In this document: in pieces, positions 1-64,000 of the stretch | How the letters are laid out: every line of letters begins with the position of its first letter | Numbering within the stretch: position 1 is the first letter of the stretch | Assembly: GCA_024679065.1 (NCBI GenBank) | Contig: JAGIQG010000029.1 | Span: 12,710,001 to 12,774,000 of the forward strand | Length of the DNA stretch: 64,000 nucleotides | Source: Sphyrna mokarran | Lineage: Eukaryota | Reading direction: 5' to 3' | Notes under the pieces: model-generated | Told to the model about the DNA's origin: nothing | Databases searched by the model: none | Seen by the model: the letters and a program-made list of their open reading frames with translations, nothing else | Program-made: the position numbers and the translations under genes

Positions 1-42
1 GAAAGTGCTGCAGAAAGTAGCAGACAACATGATGTTTTAAAG

Positions 43-445
43 TTTGATTTGATTTATTATTGTCACATGTATTAGTATATAATGAAAAGTATTGTATCTT
101 GCACACTATACAGACAAAGCATACTGTTATAGAGATGGAAATGAGAGGGTGTGGAATGTAGTGTTACAATCATAGCTAGGGTGTAGAGAAAGATCAGGTT
201 AGTGTGAGATAGGTTCATCCAAAAGTCTAATGGCAGCAGGAAGAAGGTGTTCTCGACTCGATTAGTACATGACCTCAGACTTTTGTGTCTTATTCCCAAC
301 AGAAGACAGTGAAAGAGACTATGTCCAGGGGAGGTGAGGTCTTTAATTATACTGGCAGCTGGAAGTGCAGACAGAATCAATGGATGGGAGGCTGGTTTGC
401 ATGATGGATTGGGCTACATGGACAACCTTTTTAGTTTCTTGTAGC
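43..445 (-). mobile_element. Rex1/Babar-clade LINE, 3' fragment
   Basis: Reverse complement of the tail ...GTGACAATAATAAATCAAATCAAA; ORF 72-380(-) gives AASIIKD..PGHSLF.LL..GIRHKSLRSCTNR.EN.FF, matching the C-terminus of the copy at 5290-6110. Confidence 0.8.
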
Positions 446-1189
446 TGCTTTCTGAAGCCAAGGTTCTGCCAATCCATTCTCACATGTATCGTGTTTCACA
501 ATGCCATTAATAATTAGCAACATAAAGATTGTAAATCTGAGGGGAAGTCACAATAAATCTGTTAGTGGCCCTGTTCTGGAAAAGCATCCAAGGGGCAATA
601 ATTTCAGCTGCTTGTGATGTGAGATGAGGACAGATTTTCTTTGAACCAAGAAGAAATAAAGCATTGTTTTTATGCGTGTGTTCCGAATGTTATTATCAAT
701 GCAAAATTGAGCTTCTCATTTTTAACAGTTCGCAACAAGACGAGGTATACAAGCACGTTTGCTAGATTTGAACATGGCGGCTGAACTGAATATTATATTT
801 CTCTTATGGGCTTTCTTGTGTAAATGGTGCAACAATGTGGGATTGGAGTGCTCCAGACTCCCAGCAGCTTCAGTAAACTAGGGGGAACAGCCAAGACTCT
901 CACTGCAGGAAGAAAAGAGTAGAGAGAAATCAAAATAAATACTGTCGTGTTTGTGTAAACTGGAGCCAAGCATCAGGGAATGCTTGTGTATTCTCTGTTG
1001 CAATGGTGGAGTAAAACAAATTAGGAAGTCTTCAAATGTGTTCTTTCTAAAAATTGCACAGCTGCAGCAGTATGGAGAGCAAGTTGTGTTAGATTCCGAG
1101 TCTCTGCCTTTCCCCTTTTGTTTCAAAGTTGAGTTCACTCTGCTTCTTCAGTTTTTCTTAAGCATTTTTGGTGTATTATGCATCACCCA

Positions 1190-1680
1190 ATTCCTGGATG
1201 GCAGGTCTGTTGTACGAGGAGAGACTGAGTCAGTTAGGATTATATCCATTGGGGTTTAGAAGAGTGAAAGGGGATCTCCTGGAAACTTCTAAAATTCTAA
1301 CAGGTTTAGACAGCGCAGATTCAGAAAGAATGTTCCTGATGGCGGGGGAGTCCAGAACTGGGGCCATAATTTGAAGATAAGGAGTAAACCTTTTTGAATT
1401 GAGCTGAGGGAAATTTCTTCACCCAGAGAGTGATGAATCTGTGGAATTCACTATCACAGAAAGTCATTGCAGCCAAAACATGGTGTAATTTCACGAGGAA
1501 ATTAGATATAGCTCAGGGCCAAAGGGGTTCAAGTCATAGAATCCCTAAAGTGTGCAGAAGCAGGAGTAGGCCATTCAGCCGGGAAGGAAGTTGGGATCAG
1601 GATATTGAACTTGATGATCAGATGAATGGCAGAGGTCCAAATGGACTATTCATGCTTCTAGTTTCTATGTATGTTTCTTT
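1190..1680 (+). mobile_element. CR1 (HER1-like) LINE 3' fragment, with a short reversed CR1/HE1 tail at ~1533-1582
   Basis: Translates MAGLLYEERLSQLGLYPLGFRRVKGDLLETSKILTGLD (CR1 ORF2 C-terminus) and ends ...ATGGACTATTCATGCTTCTAGTTTCTATG. Confidence 0.85.
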
Positions 1681-2384
1681 GTAAGCTGTTCTAATTTAGT
1701 GCCTTGAGACCCAGAAACAATTCCAAAAGGATTCATTTCCCTTTGTGATGCAGAATTTTATAAAATGTCAGTTGAAAATTGACATATTTAAATCATCAGC
1801 CAGAATAATGGTTGCATTAAATGGGTTTTGTAAAATCCAACTTCAGGACTTCTTTGTCATGTCTGTTGTAAGGAAAAATATTTGAGTCAGCGGAACAAAA
1901 CCCACAGGCTTTGTGATGACAAGTAGTTCCAATGAATGGCATTGCTGTAGTCTCGTGAACTGTAATTATGAACTGTGAATGCTGCTGTTCCTGTTTGTGG
2001 GAATTAAAGGACAAATAAAGACCCCACAAGTAAGAGAAGTTGCTGATGCTAATATTCATCATGGCTCCTGTGTGGCCAACACCCTATTGGTGAGTTAATG
2101 TATTATAGACAGCAGAATTAGTCATCTGAAAACACAAGAATGTATTTTTGCGGATTAGTCAACTGTGCCGTGTATTTGTGCATTTGAGTTAGCTGTTGCC
2201 TGCGTGATGATGGTCTTTTTCACATATTTCCACTGGTAGATGGTGAGATACAGTGACTGAGTTTGAATTTACCTTCCCAAACACACACGTGCAGCAGATG
2301 GAAATCCTAGTTAACTTCCCCTTCCCTAACGTTGGATATTGCAGCTATCTGCAGTACGTCCAACTCTACCCAAGCTTCAGTAGT

Positions 2385-2700
2385 GATTTTTTTTTTGGAA
2401 TTGGGGCATTGCTGGCCAGACCAGGATTTATTGTCCATCCCTTCTCACCCCTTGAGAAGGTGGTGGTGAGCTGTCTCCTTGACCCACTGCAGTCCCTGAG
2501 TTGTAGGTAGACCTACAGTACTGTGAGGAAGAGAGAGTTCCAGTATTTTGATCTTGTGACTGTGAAGGAATGGCAATATATTTCTAAGTCGGGGTGGTGA
2601 GCCTCTTGGAGGGGCACTTCTTAGTGGTAGCATTTGCGGTATTCGCTGTCCTTGTGCTTTGAGAAGATTGTAGTTGTGGGTTTGATCTAAGGCACTTCTT
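2385..2700 (-). mobile_element. CR1/L2-group LINE 3' end (same family as 19555-20150)
   Basis: CCCTTGAGAAGGTGGTGGTGAGCTG is the reverse complement of the CAGCTCACCACCACCTTCTCAAGGG tail at ~20041. Confidence 0.7.
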
Positions 2701-2756
2701 TAGGTAGGAATGCTGGAACCTTCCAAGAGATTTGGAATTGCATAATATTTACAGAT

Positions 2757-2835
2757 TGGGGTGGCACAGTGGTTAGCACTGCTGTCTCACAGAGACCTGG
2801 GCTCAATTCCTGGCTTTGGTTGCTATCTGTGTGTC
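2757..2835 (+). mobile_element. HE1-type V-SINE, tRNA-derived head only
   Basis: GGTGGCACAGTGGTTAGCACTGCTG...GGGCTCAATTCC (Pol III A/B-box-like). Confidence 0.75.
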
Positions 2836-3184
2836 AGGGCCTGAATTCAATGTAGCAGTGGGAGGATGAGAGACTTGTTTCTCTGACAGCTGTCAAATAT
2901 ATTTCAATGTTGTTTGGGTGGACTCAAAACAGATCACAAGGTAAAGACACACAGGAATACAGTTTTTTTCAGCTCCTACTTATTTTCTCAGGACATTTTC
3001 TTTTTTATTCCAGTTTGCGTTGCCTGTAGGGCTTGGTTCTCTGACTATATGCTGCTTAGGTTGAATGTGTGTTTTTTTTTGTGCTTAAGTCAGTATCCTT
3101 TTAAGGGACTGTCCTTTAATTCATTTCTCAGTTTATTTAATTTAGTTGAATTGGTTACTTTATTTATCCAAAATCGGAATAGGA

Positions 3185-3470
3185 CACCATGCTGAAACAG
3201 GGGTTAGCATTGCTTCTTTACGGTGCCAGGGATATGGCTTTGAGCCAGCCTGGGATCTGCGTGGTCTCCCCGTAACAGAGTGGGTTTCCTCCGGATGCTT
3301 CAGTTTCCTCCCACAGTCCAAAGATGTGCTGGTTGTGTGCATTGGCCATGTTAAATTCTCCCTCGGGTGTACCTGAACTGGCGTGGGGTGTGATGTCTGG
3401 GGGATTTTCACAGTAACTTCATTACAGTCTGAATGTAAGCCTTCTTGTGACTAAGAAATAAACTTTAACT
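3185..3470 (+). mobile_element. HE1-type V-SINE, tail B
   Basis: V-core GGGTTTCCTCCGGATGCTTCAGTTTCCTCCCACAGTCCAAAGATGTG; tail GGGGATTTTCACAGTAACTTCATT...GTGACTAA..AATAAACTTTAACT. Confidence 0.85.
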
Positions 3471-4224
3471 TTATATGGAAAATAGCAACACAAGAAATAG
3501 AGCAGGAGTGAACCATTTATTCTTAAAGCCTGCTACAACATCCAACGGCTGATCTAACACAAGGCAAATGTCCAGAGAGCATTAGTCAATGCCTTTGGGT
3601 TATTAGTTCAATGACTTTACTATTGTGCCATCACCTCAAATGTATTGTATTTTACTTATCGGTCTCCTGAAGAATTTCAGGTCTGAAGTGAATTTTATTA
3701 TTAGAGTTCTGAATTAATTGACTTTGCAAACCTGATATTAAAACAAGCTGGTCAAATTCTGCTCTCTACCACTCTTCTTCGTATAATACTTAAAGCCTTA
3801 GCTTCTGAAAGGAAAGGTGATTATTTTCGTAATGATCTTCGCCAGTAATTCTCAACAATATGCAAAATCATGAATGATTTCATGGCTGTCTCTGTCAATG
3901 TACTTTAAAAGACACTTGAGAGCAGACACCACTCAGATTTTCTTTGACTGAGCAGCACTTAGCAGTTTCGTTTCAGTGGGAAACAGCAGCAGATTCTTAG
4001 CGAATGATTTCCAATCCACAGCTGGGTTTTTGAAATGTATGACAGCAGATAATACTTAGCGTTGGGCACCACTAAGATGTAAATAATGGAGAGTTTGTTT
4101 TTTTTTTTCTCTCTCACCTGAATACAAGCCAAAATTTTATCTTCTGGATTCCCTCCACCTAAACCCCATGTGTGATTAATTTAAAACAGCTCACATTTAA
4201 ATAACAATCAGCCGTCAGTTTTCA

Positions 4225-4530
4225 AAGTTTGATTATTTATTGGTGTCACAAGACGGCTTACAGTAACACTACAATGAAGATATTGTGAAAATTCTCTAGC
4301 TGCCACAGTCCGACACCTGTTTGGGTACACAGAGGGAGAATTTAGCATGGCCAAATTCTCCGTGCTAGAGAATGTCTAATCAGCATGCCTTTTGACTATG
4401 GCAGCACTTGGAGGAAATCCATGCAGAAACAGGGAGAACAGGCAGACTCTGAGCAGACAGTGACCTAAGCTGAGAATCGAACTCAAGTCCCTGGAGCTGT
4501 GAGGCAGCAGCACTAACCAATGTGCCACTG
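4225..4530 (-). mobile_element. HE1-type V-SINE, tail B
   Basis: Reverse complement of tail B, core and head (...GCTGTGAGGCAGCAGCACTAACCAATGTGCCAC). Confidence 0.85.
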
Positions 4531-5074
4531 GAAGTAAGTAATCACAATGATGAGATGCAAGCGCATCCAAATGTATTGAATTTCCTCCAAATCTGAAAAT
4601 GTGAGGGTTTACCATTTGTGTTATTTTTCTAAATGATACTAACTGCCACTTTCCAAAGTGAACTGAATGAAATGAATCCACACGTTCTTTCCACGTTTTG
4701 GTCCTGCAGTGAATGTGTGAGAATAATGATCCTTGGTGGTGCAGCAACTGGAGTAAGTATTACGTGCTTCTGTCATCATTTCGGTAGGAGAACAAAGAAA
4801 GGAAGGAAGAACTTGGATTTTTGCATTGCCAGATCATTCCAGATTTAGGGAAATATAGCTACATAAATTCCCAAGTACCCCAGAAGTGAAATAACCCAGT
4901 AAATGCTCATTATGTTGGTGATGGGCAGAGTGAGGTTCTCCAGTCTTGTCCATACCCTCCCTGTTGCAAGTGAGAAGGGAAAACTTGGCATTCCATTCAC
5001 TTTCAGCGGCACTGGGGAGTCCCAAACTCGGATGGAGGTGTTCAGCAGAAAATCAATGAACTCAACAACCTTTT

Positions 5075-5281
5075 TTTATTGAAATATGCTTTGGAATCTT
5101 TTAAGTCTACCTGAAGAAACAGTGCCTTCCCGGGCCCTTATCTGCACACTAGTACTCACAGCAGTGTGGCACTCCTTCAGTACTGCACAAGGGCATCGGC
5201 TGGTCTGCATGCTCAGGTTGTATGAATGGGGCTGGAACCTGTGACCTGCTGACTCTGGCAAGAGTGTTAACAACTAAGCCA
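5075..5281 (-). mobile_element. SacSINE1-like Deu-SINE (head and Deu domain; tail remnant probably ~4795-4890)
   Basis: GCAGTGTGGCACTCCTTCAGTACTGCAC...CTGACTCTGGCAAGAGTGTTAACAACTAAGCCA matches the reverse of the recalled SacSINE1 head. Confidence 0.65.
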
Positions 5282-5289
5282 GGGCTGAA

Positions 5290-6110
5290 ATGTTGTGGGT
5301 CGGATCTCAAACAATGATGAGACACAGTATAGGGAAAAGATTGAGAACCTGGTGCATTGACAATAATCTCTCCTTCAATGCCAACAAAACTAAGGAGATA
5401 CTCATCAACTTCAAGAAGCGTAGTGGAGGACATGCTCCTGTCTACACTAATGGGGGCGAAGTAGGAATAGTTGAGAGTTTCAAGTTTTTGTGTGTCTAGA
5501 TCACCAAGAACTTGTCCTGGTCCCTTCACGCCAACATCATAGTTAGGAAATCTCACTGATGGCTCTACTTTCTCAGAAGACTGAGGAAATTTGGCATATC
5601 TGATACGAGTCTCACTAACTTTTACAGGTGCACCACAGAAAGCATTTTTCTAGTTGTATTGCAACTTAGTTTGGCTCCTGCTCTATCCCAAGGTTGCAAT
5701 AAACTACAACGGGTCATGGACAAAGCCCAGTCCAGCACACAAACGAGCCTCGCACCCAGTGACACTGTCTACATTTCCCATTGTTTTGGAAAAGCAGCCA
5801 TCATAATTAAGGATCCCATGCACCCCAGAAATATCTCTTCCACTTTCTTCCATTGGGAAAAAGATACAAATATTTGAGAACATATTCCAACCGATTTAAG
5901 AACAGTTTCTTCCCAGCTGCCATCAGATTTTTAAATGGACCTGCTTTTCATTCAGTTGATCTTTCTCTACACCCTAGCTATGTCTGTAACTCTACAGTCT
6001 GCACTCTTCTTTCCTTGCCTATGTATCTTATGCTTTGTCCATATAGCACGTAAAGAACAATACTTTTCCCTCGACCCCAATACATGTGACAATAACAAAT
6101 CAAATCAGAC
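5290..6110 (+). mobile_element. Rex1/Babar-clade LINE, 5'-truncated (RT C-terminus plus 3' UTR), disrupted
   Basis: WCIDNNLSFNANKTKEILINFKKRSGGHAPVYTNGGEVGIVESFKFL...; RYKYLRTYSNRFKNSFFPAAIRFLN; tail GTGACAATAACAAATCAAATCA. Confidence 0.9.
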
Positions 6111-6392
6111 TTGTTAATATCAAACAAGAATTCAATTGAATTAATTTATGTAGCTTAAGCCTGGAGTATTTTCATATGTGTGTGTTCACTAGCGAGTGTT
6201 GACACAAAGAAGTGTATGCAGTAATTAAATTCATATAAACAATGTTTGTGTGATAGCAAATTAAATAGTTGGCACCAATTTAAAATCTCTGCTTATTAAT
6301 ATCTAACAAAAAAAACCTAGTACCTGGAACTTACACTGAGAGCACGTGAAACCAAACTGAATTTCTCGGAATAAAGCCGTGCTACACAATTT

Positions 6393-6540
6393 GACCGGAA
6401 TTTTCCATTGCCAGTGTGCCCCCTCCTCCTCCTCCTCCTCCTCCCCCACCAATGGGAGATTTGGCAGCTGAGCCAAAAGACCATTAATTATCAGCAGGTT
6501 TGGACAGTCTTGGTGGTGAACGAGGCTAGAAATTCCACTC
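6393..6540. mobile_element. Harbinger-type MITE with internal (CCT)n
   Basis: Imperfect terminal inverted repeats GACCGGAATTTTC ... GAAATTCCACTC. Confidence 0.5.
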
Positions 6541-6741
6541 TTTAAAATAAATGCAACACTTGTCTTTTAAAGTTTGGTTGGGAAATACTTTTTCCACTGT
6601 ATTATTTTTAAACAACTCAAGGACTTGCATACAAAGTCCTTTTGGATTTTTTTTACTTTTAAGGAGCTATATGCATGCAAGTTTTTGATAGCTTTGTAGC
6701 CCTTTTATTTTTATCTGTTTAAATCTTGGAACACAACATTT

Positions 6742-6868
6742 AGGCCAGAATGTTACCACCACGCCCGCCATGGAATCGGGGTAGATGCGGCTTGCAGAAT
6801 GGAATTCTCATAGGCCTTGGGTGGAATTTTACAAGCCCTGTTTGAATGAGATCATAAAAGTCTAGCCT
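6742..6868. mobile_element. Harbinger-type MITE
   Basis: TA-GGCCAGAATGTTA ... TAAAAGTCTAGCC-TTA imperfect TIRs. Confidence 0.55.
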
Positions 6869-7135
6869 TAATGTCTGGTTGCAGCTTAGAATGATAGAAA
6901 CCAGGGCTGTTCAGCTATATGCTTCCTTCAAATCAGTATCTTGTGCTGGTAACAGTGGGAACTCCACACTGAGGAATTTATACTCTTCAAATAATAATCT
7001 ACAAGCTGCTTTCCCATGTTGGAATACATGATAGTCAGTATTTTGAACCTGATTATGTATCCAGCGTTGCCCACAGGCTATCTCATTCCACTTGGTGTCT
7101 GTGTAACTTACAGAACGCTGATGTTTCAATTGGCC

Positions 7136-7500
7136 TCTTTTAAGGTCAAATCAAATAAACTCAAGTTAAATCAGGACAAAGTAAAAGGGGCAGCTCCTCA
7201 GAAGGAGGGAGAACAGCCCGAACAAAATCAAAGTTGAAAACAAAGGAAACTTGAAAACATCAAATTAAAATCTGATTATTAGTGCGATAATGCACCACCT
7301 GCAGTGCCCAACGGGCGCGGAAGGTGTCAACTGCACCCCCGGACACCACATGCTTCTTCCCCAGAGGCACCTAGCTGCGAACATAGCCATGGTAGAGGGG
7401 CAGATGGTCAGGATGGATGGCCCCCTCATTTACCCGATACCTGAATCTGTGAATAGTGTGCTTCGCCAGCCCCAGGAGCAGGTTCACAAGAAGATTGTGG
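7136..7500 (-). mobile_element. Tx1-clade (L1 group) LINE 3' fragment, copy 1
   Basis: Minus strand reads LLVNLLLGLAKHTIHRFRYRVNEGAIHPDHLPLYHGYVRS*VPLGKKHGVSGGAVDTFRARWALQ, colinear with ORF 62048-62365; 3' UTR ends GTTTATTTGATTTGACCTTAAAAGAG. Confidence 0.8.
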
Positions 7501-7813
7501 TAGAATCATAGAATCCCTACAGCACAGAAGGTCATTTGGCTTATCAAGTTTGTACTGACCATAATCCCACCCAAGCCTGTTCCTGTAACCCTCATTTATT
7601 AATCTCCTGACGCTAGGATCAATTTAGCGTGGCCAATCAACCTAACCCACACATCTTTGGACTATGGAGGGAAGCCAGAGCGCCCGGAGGAAACCCAAGC
7701 AGACAGGTAGAGAATGTGCAAACTCCATACGGACAGTGACCAAAGCTGGAATTGAACCTGGTTCCCTGGCTGTGTGAGGTAGCAGTGCTAACCACTGTGC
7801 CACCGTGCTGCTC
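7501..7813 (-). mobile_element. HE1 V-SINE, tail A (CR1/HER1-type tail)
   Basis: TAGAATCATAGAATCCCTACAGCACAGAAGG... through ...GCAGTGCTAACCACTGTGCCACCGTGCTGC. Confidence 0.9.
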
Positions 7814-7857
7814 TTGGAAATTTTAATGAGTTTTTCAGTTCCCAGCTCAGAAATGAT

Positions 7858-8170
7858 GGCACATTGGCACAGTGGCTAGCACTGCTGCCTCAAAGCCCCA
7901 GGGACCTGGGTTCAATTCTGGCCTCTGGTCACTGCCTGTGTGGAATTTGCACATTCTTCCTGTGTCTGCGTGGGTTTCTTCCAGCTGCTCTGATTTCCTC
8001 CTACACTCCAATGTGCAGGTTAGGTGGAGTGGCCATGCTAAATTGCCTCTGAGTCAGAGGGACTAGCAGAATGGATGCGTGAGGTTATGGAGATAGATCC
8101 TGGGGTAGGATTATTGTCAGTGTGGGGGCTGATGGGGTGAATGGCCTCATTCTGCTCAGGAATGATGCCA
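7858..8170 (+). mobile_element. HE1 V-SINE, tail A
   Basis: GGCACATTGGCACAGTGGCTAGCACTGCTGCCTC... V-core ...GAATGGCCTCATTCTGC. Confidence 0.9.
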
Positions 8171-9364
8171 TGATTCCACCTCATGGGTAAGCACGGATGG
8201 GCAATGAACAGTGACCTTGCTCGTAACAATGTCCATATCCAGGAAATTATTTTGAAAATAAGTTTAAAAATTGTTTCTTTCCCAGTGATGACAGGAGTTG
8301 ATGGTCTGGCAGACAATAGCCAGTATTTTATGACCTCACTTTCACAAGGCTTGTAAAATCCCATCCGAGGCCAACAAAGAATTCTGTTCTGCAAGCTGTG
8401 CTCACCCTAATTCTGGGGAGGGCATGGCAGTAAAATTCCACCCGATATCCCAGAGGTCAGATTTTTGTGTCCTCCCCTAGCTCCCAAGAACAACTGCAAC
8501 AGACTTGTATCAGAACAACTTGTACAGAACAACTTGTATCTCCTTTTGCTCTATTGACAGTAAAATGTTAAAAGAACAAGCAAGGCTTGACCACCTGCCT
8601 GAAAGGTACCATGGCAGTGCCATGCTTTAAACTGGAATCTAACTTGACGTTGTTGGAAAAGTCTATTGCAAACTGAGCAAGGCTGAAGAATTTTTGTTTT
8701 GTGTTTAACCATCCGGTCTCTGCTCCCTGGATTTTTTTTCACTCAATTTCCCGCAAGTGGAAATTAGTGTCGCATTTAAAAATGATTGGTGTTTGACAGA
8801 ATTCTCTCTTGCCAAGATCCTCCTAAGACAAATGTACATTTTAGATTGTGCAACAAGAGAAAATCATATTCTGGGCTGTAACATGTTCCTGAATGGATTC
8901 AGTCCCATTTTTCATGCATTATTCAAGAGCATTTTATCGCATGCAGATCATCGCTGCTTTTAAGTCCAAAGTTTTGAAACCTGCAGAGCTGTTCTCTGAG
9001 ATACAATATTGCTGCTGTGGAATTTTAAGAGCAGCATTAACCTAAAGTGCAACATTTACTTCAAGCTGAGCACCAATTCCCATGCTCTCATGAGGTAGAC
9101 TTTGATTTATTTAGAATGATGAACATGGTACAAGATCTGCCTGTGTGCATGCAACACCTTGTTCCAACTGAATGCCATATGAGAAAAATTATAAATTACG
9201 CCGTTGTTCATCCTACAAGGTCATGGTCATGAGTATTTATTAAGATTCTAGTGGTTACACAGGTGATTGATAATACCGGTCTGGGCTCAGAATTTCCTTA
9301 AGTCTTCTTAAAAAAAAAAAATAGTGTTGTTGGTAGGTGGACTTTCTTAATATAGAGCTGGCAT

Positions 9365-9607
9365 AGAAGGATCAGGACAGGTTGTTGGTGATCTGAACAC
9401 CTATAAGCTTGAAGCTCTCAACCATCTCTGCTTTGTATCCATTGATTGATGTAGACAGGGGCATGCTCTCCGCTATGTTTCCTGAAATCAATAACTATCT
9501 CCTTCGTTCTACTGACGTTTGAGGAAGAGATTATTGTCATCACACCATTTCAGCAGTTTCACTATCTCTTTTCTGTACTCTGTCTCATCATTGCTGGAGA
9601 TCATTCC
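9365..9607 (-). mobile_element. Rex1/Babar LINE internal RT fragment (abuts a + strand CR1 tail at ~9608-9710)
   Basis: GGACAGGTTGTTGGTGATCTGAACACCTATAAGCTTGAAGCTCTCAACC is the reverse of the VESFKFLG.QIT.NLSW region at ~5470-5520. Confidence 0.8.
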
Positions 9608-10009
9608 AAGGGCAGAAGGTTTTGGTTAAGTTTAGTTAGGGTATCGTGATCGGCACGGACTGGGTGGGCTGAAGAGCTTGCTCCTGTGTTGTACTTTGAT
9701 CTTCTTTAATGGTGTATTTGTTATCTCAGATGAAGTTGGAAGTAACAAATCTGCAGCCTATTGCCCGCCACTGAAAAAGAAAATCTAACAGTGCCAATTC
9801 TCTGTTATCCTTTGCAATTTTCACCCCAGATGAATTTCCTTCATTAATTACTGCACTAGATACTCACCAATGCTGATAAGAATGTATGTTTGGATTGCCC
9901 TGTTGGTTCAAGCAGCAGCTCTGCTCCTGTCAACCTGAATATTCACAGGAAATCCATGCTGTGTTGGCTAACCTTATACACTTCAGCCACCCTGCTGTTT
10001 TTAATGGCA

Positions 10010-10340
10010 GTCAGCCCTTTTAAAAAGGGAGCCACACTCAGTGATAGGAAGCTTACTGCTGGCTATCTGTCCTGACACTGGCTGCATGCAGAATGCATGC
10101 ATGCATGAACATAGAGAGGGCATCCTTGCTGTATACATGGAGATGGACAGAAGGAAATAAATCATGTTTTTGAGAGGGGGGTTTGGTGGTGTGGAACAGG
10201 AAGTCTTCAAGGCCCATCCTCCAAAAGGAATGGGAGCAGGTAGCCAAGGAGGTCAGTGTAAGAAATCTGGCCCCCAAAGACCTGGCAGCCATGTTACCAA
10301 ATATTTAAAGACTTCATCTGTGTATTCAAGGTGAGTGATT
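10010..10340 (+). pseudogene. Fossil PIF/Harbinger transposon Myb/SANT-like ORF exon (frameshifted)
   Basis: 10210-10330 reads RPILQKEWEQVAKEVSVRNLAP/(shift)KTWQPCYQIFKDFICVFK, a W..VA..V...[RK]T..QC...F.D Myb/SANT pattern, and ends at a splice donor AAG|GTGAGT (10331). Confidence 0.55.
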
Positions 10341-10609
10341 GTATCTTGTAAAGACCTCATGCCAACTGCACTACTAACCTCTCTCACTGCTCAATGCACC
10401 ACGTCCCCCTCAATGTTGATCAAAACTTCTTGCTGCTCAGGACTCATGTCTAGCATTCAGATATCCTGCCTCACCCTCCCACACCCACCTCCTACAGCTT
10501 CTACGCACTTGCAGTTATTCAGGTAAGGTAGACACATCACAGAATCACAATTGGAATTCCTGCCTCCTCCAGGCCCTGCACATATGATTCTTTGTATCAC
10601 GGGATGAAA

Positions 10610-10865
10610 AGTGACAGGGTTGGCACAGTAGTTAGCACTGCTGCCTCACAGCACCAGGGGCTCAGTTTTGATTCCCAATTTGGGTTTCCTCTGGGAGTTC
10701 CATTTTCCTCCCACATTCTGAAAGAGATGCATTGGCCATGCTAAATCTTTCCTCAGTATGCCCAAGCAGGCAGCGGAGCACTTCAGCGGCTAGGAGATTT
10801 TCATAGTAACTGCATTGCAGTGTTAATGTAAAGCCTACTTGTGACTAATAAATAAACTTAAAAAA
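10610..10865 (+). mobile_element. HE1-type V-SINE, tail B, internally deleted
   Basis: Head TTGGCACAGTAGTTAGCACTGCTGCCTCACAGC; tail GCCTACTTGTGACTAATAAATAAAC. Confidence 0.85.
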
Positions 10866-11604
10866 AGCCTGGCATTGCGAAGAACATTGAAGGTGATGAT
10901 ATGTCCCTACTTGACATCTTTTCTCAATACCCAATGGATCCTTCCACGGGCATCAGGCATGCTGTTTAGGTTGTTGGTGCTATGACCATGGACCTGGTTT
11001 TACATCCTGCCCCCTTCTCTTATCCCAAACTGTCCCTACTGATATAATCTGTTTTTGGATGTCCGAAAACTCTAGGCTGCCCAGTCACAGCATGCCAAGG
11101 AGGAAGAGAGAGACTGGTTTAGCACTGGCAATGAGGCCCCAATTACAGTCACCAGCTCACACATTGGCTTTGGACATTCCTATGGATTTGGAAACTGCAT
11201 GTGGTAGGCCATTGTGTACAAATAGGCTACAACCATGCCAAGAATAGGATAGTTGATTTGCCAGTTTAAGCGTATGTAAAGGTTCCTGCTACAGGAGCCC
11301 CAGATGAGGAATTCAGTTGTGCTCACAGAGTCAATACTAATAAGGGCACATACAGGGTCCAATGACAGGCCTGCCTGACAGCATCCTGGTACAGTCAAGG
11401 AGCATGGACAAGCCTGACTTAAGTTAACAGAGAGCAGGATATAAAAATCTTCCCCCTCTACACTTCACCCAGCTGCGGTCCCTCTACCTCTTGCAGCCTT
11501 TGTGTGAATAAATCAGCAAACCCAATGCCTTCGCTATGAGAATTCCGCAACACACGCAGTGCCAAATCCAGCATCTCATCACGGCACCTGCAAAATGGTG
11601 TTGT

Positions 11605-11975
11605 GGCACAATAGCACAACATGATGGCACAGGGGTAAAGACTGCTGCTCTCAGCACCAGGGACCTGGGTTCAATTCCAGCCTTGGAGTTTGCATGTTCC
11701 TCCTGCGTCTACGTGCATTTGCTCTGGATCCTTCGATTTCCTCCCGCACTGCAAAAATGTGCGGGTTAGGTGGATTGGCCATGCTAAATTGCCCCTTTGT
11801 GTCCAAAGATGTGTAAATTAGGGGGATAAGCAGGATAAGTGTATGTGGAAGCTTCAGGGCCACTGCTGGGGAGAGAGTGGGGTGTCAGATACACTGTCAG
11901 AGTGTATCTTACAGTGTAGATACACTGTAATTCGATACATTGAATGGCCTCCTTGTGCATTGTTGGAATTCAATG
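11605..11975 (+). mobile_element. HE1 V-SINE, tail A
   Basis: Head, V-core, GGATTGGCCATGCTAAATTGCCCC, tail GAATGGCCTCCTTGTGCATTG. Confidence 0.85.
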
Positions 11976-12974
11976 TCACAGTCAAGTGTTACAAGTGAAT
12001 TTGCCCAAGTTAGTCGAAAACTGCAAGTTGGATGGCTGGTCCTTTAAGTAACATTTTCAACGCTGTTACGATGGGTCCCTCTTGCAGCTGTATGAGTGTT
12101 CTGTGACAGACAGATGCTTTGAGTGAAGTTGCATAGATGAGATGCATGAGATGCTGTACAAAACCCCTTAAAACTGGTTGAAAGCACTGCACGTCCTCAC
12201 TTGGAGAATGACTGGCTTCCTTAGTGCCTCTTAAACCTGGTATTGTCAGACTTCTTACTTCCTTAGTGCCTTTCAGAGCTGAATTTCTCAGCCTCTGTAT
12301 TCTAGTCTGCAGCATTCAGAAATGACAATTCATGCAAATCCAACGCTAGCAAACTCCACTGCACATTCTCAGAGAGGTTGTCAGAACTGCTGCAAGCATA
12401 TCCCTTCCTGTTTTGGATTAATACGGCTAAATGTTGTATGTTTAATCATTGTCTTTCAGTTTGGGATTATTTCTGATTATAGTACTTTAGTATGCTATTG
12501 TGTAGAAAAATGATTGAGGGGAGGAGTGCCATTATTAAGGAACAGAAAAACATTTTATTGTGTGTTTATGTTTTGTCCCCTTCAAGTCCCAAGGTGAATC
12601 AGACACAGGCTGTCTCTGAGCTCGAGTTGCTTTGGGTTGAGCAGAGCCAAGTTTCACGCTAAGCAAAATTCTGGCAAACGAATAAAAATCTGCACATGCA
12701 GCAGATGGAGAGAAAGACACTTCAGTTCTTGCTGGGCAGATTAAGGACAACATGCAGAGTCCAGTTAAGTTTTAACTAAATGGCAAGCGGAAGAATGAAG
12801 GCTATTTCAATACATGTGCCAATGGAACTATATTTCCAAGTTGTAGAGCTGCAAGCTATTTACCAACCGTCCATTCAGAAATTGCAGATTGATACTGTGG
12901 GTGGATGAAGGAGGTTGAAACCAGGAAGGACTTTGTTTCTTCACTTCAGGCTTTATCTAATGTGAATCCACAAT

Positions 12975-14050
12975 TCTCATTGGATAAGTAATGGAAGAAT
13001 TGTACAGGGCATTGGTGAGACCATACATGGAGTACTATGCACAGTTTTCGTCTCCCTGTCTCAAAAAGGAAATATTGCATTGGAAGTGTACAGTGAGGGT
13101 CCACTGGATTGTTTTCTGGAATGAGAGAGCTGGCCTGTGGTGAGAATCTGAGTAAACTTGGACTCTGCTCTCCAGAGTTTAGAAGAATGAGAGGTGATCT
13201 GATATACAACATGTTGAAGGAATGAGGGGAGCTCAGCAGGTTAAATACAGTAATGCTGTTTCCCCTGGCTGGGGAATATAGAATATGAGAGCATAGTGTC
13301 AGAATATGGAGTTGACCCTTTGGAATCATAGTATCCTTACAATGCAGAAGGAGACCATTTGGCCCATTGAGTATGCACTGATTTTCCGGAAGAGTATCTC
13401 AGCCAGGCCCTTATCTCCACCTGATCCCCAAAACACTGTGCATTTACCATGGACACCAAGGGGCGATTTAGTATGGCTAATCCACCTAAGTTACACATCT
13501 TTGAACACTAAGGGGCAATTTAGCATGACTAACCCACCGAGCCGAGACATCCTTGGACAATAAGGGGCAATTTAGCATGGCTAATCCACCAAACCTACAC
13601 ATCTTTGGACGCTAAGTGGCAATGTGAGCATGACCAGTTCAGCTAACCTGCACACTTTTGAACTGGGGGAGGAAACCCATGCAGGCACAGGGAGAATGTG
13701 CAAACTTCACACAAGCTAAGGCTGAAATCAAACCTGGGTTCTGGGTGCTGTGAGGTGGCAGTGCTGACCACTGCGTCACCGTGCTACCCTGAGGACTGAG
13801 ATGAGGAGAATATCTTCCTTCAGAGGATTGCAAATCTTTTTAGTTGTGAATCCCAGAGAGATGTGGATGTTCCATCATTGAATCTGTCTTGGGCTGTGGT
13901 CAATAGATGTTTGGTCTGTCAGGAAGTCAAATAATCCGGGTTGTGGGCAAGAAAGTGGAGTTGAGGCGGAGGATCGACAATGATCGTATTGAATAGAGAT
14001 CAGGCTCGAGGGTCATTTGGTCTACTCTTATTCGTATTTCTTATATTCTT
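12975..14050 (+). mobile_element. Older CR1 LINE 3' fragment, interrupted by HE1 at 13321-13790
   Basis: TTGTACAGGGCATTGGTGAGACCATACATGGAGTACT (LYRALVRPYMEY); resumes GGACTGAGATGAGGAGAA after the SINE; CR1 tail ...TCGTATTTCTTAT. Confidence 0.85.
13321..13790 (-). mobile_element. HE1 V-SINE, tail A, with four tandem ~52-bp internal units
   Basis: GGACACTAAGGGGCAATTTAGCATGGC-type unit repeated at ~13451, 13503, 13555 and 13607. Confidence 0.9.
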
Positions 14051-14639
14051 ATTGGAACGTTTGGGAAAAGGACATTAAATAGGGAGACACCAGATGAAAA
14101 TTTTACATTATATGGGAACATTTGCAAATTAGATTTTTGTCTGCTGGGAGAACACGTCATGTATCTTGTGGCTGATTGTACACAAATTGAACCTCACTTT
14201 CTCCATTTATTAACGTCCTGTTTTGTCCCCCACCCTTTTGACAGAAGGAGGAACTGTGAAGTATACAAGGAAAATCATTGCTGTCACTTATCACAGGTTT
14301 TTAGAACCAGATTTTAGATCTTCAGCTGAAGCCTTGGTTAAATGTACTCTGTCGCCTACTGTAGACTTAGCAGCCCTGCCAAGCACTTAAAAAAAAACTA
14401 CCTCTGAGGGACTTGTTGGCAGTTACGATCTATTGGATTAATTTTGTTGTGAAGAGTGCTGCATTGTTAACAATGCAACAGGCCCAATGAAATATCGAAG
14501 CTTTGATTCCTGACTTCGCCAGTAATATCGGCAGATCTAAATTTGTTCAGCTTCTCTATATTTCTGGAATTTTCAAGAACATGACAGTTTAGAATGGGGG
14601 AATAAGGCAGTTGTGGGGTAAGGCACAACTGCCTTATGG

Positions 14640-16028
14640 GGGTAAGGCAGTTGATGTGGTAAATATGGACTTTAGTAAGGCGTTCGATAAGGTGGCCCAT
14701 GGAAGGCTTCTGCAGAAAATGCAGATGTATGGGATAGAGGGTGATTTAGCTAATTGGATTAGGAATTAGCTAGCAGATAGAAGACAGAGGGTGGTGGTTG
14801 ATGGGAGATATTCATCGTGGAGTTCGGTTACAAGTGGTGTACCTCAGGGGTCTGTTTTGGGGCCCCTGCTGTTTGTAATTTTTATAAATGATCTGGATGA
14901 GGGTATTGAAGGATGGATTAGTAAATTTGCGGATGACACCAAAGTCGGTGGAGTGGTAGATAGTGAAGAGGGGTGTTATAGTTTGCAGAGAGACTTGGAC
15001 AAGTTGCAGAGCTGGGCCGAGAGGTGGCAAATGGAGTTTAATGTGGAAAAGTGTGAGGTAATGCACTTTGGCAGGAATAATAAATGTGTAGAGTATACGG
15101 CTAATAGAACATAGAACATTACAGCACAGAACAGGCCCTTTGGCCTTCGATGTTGCGCCGACGAATATAAAAAGCAATGCCCCTCCAAACTAAACCATTC
15201 CCTTCTCTTCCATATACTTATCAACTAACCTCTTAAACGCCACCAAACTTGGCGCATCTACAACTGCTGCAGGCAGGGCATTCCACTCACGAACCACCCT
15301 TTGGGTAAAGAATGGTAGGATTCTTAATAGTGTTGATGAACAGAGGGATCTTGGTGTATATGTGCATAGATCCCTGAAAGTAGGCAGTCAAGTCGATAAG
15401 GTTGTCAAGAAGGCATGCGGAGTCTTAGCTTTTATTGGTAGGGGGATTGAATTTCGGAGCCGCAACGTCATGTTGCAACTGTACAAAACTCTAGTGCGGC
15501 CGCACTTGGAGTATTGTGTGCAGTTCTGGTCCCCACATTATAAGAAAGATGTGGAGGCATTGGAGAGGGTACAGAGGAGGTTTACCAGGATGTTGCCTGG
15601 TATGGAGGCAGGTCTTATGAAGAGAGGCTGAGGGATTAGGTTGTTTTCGTTAGAAAGGAGGCGGCTAAGAGGGGACCTTATTGAAACATATAAGATGATT
15701 AGAGGTTTAGATAGGGTGGACAGTGATAGCCTTTTTCCTAGGATGGAGAAAGCTAGCACGAGGGGACACAGCTTTAAATTAAGGGGTGATAGTTATAGGA
15801 CAGATATCAGAGGTAGGTTCTTTACCCAAAGGGTGGTTAGGGAGTGGAATGCCCTGCCTGCGGCAGTTGTAATCGCCAAGTTTGGTGGCGTTTAAGAGGT
15901 TAGTTGATAAGTTTATGGAAGAGAAGGGAATGGTTTAGTTTGGAGGGTCATTGCTTTTTTTTTTCATAATTGGTCGGCGCAACATCGAAGGCCGAAGGGC
16001 CTGTTCTGCGCTGTAATGTTCTATGTTC
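14640..16028 (+). mobile_element. Young CR1 LINE (family A), 5'-truncated RT plus 3' UTR
   Basis: ORFs [61 protein letters not shown] and LERRRLRGDLIETYK; terminus GGCCGAAGGGCCTGTTCTGCGCTGTAATGTTCTATGTTCTA. Confidence 0.95.
15106..15312 (-). mobile_element. CR1 family A 3' end nested in inverse orientation inside the family A copy
   Basis: Near-exact reverse complement of ~15816-16028; the host frame EYTAN|GRILNS is restored when it is removed; AAT at both junctions (15103-15105, 15311-15313). Confidence 0.95.
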
Positions 16029-16121
16029 TAATAAAAGATTTCCATGTTTTTCTGAGAAAAGTGAGTCACTCTCAATTGAGCATTGTAAATTCCATCACTA
16101 TCATCAAATAACCCATGTTCA

Positions 16122-16385
16122 CAAATCATAGAATCTCTACTTTGCAGGAGTCTGCACCAACTTTTCAACAGAGCACCTACCCAGGACTCATCTTTATAAC
16201 TCCACATAATGACCTCACTAGTCCCCCAAACCCATACATCCTGGGACACTAAGGGGCAATTTAACTTGGACAATCAATTTAACGAGTAACCAGAGTGAAC
16301 ACACAAGAGGCAGGGGATCCCTGGCACTGTGTGGCACCTGTGCCAGCCACTGTGAGGCACCTGTGCCAACCACTGTGCCTGTTGG
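16122..16385 (-). mobile_element. HE1 V-SINE, tail A, internally deleted
   Basis: AATCATAGAATC... GGACACTAAGGGGCAATTTA ... CCTGGCACTGTG. Confidence 0.7.
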
Positions 16386-17364
16386 CAAATGTTTCAGATT
16401 CAGAGTTTCCAATCAGATTCTGGATTGCTGACTGTTTGTTTGGGTAAATCTGCTAACAATGTGACGAGATTTTCTCTAAGTTGTAAACTCTTGCACGGCC
16501 AAGTATAGTCAGCTGAGGTTCAAAGATTCAAATGTAAATGTGCTGCGTGGTTAACTAATTTCCTTTTTATGTATCCCTCTCAAAAAGGCAAATGAAAACA
16601 AACTTCTTCCTTTGGCAATGCAATAGGAATCATAGGGCCATAAGGAAAGTCTCCTCATCATTGAATGGGGGATCCCAATTAACTCGAGTTCATTAGTTGT
16701 TCCACAGCTGAGATGAAAGTTGCAAATGTTGAAGATTGCCTTCTGTACTTTGTTTGCTCGACAAATGAAAACTGTTGAGTTATAGCAAATAAAGTTCAAT
16801 GTTCAGGTCAAAATTTGTGTGCACGTGGAAATAATGAAATTACAAGATGTAATTTCAGTGACATGTTCTCAATTTTTCCTGAACAGTTTTTTTTTTGTTT
16901 TAATTTCCAATTGGAAAAAGAAATTCCAATCGTGAACTCCCCTTCCATTCAGACGATCAGTCAACTCATAATAATGGTGCTAAGGAAAGCTCAGCTGTGC
17001 CAACAGAAGATAAAAGCTCGGTAAAACCTCAAAAGGGGAAATGGATTCATTGTGGATGGATAGACATGTGTGCAGAGATGTAATTTGCAGAATTTGGAAG
17101 GCTGCGTGAACTGCCAGCTTTCTTATCCCAGTTTGATGTCCTTGCACCATCTGTTCCAGCCTTTCTTATGCACTCAGCCATTCTCTCTTTGTTTATTACC
17201 AAGGCTTACAGTAGTCAATGTTTATGGGGGATGCAGTGTTTATTAACTGTAATAAATACTCACATATCTAATGGAACCAGGGAGGAAAAGCAGTCTTACA
17301 GTGTGTTTATCGTCCAGGAACTGAATTGAGAATTGTATGCTGAGATTTAAGTCAGTGGAGCCAA

Positions 17365-17815
17365 GGAAACATAGAAAGTAAGAGCAGGAGACAGCCATTT
17401 AGTCCTTCAAGCCTGCTCTGCCGTTCGTTTTGATCATAGCCGATCATCACAATCAATATCCTGAGACCATCCTCCCCCATATCCCTTGAGCCCTTTAGCT
17501 ACATCGAATTTTTGTTTGAAATTACACAATGTTTTGGCCTCTTTCTGTGGTAGTGAATTCCATAGATTCCCCACTCTCTGGATGAAGAAATTTCTCCTCA
17601 CCTCAGTCTTAAAAGGTTATCCCTTATCCTCACTATGTGACCTCTAATTCTGGGCTCCCTGAACCATTGGGAACATGCTTTCTGAATCTAATCCTGTTAG
17701 AATTCTATAAGTTTCTATGAGATCCTCTCTCACTCTTTTAAATTTGAATAAGTACAATTCTAATCAACTTAGACTTTCCTTACATATGAATGATTTCCTG
17801 CCATCCCAGGAATCA
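17365..17815 (-). mobile_element. CR1 LINE 3' fragment (same family as 1190-1680 and 26888-27830)
   Basis: GAAACATAGAAAGTAAGAGCAGGAG...GCCATTTAGTCCTTCAAGCCTGC tail through CCTGCCATCCCAGGAATC. Confidence 0.85.
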
Positions 17816-18204
17816 TTCACGTGTCTGACAGGAATCAACACAGAAGGAGGTAAGAGAATCATTGTGCCTAAATACCAACTCTTGGTTGAGCTATCCACTT
17901 GTTCTCATCCATTGCTTTCTCGTCATAATTCTGCATATCCCCCACTTGTCAGCTCCCTGATGAAAGTTGCTGTTGAATCTGGCTCCATCAGATGACAACA
18001 GCTTGTTGTACAAAAATAATTTTCTTCATACCACCTCTTTTTTCTTTGCCAGTTAGCTTAAATCACCAATTTAGCGTGAACCGGAAGAGTCAGGCAATAT
18101 GAGTGAGATCTACCTGTGTGGAAGTTGTGTCAAATGGTTGAAAACTCAATGCTTGGATATTGTGCTGGATAAAAAAAAAAGCTCTTTAAACGAGGGTGCT
18201 GAAT

Positions 18205-19052
18205 GGGCAGAATTCTTTCGACAGCACTATTTTCCACCCTGCTACCAGAGAAATTGGCAGGGAATGCATCCCTGCCAATCAGTGATGGCCTGCAGCCATT
18301 TAATAGTTGGCAACTCTGGAGTGTCAGCAGCGCCCAGCTGGAGCAGTGGTGGCTGCTGGAACTACAAGATGTACCATCCAGTCAAAATGCTGGAGCCCCA
18401 GTCTGGGGTCCTGCAGAGGAGAGGGGAAGGGAGGCGCGGGGTGGGGAGATAGCAGCTCATGCTCTGAAGGTCAGACAGGAAAGATTGGCTTGATGGGCCC
18501 AGACCTTGGGGGTTGGAGTGGAGCAGAACATAGAATTCCTACAGTGCAGAAGCAGGTCACTCAGCCCATTGGGTCTGCACCCAATCACAATTCCACCTGG
18601 GCCATAATTACTCTCTAGTCCCCTGACACTGGGGTCAATATAGAATGGCCAATCAACCTAACCCACAAATCTATCAATGGACTGTGAGAGGAAACTGGAG
18701 CAACTAGAGGAAATCTACACAGACACAGGCAGAAGGTGCAAGCTCCACGCAGGCAGTAACCCAAGGCCAGAATTGAACTCAGGAGGGCCCTGGTGCTGTG
18801 AGGCAACAGTGCTAACCACTATGCCTACCAGAGGATTGTGGGGATGAATGGCAGAATGGTGGGCCATAATGTTACTTGGATGAGATTTTGAAAGGCAGTT
18901 AGTATGAAAGTATGTACCAGAACCACTCCCACCTCTTGCTTGCAGTCCAAATGGGACAACCAGTCAGACATGAGATTTAAAGGGAGGTTTAAATGGCGTG
19001 ACACATCTTCCATGGGGGGTCCATGCCACGGTGGGGCTATAAAACCCTGGCT
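18205..19052. mobile_element. Harbinger-type non-autonomous DNA element, interrupted by HE1
   Basis: Starts GGGCAGAATTCT and ends ...TAAAACCCTGGCT; GC-rich interior like the other MITEs here. Confidence 0.45.
18525..18826 (-). mobile_element. HE1 V-SINE, tail A
   Basis: CATAGAATTCCTACAGTGCAGAAG ... GTGCTGTGAGGCAACAGTGCTAACCACTATGCC. Confidence 0.9.
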
Positions 19053-19554
19053 GATGTTTTCAGGGAACTTTTTTTTGTCTTGCTGTGTTTAGCTCAGTTC
19101 TGACAATGTGAACTGTGGCTGTGAACTTCAGAAACAATTGAAGAAGGAGAAGGTTTTTCCAATGGTTTGCCGCAGAAATCAATATTTCAGATGCTTTAAT
19201 TGAAGTTTAATACCAGTATTGAAAATGGATCATCTCCCAGGGATTAGCCATATAAATTCACAATAAAAGGAGCAATTTGATGTACAGGATGCGATGTTTG
19301 CTGCAAGATATTCACTTGCAGAGACCATCAATCTTAGCCTTCATCTTGGCATTTGAGTCGGTCTTTCACAGACTCTATGGGGAACATACAAAATTTAATT
19401 GCTGAAACAACATCAGGAAGTACGTTTAGATCACTGCAGCTTATCAGTACAGAAAGAGGCCTAACTTAAACAAAAATTGCCTGAATTAGCTCTCGGTAAA
19501 TACGTTAAATAAAAGAAAATATAAAATACTAAAAATATCCATCAGTCAACAGCC

Positions 19555-20150
19555 TGGGGTTAGGCGACCATTGACCAAAAGCTGAACTGGGCTAATGTAT
19601 AAATACTGAGGCTACAAGAGCAGGTCAAAGGTTAGGAATCTTGCAGACAGTAACCCATCTCCTGGTCTCAGAAATGTGATTGAGTATTCTCTACTTGTCT
19701 GGATGAGTGCACTCCAACAACACACAAGGAACTCAACACCATATAAGATGAAGCAGCCCACTTGATTGGCATCACCTTACATTTTGACACCACTGACACA
19801 GCATGTGTATCATCTACGTGATGCAGCAATTCACCTATCAAACCCATGACCAATTCAATCTAGAAGGACAATAGCAACAGATACATGGGAACGCACCACC
19901 TACAAGTTCCCCTCCAAGCCATTCACCATCCTGACGTGGAAATATATCACTGTTCCTTGCGGAATCAAAATTCTGGAATTCCCTCCTTAACCATATGGTG
20001 GGTCAACCCACAGCATGTGAACTGCAGTGATTCAACAAAGCAGCTCACCACCACCTTCTCAAGGGCAATTAGGGATGAGCAATAAATGCTGACCAGCCAG
20101 CGATGCCCATGTCCCACGAATGAATAAAAAAAAATGCACTGCAGCAACAC
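19555..20150 (+). mobile_element. CR1/L2-group LINE 3' fragment (second degenerate tail copy ~20150-20430)
   Basis: ACCATTGACCAAAAGCTGAACTGG...GGCTACAAGAGCAGGTCAAAGGTTAGGAATCTTG (TIDQKLNW...ATRAGQRLGIL); tail CAGCTCACCACCACCTTCTCAAGGGCAATTAGGGATGAGCAATAAATGCT...GAATGAATAAAAAAAA. Confidence 0.8.
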
Positions 20151-21204
20151 ACCAAGGTTCCTTCAACAGCATCTTCCAAACCTATGACCTCTGCCATCTA
20201 AAAGGGCAAGTACAGTTAATGTTTGGGAACACCGCCACTTTGATGTTCCCCTCCAAGCCACAAACTATCCTGATTAAAATCCTGGAATTTTCTTCTGAAT
20301 TGCACTGTGGGTCTATCTAGACCACGTGGACTGCTGCAACTCAAGAAGGAACTCACAATCATTCTCAAGAGCAATTGAGATGGGTAATAAATGTTGGTCA
20401 CTCCAGGAATGCCATCTTCCAAAAATGAATTCATAGAAAATAAACCCTAGGCAGGACCCACGAGCTCCCTTCTCTTTGCCAGATTCTCCAATCTTCCCAC
20501 TTTCCCTGCCAATGAACTGAAACCAAGCACACGCCCTCTGGACCCATTTTTTTTTCAATTGTCTCATTGACATCCTCAATTGCCTTGTGCCATCATTTCT
20601 ATAATATTTAAACATTCCTTCCCTGTCACAGACCTTTCTTTTTCATCTTGTATTCCTTCCCTTTCTCTCTCCTGACTCTACGTTTGCTTAAAGTCATTTG
20701 ATTCTGAGCAAATTCCAGTTCTCATGTAAGCTCATTGACCTGAAACATTAGCTGGAATTTTATGTCTCCTGAGAGTGAGCTGGCAGCTAACATTGGTGCC
20801 AGGATGAGAGTACTGTTTTTTGCCCACTTCCACAGATACTTTCCCAATGGTAGAGTAGACTTTGACTATCCTGCTCTCAGTTAGGCCAACTGAACATGAA
20901 TATCAAGGTTACCAGCTAAGATCTGACAGCTGTTTTGCAAATGGGGGGAAGGTGGAGACAGAACCCAATCAGACCTGACCTGATCCGACCCTTCTGCCTA
21001 GGCACCCTGTGCCCTATGGAAGCCTGATCTATCTCCTTTAGGTGTTTCTCATTCTTCCTCTTACTGCTTCCCTTTTTGCCAGAACCTGCCAGATTGGCCC
21101 TGATGTAACCCTGAACACACCTGACACTGTGGCTTCTCTTTGAGAGAGACTGTCTTTACCACCACCTTTGGTGGTTTCTCTCTATGATATTGCTGGAACT
21201 TAAG

Positions 21205-21485
21205 ACCTTAGAATTCTAGAATCCCTACAATGCATACAGTTCTGCCCATCGAGTCTGCATCGATTCTCCGATAGAGCCCATGTATTTACCCCACAAATTC
21301 CCTCACTAACAGATGTTGGGACACTAAGGGGCAATTTAGCATGGCCAATCCACCTAACCTGCAGATCTTTAGAGTGTGGGAGGAAGCTGGAGCACCCGGA
21401 AGAAACCAAAGCAGACACGGAGAGAACGTGCAAACTCTGCACAGTTTGTCCAAAACTGGAATTGAACCCAGGTCCCTGGCGCCAA
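21205..21485 (-). mobile_element. HE1 V-SINE, tail A, inside a Harbinger-like element (~20750-21660)
   Basis: CTAGAATCCCTAC ... GGAGCACCCGGAAGAAACC ... GAACCCAGGTCCCTGGCGC. Confidence 0.85.
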
Positions 21486-22204
21486 GGATTTGTTAGCTAT
21501 TTGATGAGTTGACAGCTCTTGGAGGTGGGACTTCCTCGCAGATGGGAGCGGGGTGGGAGGAGGGTTCACCGTGAGCCAATTAACAGCCCAATGATTGTTA
21601 ATTTGCAATGGGGTCATCCGGCCTAGTGGATGTAGGTTCACCATCGACTTTAGAACCAGTGGCATGACCATGACTCTGCAAAACATTATCTCTAATTCTC
21701 TCTTTCCAAAAATGTTGACTTGTCTGCTGAGTATTTCTGATCTATATTTTGTATCTCAGATCTGGAAGAATGCAGTAGGTTGCTTTTAATAACCCTAAGT
21801 ATATCCTGTGCTGTGGCCTCCATTTTCCTTTGTTTATCCAAGTGCTGTGTCTATTTAGCTGGAAATTAAATTTGCAATTTTTCTTGATTAAGTTGAACAG
21901 TAACTTGAATTTGTGGTGACAGCTGAATATTCGCTCATGTTCGGTGAAGTGTTAGATGAATTGCATGGTCCCTGAGTGTTGGTATTACTCTGCAGCAGTA
22001 TTCAAGAGATCCAGCACAACTCTGAAACATGCACTGTAATCCCACGCAACCTAAACAACTGATAGCTATAACGTCTTTTTGAGTGCACAATTTAAACATT
22101 TATTTCACCAATATTAAAAATACATCCACTTGAGGACACTGTGCATTAAGAAATATGTCTAGATATTTGCTGATATTACATTCTAATATGATTGACATTT
22201 TTCA

Positions 22205-22460
22205 TGATGGCACAGTGATTAGCACTGCTGCCTCACAGTGCCAGGAACCCGGGTTTGATTTTGGCTTGAGTTATTGTCTGTGTGATGTTTGCACATTCTC
22301 CCTTGTCTGCATGGGTTTCCTCCGGGTGCTTTGGTTTCAACCCACAACCTGAATGTACCCTGATTAGATGCATTGAACCACAGTGTAGCGACTATGAACT
22401 TCACAGAAGTTCATTGCAATGTTAATGTAAACCTTACTTGTGACTAATAAATAAAAGTTA
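22205..22460 (+). mobile_element. HE1-type V-SINE, tail B
   Basis: Head, core and CTTGTGACTAATAAATAAA. Confidence 0.85.
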
Positions 22461-22844
22461 ACTGAACATATTTAATTGAAAAGCTCTCCAGGTCCAATAA
22501 TCCAACTCAATTAGACTTTATTTTTGTTTTTTCTGAAATGCTGAGCAATACTAAATTATACCAAACCATTTTAATTTTAAATCTTTCCTTGTCTAAGTCT
22601 GCTCTGGTGGCAAGTTATTCATCCACTTGAAATATTTTATTGGAAAATAATTAAATTAAAGTCAGCTGCTCCATTTAACTATGCTTCGTACATGTCTTTG
22701 GCTTTAGAAAATATTGCAAATTATTTTGTCCATCCAAATAGTATAATACTCTGTTTCAATTCACCTTGTAATCTGTCTTAGAATCTACTTTGAAAACAAG
22801 ATGAACTTTAACTGTATATCAGTTAAGAGATGAATTAGAACCAA

Positions 22845-23170
22845 ATAATCTATACAGTGCAGAAAGGGGCCATTCGGTTCTTCAAGCCTGTACTGACAAC
22901 AATCCCACCCAGGCCCTAACCCCGTAATCCCGTGTTTTATTGCCTAGGACTTCCCCCTTCCTCTTGAACTAAGAGGCAACTTAGCATGTTCATCCATTTA
23001 AGCTGCACACATCTGAGCCATGAGAGGAAACTGGAGCATCCAGAACAAACCCACACAGACACAGGGAGAATGTGCAAACTCTACACAGACAGTCATGCAA
23101 GGTTGAAATTAAACCCGGATCCCTGGCACTGTGAGGCAACAGTGCTGACCATTGTGCCACCATGCTGCCT
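22845..23170 (-). mobile_element. HE1 V-SINE, tail A
   Basis: ACAGTGCAGAAAGGGGCCATTCGG ... GGCACTGTGAGGCAACAGTGCTGACCATTGTGCCACC. Confidence 0.9.
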
Positions 23171-23396
23171 TTGAATGAGGTATTCCTTCATGGAGATTGG
23201 CAGGTCAAAAACCAATTTTTATGGAATTGTCTTTTCCAATGGTGTTCACTTCACACAATGAGATACGTATGCAGAGATGCATGGGGCTTGTAGGCTGTGA
23301 CACAGAACATCCAACAGAAGCAGGGTAGCTGGGGCCAGTTGTTCAGCTTAGCCAAAGTTCCTACTGCGTGGCCTGCGCCTCAGATGTAATCATATT

Positions 23397-23520
23397 GGAC
23401 AGAATTCTCCGGCTGCGTGCTGGTCTCAAAGACAGAAATTCCCACCCGACTGTCAATGGGGTTTCACAACATACCCACTGAAATTCCAGTGGTAGGTGGG
23501 ATAGGAGAATTCCGGTTTCA
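23397..23520. mobile_element. Harbinger-type MITE
   Basis: GGACAGAATTCTCC ... GGAGAATTCCGGTT inverted termini. Confidence 0.6.
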
Positions 23521-24324
23521 ACAAGCCAGAGGCCTGGGTCACATGACCCCACTTAAGCACCAGGTATTGAACAAAAGATGTGTATTTTGACTGGGTCCAA
23601 ACACTGCTAAACGTCCTTGTCATTATTAGTTGACAGTAATGTTTGAGGGGTTCTTTCTTCTTAGCAGACACTTAGGCTGCAGAGTTATCCATCTGGGTCA
23701 TCAGGTGAAATGGCCTTTGTGAAGTTGAGCTATGTACTTCCCAGGTGGCTGTTAGTGACTCCTCAGAGATAACGAGATGCGAGTTTCTCCAAAATTCTAA
23801 AGTGGTTTATTTTATTCCGGGGTCACGAGGGTTTTGGTCAGCCAAAGTTCAGTTTTAAAATTTAGGGATAACAATGAGAGTGAGTGTGTATGTGTATCTG
23901 TGCGTGTGTATGTAAATAATTTACAATATGAGGTCTTAGTCCATCACGTTGCAATAATTCCAACCGGTGGAGAATTTTTTCCTTGATTGCCACTTATTTC
24001 AGTTTTTCTAGGGGACTTTGGAAGCATGCTCAGTTGAATGCCACATTGATGGCAAGAGCAGTCACTTTTATTTTAGCTCAGCCCTTGACCTGAGTTTTTT
24101 TGTCCATACTTAAATAAAGGCTGTAATGAGTTCTGGAGGTAAGTGACCTTGGCAGAGTCACTCTTCACTTCAAATTGATATGCAAGTTCTAACAGAGAGA
24201 TCTATATTCCACTGCTGTTAAATATTCTTGCTAATATTCCCTTTATGAAAACAACACTTCATTTTTCATATTACTTTTATTTTCTCCTGAAAGCTTTATT
24301 TAAAATAAAATCTTGGATTTTTTC

Positions 24325-24600
24325 CTCCACTGCTGCCTCACCACACCAGGGACCCCAGTTCAATTCCAACTTGGATCACTGTCTGTGCAAAGTTTGCATG
24401 TTCTTGCCATGGGTTTCCTCTGGGTATTCTGGCTTCCTTCCACATCCGAAAGGTGTGCTGATTATGTGGACTGGCCATGTTAATTTTTTCCTCAGTGTAC
24501 CCAAAGAGGTGCCAGAGTGTGGCAATTAGGGGACTTTCTCAGCAACTTTGTTGCAGTGTTAAAGTAAGCCCACTTGTGACACTAACAAATAAACTTTGTG
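24325..24600 (+). mobile_element. HE1-type V-SINE, tail B
   Basis: CACTGCTGCCTCAC...core...GTAAGCCCACTTGTGACACTAACAAATAAACTTT. Confidence 0.85.
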
Positions 24601-24621
24601 GTCCAAAATCCTTCTCCTCCT

Positions 24622-24760
24622 CTAAAGTTAAAGTTTATTTATTAGCCACAAGTATGGTTACATTAACGCTGCAGTGAAGTTACTGTGAAAATCTCCTTGT
24701 CGCCACATTCCAGCAGCTATTTGGGTACACTGAGGGAGAATTTAACATGACCAATGCACT
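24622..24760 (-). mobile_element. HE1 tail B, 5'-truncated, tail-to-tail with the previous copy
   Basis: TAAAGTTAAAGTTTATTTATTAGCCACAAGT...GGGTACACTGAGGGAGAATTT. Confidence 0.85.
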
Positions 24761-25869
24761 TTGTTCTTTGTAATTGTTAAAAATGTGGTGATCTTTACAG
24801 AGCTATCTCTGTTTGTTGTGAAAGGACTAGATTGCAGGTTCCACTGCTTCTTTTCTCCAAGTCTGATTTCACTTCGACTTCCAATTTGGAAGTTGATAAT
24901 TAAAGGCTTAGATCCGCTGTTGACTTCAACAGTCCAATAGCTCGCCCTTGTAAATTTGCATGCCCGATGCACAGAGTTCATATCTGTGGTGCTGCGGCCC
25001 ACTGAGCAGCAATATAATAAAAAAACAACTTCTCTCCGAGATGAAAATGAGCTTGGTAATCAAATTGAGAATTGACGTTTTACAGACAGAAACCTATTGT
25101 ATCTCAGTCATGAATGGCTGAATACCAGTAACCAATATTGCATTGTCATTATGAACCTCATAACGGTACTAGTGCATAGAATTCTAATCTAAGTTTACAA
25201 TAAAATCCTTTGTTTAACCCTACAATAAACACAATACCACCCTTAATACTATCTGAAGAAAAAACACAAACTAGCTACTCTCAAACAACTTTCTCTATTT
25301 GTGTACTATCTGTAACCTCAATGAAGAGCAAGCTTAATAAATACTTCAGGGTTTCTATTTTCTCACGAGGTAAACATGAATGCAATTAGTTTCTGCACAG
25401 CATCAATCAGCTAGCTGTGTTTAGCATTACTATACATCTTGGGCTGTAACTAAAATACATATGTCCATGAATTTATGCAGTCCACAAAACTGCACCAATA
25501 AGGAGCATTGAGATACAAGAGTCATAAGCATGATTTCCTTTTTCTTCCATCCTGCGCTTGGTCGAGAGTGCTGGTCCCTTAGCTCTGTAAGGCACAAAGG
25601 GAGATGCAATGACCTTCAACTGTTTTGAGTAGTAGCTTTGCTTGGGTGATGTTGACAGAAACTTGCCAGCAAATCCGGATAATAACATGATTCCAGGGGG
25701 TTGAAAGAGAGGTAGAAGATTTATGCTTCTTGACTCGGTGTGCTACACCAACGCTGAGTCAGTGAACGGTCAATGAGAAAAAGGATAACACCCAATGTGA
25801 TGTGAGAGCAGAGAACCATTTCAGTGGATGCTTTCTTATTGGGAAAGCATGAGGAATAGAAATCCTGCT

Positions 25870-26790
25870 GACATAGAACAATACAGCACAAACAGGCCCT
25901 TTGGCCCACGAGTTGCGCCGATCACATCTACCAATCCACAGACCTGTCTATAACCCCCTATCCTATTCTTTTCCATGTACTCATCCAGAAGTCTCTTAAA
26001 AGACCCCAGTGCGTTTGCCTCAACAACCTCCGATGGCAGTCGGTTCCATTCACTCACCACCCTCTGAGTGAAAAACTTATCCCTGACATCTCCTTCGTAT
26101 TTGCTTCCCTGCACCTTAAATCTGTGTCCTCTCGTAGTGACCATTTCAGCTCGGAGAAATAGTCTCTGAGAGTCCACCCTATCTATTCCTCTCAACGTTT
26201 TATAAACCTCTATCAGGTCGTCTCTCCAGTGAGAAGAGTCCCAGCTCCCTCAACCTATCTTCATAAGGCCTGCCTCCCAATCCAGGCAGCATCCTTGTAA
26301 ATCTCCTCTGAACCCTCTCAATACCTCTACATCCTTCCTATAATGAGGCGACCAGAACTGCGCACAATACTCCAACTGGGGTCTGACAAAAGTCTTATAG
26401 AGCTGCATCATTACCTCCTGACTCCTAAACTCTATTCCTCGATTAATGAAGGCCAGTACACCGTACGCCTTCTTGACCACTTCCTCCACCTGCGAGGCCG
26501 ATTTAAGAGTCCTATGGACCCGGACCCTGAGATCCTTCCGCTCTACAACACAGCTAAGACTCCTACCCCTTATATTGTACTCCTTCATCCCATTATTCCT
26601 GCCAAAATGGACCACTACACATTTATCCGCGTTGAAATCCATCTGCCACTTCTCCGCGCAGTCTTGCATCCTGTCTATGTCCCGCTGCAACTTTTGGCAT
26701 CCCTCCAGACCATCCACAACACCACCGACTTTTGTATCGTCGGCGAACTTACTAACCCATCCTCATCCAGGTCATTTATGAAAATGACAA
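25870..26790 (-). mobile_element. Young CR1 LINE (family B), 5'-truncated
   Basis: ORFs 26250-26717(-) QKLQRDIDRMQDCAEKWQMDFNADKC...[24 protein letters not shown] and 25836-26195(-); tail ACATAGAACAATACAGCAC on +. Confidence 0.95.
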
Positions 26791-26887
26791 ATTTCATTTT
26801 CTTGCCTACTTTTTATCGAGAGCTTGAGTGCTGAGTTCAGTTGCACCTTCTCCCATGTTGCCTTAGTGCAGAAAATCTTTCAGAACT

Positions 26888-27830
26888 CATATAGAAAATA
26901 GAAGCAGAAGTAGGCCATTTGGCCCTTCAAGCTTGCTCTACCATTCATTATGATTATGGCTGATCATCAAATTCAATTATTCTGATTTTCTCTTTCCCCC
27001 CATATCCCTTTGATCTCTTCAGCCCTGAAAGCTATATCTAATTTCTTCTTGAATTTACCCAATGGTTTGGCTTCAACTGCTTTCTGTGGTAATGAATTCC
27101 ATAGATTTATCACCCTCTGGTTAAAAAAAACTCCTCCTCACCTCAGGCCCAAAAGGTTTACCCCTTATCCTCAAATTATGATCCCTTATTCTGGACACCC
27201 CCACCATTGGGAACATTCTTTATGAACCTAATCTGTCTAAGGGGTGATCTTATAGAGGTCTATAACATAATGAGTGGTCAACATTTTTTTTCCAAAGATA
27301 GGGGAGTATCAAACTAGAAGGTTTAAGGTGAGAAGGAAGAGATGCAAAAGGGCTCAGAGAGACTACTTTTTCATGCAGAGGGTAAAAAGTGCCTGGAATG
27401 AGCTGCCTGAAATAGCAGTGGAGGCAGGTACAATTTTGTCTTTTCTAAATCATTTAGACAGTCACATGGGTAAGATTGATGTAGAGGAATATGGGCCAAA
27501 CATGGGCAACTGGAACTAGCTTAATGGTTAAAAACTGGGCAGAATGGACACGTTGGGCTGAAGGGCCTGATTTCATGCTGTAAACCTCTATATGGCTGGA
27601 ATTTTATCACCTTGCCCACTCAAGGCTTGTAAGATCCTGCCCAAGGCCAATGGAGAATGATATCCAGCCTATGACTCTAATCCTGTTAGCATTTTAGAAA
27701 TTTCTGTGAGATCAGATCCCCCCTCTCTCTTTTAAACTCCAATGGATATAATCCTAACCAATTTAATCTTTTCTCATATGATAGACCTGCCATCCCAGGA
27801 GTCAGCCTGGTCAACCATTACTGCACTAAG
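26888..27830 (-). mobile_element. CR1 LINE 3' fragment split by a + strand CR1 insertion
   Basis: Same family as 17365-17815; breaks at ...CTGTCTAA (27240) and resumes TCTAATCCTGTTAG (27676). Confidence 0.85.
27241..27675 (+). mobile_element. CR1 3' fragment (family of 58155-60085) with a MITE in its tail (27593-27670)
   Basis: RGDLIEVY...FFPKIGEYQTRRFKVRRKR; TCTAA duplicated at both flanks; MITE termini GGCTGGA...TCCAGCC flanked by TA. Confidence 0.85.
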
Positions 27831-28385
27831 AGATTTAGATTATAGCGGTAGATGCATTAACTCATAACCATGAGGGGAGCAGATAGCAGAATTTTCAGTT
27901 GATTTCAATGGCCATCTTGTAAGTACAGTAAATGTTTTTGTTTGGTTCAATCAAACCATTTGGTAGTGCTGTGATGATACATCTTTTGTTGAGTATTTCA
28001 TTATTGTTGTAAGATAGGGTTCTAAAGGGTGTTGTAAACTTGATTTGTAAAGGATTGCTATCTGTGCCATGATAGCTGTTAGGTAATGGGCTTCTCTCCT
28101 TTCACTTGGCAAGTAGTTAAATGTTTTTGTACAAAATATTATCATCATTTGATCTGGGAATTGAGAACATTAAGTGATTCATGATGAAGAAGAATACTTC
28201 ACCATTATGCCAAAAACAAATTTATTAATGAGCAGTGTCTGCTAGTCATTTTTGTTCACACCTTTATACCGAATTCCCACTGCCCCAAAGTGATTCCCAA
28301 GAGGGTAAAGACAATTCCTTCTTGCAAATCTGTGATGAATGAAGGAGACTGTAGTTTTGTAGATAGTTTAACATCTGTTCCTTTT

Positions 28386-28795
28386 CAGTCCGTGTGTGTG
28401 TTTCAATGTCATTTCCTGTTCAGTCTGTGTGTATGTTTCAGTATCAGTTCTTTACGGTCCATGTGTGTCTCAGTGTCAGCTCCTGTACGGTCCGTCTGTG
28501 TCTCAGTGTCAGCTCCTGTACGGTCCGTCTGTGTCTCAGTGTCAGCTCCTGTACGGTCCGTCTGTGTCTCAGTGTCAGCTCCTGTACGGTCTGTGTGTGT
28601 GTCTCAGTGTCAGCTCCTGTACGGTCTGTGTGTGTGTCTCAGTGTCAGTTCCTGTATGGTCTGTGTGTGTGTCTCAGTGTCAGCTCCTGTATGGTCTGTG
28701 TGTGTGTCTCAGTGTCAGCTCCTGTAGCATCCGTGTGTGTGTCTCGATGTCAGCTCCTGTATGGTGTGTGTATGTCTCGGTGTCAGTTCCTGTAA
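28386..28795 (+). repeat. Minisatellite, ~33-39-bp unit GTCTCAGTGTCAGCTCCTGTACGGTC(C/T)(GT)n, about 11 units
   Basis: Directly visible tandem units with a variable TG spacer; this produces the repetitive SVSAPVRSVC ORFs. Confidence 0.95.
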
Positions 28796-30248
28796 GGTGT
28801 GCACCTCAGTTTGAATACAAGTGCGCCTACATTTTTTTTCATTTATCTTATTGTGCAGACAGTACCAAATTTAGAAAACTGGGCTGAAACTTTTTTCTCA
28901 TTTAGCCTCTTGCCCGATCTTCTCTGTTGAAGTTTCTAAGAGAATTAATTTTGAAAATCCCATTTCAAGTTATGGTCATCCTGCAGCCTGACTGAGACTG
29001 AAAGTGAGACAAGAGCAATAGGTGAACCCTAAAGAGGCTACACAAATTAAAATCACATTAAAACTTGAAATATGTGATCCTTACACTATTTAACCTTGTG
29101 TTTGTTGATATGAGTACAATACCCTTGATGTCCTTAGCAATACAATTTTTCTAATGCAATAAAACCAGACTTGGTACTTAATTAGCAAAGCACAATGTTA
29201 GTGAATGGTCAAGGTAGATAAATCACCAAAATTACTAGAGAAAGGCTGTTGAGGTTATGGAGGGAATTAATCTCCGAGTTAGCTTACCTACATACTGTAG
29301 ACCAAACTCCTACGCTGAATAGCCTCTGAACAGTTTTAATGAACATTTTAATAAACTATTTCATTCGACATTCTTGTGGGATCACCACTCCACAATGGCT
29401 TCTTTTTTCATTTAATTTTCCTTTTTGAATCAACCTTGGTTTGAAACTGTATTGAGAAGATAAGGAGGAATTCCCAGCATGTGAGCTGCAGTTCTGCAAT
29501 TGGCGTATATCAAGTCCAGCGGGAGTGAATGCAGACATACATCTGGATTCTGTAGGTTGTAAGATGCCTAGAGATGTTAACGAAAATAATGTATTTTGTG
29601 CCATTGGAATTCCATTAGCTTTGATTCTGGGTTGACTGAAATAACTTGAAGTCTGAAGGCTAGCACTCTCATTTACTGTGGGGTAATAGCACATGGAATG
29701 TTTAAAATGCTTTTGTATTATTAGCCTGTGCAATATTGGGAATAGTGATTCACTGATGCCTGATGATGTAGATTCAGATATATTGCATCAGTAGATGTCA
29801 TTGCTGTGAGTAATATTTAATATTAATGTTAACCATCTAGGAAACCTCCCAGCTTAACTTGCTTGCATCAGGAGGGAATGCCTGCAGAGCTGGGATTTCC
29901 TGTGTGGAGGTGTAGGGGTGGGCTGTAGTTGAGCCAGCAGGTCTACGAAACAGTTTGGAGACAGCAGTCAGGACTGTGGAGGTGTTGAGGTGAGATGTTT
30001 GAAAGAATCACATCAGCGCTCTGGGTCTTTGCTAGACTCGTACTTAAAGAATAAGATGCTATAGCTGCCACGCCCCTAATACTGTATGTTTTTCCTGACC
30101 CTATCCATGGCATCTCATGTCACACTATGACTGCTCATTCCCCCATGCCAAGGTATGCACCCCATCCTCCCCTTAAGGTCCCTCATGCCATGCTTTGGCA
30201 CTTTGGCCCATTTACTATTAGGCACAGTATAGAATCAATGAATGATGC

Positions 30249-30479
30249 TGTAGTGACATCAACGAGGCCCATGACAATAGTCTCTTGGAGTATGAGCTCC
30301 CTGTTGAGCTTATGATTGCCTGCCCAATCAAGGACTCTCACCTGTATATATTGACGAGTGTCAAAGCTACTGCCACTCTGGATTCTGACTTTGTACCAGA
30401 CACATTCTCAGGAATGGAATTGAGTTTGTAAGTAAAGGGAATCTGATGTAGGGACACCGGCCTCTGAGGAATTATTTCA
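30249..30479 (+). mobile_element. Solo LTR, ~230 bp, uninterrupted (LTR-3)
   Basis: TGTAGTGACATC...GAGGAATTATTTCA termini, CCAAT (30324), TATATA (30345), AGTAAA (30431); colinear with the reverse complements of 42066-43245 and 61729-62471 once their inserts are removed. No clear TSD. Confidence 0.7.
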
Positions 30480-31029
30480 CTTACAGTGACAGTAGAAACT
30501 CCATATCGATCAATGAATGACTTGTTTTAAAAATGACTTTACATGTCCTTTGTCACTATCTGATTTGTTGTTTCTATCCAGGGTCTATTGGGTGAATGGA
30601 CATGTAAGTGCCATGGTTTTGTATGAGGGGCCAAACAGAGTGGATGGGAGGGCCTTTCGTAGCATCTGGGGCATGAGGAGAAACTTTTGAACTTACCTTT
30701 CAAAATATTCCCTCAGTCTGAGTCTAGTTAACCCCTGAGGTTCAGTGAAATGTGTCTCTTCGAAAAACTGGCCCAACTCCATGAAAAGTGTAGGGGACGA
30801 GGGCACGCTTGTCCCCAAAATGGAGCTGGAAAAGTTGGCAGGATGCCGGCTCATGACCTAAACCAACTCGCAGCTGAAAGGACTCTGCTGAAAATCAAAA
30901 ACCCCAAGAATGGGGCCAGGAATCTAATCTCGGGTGCTAGTTCTTATTCTTCCAAGGAATCTCCCTGGCTACATGAAACTCCATGGTGTCAGCTGCAGCT
31001 CACTTGGCAACCATCATGCTTCTTGGGTG

Positions 31030-31480
31030 TGTGTGAGGGTGAGTGTCCTGTTCTCTGACTTAAATACAAAAATCTCTAGTGCCACACGGAGGGAGGGTTG
31101 CACTGTCTGTGCAAACATCTTTTGGAACGGTCATTAACTAAGGTCTCCTCTGCTACCCTCTCTCCGTGCTTACACGCACACACACACACACAGCCTCTCT
31201 CTCTCTCTCTCTCTCCCCCCCCCACCCCCCAGCAGTGGATATAAACGATCTTATTTCACTCTTTTAGAAAGGAGTCAGGGAATTATCACTGGCACCCTAG
31301 CCATCATTTATACCAGTTGCCAAAGCAAAAACAGATTATCTGACTTTGCTGTTTCTGAAAGCTTGACGTATGCATATTTTCAGCCACATTTCCCAAATTA
31401 TAACAATGACAGCACTTCACGAAGAGACAGACAAACATCCTGAAGCCATGAGAGATGCTGTTTAAGTGAAAAGTCTTTCT
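31030..31480 (+). mobile_element. SacSINE1-like Deu-SINE with an internal (CA)n/(CT)n/poly-C tract (~31175-31230)
   Basis: GAGGGAGGGTTGCACTGTC...AAACAGATTATCTG...GAGATGCTGTTTAAGTGAAAAGTCTTTCT. Confidence 0.7.
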
Positions 31481-31669
31481 GTTTAAGGATTCGAAAAGTT
31501 CACACATTTTCTTTGAAAGAATATTAATCTGATTTGAGTTATTCTGAATTGACTGTAATATAATTGTGAAATATTGAATAGAATTCTGATATTCACGCAC
31601 AGTAATTTATTCTGGTTTGAACAAATATAGAAGTATTGATTTTTGTCCTGTTGTGCCTCCTGCAGAGTC

Positions 31670-32594
31670 TGTTTTAACCCTTGTACAGTCGACAAAGAAT
31701 TGCGAGTAGACTTCTCATTAGTACAGTGGTACTCATTCACACACAATTATTAAGCACCCACTCAATCAATACTAAGCTATCTTACAGAATACCAAAATTC
31801 AAGTCCAATATAGACCTTAACTTTTGCGTGACTGGCAAGTATCCAGACAGATATTGGCCTTTATCCGCATGTTGATCTCAGTAGTGCTCAGCATAGTCTA
31901 ATCCTTTGGCCTACTCTGATACCCTGGCTGTGGTCTTCCTTCCCTCCTTGTGCTGATCGTTACTGGCAATGGCCACCATTGTTGTTGTTTTTTCATTGAG
32001 AAGAGAGACATACTTCTGTTGTGCAGCAGATTTTATATTGCATTGGTTTTGTGCCCTTTTGGTGGTCTCTTGATTATTGCCAATCAGTCAATCAGGGATT
32101 GATCACCCTGATCAATAGAGTCAATCAGGTGCTGCCGCACCGATCTCTGGGTGTATACCCAACGGCCATGTCAATAGGTGCTGGAGGCACGTGGGTGATA
32201 TACCTCCCTCCCAAGTAAGGGGTTAAGGTGCCCCTGTGTCTGGTAAACAAACTAGTTTGACCAGAAAATGTCCTTTATCCTCGAGATGGCCAGTATGCTG
32301 TGTATTCCAGCTCCTGATGTGGAGATGCTGGCATTGGACTGGGATAAACACAATAAGAAGTCTCACAACACCAGGTTAAAGTCCAACAAGTTTATTTGCT
32401 AGTGGCATTTGCTACCAAATAAACCTGTTGGACTTTAACCTGGTATTGTGAGACGTCTTACTGTATTCCAGCTCCTGCAGCTGCAACCTGTTTATCTCTG
32501 TTCAATTTCTTTTGACGTTGTAGCCTGTCTGTTTCTGTACTTGTCCAATTATCCCAGTGTGCTCTTGTAAACTTAGGTGGCCTGTTTGTCCACA
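31670..32594. mobile_element. Possible longer solo LTR hosting the Penelope insert
   Basis: TG...CA-bounded, CpG-retaining segment with CCAAT/TATA-like motifs; possible GAGTC/CAGTC flanks. Family not recognised. Confidence 0.35.
32315..32463. mobile_element. Penelope-like element, inverted-repeat remnant with a 16-bp direct duplication
   Basis: Arms ~32351-32403 and 32411-32463 are inverted copies; TGTATTCCAGCTCCTG at 32301-32316 and 32462-32477. Confidence 0.8.
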
Positions 32595-32809
32595 GTCTTT
32601 CCACAGTGAATGGAAATGTTTTGTGTGAATGTAAAATCCACTTGAAGTTCCCTCGGGATTAGTCTGTTCAGTAGGTGGTGTTAGATAGCAAGTTTGCAAA
32701 CCATGATTCACTCCACAAGCATCTTCAAACAATACCATACTGTATGGATGCCATCCATGCCTTCAACTTACTAAAATGCCCAATGGGCTTCCTGGGAGGG
32801 TTTTCAAAC

Positions 32810-34015
32810 AAATTTTGACAGTGAACCATAGAAAGCAATATTAAGTCACATGCCAAATGTTTCAAAGAGCATCCTCAGGCAGAATAAACGTGGAGAGGTT
32901 TTGGGAGGAAATTTACAGAGATGGACAGCACAGCTGTCAGTAAAGTCATGGAGACTTTTAAAAACGTTTTAGAATGAGAATTCTCATTTTGATTAAACAG
33001 GTGTTACTGTAGGTCAAACACAGGGAGAGGGTGAATTGGACTTAGTGTGAGCATATATGGTCAGTGGAGTTTTAATTGACGTCAAGTTAATGGAGGGTGA
33101 TGTAGTGGTTTGTTAATGGACTATGAACCCAGAAGGCTAGGCGGGGTGCAGGAACAAGGGTTCAGATCCCACCATGGCAACTAGTGGAATTTGAATCCAA
33201 ATAATTGTTGGGAATTGAAAAGCTGGCCTCTATGATGATGACCATAAAAGCATTTCCAATTGATATATAAAAAAACAATTCCCGGTAGGAAAGGAAACCT
33301 GCCATCCTTGCTCTGTTCTGGGCAACATGATTCAAGGCATGTGGCAATGTGGTTGAATCTTGACCTTCCCTCTGAAATGACACTGCAAGCCATTCAGTTC
33401 AAGGACAGTTAGGGATGGACAACAATTGCTGGCCTTGTCAGCGATGCCCACATTCCCATAAAAGAGTGAAAAAAAAGCTTGACCATCGAGGAATCTGTTA
33501 GGATAGTCAAGTCCGTAAACTGAAATGATTTCAGTAGCAGATGAGCCAATGGGATTGCAGATGGCCATTGTTGTGAAAGTAGAAATTAACCAGTTGATGC
33601 AAATGCATGGTTAGGAGCTGGTTTTTGAGTCAATTATGACACTAAGGTTGTGAACAGTCTGGTTTGCCTCAGTTTCCAGAGGTGGATGTTAGAGATGGTG
33701 GCTGGTGAACAGAGTTTGTGGCAAGAGCCAATGTCAATGGCAGCAGTTAAAAGTAAAGACAACTTGAATTTTAACCGAAATACATCAAGGTCAGGCAGCT
33801 CAGCCCCATTCTTCCCCATTTTTAAATGACTATGATTGAGGCTCTGACAAACGGCAGGCAAGGGTCTGATTAACATTCTAAAATCACAGCCTGATGACTG
33901 AATTGATCCAGAGATTGAAATGGCATGGTAGGAGGAGAATGTTCCAAGTATGGCATTCCCAGCAGCTGATCCGAGGCAGGTGCTGCTGAATCTCCAAGAG
34001 CAGTAACTATTTTAG
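32810..34015 (-). mobile_element. Old L2-like LINE fragment, interrupted by a SINE
   Basis: GTGGAGAGGTTTTGGGAGGAAATTTACAGAG and GAGTCAATTATGACACTAAGGTTGTGAACAGTCTGG resemble reversed L2 3' sequence; degenerate. Confidence 0.5.
33095..33475 (+). mobile_element. tRNA-derived SINE sharing its 3' tail with the LINE at 19555-20150
   Basis: GTGATGTAGTGG...GGGTTCAGATCCCACCATGGCA head; tail AAGGACAGTTAGGGATGGACAACAATTGCTGGCCTTGTCAGCGATGCCCACATTCC. Confidence 0.75.
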
Positions 34016-34019
34016 CACT

Positions 34020-34315
34020 TGTGGGATGACACAGCAGCATAGTGATTAGTATTGCTGCCTCGCAGTGCCTGAGCCCTGGGTTCAATTTCTGCCATTGTCT
34101 GTGCGGAGTCTGCACTTTCTCCCTGTATCTGCATGGGTTTCCTCCCACAGTCTGAAAGGCGTGCTGATTAGGTATATTGGGCCATGCTAAATTCACCCTC
34201 AGTGTACCCAAACAGATGCCAGAGTGTGGCAACTCGGGGGGGGGGGGGTGGATAGTTTGACAGTTACATTATTGCAGTGTTAATGTCCTTGTGAAACTAA
34301 TAAAATAAAGATAAA
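34020..34315 (+). mobile_element. HE1-type V-SINE, tail B, with poly-G expansion
   Basis: Head, core, CTCAGTGTACCCAAACAG..., G-run at ~34236-34248. Confidence 0.85.
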
Positions 34316-35694
34316 CTTCTTGTGGGCTATCAATAGGAATGCTCCCCACCAAGCCCCACAATGAAGCCTCCTCCTTCTCCTGTACCCGTGATCATCCTTC
34401 TAATGTTCCGTCACAAATACTGGACTCTTGTCACTGATACTGCCCTCCATCCTCCCCATCATCCATCTGAAATCCAATCTCTTTAAGCATAGTTTTGGTC
34501 ACGTTTGCCTTGTCTTTCTTTCAATGATGCTGAATCTGTTTTCCTTGCATTTCTGTGAAGCCTGTTGGTAAGTTTCCACCATTAAAGAGACTTGAGAAGT
34601 GCCAACTTGTATTTTTATCGTGGCAATTGTCAGGAATTTAATTGTGCAAATAGTCGATCACTTGTCATTCTTACTAATGACAGCATAATGGACACTAATA
34701 GCGTTTAACAGTGAGCTATTTTTAATAACTTTAATACATAATTTTTTTTAGCTTTAAGTGGTACTTGCAAACGGACCTTTTCAAAGTGAATCCTAACACA
34801 AACAATTTTGCATTTTCCCAAACGCTGGCGGATTGCGATGTGTCATAATCGTTAAATCATTAAGTAAGCCTGACGAGTGCTTGGAATAGCTCACTGCACG
34901 TAAATGTTATTTATATTGTGGATGTGTGTGTGGGGTGCATGTAAAATCTTTGTCATGACAAAATCATTGGCCGAAATCAAGCAGTGTGAAACAGAAGATG
35001 TGAAGGTGAAACAATGCAGCCTGATGAACAATAAACGACTGCCTTTATCTCCTTTGCTTCCTTCTGAGTCCACATAGTTTTCCATTTGCTGTTTGGTTCA
35101 GTCGCACGGACAGCCTGCGAATGTGCCTCAGTCAATAAGGCATTCGTCTCTGAGGAAAACGTCTGGAATGCTGTTCTCAAAAGCGATTATCAAGATTAAT
35201 CAATGCTTTTACATGCATCTGAATCTGTCGATGTTGTACCACTATAAATTGTTGAGAGCTTTATTTTTCGGAATGGCTATCTTGGGCCAGAATTTATCGT
35301 GTACAGATCTTACATACCAAAGTATTCATGATTTCTCGTTGCATGAATGGATCATATCCTTGTATACTTAAAAATAGAAACCACTGGAAAATCTCAGCAG
35401 CATCTGGGGGAGAGAAAAACAGAATTGAAGTTTTGAGTCCAATATGACTACTTGGGATGAAAGCAAAATATTACGGATGCATGGAATCTGAACTAAAACA
35501 GAAAATGCTGGTTTGATAACCCCCCACGATCTGCATGGGAATCACTCCTATTTGGGCTTGTTGAATACGAAATCCCTGGAGATTGGTAATGAGCCAATTG
35601 GAAAGCGTTCGTATAATGAGCTCTATATAAAGCAAGACTCTGAGCAGGCTCATGAATCTGGTTATTGTTATTGTTTATTTTCATTTTGTGCATT

Positions 35695-36010
35695 TGGAGT
35701 GGCACAGTAGTTAGCACTCCTGCCTTACAGTGCCAGGGCGTCAGTTAAATTTCAGCCTTGGGTGATTATCTGTGTGGAGTTTGCACGTTCTCCCTGTTCT
35801 GTGTGAGTTTCCTCCATGTGCTCCAGTTTTCTCCACATTCCAAAGATGTGTGGGTTAGGTTGACTGGCCATGCCAAATTGCCCCTTATTGACAGAGGAAT
35901 TAAAGGGTAAATATGTGGAGTTACCGGGATAGGGTCTGGGTGAGATTGTTGTCGGTGCAGTCTCGATGGGCCAAATCGGCTCCTTCTGTACAAGGGCTTT
36001 TATGATTCTA
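35695..36010 (+). mobile_element. HE1 V-SINE, tail A
   Basis: GTGGCACAGTAGTTAGCAC...GATGGGCCAAATCGGCTCCTTCTGTAC...TATGATTCTA. Confidence 0.9.
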
Positions 36011-36399
36011 TAAAAAGCACTCCTGGAGTTATTGCAGCTCAAGACCTCAGCAATTCTGACAGTATCTGTGGAGAGAGAGTAGAGTCAACATTTTCAGTCA
36101 GGATCGTTGGCTCTATTCTCTCTCCGTGACTTCTTTGGAATTTGGTCACGTTATCGGTCCCACTCTGAAGGGGAATATTTTGGGAAGATGGAGTTGATAA
36201 GGCGGTGCAGAGTTTTAACTCACTGAACATTCACCTTGTGCTCATGACAAGACTGGGAACGTTTCTGGCTTTGGAGTCTTGACCATATAGGTATTTATTC
36301 ACATGAACATACTTTGGATTGGGAAGCTGCTGAGCACTGATCCATTTGTTGTTCCTGTTCATAAATGCATACTGGTGCATGAAAGTGCACCTCAAACCT

Positions 36400-36805
36400 G
36401 AGGGTCGTGAACAAAGCCCAGTCCATCGCACAAACCAGCTTCCCAGCAATTGATTCTGTTTACACTATCCACTGCACCAGCAAAGCAACCAGCAAAATTA
36501 AGGAACCCACACACCCCAAATATTCTCTCTTCCACCTTCTTTCATTGGGAAAAAGACAGAAAATGTTGAGGACATATAGCAACCAACTTAAGAACAGCTT
36601 CTTTCCTGCTGCCATCAGACTTTTGAATGGATCTATTTTGCCTTAAGTTGACCTTTCTCTACAGCCTAGCAATGACTATAAGACTACGTTTTGCACTGTC
36701 TCCTTTCTTTCTTAATGAATGGTGTGCTTTGTCTGTATATTTTGCAAGAAACAATACTTTTCATTGTATGTTAATATGTGACAATAATAGATCAAATCAA
36801 ATCAA
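36400..36805 (+). mobile_element. Rex1/Babar LINE 3' fragment
   Basis: ORF 36407-36646 (KAQSIAQT...LKNSFFPAAIRLLN); tail GTGACAATAATAGATCAAATCAAATC. Confidence 0.9.
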
Positions 36806-37399
36806 GATGCCATTAGCCAATTACATCTGAAAATTGTACCTTGCTTCTCTAAGAATCTAAGTCAATTTTTTTTGTTCTGGAAATTGCCCCTGGGTTCACA
36901 TTGCCAAATAAGTTAATGTTTGGTATAAAGCTTGCTTCTCTGACGAGGAACATTGCAGCTCTGTCAATGTGTGGGTTGTTTATAGTGCTCACATACTTCT
37001 TAAACCTCATGGGCCAACCCTTAGTAAAAGCCACTCAACATTACTGGGATGGTGCTGATGAGGGGAAAATGGATGACTTGATTTTGAGTTGCTTAATCCT
37101 ACCCCCACATTTTCCTGTAGCAGAATTGTATCTGCGTTACACAAAATGTCAAATAAAGTCAGGAACTTGTGCCTTGAACCATGATTAGAACTCGTATCCT
37201 ATTGTGGCATGATGTGACGTGGCTTTTTCATATTTATTTTAATGCATCGTATTTAAATATTGCCTCAAGCAATTTTATTTTTGTGGTGTCAGCAGGTTCG
37301 GAGTGACTGGAAGGAACATCATTTTCAGCACAAAACTTGACATTTCCATACTAATGTTGCTGATGGCTTGAACTTTTTAAATTGCTCTGTCTCTGAACT

Positions 37400-37700
37400 C
37401 TTATTTATTCATGTCACAAGTAGGTATACATTAACACTGCAATGAAGTTACTGTGAAAATTCCTTAGTCACCACACTCCGGTGTCTGTTCTAGTACACTG
37501 GAGGAGAATTTTGCATGGCCAATGCACTGAACCAGCACATTTTTTGGACTGTGGGTGGAAGCCAGAGCACCTGGAGGGAACCCATGCAGAAATGGGGAGA
37601 ATGTGCAGACTCTGCACCAACACTGAATCAAGCCAGAAATTGAACCCTGGTCCTTGGTGCTGTGAGGCAGCAGTGCTAACCACGATTCTGCCATGTTGCA
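37400..37700 (-). mobile_element. HE1-type V-SINE, tail B
   Basis: TTATTTATTCATGTCACAAGTAGG...GCTGTGAGGCAGCAGTGCTAACCAC. Confidence 0.9.
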
Positions 37701-37889
37701 CTGTCCCCAAGTATATATGAAATAACCTTGCCTAGATCAGATAGAGACTACTGCTTGCAACATCAAAAAAATGACAATTTAGAATATGGTTCTTTTTCCC
37801 TAAAAAACCAAAAGTCAACTATAACATAAAAAGGAGCTGTTTATGGAGCCCTTCTCTAAGCCAGCTGCTGAACAACTGTAGAGTGTATG

Positions 37890-38330
37890 CTAAGAAGATT
37901 TCACTTGATATCCCTAATCAGAAGGTTGTAATTTGAATCTGTGGCTGTGGAGTCAGTCATATTGCAGAACACGAGCACGTAACCTATAGTGACGGTCCGT
38001 GCAGCACTGAGGAGGTGCTACATTGCTGTTATCATCTTTAGTTGAGATGTTAAATGAAGACCCTGCTTGCCTGTTCCAGTGCGCTTAAACAATCTCATTA
38101 CATTATTCAATGAAAAGCAGGGGAACCCTCCAAATGAACTTCTCAACATTTATCCCTCAACCAAGAGGAGATTATCCAAACATTATACCTCATTGCCATT
38201 TGTGGAACATTGCTGTGCATATATTACTCACAAATTTATTTTCATTACACCAGAAATTGCACTTCGAACGCAAATTATTTGGTTGGGCAATGTTAGGAAG
38301 ATCCACAAAACATTTGGATAGGCTTTATTC
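37890..38330 (+). mobile_element. SacSINE1-like Deu-SINE
   Basis: TCAGAAGGTTGT...GCAGCACTGAGGAGGTGCTACATTG...GTTGAGATGTTAAATGAAGACCC...CATTTATCCCTCAACCAA. Confidence 0.75.
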
Positions 38331-38414
38331 ACACAATATCATAATTATCAGGTTCTGATAAAAGACCAAGGTCCATTTGTTTATTGTTTGATTGTCCTGA
38401 TGGCCACACGATTT

Positions 38415-38690
38415 TTAAAATTTATTTATTCGTGTTGCAAGTGGGCTGACATTAACACTGCAATGAAGTTATGTGAAAATCCCCTAGTGGCCACATACAG
38501 GTGCCTGTCCAGGTTCACTGAGGGAAAATTCACCATGGCCAATGCACCTAATCTTTTGGACTGCAGGAGGAAACTGGAGCACCACACAGACGTGGGATGA
38601 ATAGACCACACAGAAGTGACCCAATCGGGGAATTGAACCTAGTTCTCTGGTATTGTGAGGCAGCAGTTCTAACTAAAGTGCTTCCCTAGC
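38415..38690 (-). mobile_element. HE1-type V-SINE, tail B
   Basis: Reverse tail B CATTAACACTGCAATGAAGTTATGTGAAAATCCCCTAG and head. Confidence 0.85.
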
Positions 38691-39627
38691 AATAATGGAG
38701 TTATGTTCAATCAGTGCCCACAATCTCCATCAAACAGAAAAAATCCAGACCACTGTGTTCTTCTTTCACTGGATTTCTATTGTTTGCTGTGAACCAGTTT
38801 TCAAAGCTCCCTTTAAAACAAATGTATATCTCGAATTTTTTTTTTAAACATTAGAGGGCTCGAAATTTCTGTACCCAAGCCATGTTCATGTCATGCCAGG
38901 TGTGCCCTGTGGAAGATTATACCCTTATAAATTTGCTCTGGGCCTTGGCACCATACAACAACTGATTTCAGAACCTTTTATTCTGCTTCACACTTCCTAA
39001 CTCTGCTTTTTCTGTAAGATATGACATAAATCTGAGCAAAACTAATAACTTTATTCATTTGCTCAAGAGCTTAACCACAAATTTCTATAAGCTGCTCATT
39101 ACATTTAATAAAGATAGGTATATTATCCCATCTGTTTCAATGCAGTTTGTTACAGCAATTACCCAGAGTTGTAAAACCTTCGACAAGCTCAAACACATTT
39201 GCTGCTCTCCTTTGCAATGAGAAAAGGTCATGCTTATTTAATTATATTCTATATATATGTAGCGTCCTTCCGTTCAGAACATTCCTTAGAGAACTGTCAA
39301 TTCTTTAAATTCTTTCTTTGGTGCTTTTTTAAATTATTTTAAATGCTTATGAGTAGAAATGTCATTGTTTTTGGTCTATCTAGATCGAGTTATAATGTTT
39401 TGAAGTGTAAAGGTTCAGTTAGCACAGTGGTAGAATCATTTTCAGTGATGGCTTTTTTGGACTTTGGAACCATGTTTTTATTGTTGTGGCTCTAAGTTTT
39501 ATCTGTCACTGCTCCACCCAATGTGATTAAATGCATTACAATAAGATAGATAATTTAGGAACACTTATAATTAATAGAGATATAATCATATGTGCAACTG
39601 CATTTTGATGTTAAGTGACCATCACTC

Positions 39628-40170
39628 AGATTTTGATTTGATTTATTATTGTCACATTTTGTTGGCATATAGTGAAAAATATTGTTTCCTGCACACTATA
39701 CAGGAAGTCATCTTGTTCATAGAGAGAAGGAAAGGAGAATGTGCAGGATATAATGTTGCAGTCACAGAGAGGGTGTAGCGAAGGGTCCATAATATGTGTT
39801 AGGCGCATTCAAAGGTGTGATGGTAATAGGAAAGAAGCCGTCCTTATGTCAGTCGGTTTGTACTCCCCCCCCCCCCCCCAAATGGAAAAAGGTGGAAGAG
39901 AGTATGTCTGGGATGCTTGATTATACTGGCTGCTATTCCAAGACAGTGGGAAGTGTAGGTGGAAAAATGGAGGTTGGTTTGTTTGATGGACTGGGTTACC
40001 TTCACAACCCTTTGAAGTTTATTGCGGTCTTGAGCAGGAACCATATCAATCTGTGCTACATCCAGAAAGAATGCTTTCTATGGTGCATCTACAAAAATTG
40101 GCAAGAGTCGTAGCTGAATTTCCTTTGCCACCTGAGAAAGTAAAGGCATTGGTTGGCTTTTCTTCAGCAT
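39628..40170 (-). mobile_element. Rex1/Babar LINE 3' fragment
   Basis: AGATTTTGATTTGATTTATTATTGTCACAT tail; ORF 39844-40044(-) AQDRNKLQRVVKVTQSI. Confidence 0.9.
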
Positions 40171-40369
40171 AAGCCCATCATGAAATAATAATCTTTGCCA
40201 TTCCTTCAATAAGTGAAACCTTTAAATAGTCTGATCCGATATTTGCAATTTTGCAGATGACTGACAGCCTTGTACATCTTTCCAATTCTGTAGAGGGTGA
40301 ATTTAAGAATAGCTTGTGGTGCTATAATTTGTGCCAATTGGCATAGCCAAGCAAAGCTATTATAGTCAC

Positions 40370-40860
40370 TGGACGGGAGGAACCTCTATCAAACGTTCTG
40401 TTGCTAAGAGTGACTAACTGGGCTCAGCTCCTGCAGGATTACTGTTTTCTCAGCCATCCATGCCCAGTCTGATGATTAAACCGAGCAGCTACTGATTTAT
40501 AACTTCAAATTCACAAACCTTACAAGGTCGAAGCTTACAGGAAATAGCATGGTCCATCTTATGCAGCTGAGCATTCTCAGCATTGAGGCAATTTGCCATT
40601 TGTCTGCCCAATGTTCAATTAATTCAGCCTTGCTGCAGTGTTTTGGTTGCTGCTTATTATTCAGATGGGTAGTTAATGACTCTGCAAAGGGTTTTCTCAT
40701 TAAAGGAGAATCTAACATCACTTTTAGTCCTGTCCACGAAATCGTTAATGAAAATAGGAAACCAAATGGGGCAAAACATTCTCCCTGTGTACGTGTTGAG
40801 ATGAGATTAATGCCTGAGTTGTCCTGTCCTGATTGAATCCTCCATAGAGCCATTTATCAA
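40370..40860 (-). pseudogene. Ancient, highly diverged CR1-type reverse-transcriptase fossil
   Basis: Across frameshifts the minus strand reads (V/T)QG..VL.P..F.IFINDFVDRTKSDVRF....TLCRVINYPSE...TLQQ....EHWADKWQIA.NAE.C, i.e. the [18 protein letters not shown]...VRLFADD...LQ.DL..LE.W..KWQM.FN..KC series. Confidence 0.65.
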
Positions 40861-40867
40861 CTGATCC

Positions 40868-40995
40868 TGGGTGGAATTTTCCCTTCCCCGCCCACCACGG
40901 AAATTGTAGCAGGCAGGACGCTGGCTATGCAAAGGCCCGTTGACATAAGGTGGGATTTTCTGGCACTGGGGTGAGTGTGGCTGAAAAATCCTGCC
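40868..40995. mobile_element. Harbinger-type MITE
   Basis: GGGTGGAATTTTCCC ... GAAAAATCCTGCC. Confidence 0.6.
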
Positions 40996-41154
40996 ACATG
41001 CCTTCAGATAAACCACAAGAAGACTGTGTCCTGATGACTAACTCATTACGGACAGAGTCTGTTTTTGTTTTTACCACATCCTAGCTCACTTTCACCATCA
41101 GTGAGCACCACAATACAAAAATGCATCTATATTTATCTTGCATCTTCAAGATAT

Positions 41155-41515
41155 CCCAGAAAAGCTGGCACTTATATCGCGTCTTTCATAACTTTAGGGT
41201 GTCCCAAAGTGCTTTACTGCTAATGATGTGTTTTGAAGTCATGGATGTAATACACAGTGAACAACTAGAATACCGCAAGTTTCCACAAACAACAACATAA
41301 TGATGATCGGTTTATCTCTGTTGGTTGAGGCATAAACATTGACCAGGGCTTCAGGGAGAATGTTCTTGCTCTTTCTCAGAATAGTACCATGGAATCTTTC
41401 CATTTATTTGAGAGGGCAGCTTTACTATAACATCTCATCTGAAAGACAACTCCTCATTGCATACTTCCAGTGGTTTGCTGGAGTGTCAGCCTAGATTGTC
41501 TGCTTATATTTTTGG
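41155..41515 (-). mobile_element. SacSINE1-like Deu-SINE
   Basis: GCACTTATATCGCGTCTTTCAT...CCCAAAGTGCTTTAC...CATCTCATCTGAAAGAC...GGAGTGTCAGCCTAGATT. Confidence 0.75.
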
Positions 41516-41669
41516 ACTGTGATGAGCCAGCAATGTCCACATCCCATAAATGAATTAAAAAAAGCTTAAATCCACAACCATCTCTCTCAGAGGCTGAGCC
41601 GCACTGTTCTTTGAGACATGAAAAGCAGGGCCATCTCTCTTTCTGAGTAAATGTTCTGAATTGTCTGAA

Positions 41670-41925
41670 TCTCAACAGTGTAAAAGGAGGCCATTCAGCC
41701 TGCACTGACAATAATCTCACGTGGGCCCTGTCCCCTTAACACCACACCCCCTGACACGAAAGAGCAATTTAGCATGGCCAGTGAACATAACCTGCACACC
41801 ATTGGAATGGAGGAAACCAGAGCACTTGGAGGAAACCCACACAGACACAGAGAATTTGTAAGTTCCCCTAAAACAGTCAGCCAAGGCTAGCATTGATCCT
41901 GGATCCCTGGCCACCATGCCTATTT
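41670..41925 (-). mobile_element. HE1 V-SINE, tail A, deleted
   Basis: AGGAGGCCATTCAGCC...GCAATTTAGCATGGCC...GAGGAAACCCACACAGACAC. Confidence 0.8.
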
Positions 41926-42198
41926 AGAATGAGAGTGAGGAGTTTTCTTGTTCATCTTCTTTCAATCCCTCAGTAAATACCATCAAACATAAATGAGATT
42001 AGCTGACAGCTAGCTCATGCTTTATGGAGCAATATGTGTAAAATGGACTAGGTTTGACTCTCGTGTGTAATAAATCCATGGGGATGAAATTCCCATCACC
42101 AGAGTTCCTTTATTTACAAGATCCCACCGTAACATAGAGTTTAACAGTGTACATCAGGAGCCCAGAGGGACTGATACTCCTGTTTAAATACAATACAT

Positions 42199-42807
42199 AG
42201 AACATAACATCACAGAACAGGCCCTTCGGCCTTCGATGTTGCGCCGACCAATATAAAAAGCAATGACCCTCCAAACTAAACCATTCCCTTCTCTTCCATA
42301 TACTTATCAACTAACCTCTTAAACGCCACCAAACTTGGCGCATCTACAACTGCTGCAGGCAGGGCATTCCACTCCCGAACCACCCTTTGGGTAAAGAACC
42401 TACCTCTGATATCCGTCCTATAACTATCACCCCTTAATTTAAAGCTGTGTCCCCTCGTGCTAGCTTTCTCCATCCTAGGAAAAAGGCTATCACTGTCCAC
42501 CCTATCTAAACCTCTAATCATCTTATATGTTTCGATAAGGTCCCCTCTTAGCCGCCTCCTTTCTAACGAAAACAACCTCAAATCCCTCAGCCTCTCTTCA
42601 TAAGACCTGCCCTCCACACCAGGCAACATCCTGGTAAACCTCCTCTGTACCCTCTCCAATGCCTCCACATCTTTCTTATAATGCGGGGACCAGAACTGCA
42701 CACAATACTCCAAGTGCGGCCGCACTAGAGTTTTGTACAGTTGCAACATGACGTTGCGGCTCCGAAATTCAATCCCCCTACCAATAAAAGCTAAGACTCC
42801 ATATGCC
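42199..42807 (-). mobile_element. Young CR1 family A, 5'-truncated
   Basis: Open 177-aa ORF 42276-42809(-) nearly identical to 15400-15900; CAT at both junctions. Confidence 0.95.
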
Positions 42808-42853
42808 ATGGAGCTCCTTGATTGACCATGAATTAGAGCTCTCAGTCAGGAGC

Positions 42854-43050
42854 ATCTTTTAGTGTCCAACCAAATAAACAGACTCAAATTCACTTTGGGA
42901 CAATTCAAAAGGGACAGCTGCCGAAAGGAGAGGAACCGCCTTAAACAAAAAACAAAGTGGAAAGGAAACTTAAAAAAAATGCTTAATGGGGTCAATGATA
43001 TACCCCAGTCCCTGCGGTACCCAAAAGACATGGAAGGCATTGACAGTGCC
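42854..43050 (-). mobile_element. Tx1-clade LINE 3' end, copy 2
   Basis: Minus strand reads GTVNAFHVFWVPQGLGYIIDPIKHFF* (compare GAVHAFCIHWAPQGLEYIINPDNHLLA*); 3' UTR CAAATAAACAGACTCAAATTCACT matches 61929-61952. Confidence 0.8.
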
Positions 43051-43126
43051 TCGAGCAGAGTTTTCTTTTGTTTATTGAACACACCATAAACAACAAGAAT
43101 ACTCCACAGATCCAGATGAACACAGC

Positions 43127-43200
43127 GGGCCAGTAAGGGGATGGAGCTCACAGCTTTGGCATTATTAGCACCACACTCTGGCTATCTGAGCTAAATTTCC
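43127..43200 (-). pseudogene. tRNA-Ile(AAT) pseudogene or tRNA-derived SINE head
   Basis: Minus strand GGAAATTTAGCTCAGATAGCCAGAGTGTGGTGCTAATAATGCCAAAGCTGTGAGCTCCATCCCCTTACTGGCCC aligns without gaps to the recalled vertebrate tRNA-Ile(AAT), about 55/74 by eye; acceptor stem and T-loop are damaged. Confidence 0.75.
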
Positions 43201-43356
43201 ATTCATACTCAAGCCGATCTCAATAGCCTGATAAAAGCCACCACAAGTGTCACAGCTGCACTTCGATAGTTCATGTGAAATTCTTTGAGGTATTTCTTTG
43301 AGACAGGTTTAAATCTTTTGCAAGTGCTTTACCTGACGTGGCAATAATACTTTGTG

Positions 43357-43459
43357 AAACAAAAGCAGAAAATGCTAGTAAATCTTGGCAGGTCAGTCAG
43401 CATCTGTGGAGAGAGAATAAAGCTAACGTTTCAAGTCTGGATGACCCTTCATCAGAGCT
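43357..43459 (-). mobile_element. Penelope-like element terminal fragment
   Basis: AAACAAAAGCAGAAAATGCT...CAGCATCTGTGGAGAGAG...CCCTTCATCAGAGC; TTTGTG duplicated at 43351-43356 and 43460-43465. Related degenerate pieces at ~21700-21790, 35370-35515, 36015-36140 and 49065-49150. Confidence 0.75.
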
Positions 43460-43461
43460 TT
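43419..43461 (-). ncRNA. Minimal hammerhead ribozyme motif (Penelope-type)
   Basis: Minus strand AAAGC-T-CTGATGA-A-GGGTC-ATCCA-GACTT-GAAA-CGTTA-GCTTT: CUGAUGA and GAAA core, stem II, palindromic AACGTT stem III, stem I AAAGC/GCTTT. Confidence 0.7.
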
Positions 43462-44139
43462 TGTGGATGTTGATGTCCAGAAATTATTATTTACATTTGC
43501 AAAGATGAAAATTTATTTTGATTAATGTTGATGGCTCTGACTTAACTTTAGCCAGTATCTGCTAGATATAGTGTAATAAATTAGACTTGTCAATTCTGGA
43601 GCCAGACTTATTTTGTGCACAAATTGTAACCTTTCTTGACATCCGTTCTGTAAAAATGAATACCATTCCATGTTTAAATGGTTTTATTGCAATTTTTGAT
43701 GACAAATCTCATTTCTAACATCTCACTGCTGTTGACAGCTTTGGAATGATTACCTTTTAGTGACATTTAATCTGAGTGTTGGCCCACTGGATAGCTGACA
43801 CTGCAATTAGAAACTTGAAGAAAGTAGTCCAAATGAGACAGCTTGCCAATATAATACAAGTCAGTGCCTTTTTGATATTTTACTCTCCATTTTGCTGTCA
43901 CTGACATATTTACAAACTTATATTTATTAAGCACACACTGAAGACGGAAAGATAGGAGAACAGGGAAAGGCCAGTTAGTCCTTTCAAACTCATACTTCCA
44001 GTATCCTGACCCTCTTTGTGGCATGACACTTTGAATGAGAGAGAGAATTATTAAATCTCCTTGATTACCTGACAATGCTTCTCACCCGGTGAATAAATTT
44101 TATTAATACAGATTTCAGCCCTGTAGTCCTGGTGTTTGG

Positions 44140-44495
44140 GTGGTAAGATGGCACAATGGTTAGCGCCACTGCCTTACCACCTGTTATCGGGGATTAATTC
44201 CAGCCTTGAGTGACTGTATGGAATTTGCACTTTTTCTCCACGTCTGCATGGATTTTCTCCGGGTGCTCCGGCTTCCTCCCACATCAAAAGATATGCCTGG
44301 TAGGTGGATTGACCACAATAGATTTCACTTTAGCGTCCAAAGATGTGTAGGTTCAGTGAATTGGCCCTGATGAATGCACAGGGTTGTGCGGATAAGGCAG
44401 GGAGGTAAGCTTGGGTAAGATGCTCTTTTGGAGGGTCAGTACTGACTTGATGGGCTGAATGGCTTTCTTCTGCACTGTTGGAATTCAATGGTTTG
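44140..44495 (+). mobile_element. HE1 V-SINE, tail A
   Basis: GGCACAATGGTTAGCGCCACTGCC...core...GGGCTGAATGGCTTTCTTCTGCACTG. Confidence 0.9.
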
Positions 44496-44614
44496 CTCAC
44501 TCAATTGTTCAGATTTATACTTTTGTTCTATTGGAAGACTTAAACATTATCTAGACTGACATTTTGGTGCAACGCATGTGGAATTGGCAAGAAATGACAT
44601 CCTCTGCTAAACCA

Positions 44615-44960
44615 TCATAGAATCCCTATTGTGCTGAAAGAGGCCAATCAGCCCAGCAAGTCTGTACTAACTCTTACAGAGAATCTTACCCAGGCCCCTG
44701 CCCATTACCCCACACATTTATCCTGCTGTTGCTCTTAACCGAGTGATAAATGACAAATGTGAATACATTAAGGGGCAATTTAAAATGACCAATCCAGCTA
44801 CCTCTGTACATCCTTGGGCTGCGGGAGGAAGCTGGAGTACCTGCATGCAGACAGACAGAGGGAACACATGCAAACTCCATAATCACCCAACCCTGGAATT
44901 GAACACAGGTCTCTTGCGCTGTGAGGCAGCAGTAATAACCACTGTGCCATCATGCCACCC
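44615..44960 (-). mobile_element. HE1 V-SINE, tail A (tail-to-tail with the previous copy)
   Basis: ATCATAGAATCCCTA...GCTGTGAGGCAGCAGTAATAACCACTGTGCCATCATGCCACCC. Confidence 0.9.
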
Positions 44961-44964
44961 ACAA

Positions 44965-45215
44965 TCAGGGCTCGGTCTGCCTCTGATTCAGTGAAACATT
45001 AAACGTTCCACGGCATTATTAAAAGACCTACTACTTTCCTTCCTCAACCAACACACCCAGAAAGATGAACCATCTGTGCAATCATTTCCTTTGTTGTTGT
45101 GATGAACAATCTGCTGACACTTACGCCGACATAACAGTAACTATGCTTCCCAAAATAACTAATTGTTTGTGAAATTCTTTAAGACATCCTGATGTGATAA
45201 AACTCTTACATCCAT
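44965..45215 (+). mobile_element. SacSINE1-like Deu-SINE 3' part
   Basis: GTCTGCCTCTGATTCAGTG...CCACGGCATTATT...CCTCAACCAACAC...GACATCCTGATGTGATAAAA. Confidence 0.55.
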
Positions 45216-45689
45216 TTGTCTATATTTCTCTTTAACATGGGATGAATTTGATATCGGAGGCTGGGAGTATTTAGGTGTTGAGTGCAATGTGGTGAAACTG
45301 TCTATCATGGAGTTATGTCTTTCCTCATATGAATCTGTCTTGTTGCCCTTGATCTTCCAGTCTAACAAGTAAAGAGGAACATATGTTGGAATAGATTATC
45401 TGGTTGTTCATCTGTGTTGTGGGACTGTGTGTGCAAACTATCTGCCACATTTAGCTGTGCTACAATGATTATATTTTTGAAAGATGCTTTGAGACAGTTT
45501 TGAGAGAAAGGAGACATGAATTAGTAACTTTGCTTGTTTCTTTCCCTCTCCATTTTCATTCCTTTCTCTTTCACTCCTTCCATCCTTTTATGTTAGTTTT
45601 ATTTTTCCTTTTTCCTGGCAGATTGAAGGAATGTTTTATATATTGCAGTCTCTTCTTCCAACTGTAGAGTTTCAGTTTTGTTGACTCAG

Positions 45690-46110
45690 CAACAATGAAG
45701 GAACAATGATATAGTTCCAAGATGTTCTGTGGCTTGGAGGGAACTTGCAGGTAATAGTGTTCCATTGCATTTAGGTGGTAGAGATCATGGGTTTAGGAAC
45801 ACACTGTCGAAGGAAGCTGGCTTAATTTCTGCAACGTCTTTTATAAATGATGCATACTGCAGTTACTGTGTGTTCATGGTGAAGAGAAAGAATATTTGCG
45901 GTATCAATTAAGTGGGAAGACTTATCCTGAATAATATCAAGTTTCTTGAATCCTTAGGTTGCATTCATTCAGGCAAACGAAGAATGTTCCACCATACACT
46001 TGACCTGTGTCTTAGAGATGTTGGAGAGGTTTGAGGAATCAGGATGGGAATTACTCCCCATTGATATTTATATGGCTCTTCCAGTTAACTTTGTGGTCAG
46101 TGACTTGAGA
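45690..46110 (-). mobile_element. CR1/L2-group LINE fragment (family of 19555-20150)
   Basis: GCAACAATGAAGGAACAATGATATAGTTCCAAG...GGCTTGGAGGGAACTTGCAGGT...TGGCTCTTCCAGTTAACTTTGTGGTCA is the reverse of 19570-19960. Confidence 0.7.
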
Positions 46111-46254
46111 ACTGCACTGGAGATGGGGGAGTATGTTGGACTAAGTGTAGTTATGTAATGTGTGTAAAATCGCTGTCATGTGATATGTGGAATGTAAACC
46201 TAGACTTGGAGGACTTAGACAAAATTGCATCCAAAAAAAATGGGAATTTAGATT

Positions 46255-46525
46255 TAATTTATTTATTATCACACATAGGCTTGTGCTAACATTGTAGTGA
46301 AGTTACTGTGAATATCCCCTCGTCACCACAGTCCAAGAGACAAGTTAGCATGGCCAATGAATCTTACCAGCATGCCTTTTAGGACATGGAGAAAAATCAG
46401 AGCACCCGGAGAAAACCCACATAGACAGAATGTGCAAACTCCACGTAGAAGTGACCCAAGTGGGAATTGAACCCAGGTCTCAGGTTCTGTGAGGCAGCAG
46501 TGCTAATCACTGTACCACTCCACCC
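46255..46525 (-). mobile_element. HE1-type V-SINE, tail B
   Basis: Reverse tail B and head TGTGAGGCAGCAGTGCTAATCACTG. Confidence 0.85.
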
Positions 46526-47019
46526 CATGTGTGGCACAAGGAGGTTAGCAATATCCCCAGTGAAGGTAATGTCAATGAATGTCAAAAGAGATGAAGGTTC
46601 TTTTTCATTTATTGGGGGTGATGATTACCTGGCACTTGTGCGGTATGAATGTGACGTGTCACTTATCAACATGTGCATTCTACTTTTGAAATATATTTGT
46701 GGCTTAGGTTTGGGGAATATGTGTCACCTCAGGTTAAAGGTCCCTCAATCAAACTACCTATTTTGCACCAAATGGTTTTTGATGCAAACAAAAGTAATTC
46801 TATACCCTGAACCAGATCAGATCAGTTTGCAGTCGTGTGACTCATTCAAAGGGGTAGTTTCAAACTATTTGAGATTTTTCACCAGAATACCACATCTACT
46901 TGGATTTGATAAAAGCCATGGTCAGTTCACATAATGTTTCAGGTACAATGAGGTAGTGGGATTTTAATATAAATATACATGGCATGTGAGTTCAGAGTCC
47001 ACAGTACAAATGTGGAGTT

Positions 47020-47340
47020 CATCGAATCATATAGTACAGAAGGAGGCCACTCCACCCATCGAGCCTATACTGAACGCAATCCCACTCAAGCCCTCTGTCC
47101 ATAATCCCATGCATTTACTCTCGCTAGTCCCCGTAACATGAAGGAGCAATTTAGCATGGCCAATTCACCTAACCTGCACATATTTGGTCTGAGAGAGGAA
47201 ACGGGAGCACCCAGAGGAAATCCATGAAGACGTAAGGAGAATGTGCAAACTCCACACAGATAGTGACCCAAGCCAGGAATCAAACCCAGCTTCCTGGTGC
47301 TGTGAGGCAGCCATGCTAACCACTGTGCTACTGTGCCACA
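47020..47340 (-). mobile_element. HE1 V-SINE, tail A
   Basis: AGTACAGAAGGAGGCCA...GTGACCCAAGCCAGGAATCAAACCC...GCTAACCACTGTGC. Confidence 0.9.
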
Positions 47341-47551
47341 ATGCAAACTGTTTATCGTAGCTTGTGTTGCAGCAAAATGTATAAATTATTTAATTTCAAA
47401 GTGCTGGACCTAATCAAAAATGCCAACATGATTCAAATGGCACGATGAGCCGGACGTGTAACTGCTCGACTTTCTGTAGAAACTTTGGACTGAGAGATAC
47501 TTTAAGTTTACTAGAAAACATCTGGTATCATTCTATGTTGTTCATAAGCAG

Positions 47552-47775
47552 TGGGGGTCCATGAGCTCTATTGGCTAGTTTGTGAGACCAGAGCAATACC
47601 AACAGAATGGGTTCAATTCCCAAACTGGCTTCAGGTTATTCGTGAAGGCCCCACCTTCTCAACCTTGTCCCTCACCAGGAGGTGTGGTGCCTCTCAAGTT
47701 AAATCAGCAGCAGTTAGCTCTCTCTGAAAGGGGAATGCAGCCAAGGTCCTCTGTAATTGTGTGACTTTATATTTT
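47552..47775 (+). mobile_element. Additional tRNA-derived SINE family (reverse copy at ~57575-57805)
   Basis: GGGTTCAATTCCC B-box; CCTTCTCAACCTTGTCCCTCAC matches the reverse of GTGAGACAAGGTTGAGAAGG at 57663. Confidence 0.65.
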
Positions 47776-49149
47776 TATATTTATAAGCACTTCATGAACT
47801 TTGCTTTCATTTTTGCAGTGGAGTACGCAGCAAGCTCAATTAAATCTCAAGCTACATCAGTTTTCTGATGTATTATCTGCAGTGTTGCAGCTACTTTTGA
47901 TTGAATCTAAGAAAAATATGTACATACTTGCAGCAGTCCCTTACAACAATTTTCTGATATATTGTGACTTATAATGCAAATTAGAGTGTAAGCCATAAAT
48001 CTACCCAAGTCATCACTCACAGTAATTTAGCTTTTTGGTTATCCAAAATAACTTGAACATTCTTTTAGAACTAAATTCAATTACACTTTTCGAATAAACT
48101 TGACCTTGTAAAGGAGCGTAATCTAATTCAGTATTAGAGAGTTTAGACCATTCTCCATAATGACAAGAAAGCAATAAAGTAATGATTATTCAGATTTATG
48201 TGCTGCTTTGTCCTGAATGACAGTTAAGTCATTATCAATTCTCCTGCAATATAATTGTGAATCTTGTTCCAATTCACATTCACTCAAGTTTTTTAATACT
48301 TATTAAGGAAATGCAGCAATTATGTTTTTTATAAGATTAAGTTGACCTATGATGTAAGCAGGCAGACTGAGAGGCTAACTGATTTGTGCCAATAATTTAA
48401 TGGTGATGAACTGGTCAACCTAATATGTAAATTTATCTGCATCACGAAAACAATTGTATTATGAGACACTAATCAATCTGAACTGGACAGCCAATTGCTT
48501 GCTCCAGATGATTGAGTTGATGAACCGTATACTCCAATAACCCATTCCATAATCCAGTCATTTGGTCTCTAAAGCCTAGTCAATAGGTTCTTGCTGAGTC
48601 GAGCATACTAGTATTTCTGCAAATTCCATGTGTAACAATCTTTCACAAAAAGAAATAAGGTGCAACTCTGGCTACCTCTATTAAATGGTGATCATTTGTT
48701 ATCCATAATGTGTTATAAGGATGTGTTTTTTTTTTAGAAAGGAAAAGATGCAATTTTTCATGCCTTTTTTTTCCCAGCTGGATTTTAATTAAACAGAATT
48801 CCATTAAGACAATGATGAAACTGCCAGCCAGCAGAATTTACAACTTGTATTCTACACAAGAAAAGATGAAAAGGAATAGATTCTCAACATCCTCCATCCT
48901 CTCTCTCCTCCACCAAGCACCCTCTCCACCCGAACATGAACATTACTCTTCAAAAGTTTCTGAAACAAGGCATCAAAAATGTAATTACCTGTTCTCCAAA
49001 CCTTAGTTAGAATAAACATGGTAATTGAATTTTTCTGGCACATACAGCCACCAAGGCTTTTTAAGCCAAAAAAGAAATAGCTGGAAAATCTCAGCAGGTC
49101 TGGCAGCATCTATAAGGAGAGAAAAGAACTGATCTTTTGAGTCCGGTGT

Positions 49150-50365
49150 CAAAGTCACTAACTTGATTGACTTTTGCAAAGAAGTTACGAAGATGATTGA
49201 TGTGGGAAGGGCAGTGGATGTTGTCTACATTGGAGCCTTTGATAAGTCCTTTATGGCAAACTGATAGAAGGTGAAGTCCACAGGGTTAGAGGTAAGCTGG
49301 CAAGATGGTTACAGAACTGGTTCAAGACAGGAAGGACGTGTTTCTGAAGGGAGGGCTGTGATAAGTGGTGTCTGTCAGGGGTCAGTGCTGGGATCTTTGC
49401 TGTTGTGTATATATAAATGATTTGGAGGAAAATGTAACTGGTTTGATTAAAAAGTTTACAGGCGACATAAAGGTTAGTGAATTTGCGGATAGTGCTGAGG
49501 ACCATCAGAGGATACAGCAAGATATAGATTGGATGGAGATTTGGGCCGAGAGATGGCAGATGGAGTTTAATCTGGACAAATATGAGGTAATGCATTTTGG
49601 AAGATCTAATAAAGATAGGGAAAATACAGTAAATGGTAGAACCCTTAAGAGTATTAATAGATAGAGGGATGCAGATGTACAGGTACATAGGTCACTGAAA
49701 GTGGCAACACAACTGGAGAAGGTAGTCAGGAAGGCATACAGCATGTTTGCCATCATCAGCAAGCATTAAGTTTAAAAATTAGCAAATCATGTTGAACCTT
49801 AGTAAGCTCACTTTTTGAATATAGTGCTCAATCCTGGTCACCACACTACTAGTAAGATGTGAAGGCTTTAGAGAGGCCATAGAAAAGATTTACCAGGATG
49901 TTGCCTGGTATGGAGGGCATTAGCTACGAGGAGACATTGGAGAAACTTGGTTTGTTCTCATTAGAACGACAGATATTGCGGGGGCGACCTGATAGAAGTT
50001 TACAGGATTGGGGGGAATGAACAGAGTGGATAGTCAGAAGCTTTTTCCCAGGCTGGAAGAGTCAATTTCTAGGGGACAGGAGTTTAAGGTACAAAGGGCA
50101 AGATTTAAAGGAGCTATATGAGGCAGGTTTTTTACACAGAGGGTGGTGGGTACCTGGAACTTACTGTTAGGGGAGTTCATGGAAACAAATATGACAGTGA
50201 CTTTTAAGGAGAGTCGAGACAAATACATGAATAGGATGAGAAGAGAGGGATGTGGCCCCTGGAGGGGGAGGGGGTTTAGTTCAATTGAGCAGCATGGTAG
50301 GTGCAGGCTTGGAGGACCAAAAGGCCTGTTACTGTGCTGTAATTTTCTTTATTCTCTTTGTTCTA
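49150..50365 (+). mobile_element. CR1 LINE, 5'-truncated and decayed
   Basis: YINDLEENVTGLIKKFTGDIKV...[20 protein letters not shown]; tail GGACCAAAAGGCCTGTTACTGTGCTGTAATTTTCTTT. Confidence 0.9.
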
Positions 50366-50899
50366 AAAGGCAGTGGGAGATATTTCTGCTGAAGGGTGAG
50401 GGAATGAAAAATGAGTTATAGACACAAAAACAAGGGAAAGGCTGCTAATGGCAGCCCATGGAGAGAATAAAGGGTGTGAATGGCCAAATAGCAGAAAATC
50501 AGAGTAAACTGTGAAGATGGGAGGGATGGAGTGAGTGGGATAGAGGTAAAATTGAGAAAAAGTGGGATGGGGAAGCAAAGGGGAGGAAAGATAAGGAAAA
50601 GGGGAGATAAAATGGGGAAGAACTGTTTGCCAAACTAGAGCAAAGATTTGAAAGCTGAAAAAGCTGGGTGCCCCTATCTTCCTTGGAAGTATTGTGCACG
50701 GATATTGAACAGTAACCACCTTTACAACAAAGATCCATTGCAAACCAAGATCTTTTGGGAGTAAAACATGAAAATCTGGTCTGTTTGGTTAAACCCAGGA
50801 ACACAACTGAACAAAATAGTCGCAGTGTGAAATCACTGCATTGAGACGAGCACACGATTTACTTCCTTCATGATTTGTAAACACTTATAAAGCTGATGC

Positions 50900-51205
50900 T
50901 GATCATAGAATTCCTGCAGTGCAAAAGGAGGCCATTTGGCCCATCAAACCTGCACTGACAATCTAGCCCATCCAGATTCTATCCCTGTAACCCCGTGTAT
51001 TTACTCTGACACTAAGGATCAATTTAGCTGACCAATCAACCTAACCCGCACATCTTTGGATTATGGGAGGAAATTGGAGCACCTGGAGGAAACCCATGCA
51101 TGAAACAAGGAGAATGCACACACTCCATGCAGATGCAGACAGTTACCCAAGACTGAAATTGAACCCAGGATCCTGGCACCATAAGGCAGCAGTGCTAACC
51201 ACTTT
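50900..51205 (-). mobile_element. HE1 V-SINE, tail A
   Basis: ATCATAGAATTCCTGCAGTGCAAAAGGAGGCC ... GGCAGCAGTGCTAACCACT. Confidence 0.9.
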
Positions 51206-51864
51206 ATATTCACCCTTTTATATAGCTACCCTTTATATTCTATCAGGAGTGTGTATGGGCCCAAGGAATGTGTGGAATAAATGAATGCGAGTTACGATTA
51301 ACTGGTGCTTTCTTTAAATCAGGAAGTTATCTCATCTTATCGCATTCTTTTATTCAAACTCAAAACCTGTCTGGTTATGGTCCCAAACACCTGCAGCATT
51401 GGCAGAGCACAATATCACTACATTCACAATGAAAACCTGTCACAGCAAGATCTGGTGTGGTAAATTAGGGGAGTCAATTGTTACCCCTCCTCTCGTACTC
51501 AGAACACGTCTAATACACTTGAAGCTCCTGAGATGTGTAGAGTTTCTACACAGGGTTAGTGAGCACGTTTCAGCATTCGCTTAGCCCCCTGAAGACAGCA
51601 CTTTACAGTTCAATGCCTTCCAGACAGAGAGGGCTTAACTTGCTATCATAAATAGTTTGTATTTCACAACACTCTGATCTGATACTGTCTTACAAGAAGT
51701 CAAAATAAACGAGTAAATATTGGTGGAATTCAAGATAATTGTTTCAAAAAAATGAACATATCCATCATCTTATGCCTACTTGGTTTGCAGCAGGAGCTTG
51801 ACGATACATTTTGCCTTCTGTTGAATAACTTTCTTTGGCTTTTCACAGCCTTTCTGCTATACGA

Positions 51865-52032
51865 TATCATGGAATCCCCATAATGCAGAAGGTGGCCATT
51901 TGGCCCATCAAGTCTGCACCAACAACAGTCCCACCCAGCTCCTTTTTCTATGACCCCACCAAATTACAATGCTAATCCTCTGACACGAAAGGGCAATTCA
52001 GCATAGCTAATCAACCTAACCCACACATCTTA
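51865..52032 (-). mobile_element. HE1 tail A, 5'-truncated
   Basis: ATCATGGAATCCCCA..GCAGAAGGTGGCCATTTGGCCCATC...CAACCTAACCCACACATCT. Confidence 0.85.
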
Positions 52033-52185
52033 GGGTTTTCAAAGATCCAAATATCCTTCCATTTGTGTTTAAACTACGTTTACATCAACTAACATTACAT
52101 TGTATTATTAAATTTACGTACATTGTAATCTGGGATCAATGTAATTACGTGGCATATTGCTTTTATAAAGGTTTCAGTGACTGAT

Positions 52186-52624
52186 TTAGAATCCCTACAG
52201 GGCAGAAGGAGACCATTTTGCCCATACAGTCTGCACTGACAACAATCCCACCAGCCTCTATCCCTGAAACCCTGCTAAAGCCTAGAAGCTAAGAGGCAAT
52301 ATTGCAAGATAAATAAACCGAGCCCGCCCCTCTTTGGATTGTCTGAGGAAACCGGAGCACCTGGAGAAAACTCAGGCAGATGGGTGGAAAACATGCAAAA
52401 TCCATTTATATGTGGACTTACGCAAAGTCCACAAGGAGGCAAAAGCAGCATTGACTGACCTCAAAAACATGGAAGAGGTGAAGCCTGCCGGTGCACGCCA
52501 CTTATATACAGTCGTAAACCTGAGCATTCTAAATTCTTGCTGGCAATGAATTTAATTTGGAAGGCCAACTTAATTCTGATGAGCTGACCTTTCAATGAGT
52601 ATGAATGAGATGCTCATGCTTGCA
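52186..52624 (-). mobile_element. V-SINE body with a non-tRNA ~220-bp 5' segment, copy 1
   Basis: HE1 tail/core 52186-52404, then unique 52405-52624, which recurs with the same junction at 55201-55407. Confidence 0.75.
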
Positions 52625-53348
52625 AATGGATTTCCCAATAGGAAGTTCAACCTGCATTGCAATCCAAACAGTTGGTTCAACAATCAGGAAACAGATTTTG
52701 TTTTCCCTGCCACCAAATTAAGTGCCCCAACCTGCATGATTCCCACTGCTGATGGGGCTGGAAGATTCTGGTCCAAACCTTATGTCATTTGATATGTGCT
52801 TTATATTGATTGATTTTATTCATTCTTGTCGCATGGTGCCAGAGCACGCGACTTCTTGTGAGCCTTGCCCAGCATACCCTCTAATGCCATCTTTTTTATA
52901 TTTTACACCTAAATAATGTTAGTTTGCATTCAAGTGACCAGGGGGGCAATTCTCCAGCATGTTCCACAAGTGGTGTTCTTCTAGCCCCTCCGAAGTTGGC
53001 CCCTACTGTGTTTTAATTGATGGTGGCATGGGTGAAGAATACAAATCACCATTGAATTTGATGAGACCAGAATTTCCTGCCCGTGGTCTTACCACTGGGG
53101 AGATGGGGGGCTGGAGAATCCCACCCTCTGTGTGGATTATGTGTGATATGGTGGCACTGCTGCCTCACATTGCCAGGGTCCCAGGTTTGATTCTTGGCTT
53201 GGATCGCTGTTTGTGCAGAGCCTGATGGCATGTAAGAAAGATGTCAAGTTTTATCCTCACCAACACTTGTATTTTCCATATCAGGTATTGATTTCACCCA
53301 TTGAATTTCTTTCAATTATGAAAGTTACTGAATATTTGAATAAATATT

Positions 53349-53469
53349 GGGCTGAAATTTCTGGCCTTTCCCGATGGTGGGATCTTCCAGTCCCGCGAGT
53401 GGGATCTTCCAGTTCTGCTGGCATGTCTTTCCAATCTGGCTGGCAGGAAGGGCCAGACAATTTAGCCCA
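53349..53469. mobile_element. Harbinger-type MITE (more fragments at ~52640-52775, 52942-53130, 57058-57170, 60205-60430)
   Basis: GGGCTGAAATTTCTGGCC ... GGCCAGACAATTTAGCCC inverted termini. Confidence 0.65.
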
Positions 53470-53504
53470 TGTCCAGCCTTGATGCAACATTTTCTACCGG
53501 AAAT

Positions 53505-54922
53505 GGGAGGAGGAGACAGCAGATATTAGTGGAAGGCTCTTTTTCCAACTGGAGGTCAGTCACTAGTGGTGTGCCACAGGGCTCAGTACTAGGACCTCTT
53601 TTATTTGTGATTTATATAAATGACTTGGAAGAGGGGGTAGGTGGTGTGATCAGCAAATTTGCTGATGACACAAGATACTTGGATTGGCGGGAACTGAGGA
53701 GCAGTGCCAGGCAATACAACAGGACATAGGCTGGTGGATTGGGCAGATAGATGGCAAAAGGAATTTAATCCGGATAAATGCGAGGTGATGCATTTTGGCC
53801 GGAATAATGTAGAGGGGAGTTATAGGATAAAAGGTAAAACTATCCGGAGTATAGAGATGCAGAGAGACCTGGGGGTGCAGGTTCACAAGTCTCTGAAGGT
53901 GTCAGTACTGGTGGAAAAAGTGATAAAGAAAGCGTATGGTATGTTAGCCTTCATAGGAAGGGGTATAGAATACAAGAGTAGGAGTTTGATGTTGCAAGTG
54001 TATAAAACGTTAGTTAGGCCTCACTTGGAGTACAGCGTCCAGTTCTGGTCGCCGTACTACCGGAAAGATGTGGAGTCCCTGGAGAGAGTGCAGAGGAGAT
54101 TTACCAGGATGCTGCCTGGTATGGAAGGGCTGTCTTACGAGGAAAGGTTGAACGCACTGGGGTTGTTTTCTCTTGAAAGACGTCGGCTGAGAGGGGATCT
54201 ATTAGAGGTATATAAGATTATGAGGGGTATAGATAGAGTAAATGGTGGTAAGCTTTTTCCACCATTAGATTCAGATAGAACAAGGGGTCACGGCCTTAGG
54301 GTGAGGGGGGTACGTATAAGACGAATATTAGAGGGCATTTTTTCACACAAAGGGTAGTGGGGGGTGTGGAATGCACTACCGAGTAAGGTGGTGGGAACAG
54401 GCACGCTAGGGTTGTTTAAGGGTCTCTTGGACAGCCACATGAGCGGTCTGCAGATAGAGGGATATAGGAGGACTGTTTAAATACTTTATTTGTTTCCACA
54501 GGCTATTCGGTCCACCTTGTTGACCAACAAGGTGCATGCATTCGGCAGGTTGTGCGAGAGCTGCTCTTGGATGTTACTTCAGGAGTGGCCTAGTGCTTCA
54601 CGTCGTCAGTGTATGCTTAAACTGGACCATCAGATGGGCAACATGACAGCTCAGGGACTATCGCTGTTGCTGTGCAGACACATGGATTTGGGCCTGTGTC
54701 TGTGGGAGTTTGTGCGTTCTCCCCGTGGTTGCGTGGGTTTTCTCCAGGTGCTCCGGTTTCCTCCCACATCCCAAAAATGTGCTCTTAGGCTGATTGGGTA
54801 ACAAATTGTCCCTATATTGGTGTCTATACATCATTAAGACGTTAGGACGGCGGTGCGGGCTCGTTGGGCCGAAGGGCCTGTTTCCCGTGCTGTGTTGTTC
54901 TTTGTTCTTTGTTTGTTCTTTG
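53505..54922 (+). mobile_element. Young CR1 LINE (family C) with an extended 3' UTR containing a V-SINE segment
   Basis: ORFs 53469-53729 ([19 protein letters not shown]...KFADDT) and 53704-54357; the canonical CR1 terminus GGGCCGAAGGGCCTGTTTCCCGTGCTGTGTTGTTCTTTG appears only at ~54865-54922, after a V-core at ~54695-54800. Confidence 0.9.
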
Positions 54923-54931
54923 TAATTTGAT

Positions 54932-55407
54932 ATAGAATCCCTATAGTGCAGCAGGGGGCCATTTGACCCAATGAAACTGCAACATCTTTTAAAAAGAGCA
55001 TCTGACCCAGAACCATTCTCCCACATTATCGCCAGAACCTCCCACTTTTACCACGGCTAGTCAATCTAAACCACACATCTTTGGACACTGAGGTGTAATT
55101 AAGCATGACTAGTCCATTTATTTGCATATCTTTGGACTGTGGAAGGAAACTGGAGCATCTGAGGAAGCCCACACAGTCGGGTGGAGAACATGCAAACTCC
55201 ATTTATGCGTGGAGTTATGCAATATCCCCAAAAAGGCAAAAGCAGCATTGACTGACCACAAAGACATGGAAGAGGTAAAGCCACTTATATACAGTCATAA
55301 ACCTGAGCATTCTAAATTTTTGCTGGTGCTGAATTTAATTTAAAAGGCTAACTTAATTCTGATGAGCTGGTCTTTTAACGAATGTGCACGAGACGCTTAT
55401 GCTTGCA
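54932..55407 (-). mobile_element. V-SINE body with a non-tRNA 5' segment, copy 2
   Basis: HE1 tail/core 54932-55200; 55201-55407 aligns to 52405-52624. Confidence 0.75.
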
Positions 55408-55411
55408 TCAG

Positions 55412-55625
55412 TTCTCTCCAAGCCTGCGTCGGTTTCCTCCGGGTGCTCCGGTTTCCTCCCACGTTTTGAAAGATGTGCTGGTTAGCTACATTGGCCATGC
55501 TAAATTCTCCCTCAGTGTACCTGAACAGGCAGCTGAGTATGGCGAGTAGGGGATTTTCACAGTAACTTTATTGCAATGTTAATATAAACCTATTTGTGAC
55601 TAATAAATAAACTTAAAAAAAACTT
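55412..55625 (+). mobile_element. HE1-type V-SINE, tail B, 5'-truncated
   Basis: GGTTTCCTCCGGGTGCTCCGGTTTCCTCCCAC...GTGACTAATAAATAAAC. Confidence 0.9.
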
Positions 55626-57267
55626 AAATGAAACAGAAAAAAGATCATTCAACTCTTCGCGTTCTTTAGGATCTATTGAGCCATTCGCACTCTCTTGCTG
55701 TTTAATTCAAGTATTTATCCAATTCCTTTTTTGAAAGTTATCATTGAGATCCTTCCACCACTATTTCAGGCAGTTCATTTCATATTTTTATAATTTTCCT
55801 TGTTTGTAAAAAAAAAACTTCCCAATCTCCTCCCCTCTCAACCTTCCTTTGTTTTTTTTGCTCATCCTCTGGTACAACTTCTTCCAAGTGTGTACATTTA
55901 ATAAGACCTACAAATTACACCGTGTCGACAGCAACCCTTCCTCTGCAATAAAAGTATATCAAACTTTGAATAATAAAAAGAAGAGTCTGTGCTCAGATGT
56001 TGTTTGCGCAGTGGCAACATCAAAGATGCTTGCTCATTGTGCCATGTGCAGACTCTACTATTGCAGTGCTGTCATACTCGCTGTCTCTCAGTACTGTTTC
56101 AAATCTTGTATTCTGTATGGTTGTGTCTGAGTATTTAGCTGCACCTGAAGTGTACAAGTATCCAACAGGACTGTGACCTTTAGTACAATGCAAAGGTTGG
56201 CGTGTTTTACAAGAAGCTGGCATTGAAGATGTCTGGATTATGTCCTTTCCATTGATAATAAAGCAAATGGTTTATCAAGCTAATTTCAATGACAAGGGGT
56301 ATTGTATTTTTAAAGCATGTACTTTGATTTCAACCTTGTTAGATTTTTTTGTTTCCTATGTTGGCGATGGATATCTTGGCAACCTCTTGTGGTCAATTCA
56401 CATGATAGAGCTCCTCAAACACTGAAACATTCAACCCATCGAACCTACTGCTTTATTACATTATTTCACTACTGATTGTTACTCATCTCCACTCTTCCGT
56501 TTTTGCTCTCTGTATCTCGGCACTCCTGTCTCTCCATGTTCTTTTTCCTTAGCCTTGTGTGTTTCAATTGTCATCGCACTCACAGCTCTGCGTTACTTAC
56601 TGCATCTCTGTTCCTTTGCATAGTTTAAATGACATTTACATGAAGTAAAAGAGGAAATTTAGCAAGTCCTGTGTACCAACAATGCAAACAAAAAACGCTG
56701 ATTGGATACAACAGGACAATTAGCATCTGTGAATTGAAAAGACCCTGGTAATCTTAGGTGACCATTCTTTGTCAGCAATGGGCATTCACCCTTGAACTGG
56801 TAATCTGTCTGTGTTCCCTGCAACTTCTGACATCTCAGCATTTTCAGCTGTTTTGTTATTTTCAGCACTTCTGGGATTTTGTACGGCAGTGAAAAAGAAG
56901 AAAGTGGCGGGGGGATACATGTTCTCTGTGAGCTTGATGTTAAGTAAATCCTATTGCTTCCTAAATAGCTTTATACTTTAACTGTGTGCGTTACCCACAG
57001 GGAATCCAGTGTGCAGTGAAAACATGCACACCCCGGTGACACAGAATGAAAGACCAAGGGCGGAATTTTCTGTTCCTGCCTGCTGCGGGAATCATAGCAG
57101 ACGCAGTAAAAAATTTGACCAATGTATCAGCAAAAGGCCATTAACTTCGGGCAGGCATATCTGAGCTCATGGGAAATGTGTATGTGTGTGTGTAGGCCTG
57201 GGGGGGTTGGGGGTGGTGGTTGGAGACGACAGCAAAATGATAACATCTTTAGGTTCATGCTTGATGT

Positions 57268-57525
57268 GTTTTATTTATTAGTCACAAGCAGGCTTACATT
57301 AACACTGCAATGAAGTTACTGCAAAATTCCCCTAGTTGCCACATTCTGTGCCAGTTCGGGTCAATGTACCTAACCAGCATGTCTTTCAGACTATAGGAGG
57401 AGACCTGAGCACCCGGAGGAAATTGTTGCAAACGCGAGGAGAACGTGTAAGTGCCACACAGACAGTGAATCAAGCCAGGAATCAAACCCAGGTCTCTGGC
57501 ATTGTGCTAACTGCTGTGCCGCCCC
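57268..57525 (-). mobile_element. HE1-type V-SINE, tail B
   Basis: TTTATTTATTAGTCACAAGCAGGCTTACATTAACACTGC...GTGCTAACTGCTGTGCCGCCC. Confidence 0.9.
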
Positions 57526-57574
57526 AATGTAATGCAAGAACAGCATCTCCGATAACGTGGACTATAACCTGGGT

Positions 57575-57805
57575 GAATATAAAGATGAAGCTGCCATAGC
57601 TCCTTTTAGGGAGAGAGCTGACTGGTGGTGATTTAATCTCAGGATAAGCAAACCTCAAGTGTGAGACAAGGTTGAGAAGGCAGGGTCTTCATAAATAAAC
57701 TCAGCTAGTATAGGAACTGAACTCTGTTCTGGTACGGGAAATTAACCTGCCCTGTTAGCGGTGGTCTACATCAAAAACCAGCCATCCAGCCTACTGAAAT
57801 TACCA
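57575..57805 (-). mobile_element. tRNA-derived SINE, same family as 47552-47775
   Basis: GAGAGAGCTGACTGGTGGTGATTTAATCTCAGG...CAAGGTTGAGAAGG. Confidence 0.6.
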
Positions 57806-58154
57806 AGCATAGGATTCAGGTATGGTTTGTTTCATTCACTTCATACATTTTCCCTGTTGCATGAAGAAATTTGGCTGTGAATAAATATGCTGCCAAAAAT
57901 CAAAATGCTTTTGGTTCATACAATGTTGATTTTTTAAAATTTATTATTAAATTGGTTAATGTGTTTTTAAACTCGTGAAGAATGTTCTCACGGTCATTTC
58001 TTCTATGCAAAATTCCTAGTCTTGGAACAAATACATGAATGCCAAGACTGAGTGCAGCAATCATTTACTCTGTAGCATAACACCAGGGAATGGCAACTCT
58101 TTCTTTGGATTCATCCATTTAGTTTGAACTGTGTAAAGGATTTGTAGTATGATC

Positions 58155-60085
58155 AATAGAGTCATAGAGGTTTACAGCATAGAAACAGACCTTTCAGCCC
58201 AACTTGTCCATGCTGTCCTTTTTTCTAAAGACTAAGCTAATGCAATTACTTGCATTTGGCCTATATTCCAAGATCGCCATCTTACCCACGTAACTGTCTA
58301 AATGCTTTTAAAAAGCAAAATTGTACTCGTCTCTACCACTACCTCTGGCAGCTTGTCCCAGACACTCACCACCTTCTGTGTGGAAAAAAAATTGCCCCCC
58401 GGGACCTCTTTACATCTCTCCCCTCTAACCTTAAATCTCTGCCTCTAGTTTTAGATTCCCCTACCTTTGGGAAAAGATATTCACTATCAAACTGATTTAT
58501 GCCCCTTGTTATTTTATAGACCTCTATAAGATCACCCCTAAGTTTCCTACGCTCCTGAAAAAAAAAGTCCAATCCATCCAGCCTCTCCTTATAACTCAAA
58601 CCATCAAGTCCCAATAGCATCCTAGTAAATCTTTTCTGTACTCTTTCTAGTTTAATAATATTCTTTCTATAATAGCGTGACCAGATTTGTACACAATATT
58701 CCAAGTATGGCCTTAGCAGTGTCTTATACAACTTCAACAAGACGTCCCAACTCCTGTAATCAATGTTCTGACCAATGAAACCAAGCACACCAAATGCCTT
58801 CTTCACCACTCTGTCCACCTGTGACTTCACTTTCAAGGAGTGATGAACCTGTACCTCTAGATCTCTTTGTTCTGTAACTTTTCCCAATGCCCTATCATTA
58901 ACTGAGTAAGTCCTGCCCTGGTTCAATCTACCAAAATACATCACCTCATGTTTATCTAAGTTAAACCCTTCTGCCATTCATCAGCCCATGGTACCAATTG
59001 ATCTAGATCCTATTGCAATCCTAAATAACCTTTTTCATTGTCCACTATTCCCCTAATCTTGGTGTCATCTGCAAACTTACGAAGCATGTCTCCTACGTTC
59101 TCTCATCCAAATCATGAATAAAAATGACAAGTAACAGTGGACCCAGCACTGAACCTTGAGGCACATCACTGGTCACAGGCCTCCAGTTTGAAAAACAACC
59201 CTCTACAACCATCCTATGTCTTCTATCCATTTGGCTACCTGACCCTGGATCCCAGGAGATTTAACCTACCATATGATACCTTGTCAAAGGCCTCGCTGAA
59301 GTCTAGATAGACAACATTAACTTTCTTGGTTACCCCTTCAAAAAACTCAATCAAATTTGCGAGACATGATTTTCCACTCACAAACCATGCTAACTGTCTC
59401 TAATCAGTTCTTGCACATCTAAATGCCAATAGATCCTGTCTCTTAAAATATCTTCCAACAACTTGCCCATTACAGATGTGAGATTCACTGGCTTGTAGTT
59501 CCCAGGCTTTTCCCTGCAGGTCTTTTTAAACAAAGACACATTAGCCATCCTCAATCTTAAGGCACCTCACCTCTGGCTCGCAATGATTCAAATATTTTTG
59601 CTAGGGGACCCGCAATTTTCTCCCTAGCCTCCGGCAACATCCTGGGATATGCTTCATCAGGTCCTAGGGATTTATCGACCTTGATGCACTTTAAGATTTC
59701 CAGCATCTGCTGTAGGTACATTCCTTAAGCCATCAGTACTTTTTCCTCAAGTTTCCTAACATCTTTGCATTTCCCATCAGGAAACACTGAGAAGAAATAT
59801 TCATTTGGGATCTCACACATCTCTTATGGATTTGTGAATAGATGATCGAAATGATCCTTAAGAAGCCTATTGTCTTCTTAGTTACTCTTTTGCCCTTTAT
59901 ATATTTGTAAAAGCTCTTTGGATTCTCCTTTGCCTTATCTGCCAAATCAATCTAGTGCCCTCTTGTTGCCCTCCTGATATCTCCCTTAAGACTACTCCTA
60001 CACCCTCTACTCTTAAAGGGATTCACTTGATTCCAGCTGCCTATGCATGTTCTCTGCCTCCCCCTCCTTCTTCTTGACCAGGGCC
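58155..60085 (-). mobile_element. CR1 LINE ORF2 3' half (~1.9 kb), decayed
   Basis: ORFs 58366-58977(-) (FNLDKHEVMYFG...LYKTLLRPYLEYCVQIWS) and 59733-59945(-) (KENPKSFYKYIKGKR); tail ATAGAGTCATAGAGGTTTACAGCAT on +. Confidence 0.95.
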
Positions 60086-60495
60086 CTGCAGATTATGCTT
60101 GGAACTGAGTTTGTAGGTTACGTAATTTTAAGTTGCCCTTGTAAATTTTAGCTCACCACAGTGCAAGCTTCACATTATCTTTGTGTTTTAAAAGAGATTA
60201 ATCATTGGATTTTCCAGCCTTTCTGGCCAGCGGGATACGAAGGTCCCATCAAAGGTGACACCACAACCACACCCCCACTGCCACCCTCCCTTCCTCCATC
60301 CCCATCCTCCCACCACCATCCAACCGCAGTGGGCTGTTCATCAACAGGCCACATAAAGCACCGTGAATATTGGCAGGACTAGAAGTTTGTATTGGTGGCT
60401 AATGGTGAGCTAGTTGAAAATCCCTCCCATCCCTGATAAATACATTTTCAGCAGTACTTTAGACACATTGTCTTATGTACACCTAACTTGAAGTT

Positions 60496-60741
60496 TAGAA
60501 CATAGAACATTACAGCACAGAACAGGCCCTTCGGCCTTCGATGTTGCGCCGACCAATCTAAAAAGCAATGACCCTCCAAACTAAACCATTCCCTTCTCTT
60601 CCATATACTTATCAACTACCTCTTAAACGCCACCAAACTTGGCGCATCTACAACTGCTGCAGGCAGGGCATTCCACTCCCGAACCACCCTTTGGGTAAAG
60701 AACCTGCCTCTGATATCCGTCCTATAACTATCACCCCTTAA
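60496..60741 (-). mobile_element. Young CR1 family A 3' end
   Basis: Near-identical to 42199-42437 and 15106-15312. Confidence 0.95.
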
Positions 60742-60769
60742 GGGTGGAGGGTTTTTTTTTCAAGCATTT

Positions 60770-61150
60770 CTATCTCAGATTAAGGATATGAACTCCATTC
60801 CAGGAAACTGACTCCAGAGTCAGAACCATATGTCAGTGGAGTATTGAAGGAATCCTGAACTGTTCAAAGTGCTGCCTTTCCATTGAGACAATAAACTGAG
60901 ATTCCAAAATCCCATGATACTATTCAAAGACAAACAGTGGAAGTTTGCCTGCTCACATGGTTGAGACTTGTGCCTCAATCAACACTGCTTAAAAAAAAAA
61001 TAATTGGTCATTTATTCCATTGCTGTTTGTGGAACCTTGTGCATTAACTGGCAACCACCTTTGCATATGTTACATGAATAACTGCACTTCAAAACCATGT
61101 GGGCTGCAAAGTCCTTTGAGTTGTTCTGAATCATGAAAGGCATAGAAATG
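60770..61150 (+). mobile_element. SacSINE1-like Deu-SINE
   Basis: GTGCTGCCTTTCCATTGAGACAATAAACTGAG...AATCCCATGATACTATT...TTGCTGTTTGTGGAACCTTG...CATGAAAGGC. Confidence 0.7.
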
Positions 61151-61728
61151 TATCGAGGATAGAGCACCTGATCTTGCGAAGCATCAAAGTACAGCTTATA
61201 AAATAAAATGTTTTTGAATATCTTGTACCATTTAAACAGAATGAAATCTTAATTAAAAATACTTTGCCAGGCACTGCATCTTCAAATATCTCATTTCATG
61301 GCAATCGTTTTGTTGCTTTGTAACAAAATGCCAAGTAATTGGCCTTTGACTGAGTTGTGACTGAAGCGTTTGCCTCAATCAGGTGAAACATGCGGGAAAT
61401 AACAAACCATTAAACACTGATGCACCATGAAATGTGAAGTTTTAGTGCCTATCCTATATAGAACTGTGTTTGGTCTGGGTGGTTTTGCGTAACATATTTG
61501 AGAAACTGAGAATGCACAAACACTTGAATCATCAATGTAATGCTGACATAATAAAACAATGTGTTAAACATTGTTCTTTAACATTAGGTTTTGATTCTGA
61601 AAGCTTGTATCCCCAATATACACTTCATTCTATCTTGGTTGTATACTTATATTAATTCGTGGGACATGTGTTGCTAGCCGACCAGCAACTATTGTCATTG
61701 TTAGTTGTCCTTGGAGCACAGTTGAGAG

Positions 61729-62471
61729 TATAATAACTCCCCAGAGGCGAAAAGTCCTCTCACCAAGTTACTTTATTTACACCATACATCTGAACACAAC
61801 CAACTCTCCAGTTGCTCTTTGCTGAATGCAGGCTGGGAGTCTGACACACCTGCTTTAAATAGGGAGCATGAGGCTCCCTGATTTCACCATTAATTAGGAC
61901 TCATCAGGTATCCCTTTTCAATACCAATCAAATAAACAAACTCAAATTCACTAAGGGGCAAATTAAAAAGGGCAGCCATCCCCCGTGCAAAAAAAGGAGG
62001 GGGGACAACCTGAACCAAAAATCAAATCACAAAGGAAACTTAAAATATCAAGCCAAAAGATGATTGTCGGGATTGATAATATACTCCAGCCCCTGTGGTG
62101 CCCAGTGGATGCAGAAAGCGTGAACTGCGCCTGTTGACACTGCGTGCTCCCTTTCCGGGGATACCCGGCTATGAATATAGCCGCAGTAGAAAGGCAGACA
62201 GTCAGGATGGGTGATCCCATCGATTGCCTGCTTTCTGGACTTGTTGATGACACGCCTCGCCAGTCCCAGGAGCAGGTTCCTGAAAAGATCATCCTCCCGA
62301 TCCACACCCTTCCGCACCAGGTGCCCGTAAATCAGGAGCCTGGGACTGAAGTACAAACAAAACACCAGTAAAAGGTTTTTGAGAAAACTGAAAAGTATGT
62401 GCCAGCTAAGGACTCATCAGGTAGTTTAAACTCTAGCAAGCCAACCTATTGGCCTGGCTGAAGTCATCACA
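61729..62471 (-). mobile_element. Solo LTR (LTR-2, 230 bp without insert) with a 5-bp TSD GAGAG
   Basis: GAGAG at 61724-61728 and 62472-62476; minus strand begins TGTGATGAC, has TATTTAAA and AATAAA, and ends GGGGAGTTATTATA. Confidence 0.8.
61911..62408 (-). mobile_element. Tx1-clade LINE 3' fragment, copy 3, with a 15-bp TSD
   Basis: ORF 62048-62365(-) FSPRLLIYGHLVRKG...LLLGLARRVINKSR...DCLPFYCGYIHSRVSPEREHAVSTG...WAPQGLE resembles a Tx1 ORF2 C-terminus; AGGACTCATCAGGTA at 61896-61910 and 62409-62423. Confidence 0.85.
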
Positions 62472-64000
62472 GAGAGTTAACCACATTGCAGTGGCTCTGA
62501 ATTTACGTGTAAGCCAGACCAGGCAAAGATGCTGATTTCCTTCCCTAAAGGACATTCATGAACCAGATGGATTTTTCCAACAATAGACAATGGTTTCAAA
62601 GTCATCAGTGGATTCTTAAATCGAGCTATTTTTTTTCCTTGAAATCAATTTCCACCATCTGCTGCAGCGTGATTCGAACCTGAGTCATCGGAACATTAGC
62701 TGAGTTTTTGGATTAATAGTCTAGTGATATTACTATTAGCTCGTTGCCTCTCTGCCAACACAATCAATTTACTTCAAAGTAAAAATAATATTTATGTGTA
62801 TAAATGTATGTGTGCGTATAATCTTCATATTTCTAAGCTTTTCTCTTGGGGGGGTGAGAGATTGCATGGGCTTGAGACCAGATAATTTTGGTGGAATGTG
62901 TTTTGTTTTAGCCACAATAGCTGGTTTAATTTCTTCATTCTTTGATATTTATCTCATAAAGGTGATTAGTTGCAGTGTTTCTCCAAAAAAAGGCCGTACA
63001 TTAACATAGTCACAAAGCAATTAAGCGTCTTTGGTCTTTTCAGTTGACTTCAGCTGAGGCTCTGCAAGAGTCTGCAGCCAGAGGGCTTTGCATTCAAGCA
63101 GAAGCCAAAGTACATAAGAAAAGCGGACTTCCCAACACTGGAGGTTGGAATCTTATCACCTTTCGCGTCAATGGGGGCAATGGAGCAGAAGTAGGAAATA
63201 ATAGTAGGAGTATAAAGAGACAAATCAACTTCAGAGTTACACTGCTATTGGTGAATAGAAGCCTATTCATAATGTTCATTCCTTTGACATCCTCTTAGTT
63301 TGCCAATTTTGCCAATCTTCAGGTCATTCAAAACTGAGGAAAGGAAACTCACTATTAGTGTCCCATTGTTTCTGGCTGTTAAGGGATTAGTTTTCATTTT
63401 GTAGTGTGCACGTGAAAAAGGCCGAATTTGAAGGTGTCATTTTGAATGGTACCAGCAGAATGCAGCATTGCCAACCCAGCCAGCTGCATACTCAATAAGT
63501 TGTACTAAGATTGGAACAATAGGTGTGTGTGCTAAAATCTATTGTGTTTTTTGTGGTGTGTTTGATGTGCTCCAGCTGAGCAGTTCAAGCTGTGAACCTC
63601 ATCTTCAGCAGTCCAATAGTCCACTTTATCGTTGGCCTTGTTTGAGGAATGGATAGCATTGTCCCCCTCCTCTGTTGTAGTTTGTGGGTACCACTTTGGC
63701 ATCAGGTCCTCTATTATCATCTCTTGTCATCAGGGACTCAAACCTGCAGCAAATGAAGAGGAGCAAACACTTGTGGCACCTGAGGATGTACAAACTGTGG
63801 GAACTTCCTGGGTGGCTAGACACAACAAAAAGGTTTGCAAGGGCCAGCTGTACACAGAGTGAAAACTCTTAGTTTTTGGATGCTGCTCAATATGAGAGGG
63901 ATATCTGCCACATTTTAACTCCAATACTTTCTATCTCCCTTTCACTCATCAACCTCCCTATACCCTCCTTCCCCTCACCTTCCCTCGCTACTTTCCTCTG

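Follow-up and report, generated by a model that had tools for sequence, protein, structure and literature searches.

Specific LTR retrotransposons are preferred by the crocodilian Tx1 families Tx1-8_Crp and Tx1-4_AMi (Kojima 2015, PMC4494074), where, in the sections available of that source, a Tx1 family is called target-specific when >20% of its flanks lie in one repeat type. The same sections describe some Tx1-Mar families that bear U1 or U2 heads, as well as SINEU-3, which forms tandem stacks around a 16-bp TSD in Mariner-N4_AMi (PMC4494074). Keno and Utopia have a U2 flank in common, according to the excerpt of another study (PMC4640811). Chimeras produced by template switching are known across LINE clades, and in human such switching seems largely confined to U6/U6atac, as given in the part of the source at hand (PMC4476161). 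LTR-preferring Tx1 elements are thus already described in crocodilians, and the shark locus presented here adds another example. Our literature search, with Repbase and subscription journals outside it, returned no publication on a shark LTR-targeting Tx1 or on a tRNA-Ile/Tx1 SINE.

The LTR host family and the young CR1-type inserts

Within the 64-kb stretch of DNA analysed (the window), a short LTR is present twice. LTR-1 is a solo LTR on the minus strand (42066-43245), split by two inserts into a 3' arm (42066..42194), a middle piece holding the Tx1 target (42808..42852) and a 5' arm that begins TGTGG (43201..43245). The comparison locus, LTR-2, is found at 61727..62471 on the same strand and contains Tx1 at 61911-62408. 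The 3' arm is identical to 61727-61866 at 93 of 131 positions with short flanks included, the middle piece to 61867-61911 at 33 of 43, and the 5' arm to that of LTR-2 at 39 of 54. Over 42066-42194, 42807-42853 and 43197-43245 together, 153 of the 208 aligned bases are identical to LTR-2, a piecewise identity of 74%. Random window controls equalled the alignment score in 1/500 cases for the 3' arm, 0/500 for the middle and 1/500 for the 5' arm, and as the single exceedances had near-perfect scores, they are probably self-overlaps. Self-comparison of the window paired 42807-43023 with 61867-62104, and 42852-42976 with 7133-7257. Without its inserts LTR-1 measures ~220 bp and aligns to LTR-2 (~232 bp), in agreement with the ~222 bp of an earlier note on this DNA.

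The hallmarks of solo LTRs are present, namely TG...CA ends, a TATA box with a polyA signal, and dispersed homologous copies. The TATA-like TATTTAAA stands 125 nt (LTR-1) and 135 nt (LTR-2) from the LTR 3' end and AATAAA 49 and 51 nt from it, respectively; the 3' arm of LTR-1 terminates in ...TTACA, and LTR-2 ends, on the + strand, in TA where TG is expected. As to the 4-6-bp TSD of LTR retrotransposons, the LTR flank repeats are GAGAG/GAGAG at LTR-2 and CGTG/AGTG at LTR-1, the latter imperfect (3/4 bases). No internal gag-pol region adjoins LTR-1 or LTR-2, and no further copies of the LTR were found within the 64-kb window. Today LTR-1 is dead, fossil sequence that shows no sign of a function in the host.

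One of the two inserts in LTR-1 (42195..42807, minus strand) is a young, 5'-truncated LINE 3' end that we take to be of CR1 type; 595 of 608 aligned bases equal those of a copy at 15412-16026 (K2P 0.022). The earlier note had likewise seen a young CR1 here, and its start, given as 42199, needs to be moved, as homology begins at 42195. The insertion point is directly upstream of the TATA box of LTR-1, where this CR1 would have arrived later than Tx1 and independently of it. Near-identical recent CR1-type insertions number three in the 64 kb, the third 3' end (60500-60741) being 98% identical to 42195-42437. At 15105-16031, a common 5' junction (15312/15313) is the point from which two young 3' ends of CR1 type face outward, one of ~205 bp (minus strand) and one of ~715 bp (plus strand), with no evident TSD; this pair could be a double-primed insertion at a single break. 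The window also holds a tandem array at 28370-28800 with about a dozen copies of 33-35-bp units.

The Tx1 element and its insertion site

The other insert of LTR-1 (42853-43200) is Tx1 only over ~200 bp (42853-43055), and 43061-43200 is a tRNA-Ile-derived piece. The Tx1 part, on the minus strand, is a 5'-truncated 3' end comprising the last ~28 ORF2 codons, the 3' UTR and an AAAAG tail, identical to the Tx1 of LTR-2 at 146 of 201 positions. A third copy of the family (7133..7495, minus strand) is off-target, that is, outside this LTR and with a 3' junction lacking TCAGG. In the region 7495-7800, a copy of the abundant tRNA-type SINE cuts the 5' side of this third copy, and no Tx1 continuation was found beyond it; the dominant SINE of the window resembles the shark HE1 type.

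Judged by ORF2 homology, the element inserted in the LTRs is assigned to the Tx1 clade. The ORF at 62051-62413 in the Tx1 of LTR-2 has 59 homologues at E<=0.001, and a profile built from 18 homologues matches 2 long proteins, one of which is YTX2_XENLA, the Xenopus Tx1 ORF2 (E 1.8e-38); aligned directly, the ORF and YTX2_XENLA share 38% identity over 99 aa (E 6e-12). Using ORF2 C-terminal homologues, tblastn found a match at 43050-42973 in LTR-1 (P0001, E 2.5e-6) and the ORF2 end of the off-target copy at 7466-7263. Whale shark and sawfish are named sources of the ORF2 protein homologues. On this ground, and on that of the HE1-like SINE, we take the vertebrate, repeat-rich DNA of the window to come from a cartilaginous fish. 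The public shark/ray gene models P0027 and P0029 (BUB1B-like and dynein heavy chain 6-like) include the Tx1 ORF2 C-terminus, probably as mis-predicted exons. The Tx1 remains of the window are 3' ends alone, with no RT domain among them. Pfam found no domain in the Tx1 or CR1 ORF pieces of the window; on 23 homologues it returned a single weak RVT_1 match, its other hits being unrelated host domains from mis-predicted fusions. No homologue came out of a word-based search with the 121-aa ORF, and a search with P0027 found BUB1B alone, through the host part of P0027. No PDB match fell below E 0.8, ESM Atlas matches at a score of 0.77 were uninformative, and pattern scans for the Tx1 tail or junction gave 0 loci in viral contigs and 0 in metagenomes.

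Both LTRs hold Tx1 in minus-strand orientation, its 3' end directly next to TCAGG plus 2 nt, at 42853/4 in LTR-1 (TCAGG at 42846-42850, + strand) and at 61911 in LTR-2, the homologous base within ±1. The nick position is 45-50 in LTR-1, where the 5' end of the insert can be placed anywhere from 43196 to 43200, and 48 in LTR-2; the earlier note's common site and orientation (~45 and ~48 nt from the LTR 5' end) are borne out. Given two insertions in the LTR, coincidence within ±4 nt in the same orientation has a probability of ~0.02, and the frequency of TCAGG in the window gives 0.0013 as the expectation for meeting it at any one fixed position. Two of the three window copies of the family are on-target, and because the third is not, targeting is to be read as a preference and not as strict specificity. 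The Tx1 piece is ~202 bp long in LTR-1 and ~498 bp in LTR-2, close to the ~200 and ~500 bp noted earlier. LTR-2 combines a 5' truncation with an intact 3' tail and an exact 15-bp TSD (61896-61910 and 62409-62423). At LTR-1 the 3' tail is likewise intact and no TSD was found, the longest repeat across the insert ends being 5 bp.

The TSD of LTR-2, read on the + strand as AGGACTCATCAGGTA, resembles the SINEU-3/Tx1-Mar TSD AGGTTCCCATCAGCAT, for which the consulted portion of the source leaves the strand unstated (PMC4494074). The copy at 61896-61910 also has ATCAG in common with the U2 flank of Keno/Utopia as partially available; the motif is antisense to the element at LTR-2, and the U2 flank is printed as a 3' flank. 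Both likenesses may be due to chance.

The family was then placed in public sequencing runs. Among 12 runs, the share of words matched was 0.70 in X1 and 0.04 in each of the other 11, and contigs from four of them (X1, X2, X7 and X9) were placed on the window at >=80% likeness. This gave 598, 492, 529 and 758 placed records, respectively, most of them on the Tx1 tail, which makes this an abundant family in each of the runs. Summed depth at 42881, in the tail, was 6080, 3044, 10360 and 7387, and at 42851, on the target side, 768, 197, 603 and 601, that is 13, 6, 6 and 8% of the former; as contigs break at repeat ends, these 6-13% are a lower bound. Contigs listed across the mismatches 42851/42852 numbered 16/19 (X1), 13/16 (X2), 13/16 (X7) and 26/26 (X9), and those listed with a variant letter at 42881 numbered 73, 58, 49 and 84. 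The listed contigs at 42851 are thus 16/73, 13/58, 13/49 and 26/84 of those at 42881 (22-31%), contigs not being equal to copies. To judge from its placement, a contig lying across 42851-42852 should match further into TCAGG.

Ten X1 contigs have a common loose flank before 42846 (agreement 0.63). In a post hoc and modest comparison, this flank resembled LTR-1 (34/3000 controls) and LTR-2 (6/3000), and not the flank of the off-target copy (2807/3000). A further set of loose ends, at 42866, shows little uniformity (agreement 0.47-0.49), so many Tx1 copies sit elsewhere; the run listings used here comprised 24 of 468 rows for loose ends, 40 of 146 for letters, and 32 of 2387 pieces. At the locus itself, no difference separates X1 record 8 from the window over 42947-43300. 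Likeness is ~90% in X2 record 9 and in X9 record 24, both of which run through LTR, Tx1 tail and tRNA piece, and ~87% in X7 record 23, for the tRNA piece. The X2, X7 and X9 records would be orthologues of the LTR-1 composite, which would then predate the split of these organisms. All three lose their match at 43214, though 166-249 letters remain, which suggests that an insertion or deletion specific to a lineage lies within the LTR 5' arm. The X2 and X9 records have 69 letters against 84 in the window.

The tRNA-Ile-headed piece and the history of the insertions

The piece upstream of Tx1 in LTR-1 lies on the minus strand and consists of a decayed tRNA-Ile(AAT)-derived head (43127..43200), with the anticodon arm kept and the B box decayed, and a 66-nt T-rich body (43061..43126) that ends AATAAACAAAAGAAAA and has no T4 run. 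It finishes with AATAAA and an A-rich, AAAAG-type tail of its own, and abuts the Tx1 5' break within ~5 nt (43056..43060), with no TSD found around the whole insert. The earlier note had described a different 5' junction without a TSD. The absence of a TSD stands, but what lies at that junction is this separate piece, and because it occupies that side the original 5' junction of Tx1 in LTR-1 is not observable.

An 18-nt motif of the head led to 17 viral-contig loci, in 13 of which ARAGORN calls tRNA-Ile(AAT). The head is up to 47/64 identical to this tRNA-Ile(AAT) set, whose scores are about twice those of seven other tRNAs taken from these loci; the match of the 18-nt core is circular by construction, whereas the A-box and T-arm sides match independently. 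A covariance model of the set gave 36.9 bits (E 1.8e-7) and started exactly at 43200, against 13.9 bits for the next best in the window. Rfam on 42000-43400 returned five sub-threshold matches and no tRNA, and ARAGORN called 0 tRNA genes in the window, both missing the head because it is too decayed. The body has no other copy in the 64-kb window, and no SINE-type dispersed copies with the same body were found at >=80% in the runs, where 43072-43122 was covered by one contig per run in 4/4 runs. This fits a one-off chimera.

These data can be brought together in one account, which we regard as somewhat better supported than its competitors combined, in the following form. An old Tx1 family of cartilaginous fishes would prefer TCAGG plus 2 nt, on the strand opposite the element and ~48 nt inside the LTR 5' end. 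An APE-type endonuclease, which presumably recognises the motif, would nick beside TCAGG, and target-primed reverse transcription would proceed in LTR-1 and LTR-2 separately. In LTR-1 it would halt after ~200 nt; at the 5' break an RNA of ~140 nt, headed by tRNA-Ile and A-rich at its 3' end, would be joined, most likely by a template switch within the same event, the junction presumably being resolved without a TSD. Against the template switch, the AATAAA/A-rich end suits a SINE-like RNA better than a pre-tRNA, and the near-confinement of such switching in human to U6/U6atac also counts against it.

In the best surviving alternative, LTR-1 would have received two insertions: Tx1 would have duplicated its target, and a ~140-nt tRNA-Ile SINE using the same machinery would have entered the re-created site, in the manner of SINEU-3. 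Its AATAAA and AAAAG-type tail would then be those of an element in its own right, the tandem SINEU-3 insertions of the available description do sandwich a TSD (PMC4494074), and the bases after the tRNA piece resemble the start of the target (11/400 controls at best). This spacer match is weak and changes with register (11, 65 or 100 of 400 controls), and the candidate reading of 43050-43060 as a decayed target or TSD copy was dropped. It was not adopted since family contigs and tblastn carry Tx1 homology to ~43055; the ~5 nt left (43056-43060) are for the same reason equally explained as decayed Tx1 sequence. As the body is moreover single-copy at >=80% in 4/4 runs, two events at LTR-1 seem unlikely. 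A broader version, in which cartilaginous fishes would harbour an LTR-preferring Tx1 together with an old low-copy ~140-nt tRNA-Ile SINE mobilised into the same site, as an analogue of the Tx1-Mar/SINEU pair, is similarly doubtful; under it, the recognition core of this Tx1 (CATCAG/ATCAG) may be one that it shares with the targets of Tx1-Mar (Mariner-N4) and Keno (U2).

Returning to the favoured account, its part concerning the two Tx1 insertions is the firmer one: Tx1 very probably entered LTR-1 and LTR-2 independently at a preferred site. The earlier note had preferred independent insertion to the copying of one composite, which remains the best reading, but one of its arguments, that the Tx1 pieces are clearly diverged, was rejected. 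K2P between LTR-1 and LTR-2 is 0.33 and between their Tx1 pieces 0.36; LTR and Tx1 have diverged equally, as a copied old composite also predicts, so divergence carries no weight for independence. Independence is favoured by the different 5' lengths, by the presence of a TSD at LTR-2 only, by the target-side flank in many other copies across four runs, by the known habit of the clade and by the fact that the two on-target Tx1 pieces are no more closely related to each other than to the third, the off-target copy being at K2P 0.33 from the Tx1 of LTR-1 and 0.30 from that of LTR-2.

The same equal divergence agrees with a hitch-hiking history, in which an ancestral LTR already holding Tx1 was copied and the later arrival of the tRNA piece cost LTR-1 the TSD and 300 bp of its Tx1; a common flank in many contigs is likewise what one would see if a composite had been amplified. 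It requires a deletion ending exactly at the target edge, though, and leaves the Tx1 of LTR-1 no nearer to that of LTR-2 (0.36) than to the off-target copy (0.33), and many members of the Tx1 clade have a preferred target, as far as the source text extends (PMC4494074). We therefore consider hitch-hiking improbable. Least credible is that the entire 347-bp insert is one SINE family member, with a tRNA-Ile head, a body, a 200-nt Tx1 tail and an inherited LTR target: head, body and LINE tail are standard SINE anatomy in the excerpt available (PMC3747384) and the tRNA starts precisely at the edge of the insert (43200), but the body and its joint with Tx1 are single-copy in each run, the AATAAA/A-tail would sit in mid-element and there is no TSD.

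Comparison with known Tx1 systems and LINE chimeras

The locus extends LTR-preferring Tx1 elements beyond crocodilians, apparently to cartilaginous fishes, and offers a target motif and position concrete enough for counts in any shark assembly. In its tRNA-Ile piece with a Tx1 tail attached, it would preserve as a fossil the kind of step that is thought to give rise to SINEs; should the piece prove to be a family, it would be a tRNA-headed Tx1-dependent SINE.

The closest parallel is with Tx1-8_Crp and Tx1-4_AMi, Tx1-clade LINEs with an LTR preference, a likeness drawn from the available descriptions and from the Tx1 3' ends of the window. Tx1-4_AMi has an RNA-derived 5' head (U1), and the analogue at LTR-1 is derived from tRNA-Ile and apparently single-copy. 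Unlike both crocodilian families, as far as they are described in the text at hand, the present element has what appears to be a cartilaginous fish as host and a short solo LTR as target, entered at position ~48.

With Tx1-Mar/SINEU, within the limits of the same sections, our locus shares a loose preference for a single site in another transposon and a TSD of 15-16 bp, and Tx1-Mar/SINEU have small-RNA heads, as the tRNA-Ile piece does at LTR-1; the SINEU-3 TSD and the + strand of the LTR-2 TSD both hold AGG...CATCAG. Their target, on the contrary, is a DNA transposon, the heads derive from U1/U2, and each SINEU is a family of many copies. Xenopus Tx1 resembles the shark element in the ORF2 C-terminus (YTX2_XENLA, the 38% over 99 aa given above), but it sits in Tx1D, a piggyBac-type DNA transposon, and not in an LTR, according to the partial source (PMC4494074). 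Finally, the LTR-1 composite is like the U6/L1-type chimeras in having a small pol III RNA at the 5' break of a truncated LINE, and differs from them, as the accessible portion of that work presents them (PMC4476161), in its tRNA-Ile head with a 66-nt extension, its A-rich end and the lack of a TSD.

Follow-up and report, generated by a model that had tools for sequence, protein, structure and literature searches.

The window, a 64-kb stretch of DNA from Sphyrna mokarran, contains at 61650-62755 (locus A) a nest of three repeats on the minus strand, in which a SINE is interrupted by a 230-bp solo-LTR-like repeat and the latter is interrupted in its turn by a 498-bp 5′-truncated Tx1 fragment (Tx1 A). 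The nest is made up of the following features.

61650..61728, minus strand: tail part of the host SINE, with 61724-61728 as one copy of the LTR TSD; it aligns to 33080-33480 and has an nhmmer match to 20059-20128
61729..61910, minus strand: downstream part of LTR copy A, with TATA-like and AATAAA motifs and a TA end; 67% identical to LTR C, 0 of 300 shuffles
61896..61910, minus strand: 3′ copy of the 15-bp TSD, inside the downstream part of LTR A
61911..62408, minus strand: Tx1 copy A, 5′-truncated, with the ORF2 C-terminus followed by the stop and a 3′ UTR of about 135 nt
62409..62471, minus strand: upstream part of LTR copy A, with a TG start; the 15-bp TSD has its 5′ copy here, at 62409-62423
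62472..62755, minus strand: second copy of the LTR TSD (62472-62476), then SINE body and head; it aligns to 33112-33360, E 2.9e-9

LTR A is bracketed by a 5-bp TSD, GAGAG, at 61724-61728 and 62472-62476, and Tx1 A by an exact 15-mer at 61896-61910 and 62409-62423 that is present nowhere else in the 64-kb window. With one TSD copy counted, the LTR measures 182 + 48 = 230 nt, and Tx1 A was inserted after its nucleotide 48. The host SINE extends from a head near 62755 to a tail near 61650 and is split by LTR A at 61729-62471. Its two halves match the copy at 33080-33480 in order (0 of 1,000 shuffles for each half), and compared to that copy it is without about 25 nt directly beside the LTR; a B-box-like motif was read from the sequence near 62673-62682, in the part with SINE body and head. 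Coordinates and exact repeats agree with the nest described in the first-pass annotation of this DNA, namely a SINE that holds a solo LTR with a GAGAG TSD, which holds a Tx1 3′ fragment with a 15-bp TSD.

LTR A also carries a perfect 7-bp inverted repeat at 61861-61879, just upstream of the TATA-like box and beside a hammerhead-like string. An snRNA or hammerhead target was considered for the CTGATGAG...GAAA stretch of LTR A and rejected, as Rfam gave no such match and the stretch was read as a variant of the CAATC motif in LTRs B and C.

Tx1 A contains 119 open codons of an ORF2 C-terminus at 62407-62051. In a direct BLASTP comparison, this piece was 38% identical over 99 aa to residues 1195-1292 of the 1308-residue Xenopus Tx1 ORF2. 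A profile built from the fragment and 20 first-round matches retrieved YTX2_XENLA at E 3.9e-33, together with a turtle protein of 1306 aa that carries an endonuclease as well as an RT domain. The BLASTP alignment and the profile match bear out the earlier assignment of the insert to Tx1; on sequence grounds, the insert at locus A is a 5′-truncated Tx1-type LINE. Among the matches listed in two profile searches (23 and 118), none was named as L1 ORF2, and none was a named protein from a shark. A search of 1.84 billion representative proteins with the Tx1 A fragment gave 59 matches, none of them named. Domain scans of 18 of the 59 found one weak zf-RVT, one weak RVT_1 and one weak zf-CCHC match, host domains in three proteins, and no domain in the remaining 12. 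In the full-length relatives P0064 and P0072, both PF03372 and PF00078 are present. The fragment itself matched 0 Pfam families and gave one chance match (E 0.32) in the PDB, and a single-sequence homolog search in longer proteins returned 0 of 429 candidates. The three Tx1 fragments of the window are C-terminal/3′ pieces, without RT and without the endonuclease (EN) domain.

Predicted host proteins, including dynein, kinesin, butyrophilin, SLC22A16 and BTB protein models (P0030, P0046, P0054, P0075, P0077 and P0045), were also seen to contain a Tx1 C-terminal piece. Here, Tx1 fragments from introns have probably been drawn into the gene models by error.

The second locus with a Tx1 piece inside an LTR, locus B, lies at 42066-43245 and is more complex.

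42066..42194, minus strand: 3′ part of LTR copy B, with a CA end; 71% identical to LTR A and 68% to LTR C, with 0 of 300 shuffles in either comparison
42195..42807, minus strand: 3′ fragment of a young LINE, which interrupts LTR B some 45 nt downstream from the point of Tx1 entry; 96-98% identical to other copies in the window
42808..42854, minus strand: LTR copy B where it resumes 3′ of the Tx1 junction; closest to the 3′ flank of Tx1 A among all non-self positions, 75% identical to A
42855..43053, minus strand: Tx1 copy B, the last 26 or so ORF2 codons and the 3′ UTR; 71-73% identical to Tx1 A, tblastn E 1.6e-5
~43058..43202, minus strand: extra insert of about 145 bp between the 5′ part of LTR B and Tx1 B; single copy in the window
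43203..43245, minus strand: upstream part of LTR copy B, with a TG start, ending at the target site after nucleotide 43; 69% identical to the upstream part of A (0 of 300 shuffles); against C, 7 of 300

The young LINE, which we take to be of the CR1 type, has copies 96-98% identical to 42195-42807 at 15412-16026, 15109-15312 and 60500-60741. No trace of a 15-bp duplicate was found at Tx1 B. A 5-nt repeat at 43057-43053 and 42854-42850, at both ends of Tx1 B, may be a short TSD; the chance of such a 5-mer is about 3.6%. The insert of about 145 bp has an AATAAA and an A-rich end, and a possible tRNA-derived head lies at 43127-43191. The head of the insert at 43058-43202 presumably resembles tRNA-Ile(AAT). 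The ARAGORN call of tRNA-Ile(AAT) was made only at -ps80, a setting at which 32 of 300 shuffles also gave a call. A tRNA head was rejected as a candidate, since ARAGORN with default settings found 0 genes, Rfam found no tRNA, the -ps80 call was not above shuffles and a phage search gave two chance matches. Comparison of the insert tail with the three Tx1 tails was not significant (809, 292 and 861 of 1,000 shuffles reached the score). The insert may have arisen as a template-jump chimera, or it may be a SINE that used the same LTR target site.

The third copy of the LTR and the third copy of Tx1 are found apart from each other.

30249..30479, plus strand: LTR copy C, empty, TG...CA; the site homologous to the target is at about 30288-30310
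7137..~7497, minus strand: Tx1 copy C, outside this LTR family, its 5′ side abutting another repeat; tblastn E 1e-10

Homology of the three LTR copies was established by leave-one-out profiles of their 3′ parts, with which the copy withheld was recovered each time (E 1.6e-4, 1.8e-6 and 1.5e-4); the control, a reversed window, gave a best E of 0.097. No fourth 3′ part was found by the profiles in the window. Identity between copies is 67-73% overall and 63-75% in piecewise alignments, of which six of eight were reached by 0 of 300 shuffles and the other two by 1 and 7. LTRs B and C have TG...CA termini and LTR A has TG...TA. An exact 5-bp TSD is present in one of the three copies (A); B has 3 of 4 matches at 4 bp, and C has none. 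No integrase or Gag family was found in 66 of 68 frames of at least 95 aa that were scanned, two of which had matches (RVT_1 and ALKBH8_N). The stretch that corresponds to the target differs considerably among the three LTRs, and the 21-nt U3 motif quoted by the first-pass annotation as the presumed recognition sequence matches none of the copies exactly; with up to four mismatches allowed, it was found only in A and C. LTR C lies between the two copies of an exact 12-nt direct repeat, at 30234-30245 (3 nt before its start) and 30509-30520 (29 nt after its end). Elsewhere in the window, 32360-32456 is a near-perfect inverted repeat with a spacer of about 47 nt and a weak match to mir-3015 (33.8 bits, gathering threshold 59); it looks like a miniature inverted-repeat element.

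All three Tx1 copies in the window are on the minus strand and share the 3′ end (3 of 3), with pairwise identities of 73-76%. A clear TSD accompanies one of the three (A), the copy in which an intact 3′ end, 5′ truncation and a TSD occur together. For Tx1 C, the comparison covered 60 codons and showed one stop in frame. A tree of 26 C-terminal pieces, covering a region of about 110 aa and rooted at the midpoint, was built on this region as the window fragments carry no RT. In this C-terminal tree, Tx1 A and C lie on long branches (0.57 and 0.55) in a weakly supported group (86/90), which also holds proteins on short branches, such as P0084 (0.025). The Xenopus/turtle/sturgeon branch of the same tree (100/100) excludes Tx1 A and C. 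An early reading of the identities of about 70%, that they mark separate Tx1 families, was dropped, because A and C are long-branched members of one group with codon-neutral differences. Judged by these comparisons, Tx1 A and C are old, decayed copies of one group. A search for more Tx1 copies with flanks in prokaryotic genome contigs gave 102 pattern matches, 0 of them confirmed.

These data bear out much of what had been noted about the copies. Two of the three LTR copies are filled and two of the three Tx1 copies are in the LTR, as profiles and a flank scan of the 64-kb window agree, and LTR C is indeed empty, its homologous target site being without Tx1. At locus B, the same Tx1 group was found at nearly the same LTR position and in the same orientation, as claimed; the earlier description omits the absence of the 15-bp TSD, the insert of about 145 bp, the young LINE piece in LTR B and the age of the copies.

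The 3′ junctions of Tx1 A and B lie about 2 nt apart in the LTR and in the same orientation, with that of B (42855|42854) upstream of that of A. In the flank scan, the 55-nt 3′ flank of A was scored against all of the approximately 128,000 oriented positions of the window, with A's own neighbourhood set aside. The best non-self match was the junction of B, with scores to 37; the next best was the empty site in LTR C (26.5, tied with an off-register position in B), and four unrelated positions scored 26. The A-B score of 31 was equalled or exceeded by 12 of 60,000 random position pairs, with any repeat family counted, which corresponds to about 6e-4 for three pairs; a separate estimate from self-BLAST was 0.8-1.4e-4 per pair. 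Both the rank of the B junction and the random pairs speak for the earlier claim that A and B are co-located by more than chance. The 3′ flank of Tx1 C scored like random sequence against the flanks of A and B and had no other match in the window.

Nearly the same spot in two related LTRs implies that the Tx1 family probably seeks that spot, and the Tx1 group of the window probably prefers a position about 45-50 nt into the LTR. Tx1 3′ flanks fall in the LTR in two of three cases, with an exact 95% interval of about 9-99% (hand calculation; one window, n = 3). The co-location is non-random. The term 'target-specific' in the first-pass annotation is too strong, since of the three copies in this Tx1 group one is located elsewhere than in the LTR; preference is the better word.

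The explanation that we favour, with somewhat more confidence than doubt, is that a Tx1-type LINE lineage entered A and B in two separate events of target-primed reverse transcription, each at a favoured LTR site 43-49 nt from the start. This site would lie upstream of the TATA-like box, with Tx1 in the LTR's own orientation. The apurinic-like endonuclease of ORF2 would nick the bottom strand at a conserved LTR stretch, and reverse transcription would then be primed from the Tx1 3′ end, with 5′ truncation to follow. A top-strand nick 15 nt downstream would yield the 15-bp TSD of A. Locus B would represent a blunt or short-TSD event, with the extra 5′ piece acquired either by template jumping or through another insertion into that site. 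A multicopy repeat would serve as a low-cost landing site, and the preference would be partial. Recognition of an LTR motif by the endonuclease is inferred from the analogy to Tx1L (PMC1950540, available part) and to the crocodilian elements of Kojima 2015 (PMC4494074). All Tx1/LTR copies here are old and dead. Several facts weigh against this mechanism, including the small number of copies (n = 3), the location of Tx1 C outside the LTR, the lack of a 15-bp TSD at B and the entry of a non-Tx1 LINE into LTR B as well.

The question of independence is closely tied to an alternative in which one ancient Tx1 piece in the 3′ LTR of a full-length element was copied to progeny, so that A and B would be solo LTRs and B would have been rearranged later. 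In LTR replication, a piece in the upstream region of the 3′ LTR is copied into progeny LTRs. A Tx1 piece at that position could hitch-hike in the same way. We consider this composite origin improbable. A single 2-nt indel would make the 3′ junctions of A and B identical, as a composite predicts, and their orientation is the same. Furthermore, A-B identity is alike for the LTR (73%) and for Tx1 (73%); the LTR has not diverged significantly more than Tx1 has between A and B (47-61 of 400 simulations), and A and B are slightly closer by alignment score per nucleotide (0.53) than A and C (0.40) or B and C (0.47). However, three-way LTR columns did not group A with B, the differences private to one copy numbering 23 in A, 11 in B and 20 in C. 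The 5′ ends of Tx1 A and B differ and the 5′ part of LTR B stops at the target site; the differing 5′ ends argue for independent insertions. A composite would require at B a deletion of about 315 nt starting no more than 2 nt from the target site and a foreign insert of about 145 nt, for which a hand estimate is 1-2%. Coding differences between A and B also fall in excess at third positions (14 of 27, P = 0.036, uncorrected and one of several tests run), as would be expected if two active masters had diverged before insertion; those between A and C are codon-neutral (22 of 59, P = 0.30). Segmental duplication of A and B was rejected because their outer flanks are dissimilar (184 of 300 and 125 of 300 shuffles reached the score). 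The perfect TSD of A was likewise discarded as proof of independence, as both TSD copies age along A's lineage in either model.

Two further accounts leave out a reading of the LTR itself. The preference of Tx1 may be real and directed at a degenerate short motif or at open promoter DNA, with the LTR upstream region as one of many such sites; variants of the latter include nucleosome-free DNA, a bound factor or short pairing of the purine-rich 3′ end of Tx1. Such an account would fit Tx1 C outside the LTR, the differences in target stretch and TSD length between A and B, the unrelated LINE in LTR B, and two crocodilian Tx1-Mar hot spots without recognisable similarity (PMC4494074). It is nonetheless unlikely in our judgement, as the 2-nt register and the common orientation appear tighter than chromatin access alone would give, and the flank of Tx1 C is unlike the LTR site. 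Least probable of all is coincidence, with a non-selective Tx1 family and a window singled out for two chance matches. The window was chosen post hoc, and at about 6e-4 per three-copy window a large genome would hold some such cases by chance; against this stands a likelihood ratio in the hundreds (hand estimate) when the prior is taken from crocodilians, where each of the three Tx1 groups favours a repeat of some kind (PMC4494074). Preferred insertion at the LTR site, independently in A and B, is the explanation that we retain.

Dewa is a Tx1-clade element with a multicopy target. Keno, Kibi, Koshi and Tx1-9_AMi are Tx1-clade elements with multicopy targets as well (PMC4494074), and in this they are like the window element. 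They insert into U2 snRNA genes, microsatellites or Harbinger transposons, whereas the target in the window is an LTR. The clade is often target-selective, the choice being set mainly by the endonuclease, and TSDs, truncation and blunt junctions all occur (PMC4494074). In crocodilians, all three Tx1 groups prefer some repeat; Tx1-Mar families are found in Mariner-N4 and Tx1-9_AMi in Harbinger elements (PMC4494074). The same study counts a family as target-specific when over 20% of its flanks lie within a single type of repeat. Tx1-8_Crp and Tx1-4_AMi of the crocodilian Tx1-Mar group prefer LTR retrotransposons (Kojima 2015, PMC4494074). They are like the window element in this preference, and likened at that level only; the host differs. 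Tx1L of Xenopus laevis (YTX2_XENLA) is, as here, an endonuclease-targeted LINE nested in another transposon, and its endonuclease in vitro nicks almost only its own target, according to the available part of PMC1950540. Its target Tx1D is a piggyBac-type DNA transposon and the choice is stringent, whereas the window element has an LTR as target and a partial preference. Some Tx1 families have snRNA-derived heads, and SINEU insertions occur in tandem (PMC4494074); Rfam found no snRNA at the Tx1/LTR loci of the window. Transposons are among the known targets listed in the available part of PMC4640811, and that of PMC5381603 mentions Tx1 once, for crocodilians. The literature covered gave no account for sharks or for the LTR; Repbase, Dfam, subscription papers and the supplements of Kojima 2015 were outside its scope and may contain one. 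The novelty implied earlier for the pairing of Tx1 with an LTR was overstated in view of the crocodilian families reported to prefer LTR retrotransposons (PMC4494074), and it is possibly limited to the host.

A more far-reaching reading, which is tentative and on balance doubtful, would see here a Tx1 lineage of its own, probably from cartilaginous fishes, with an endonuclease that recognises a motif close to the promoter and kept across diverged LTR variants. Such a lineage would follow a group of LTRs and not a single family, would disrupt the upstream promoters of the LTRs and would bring a tRNA-derived SINE to that site as well. If true, this delivery would parallel crocodilian Tx1-Mar and SINEU, with an LTR as host.

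LTR-preferring Tx1 elements have been reported in crocodilians, and the preference described here opens no new category. If true genome-wide, it would add one more defined target to those of the few APE retrotransposons that are sequence-selective. It would also provide a natural endonuclease-target pair for studying specificity change in such enzymes, and it would mean that one class of retroelement lands in the promoter region of another.
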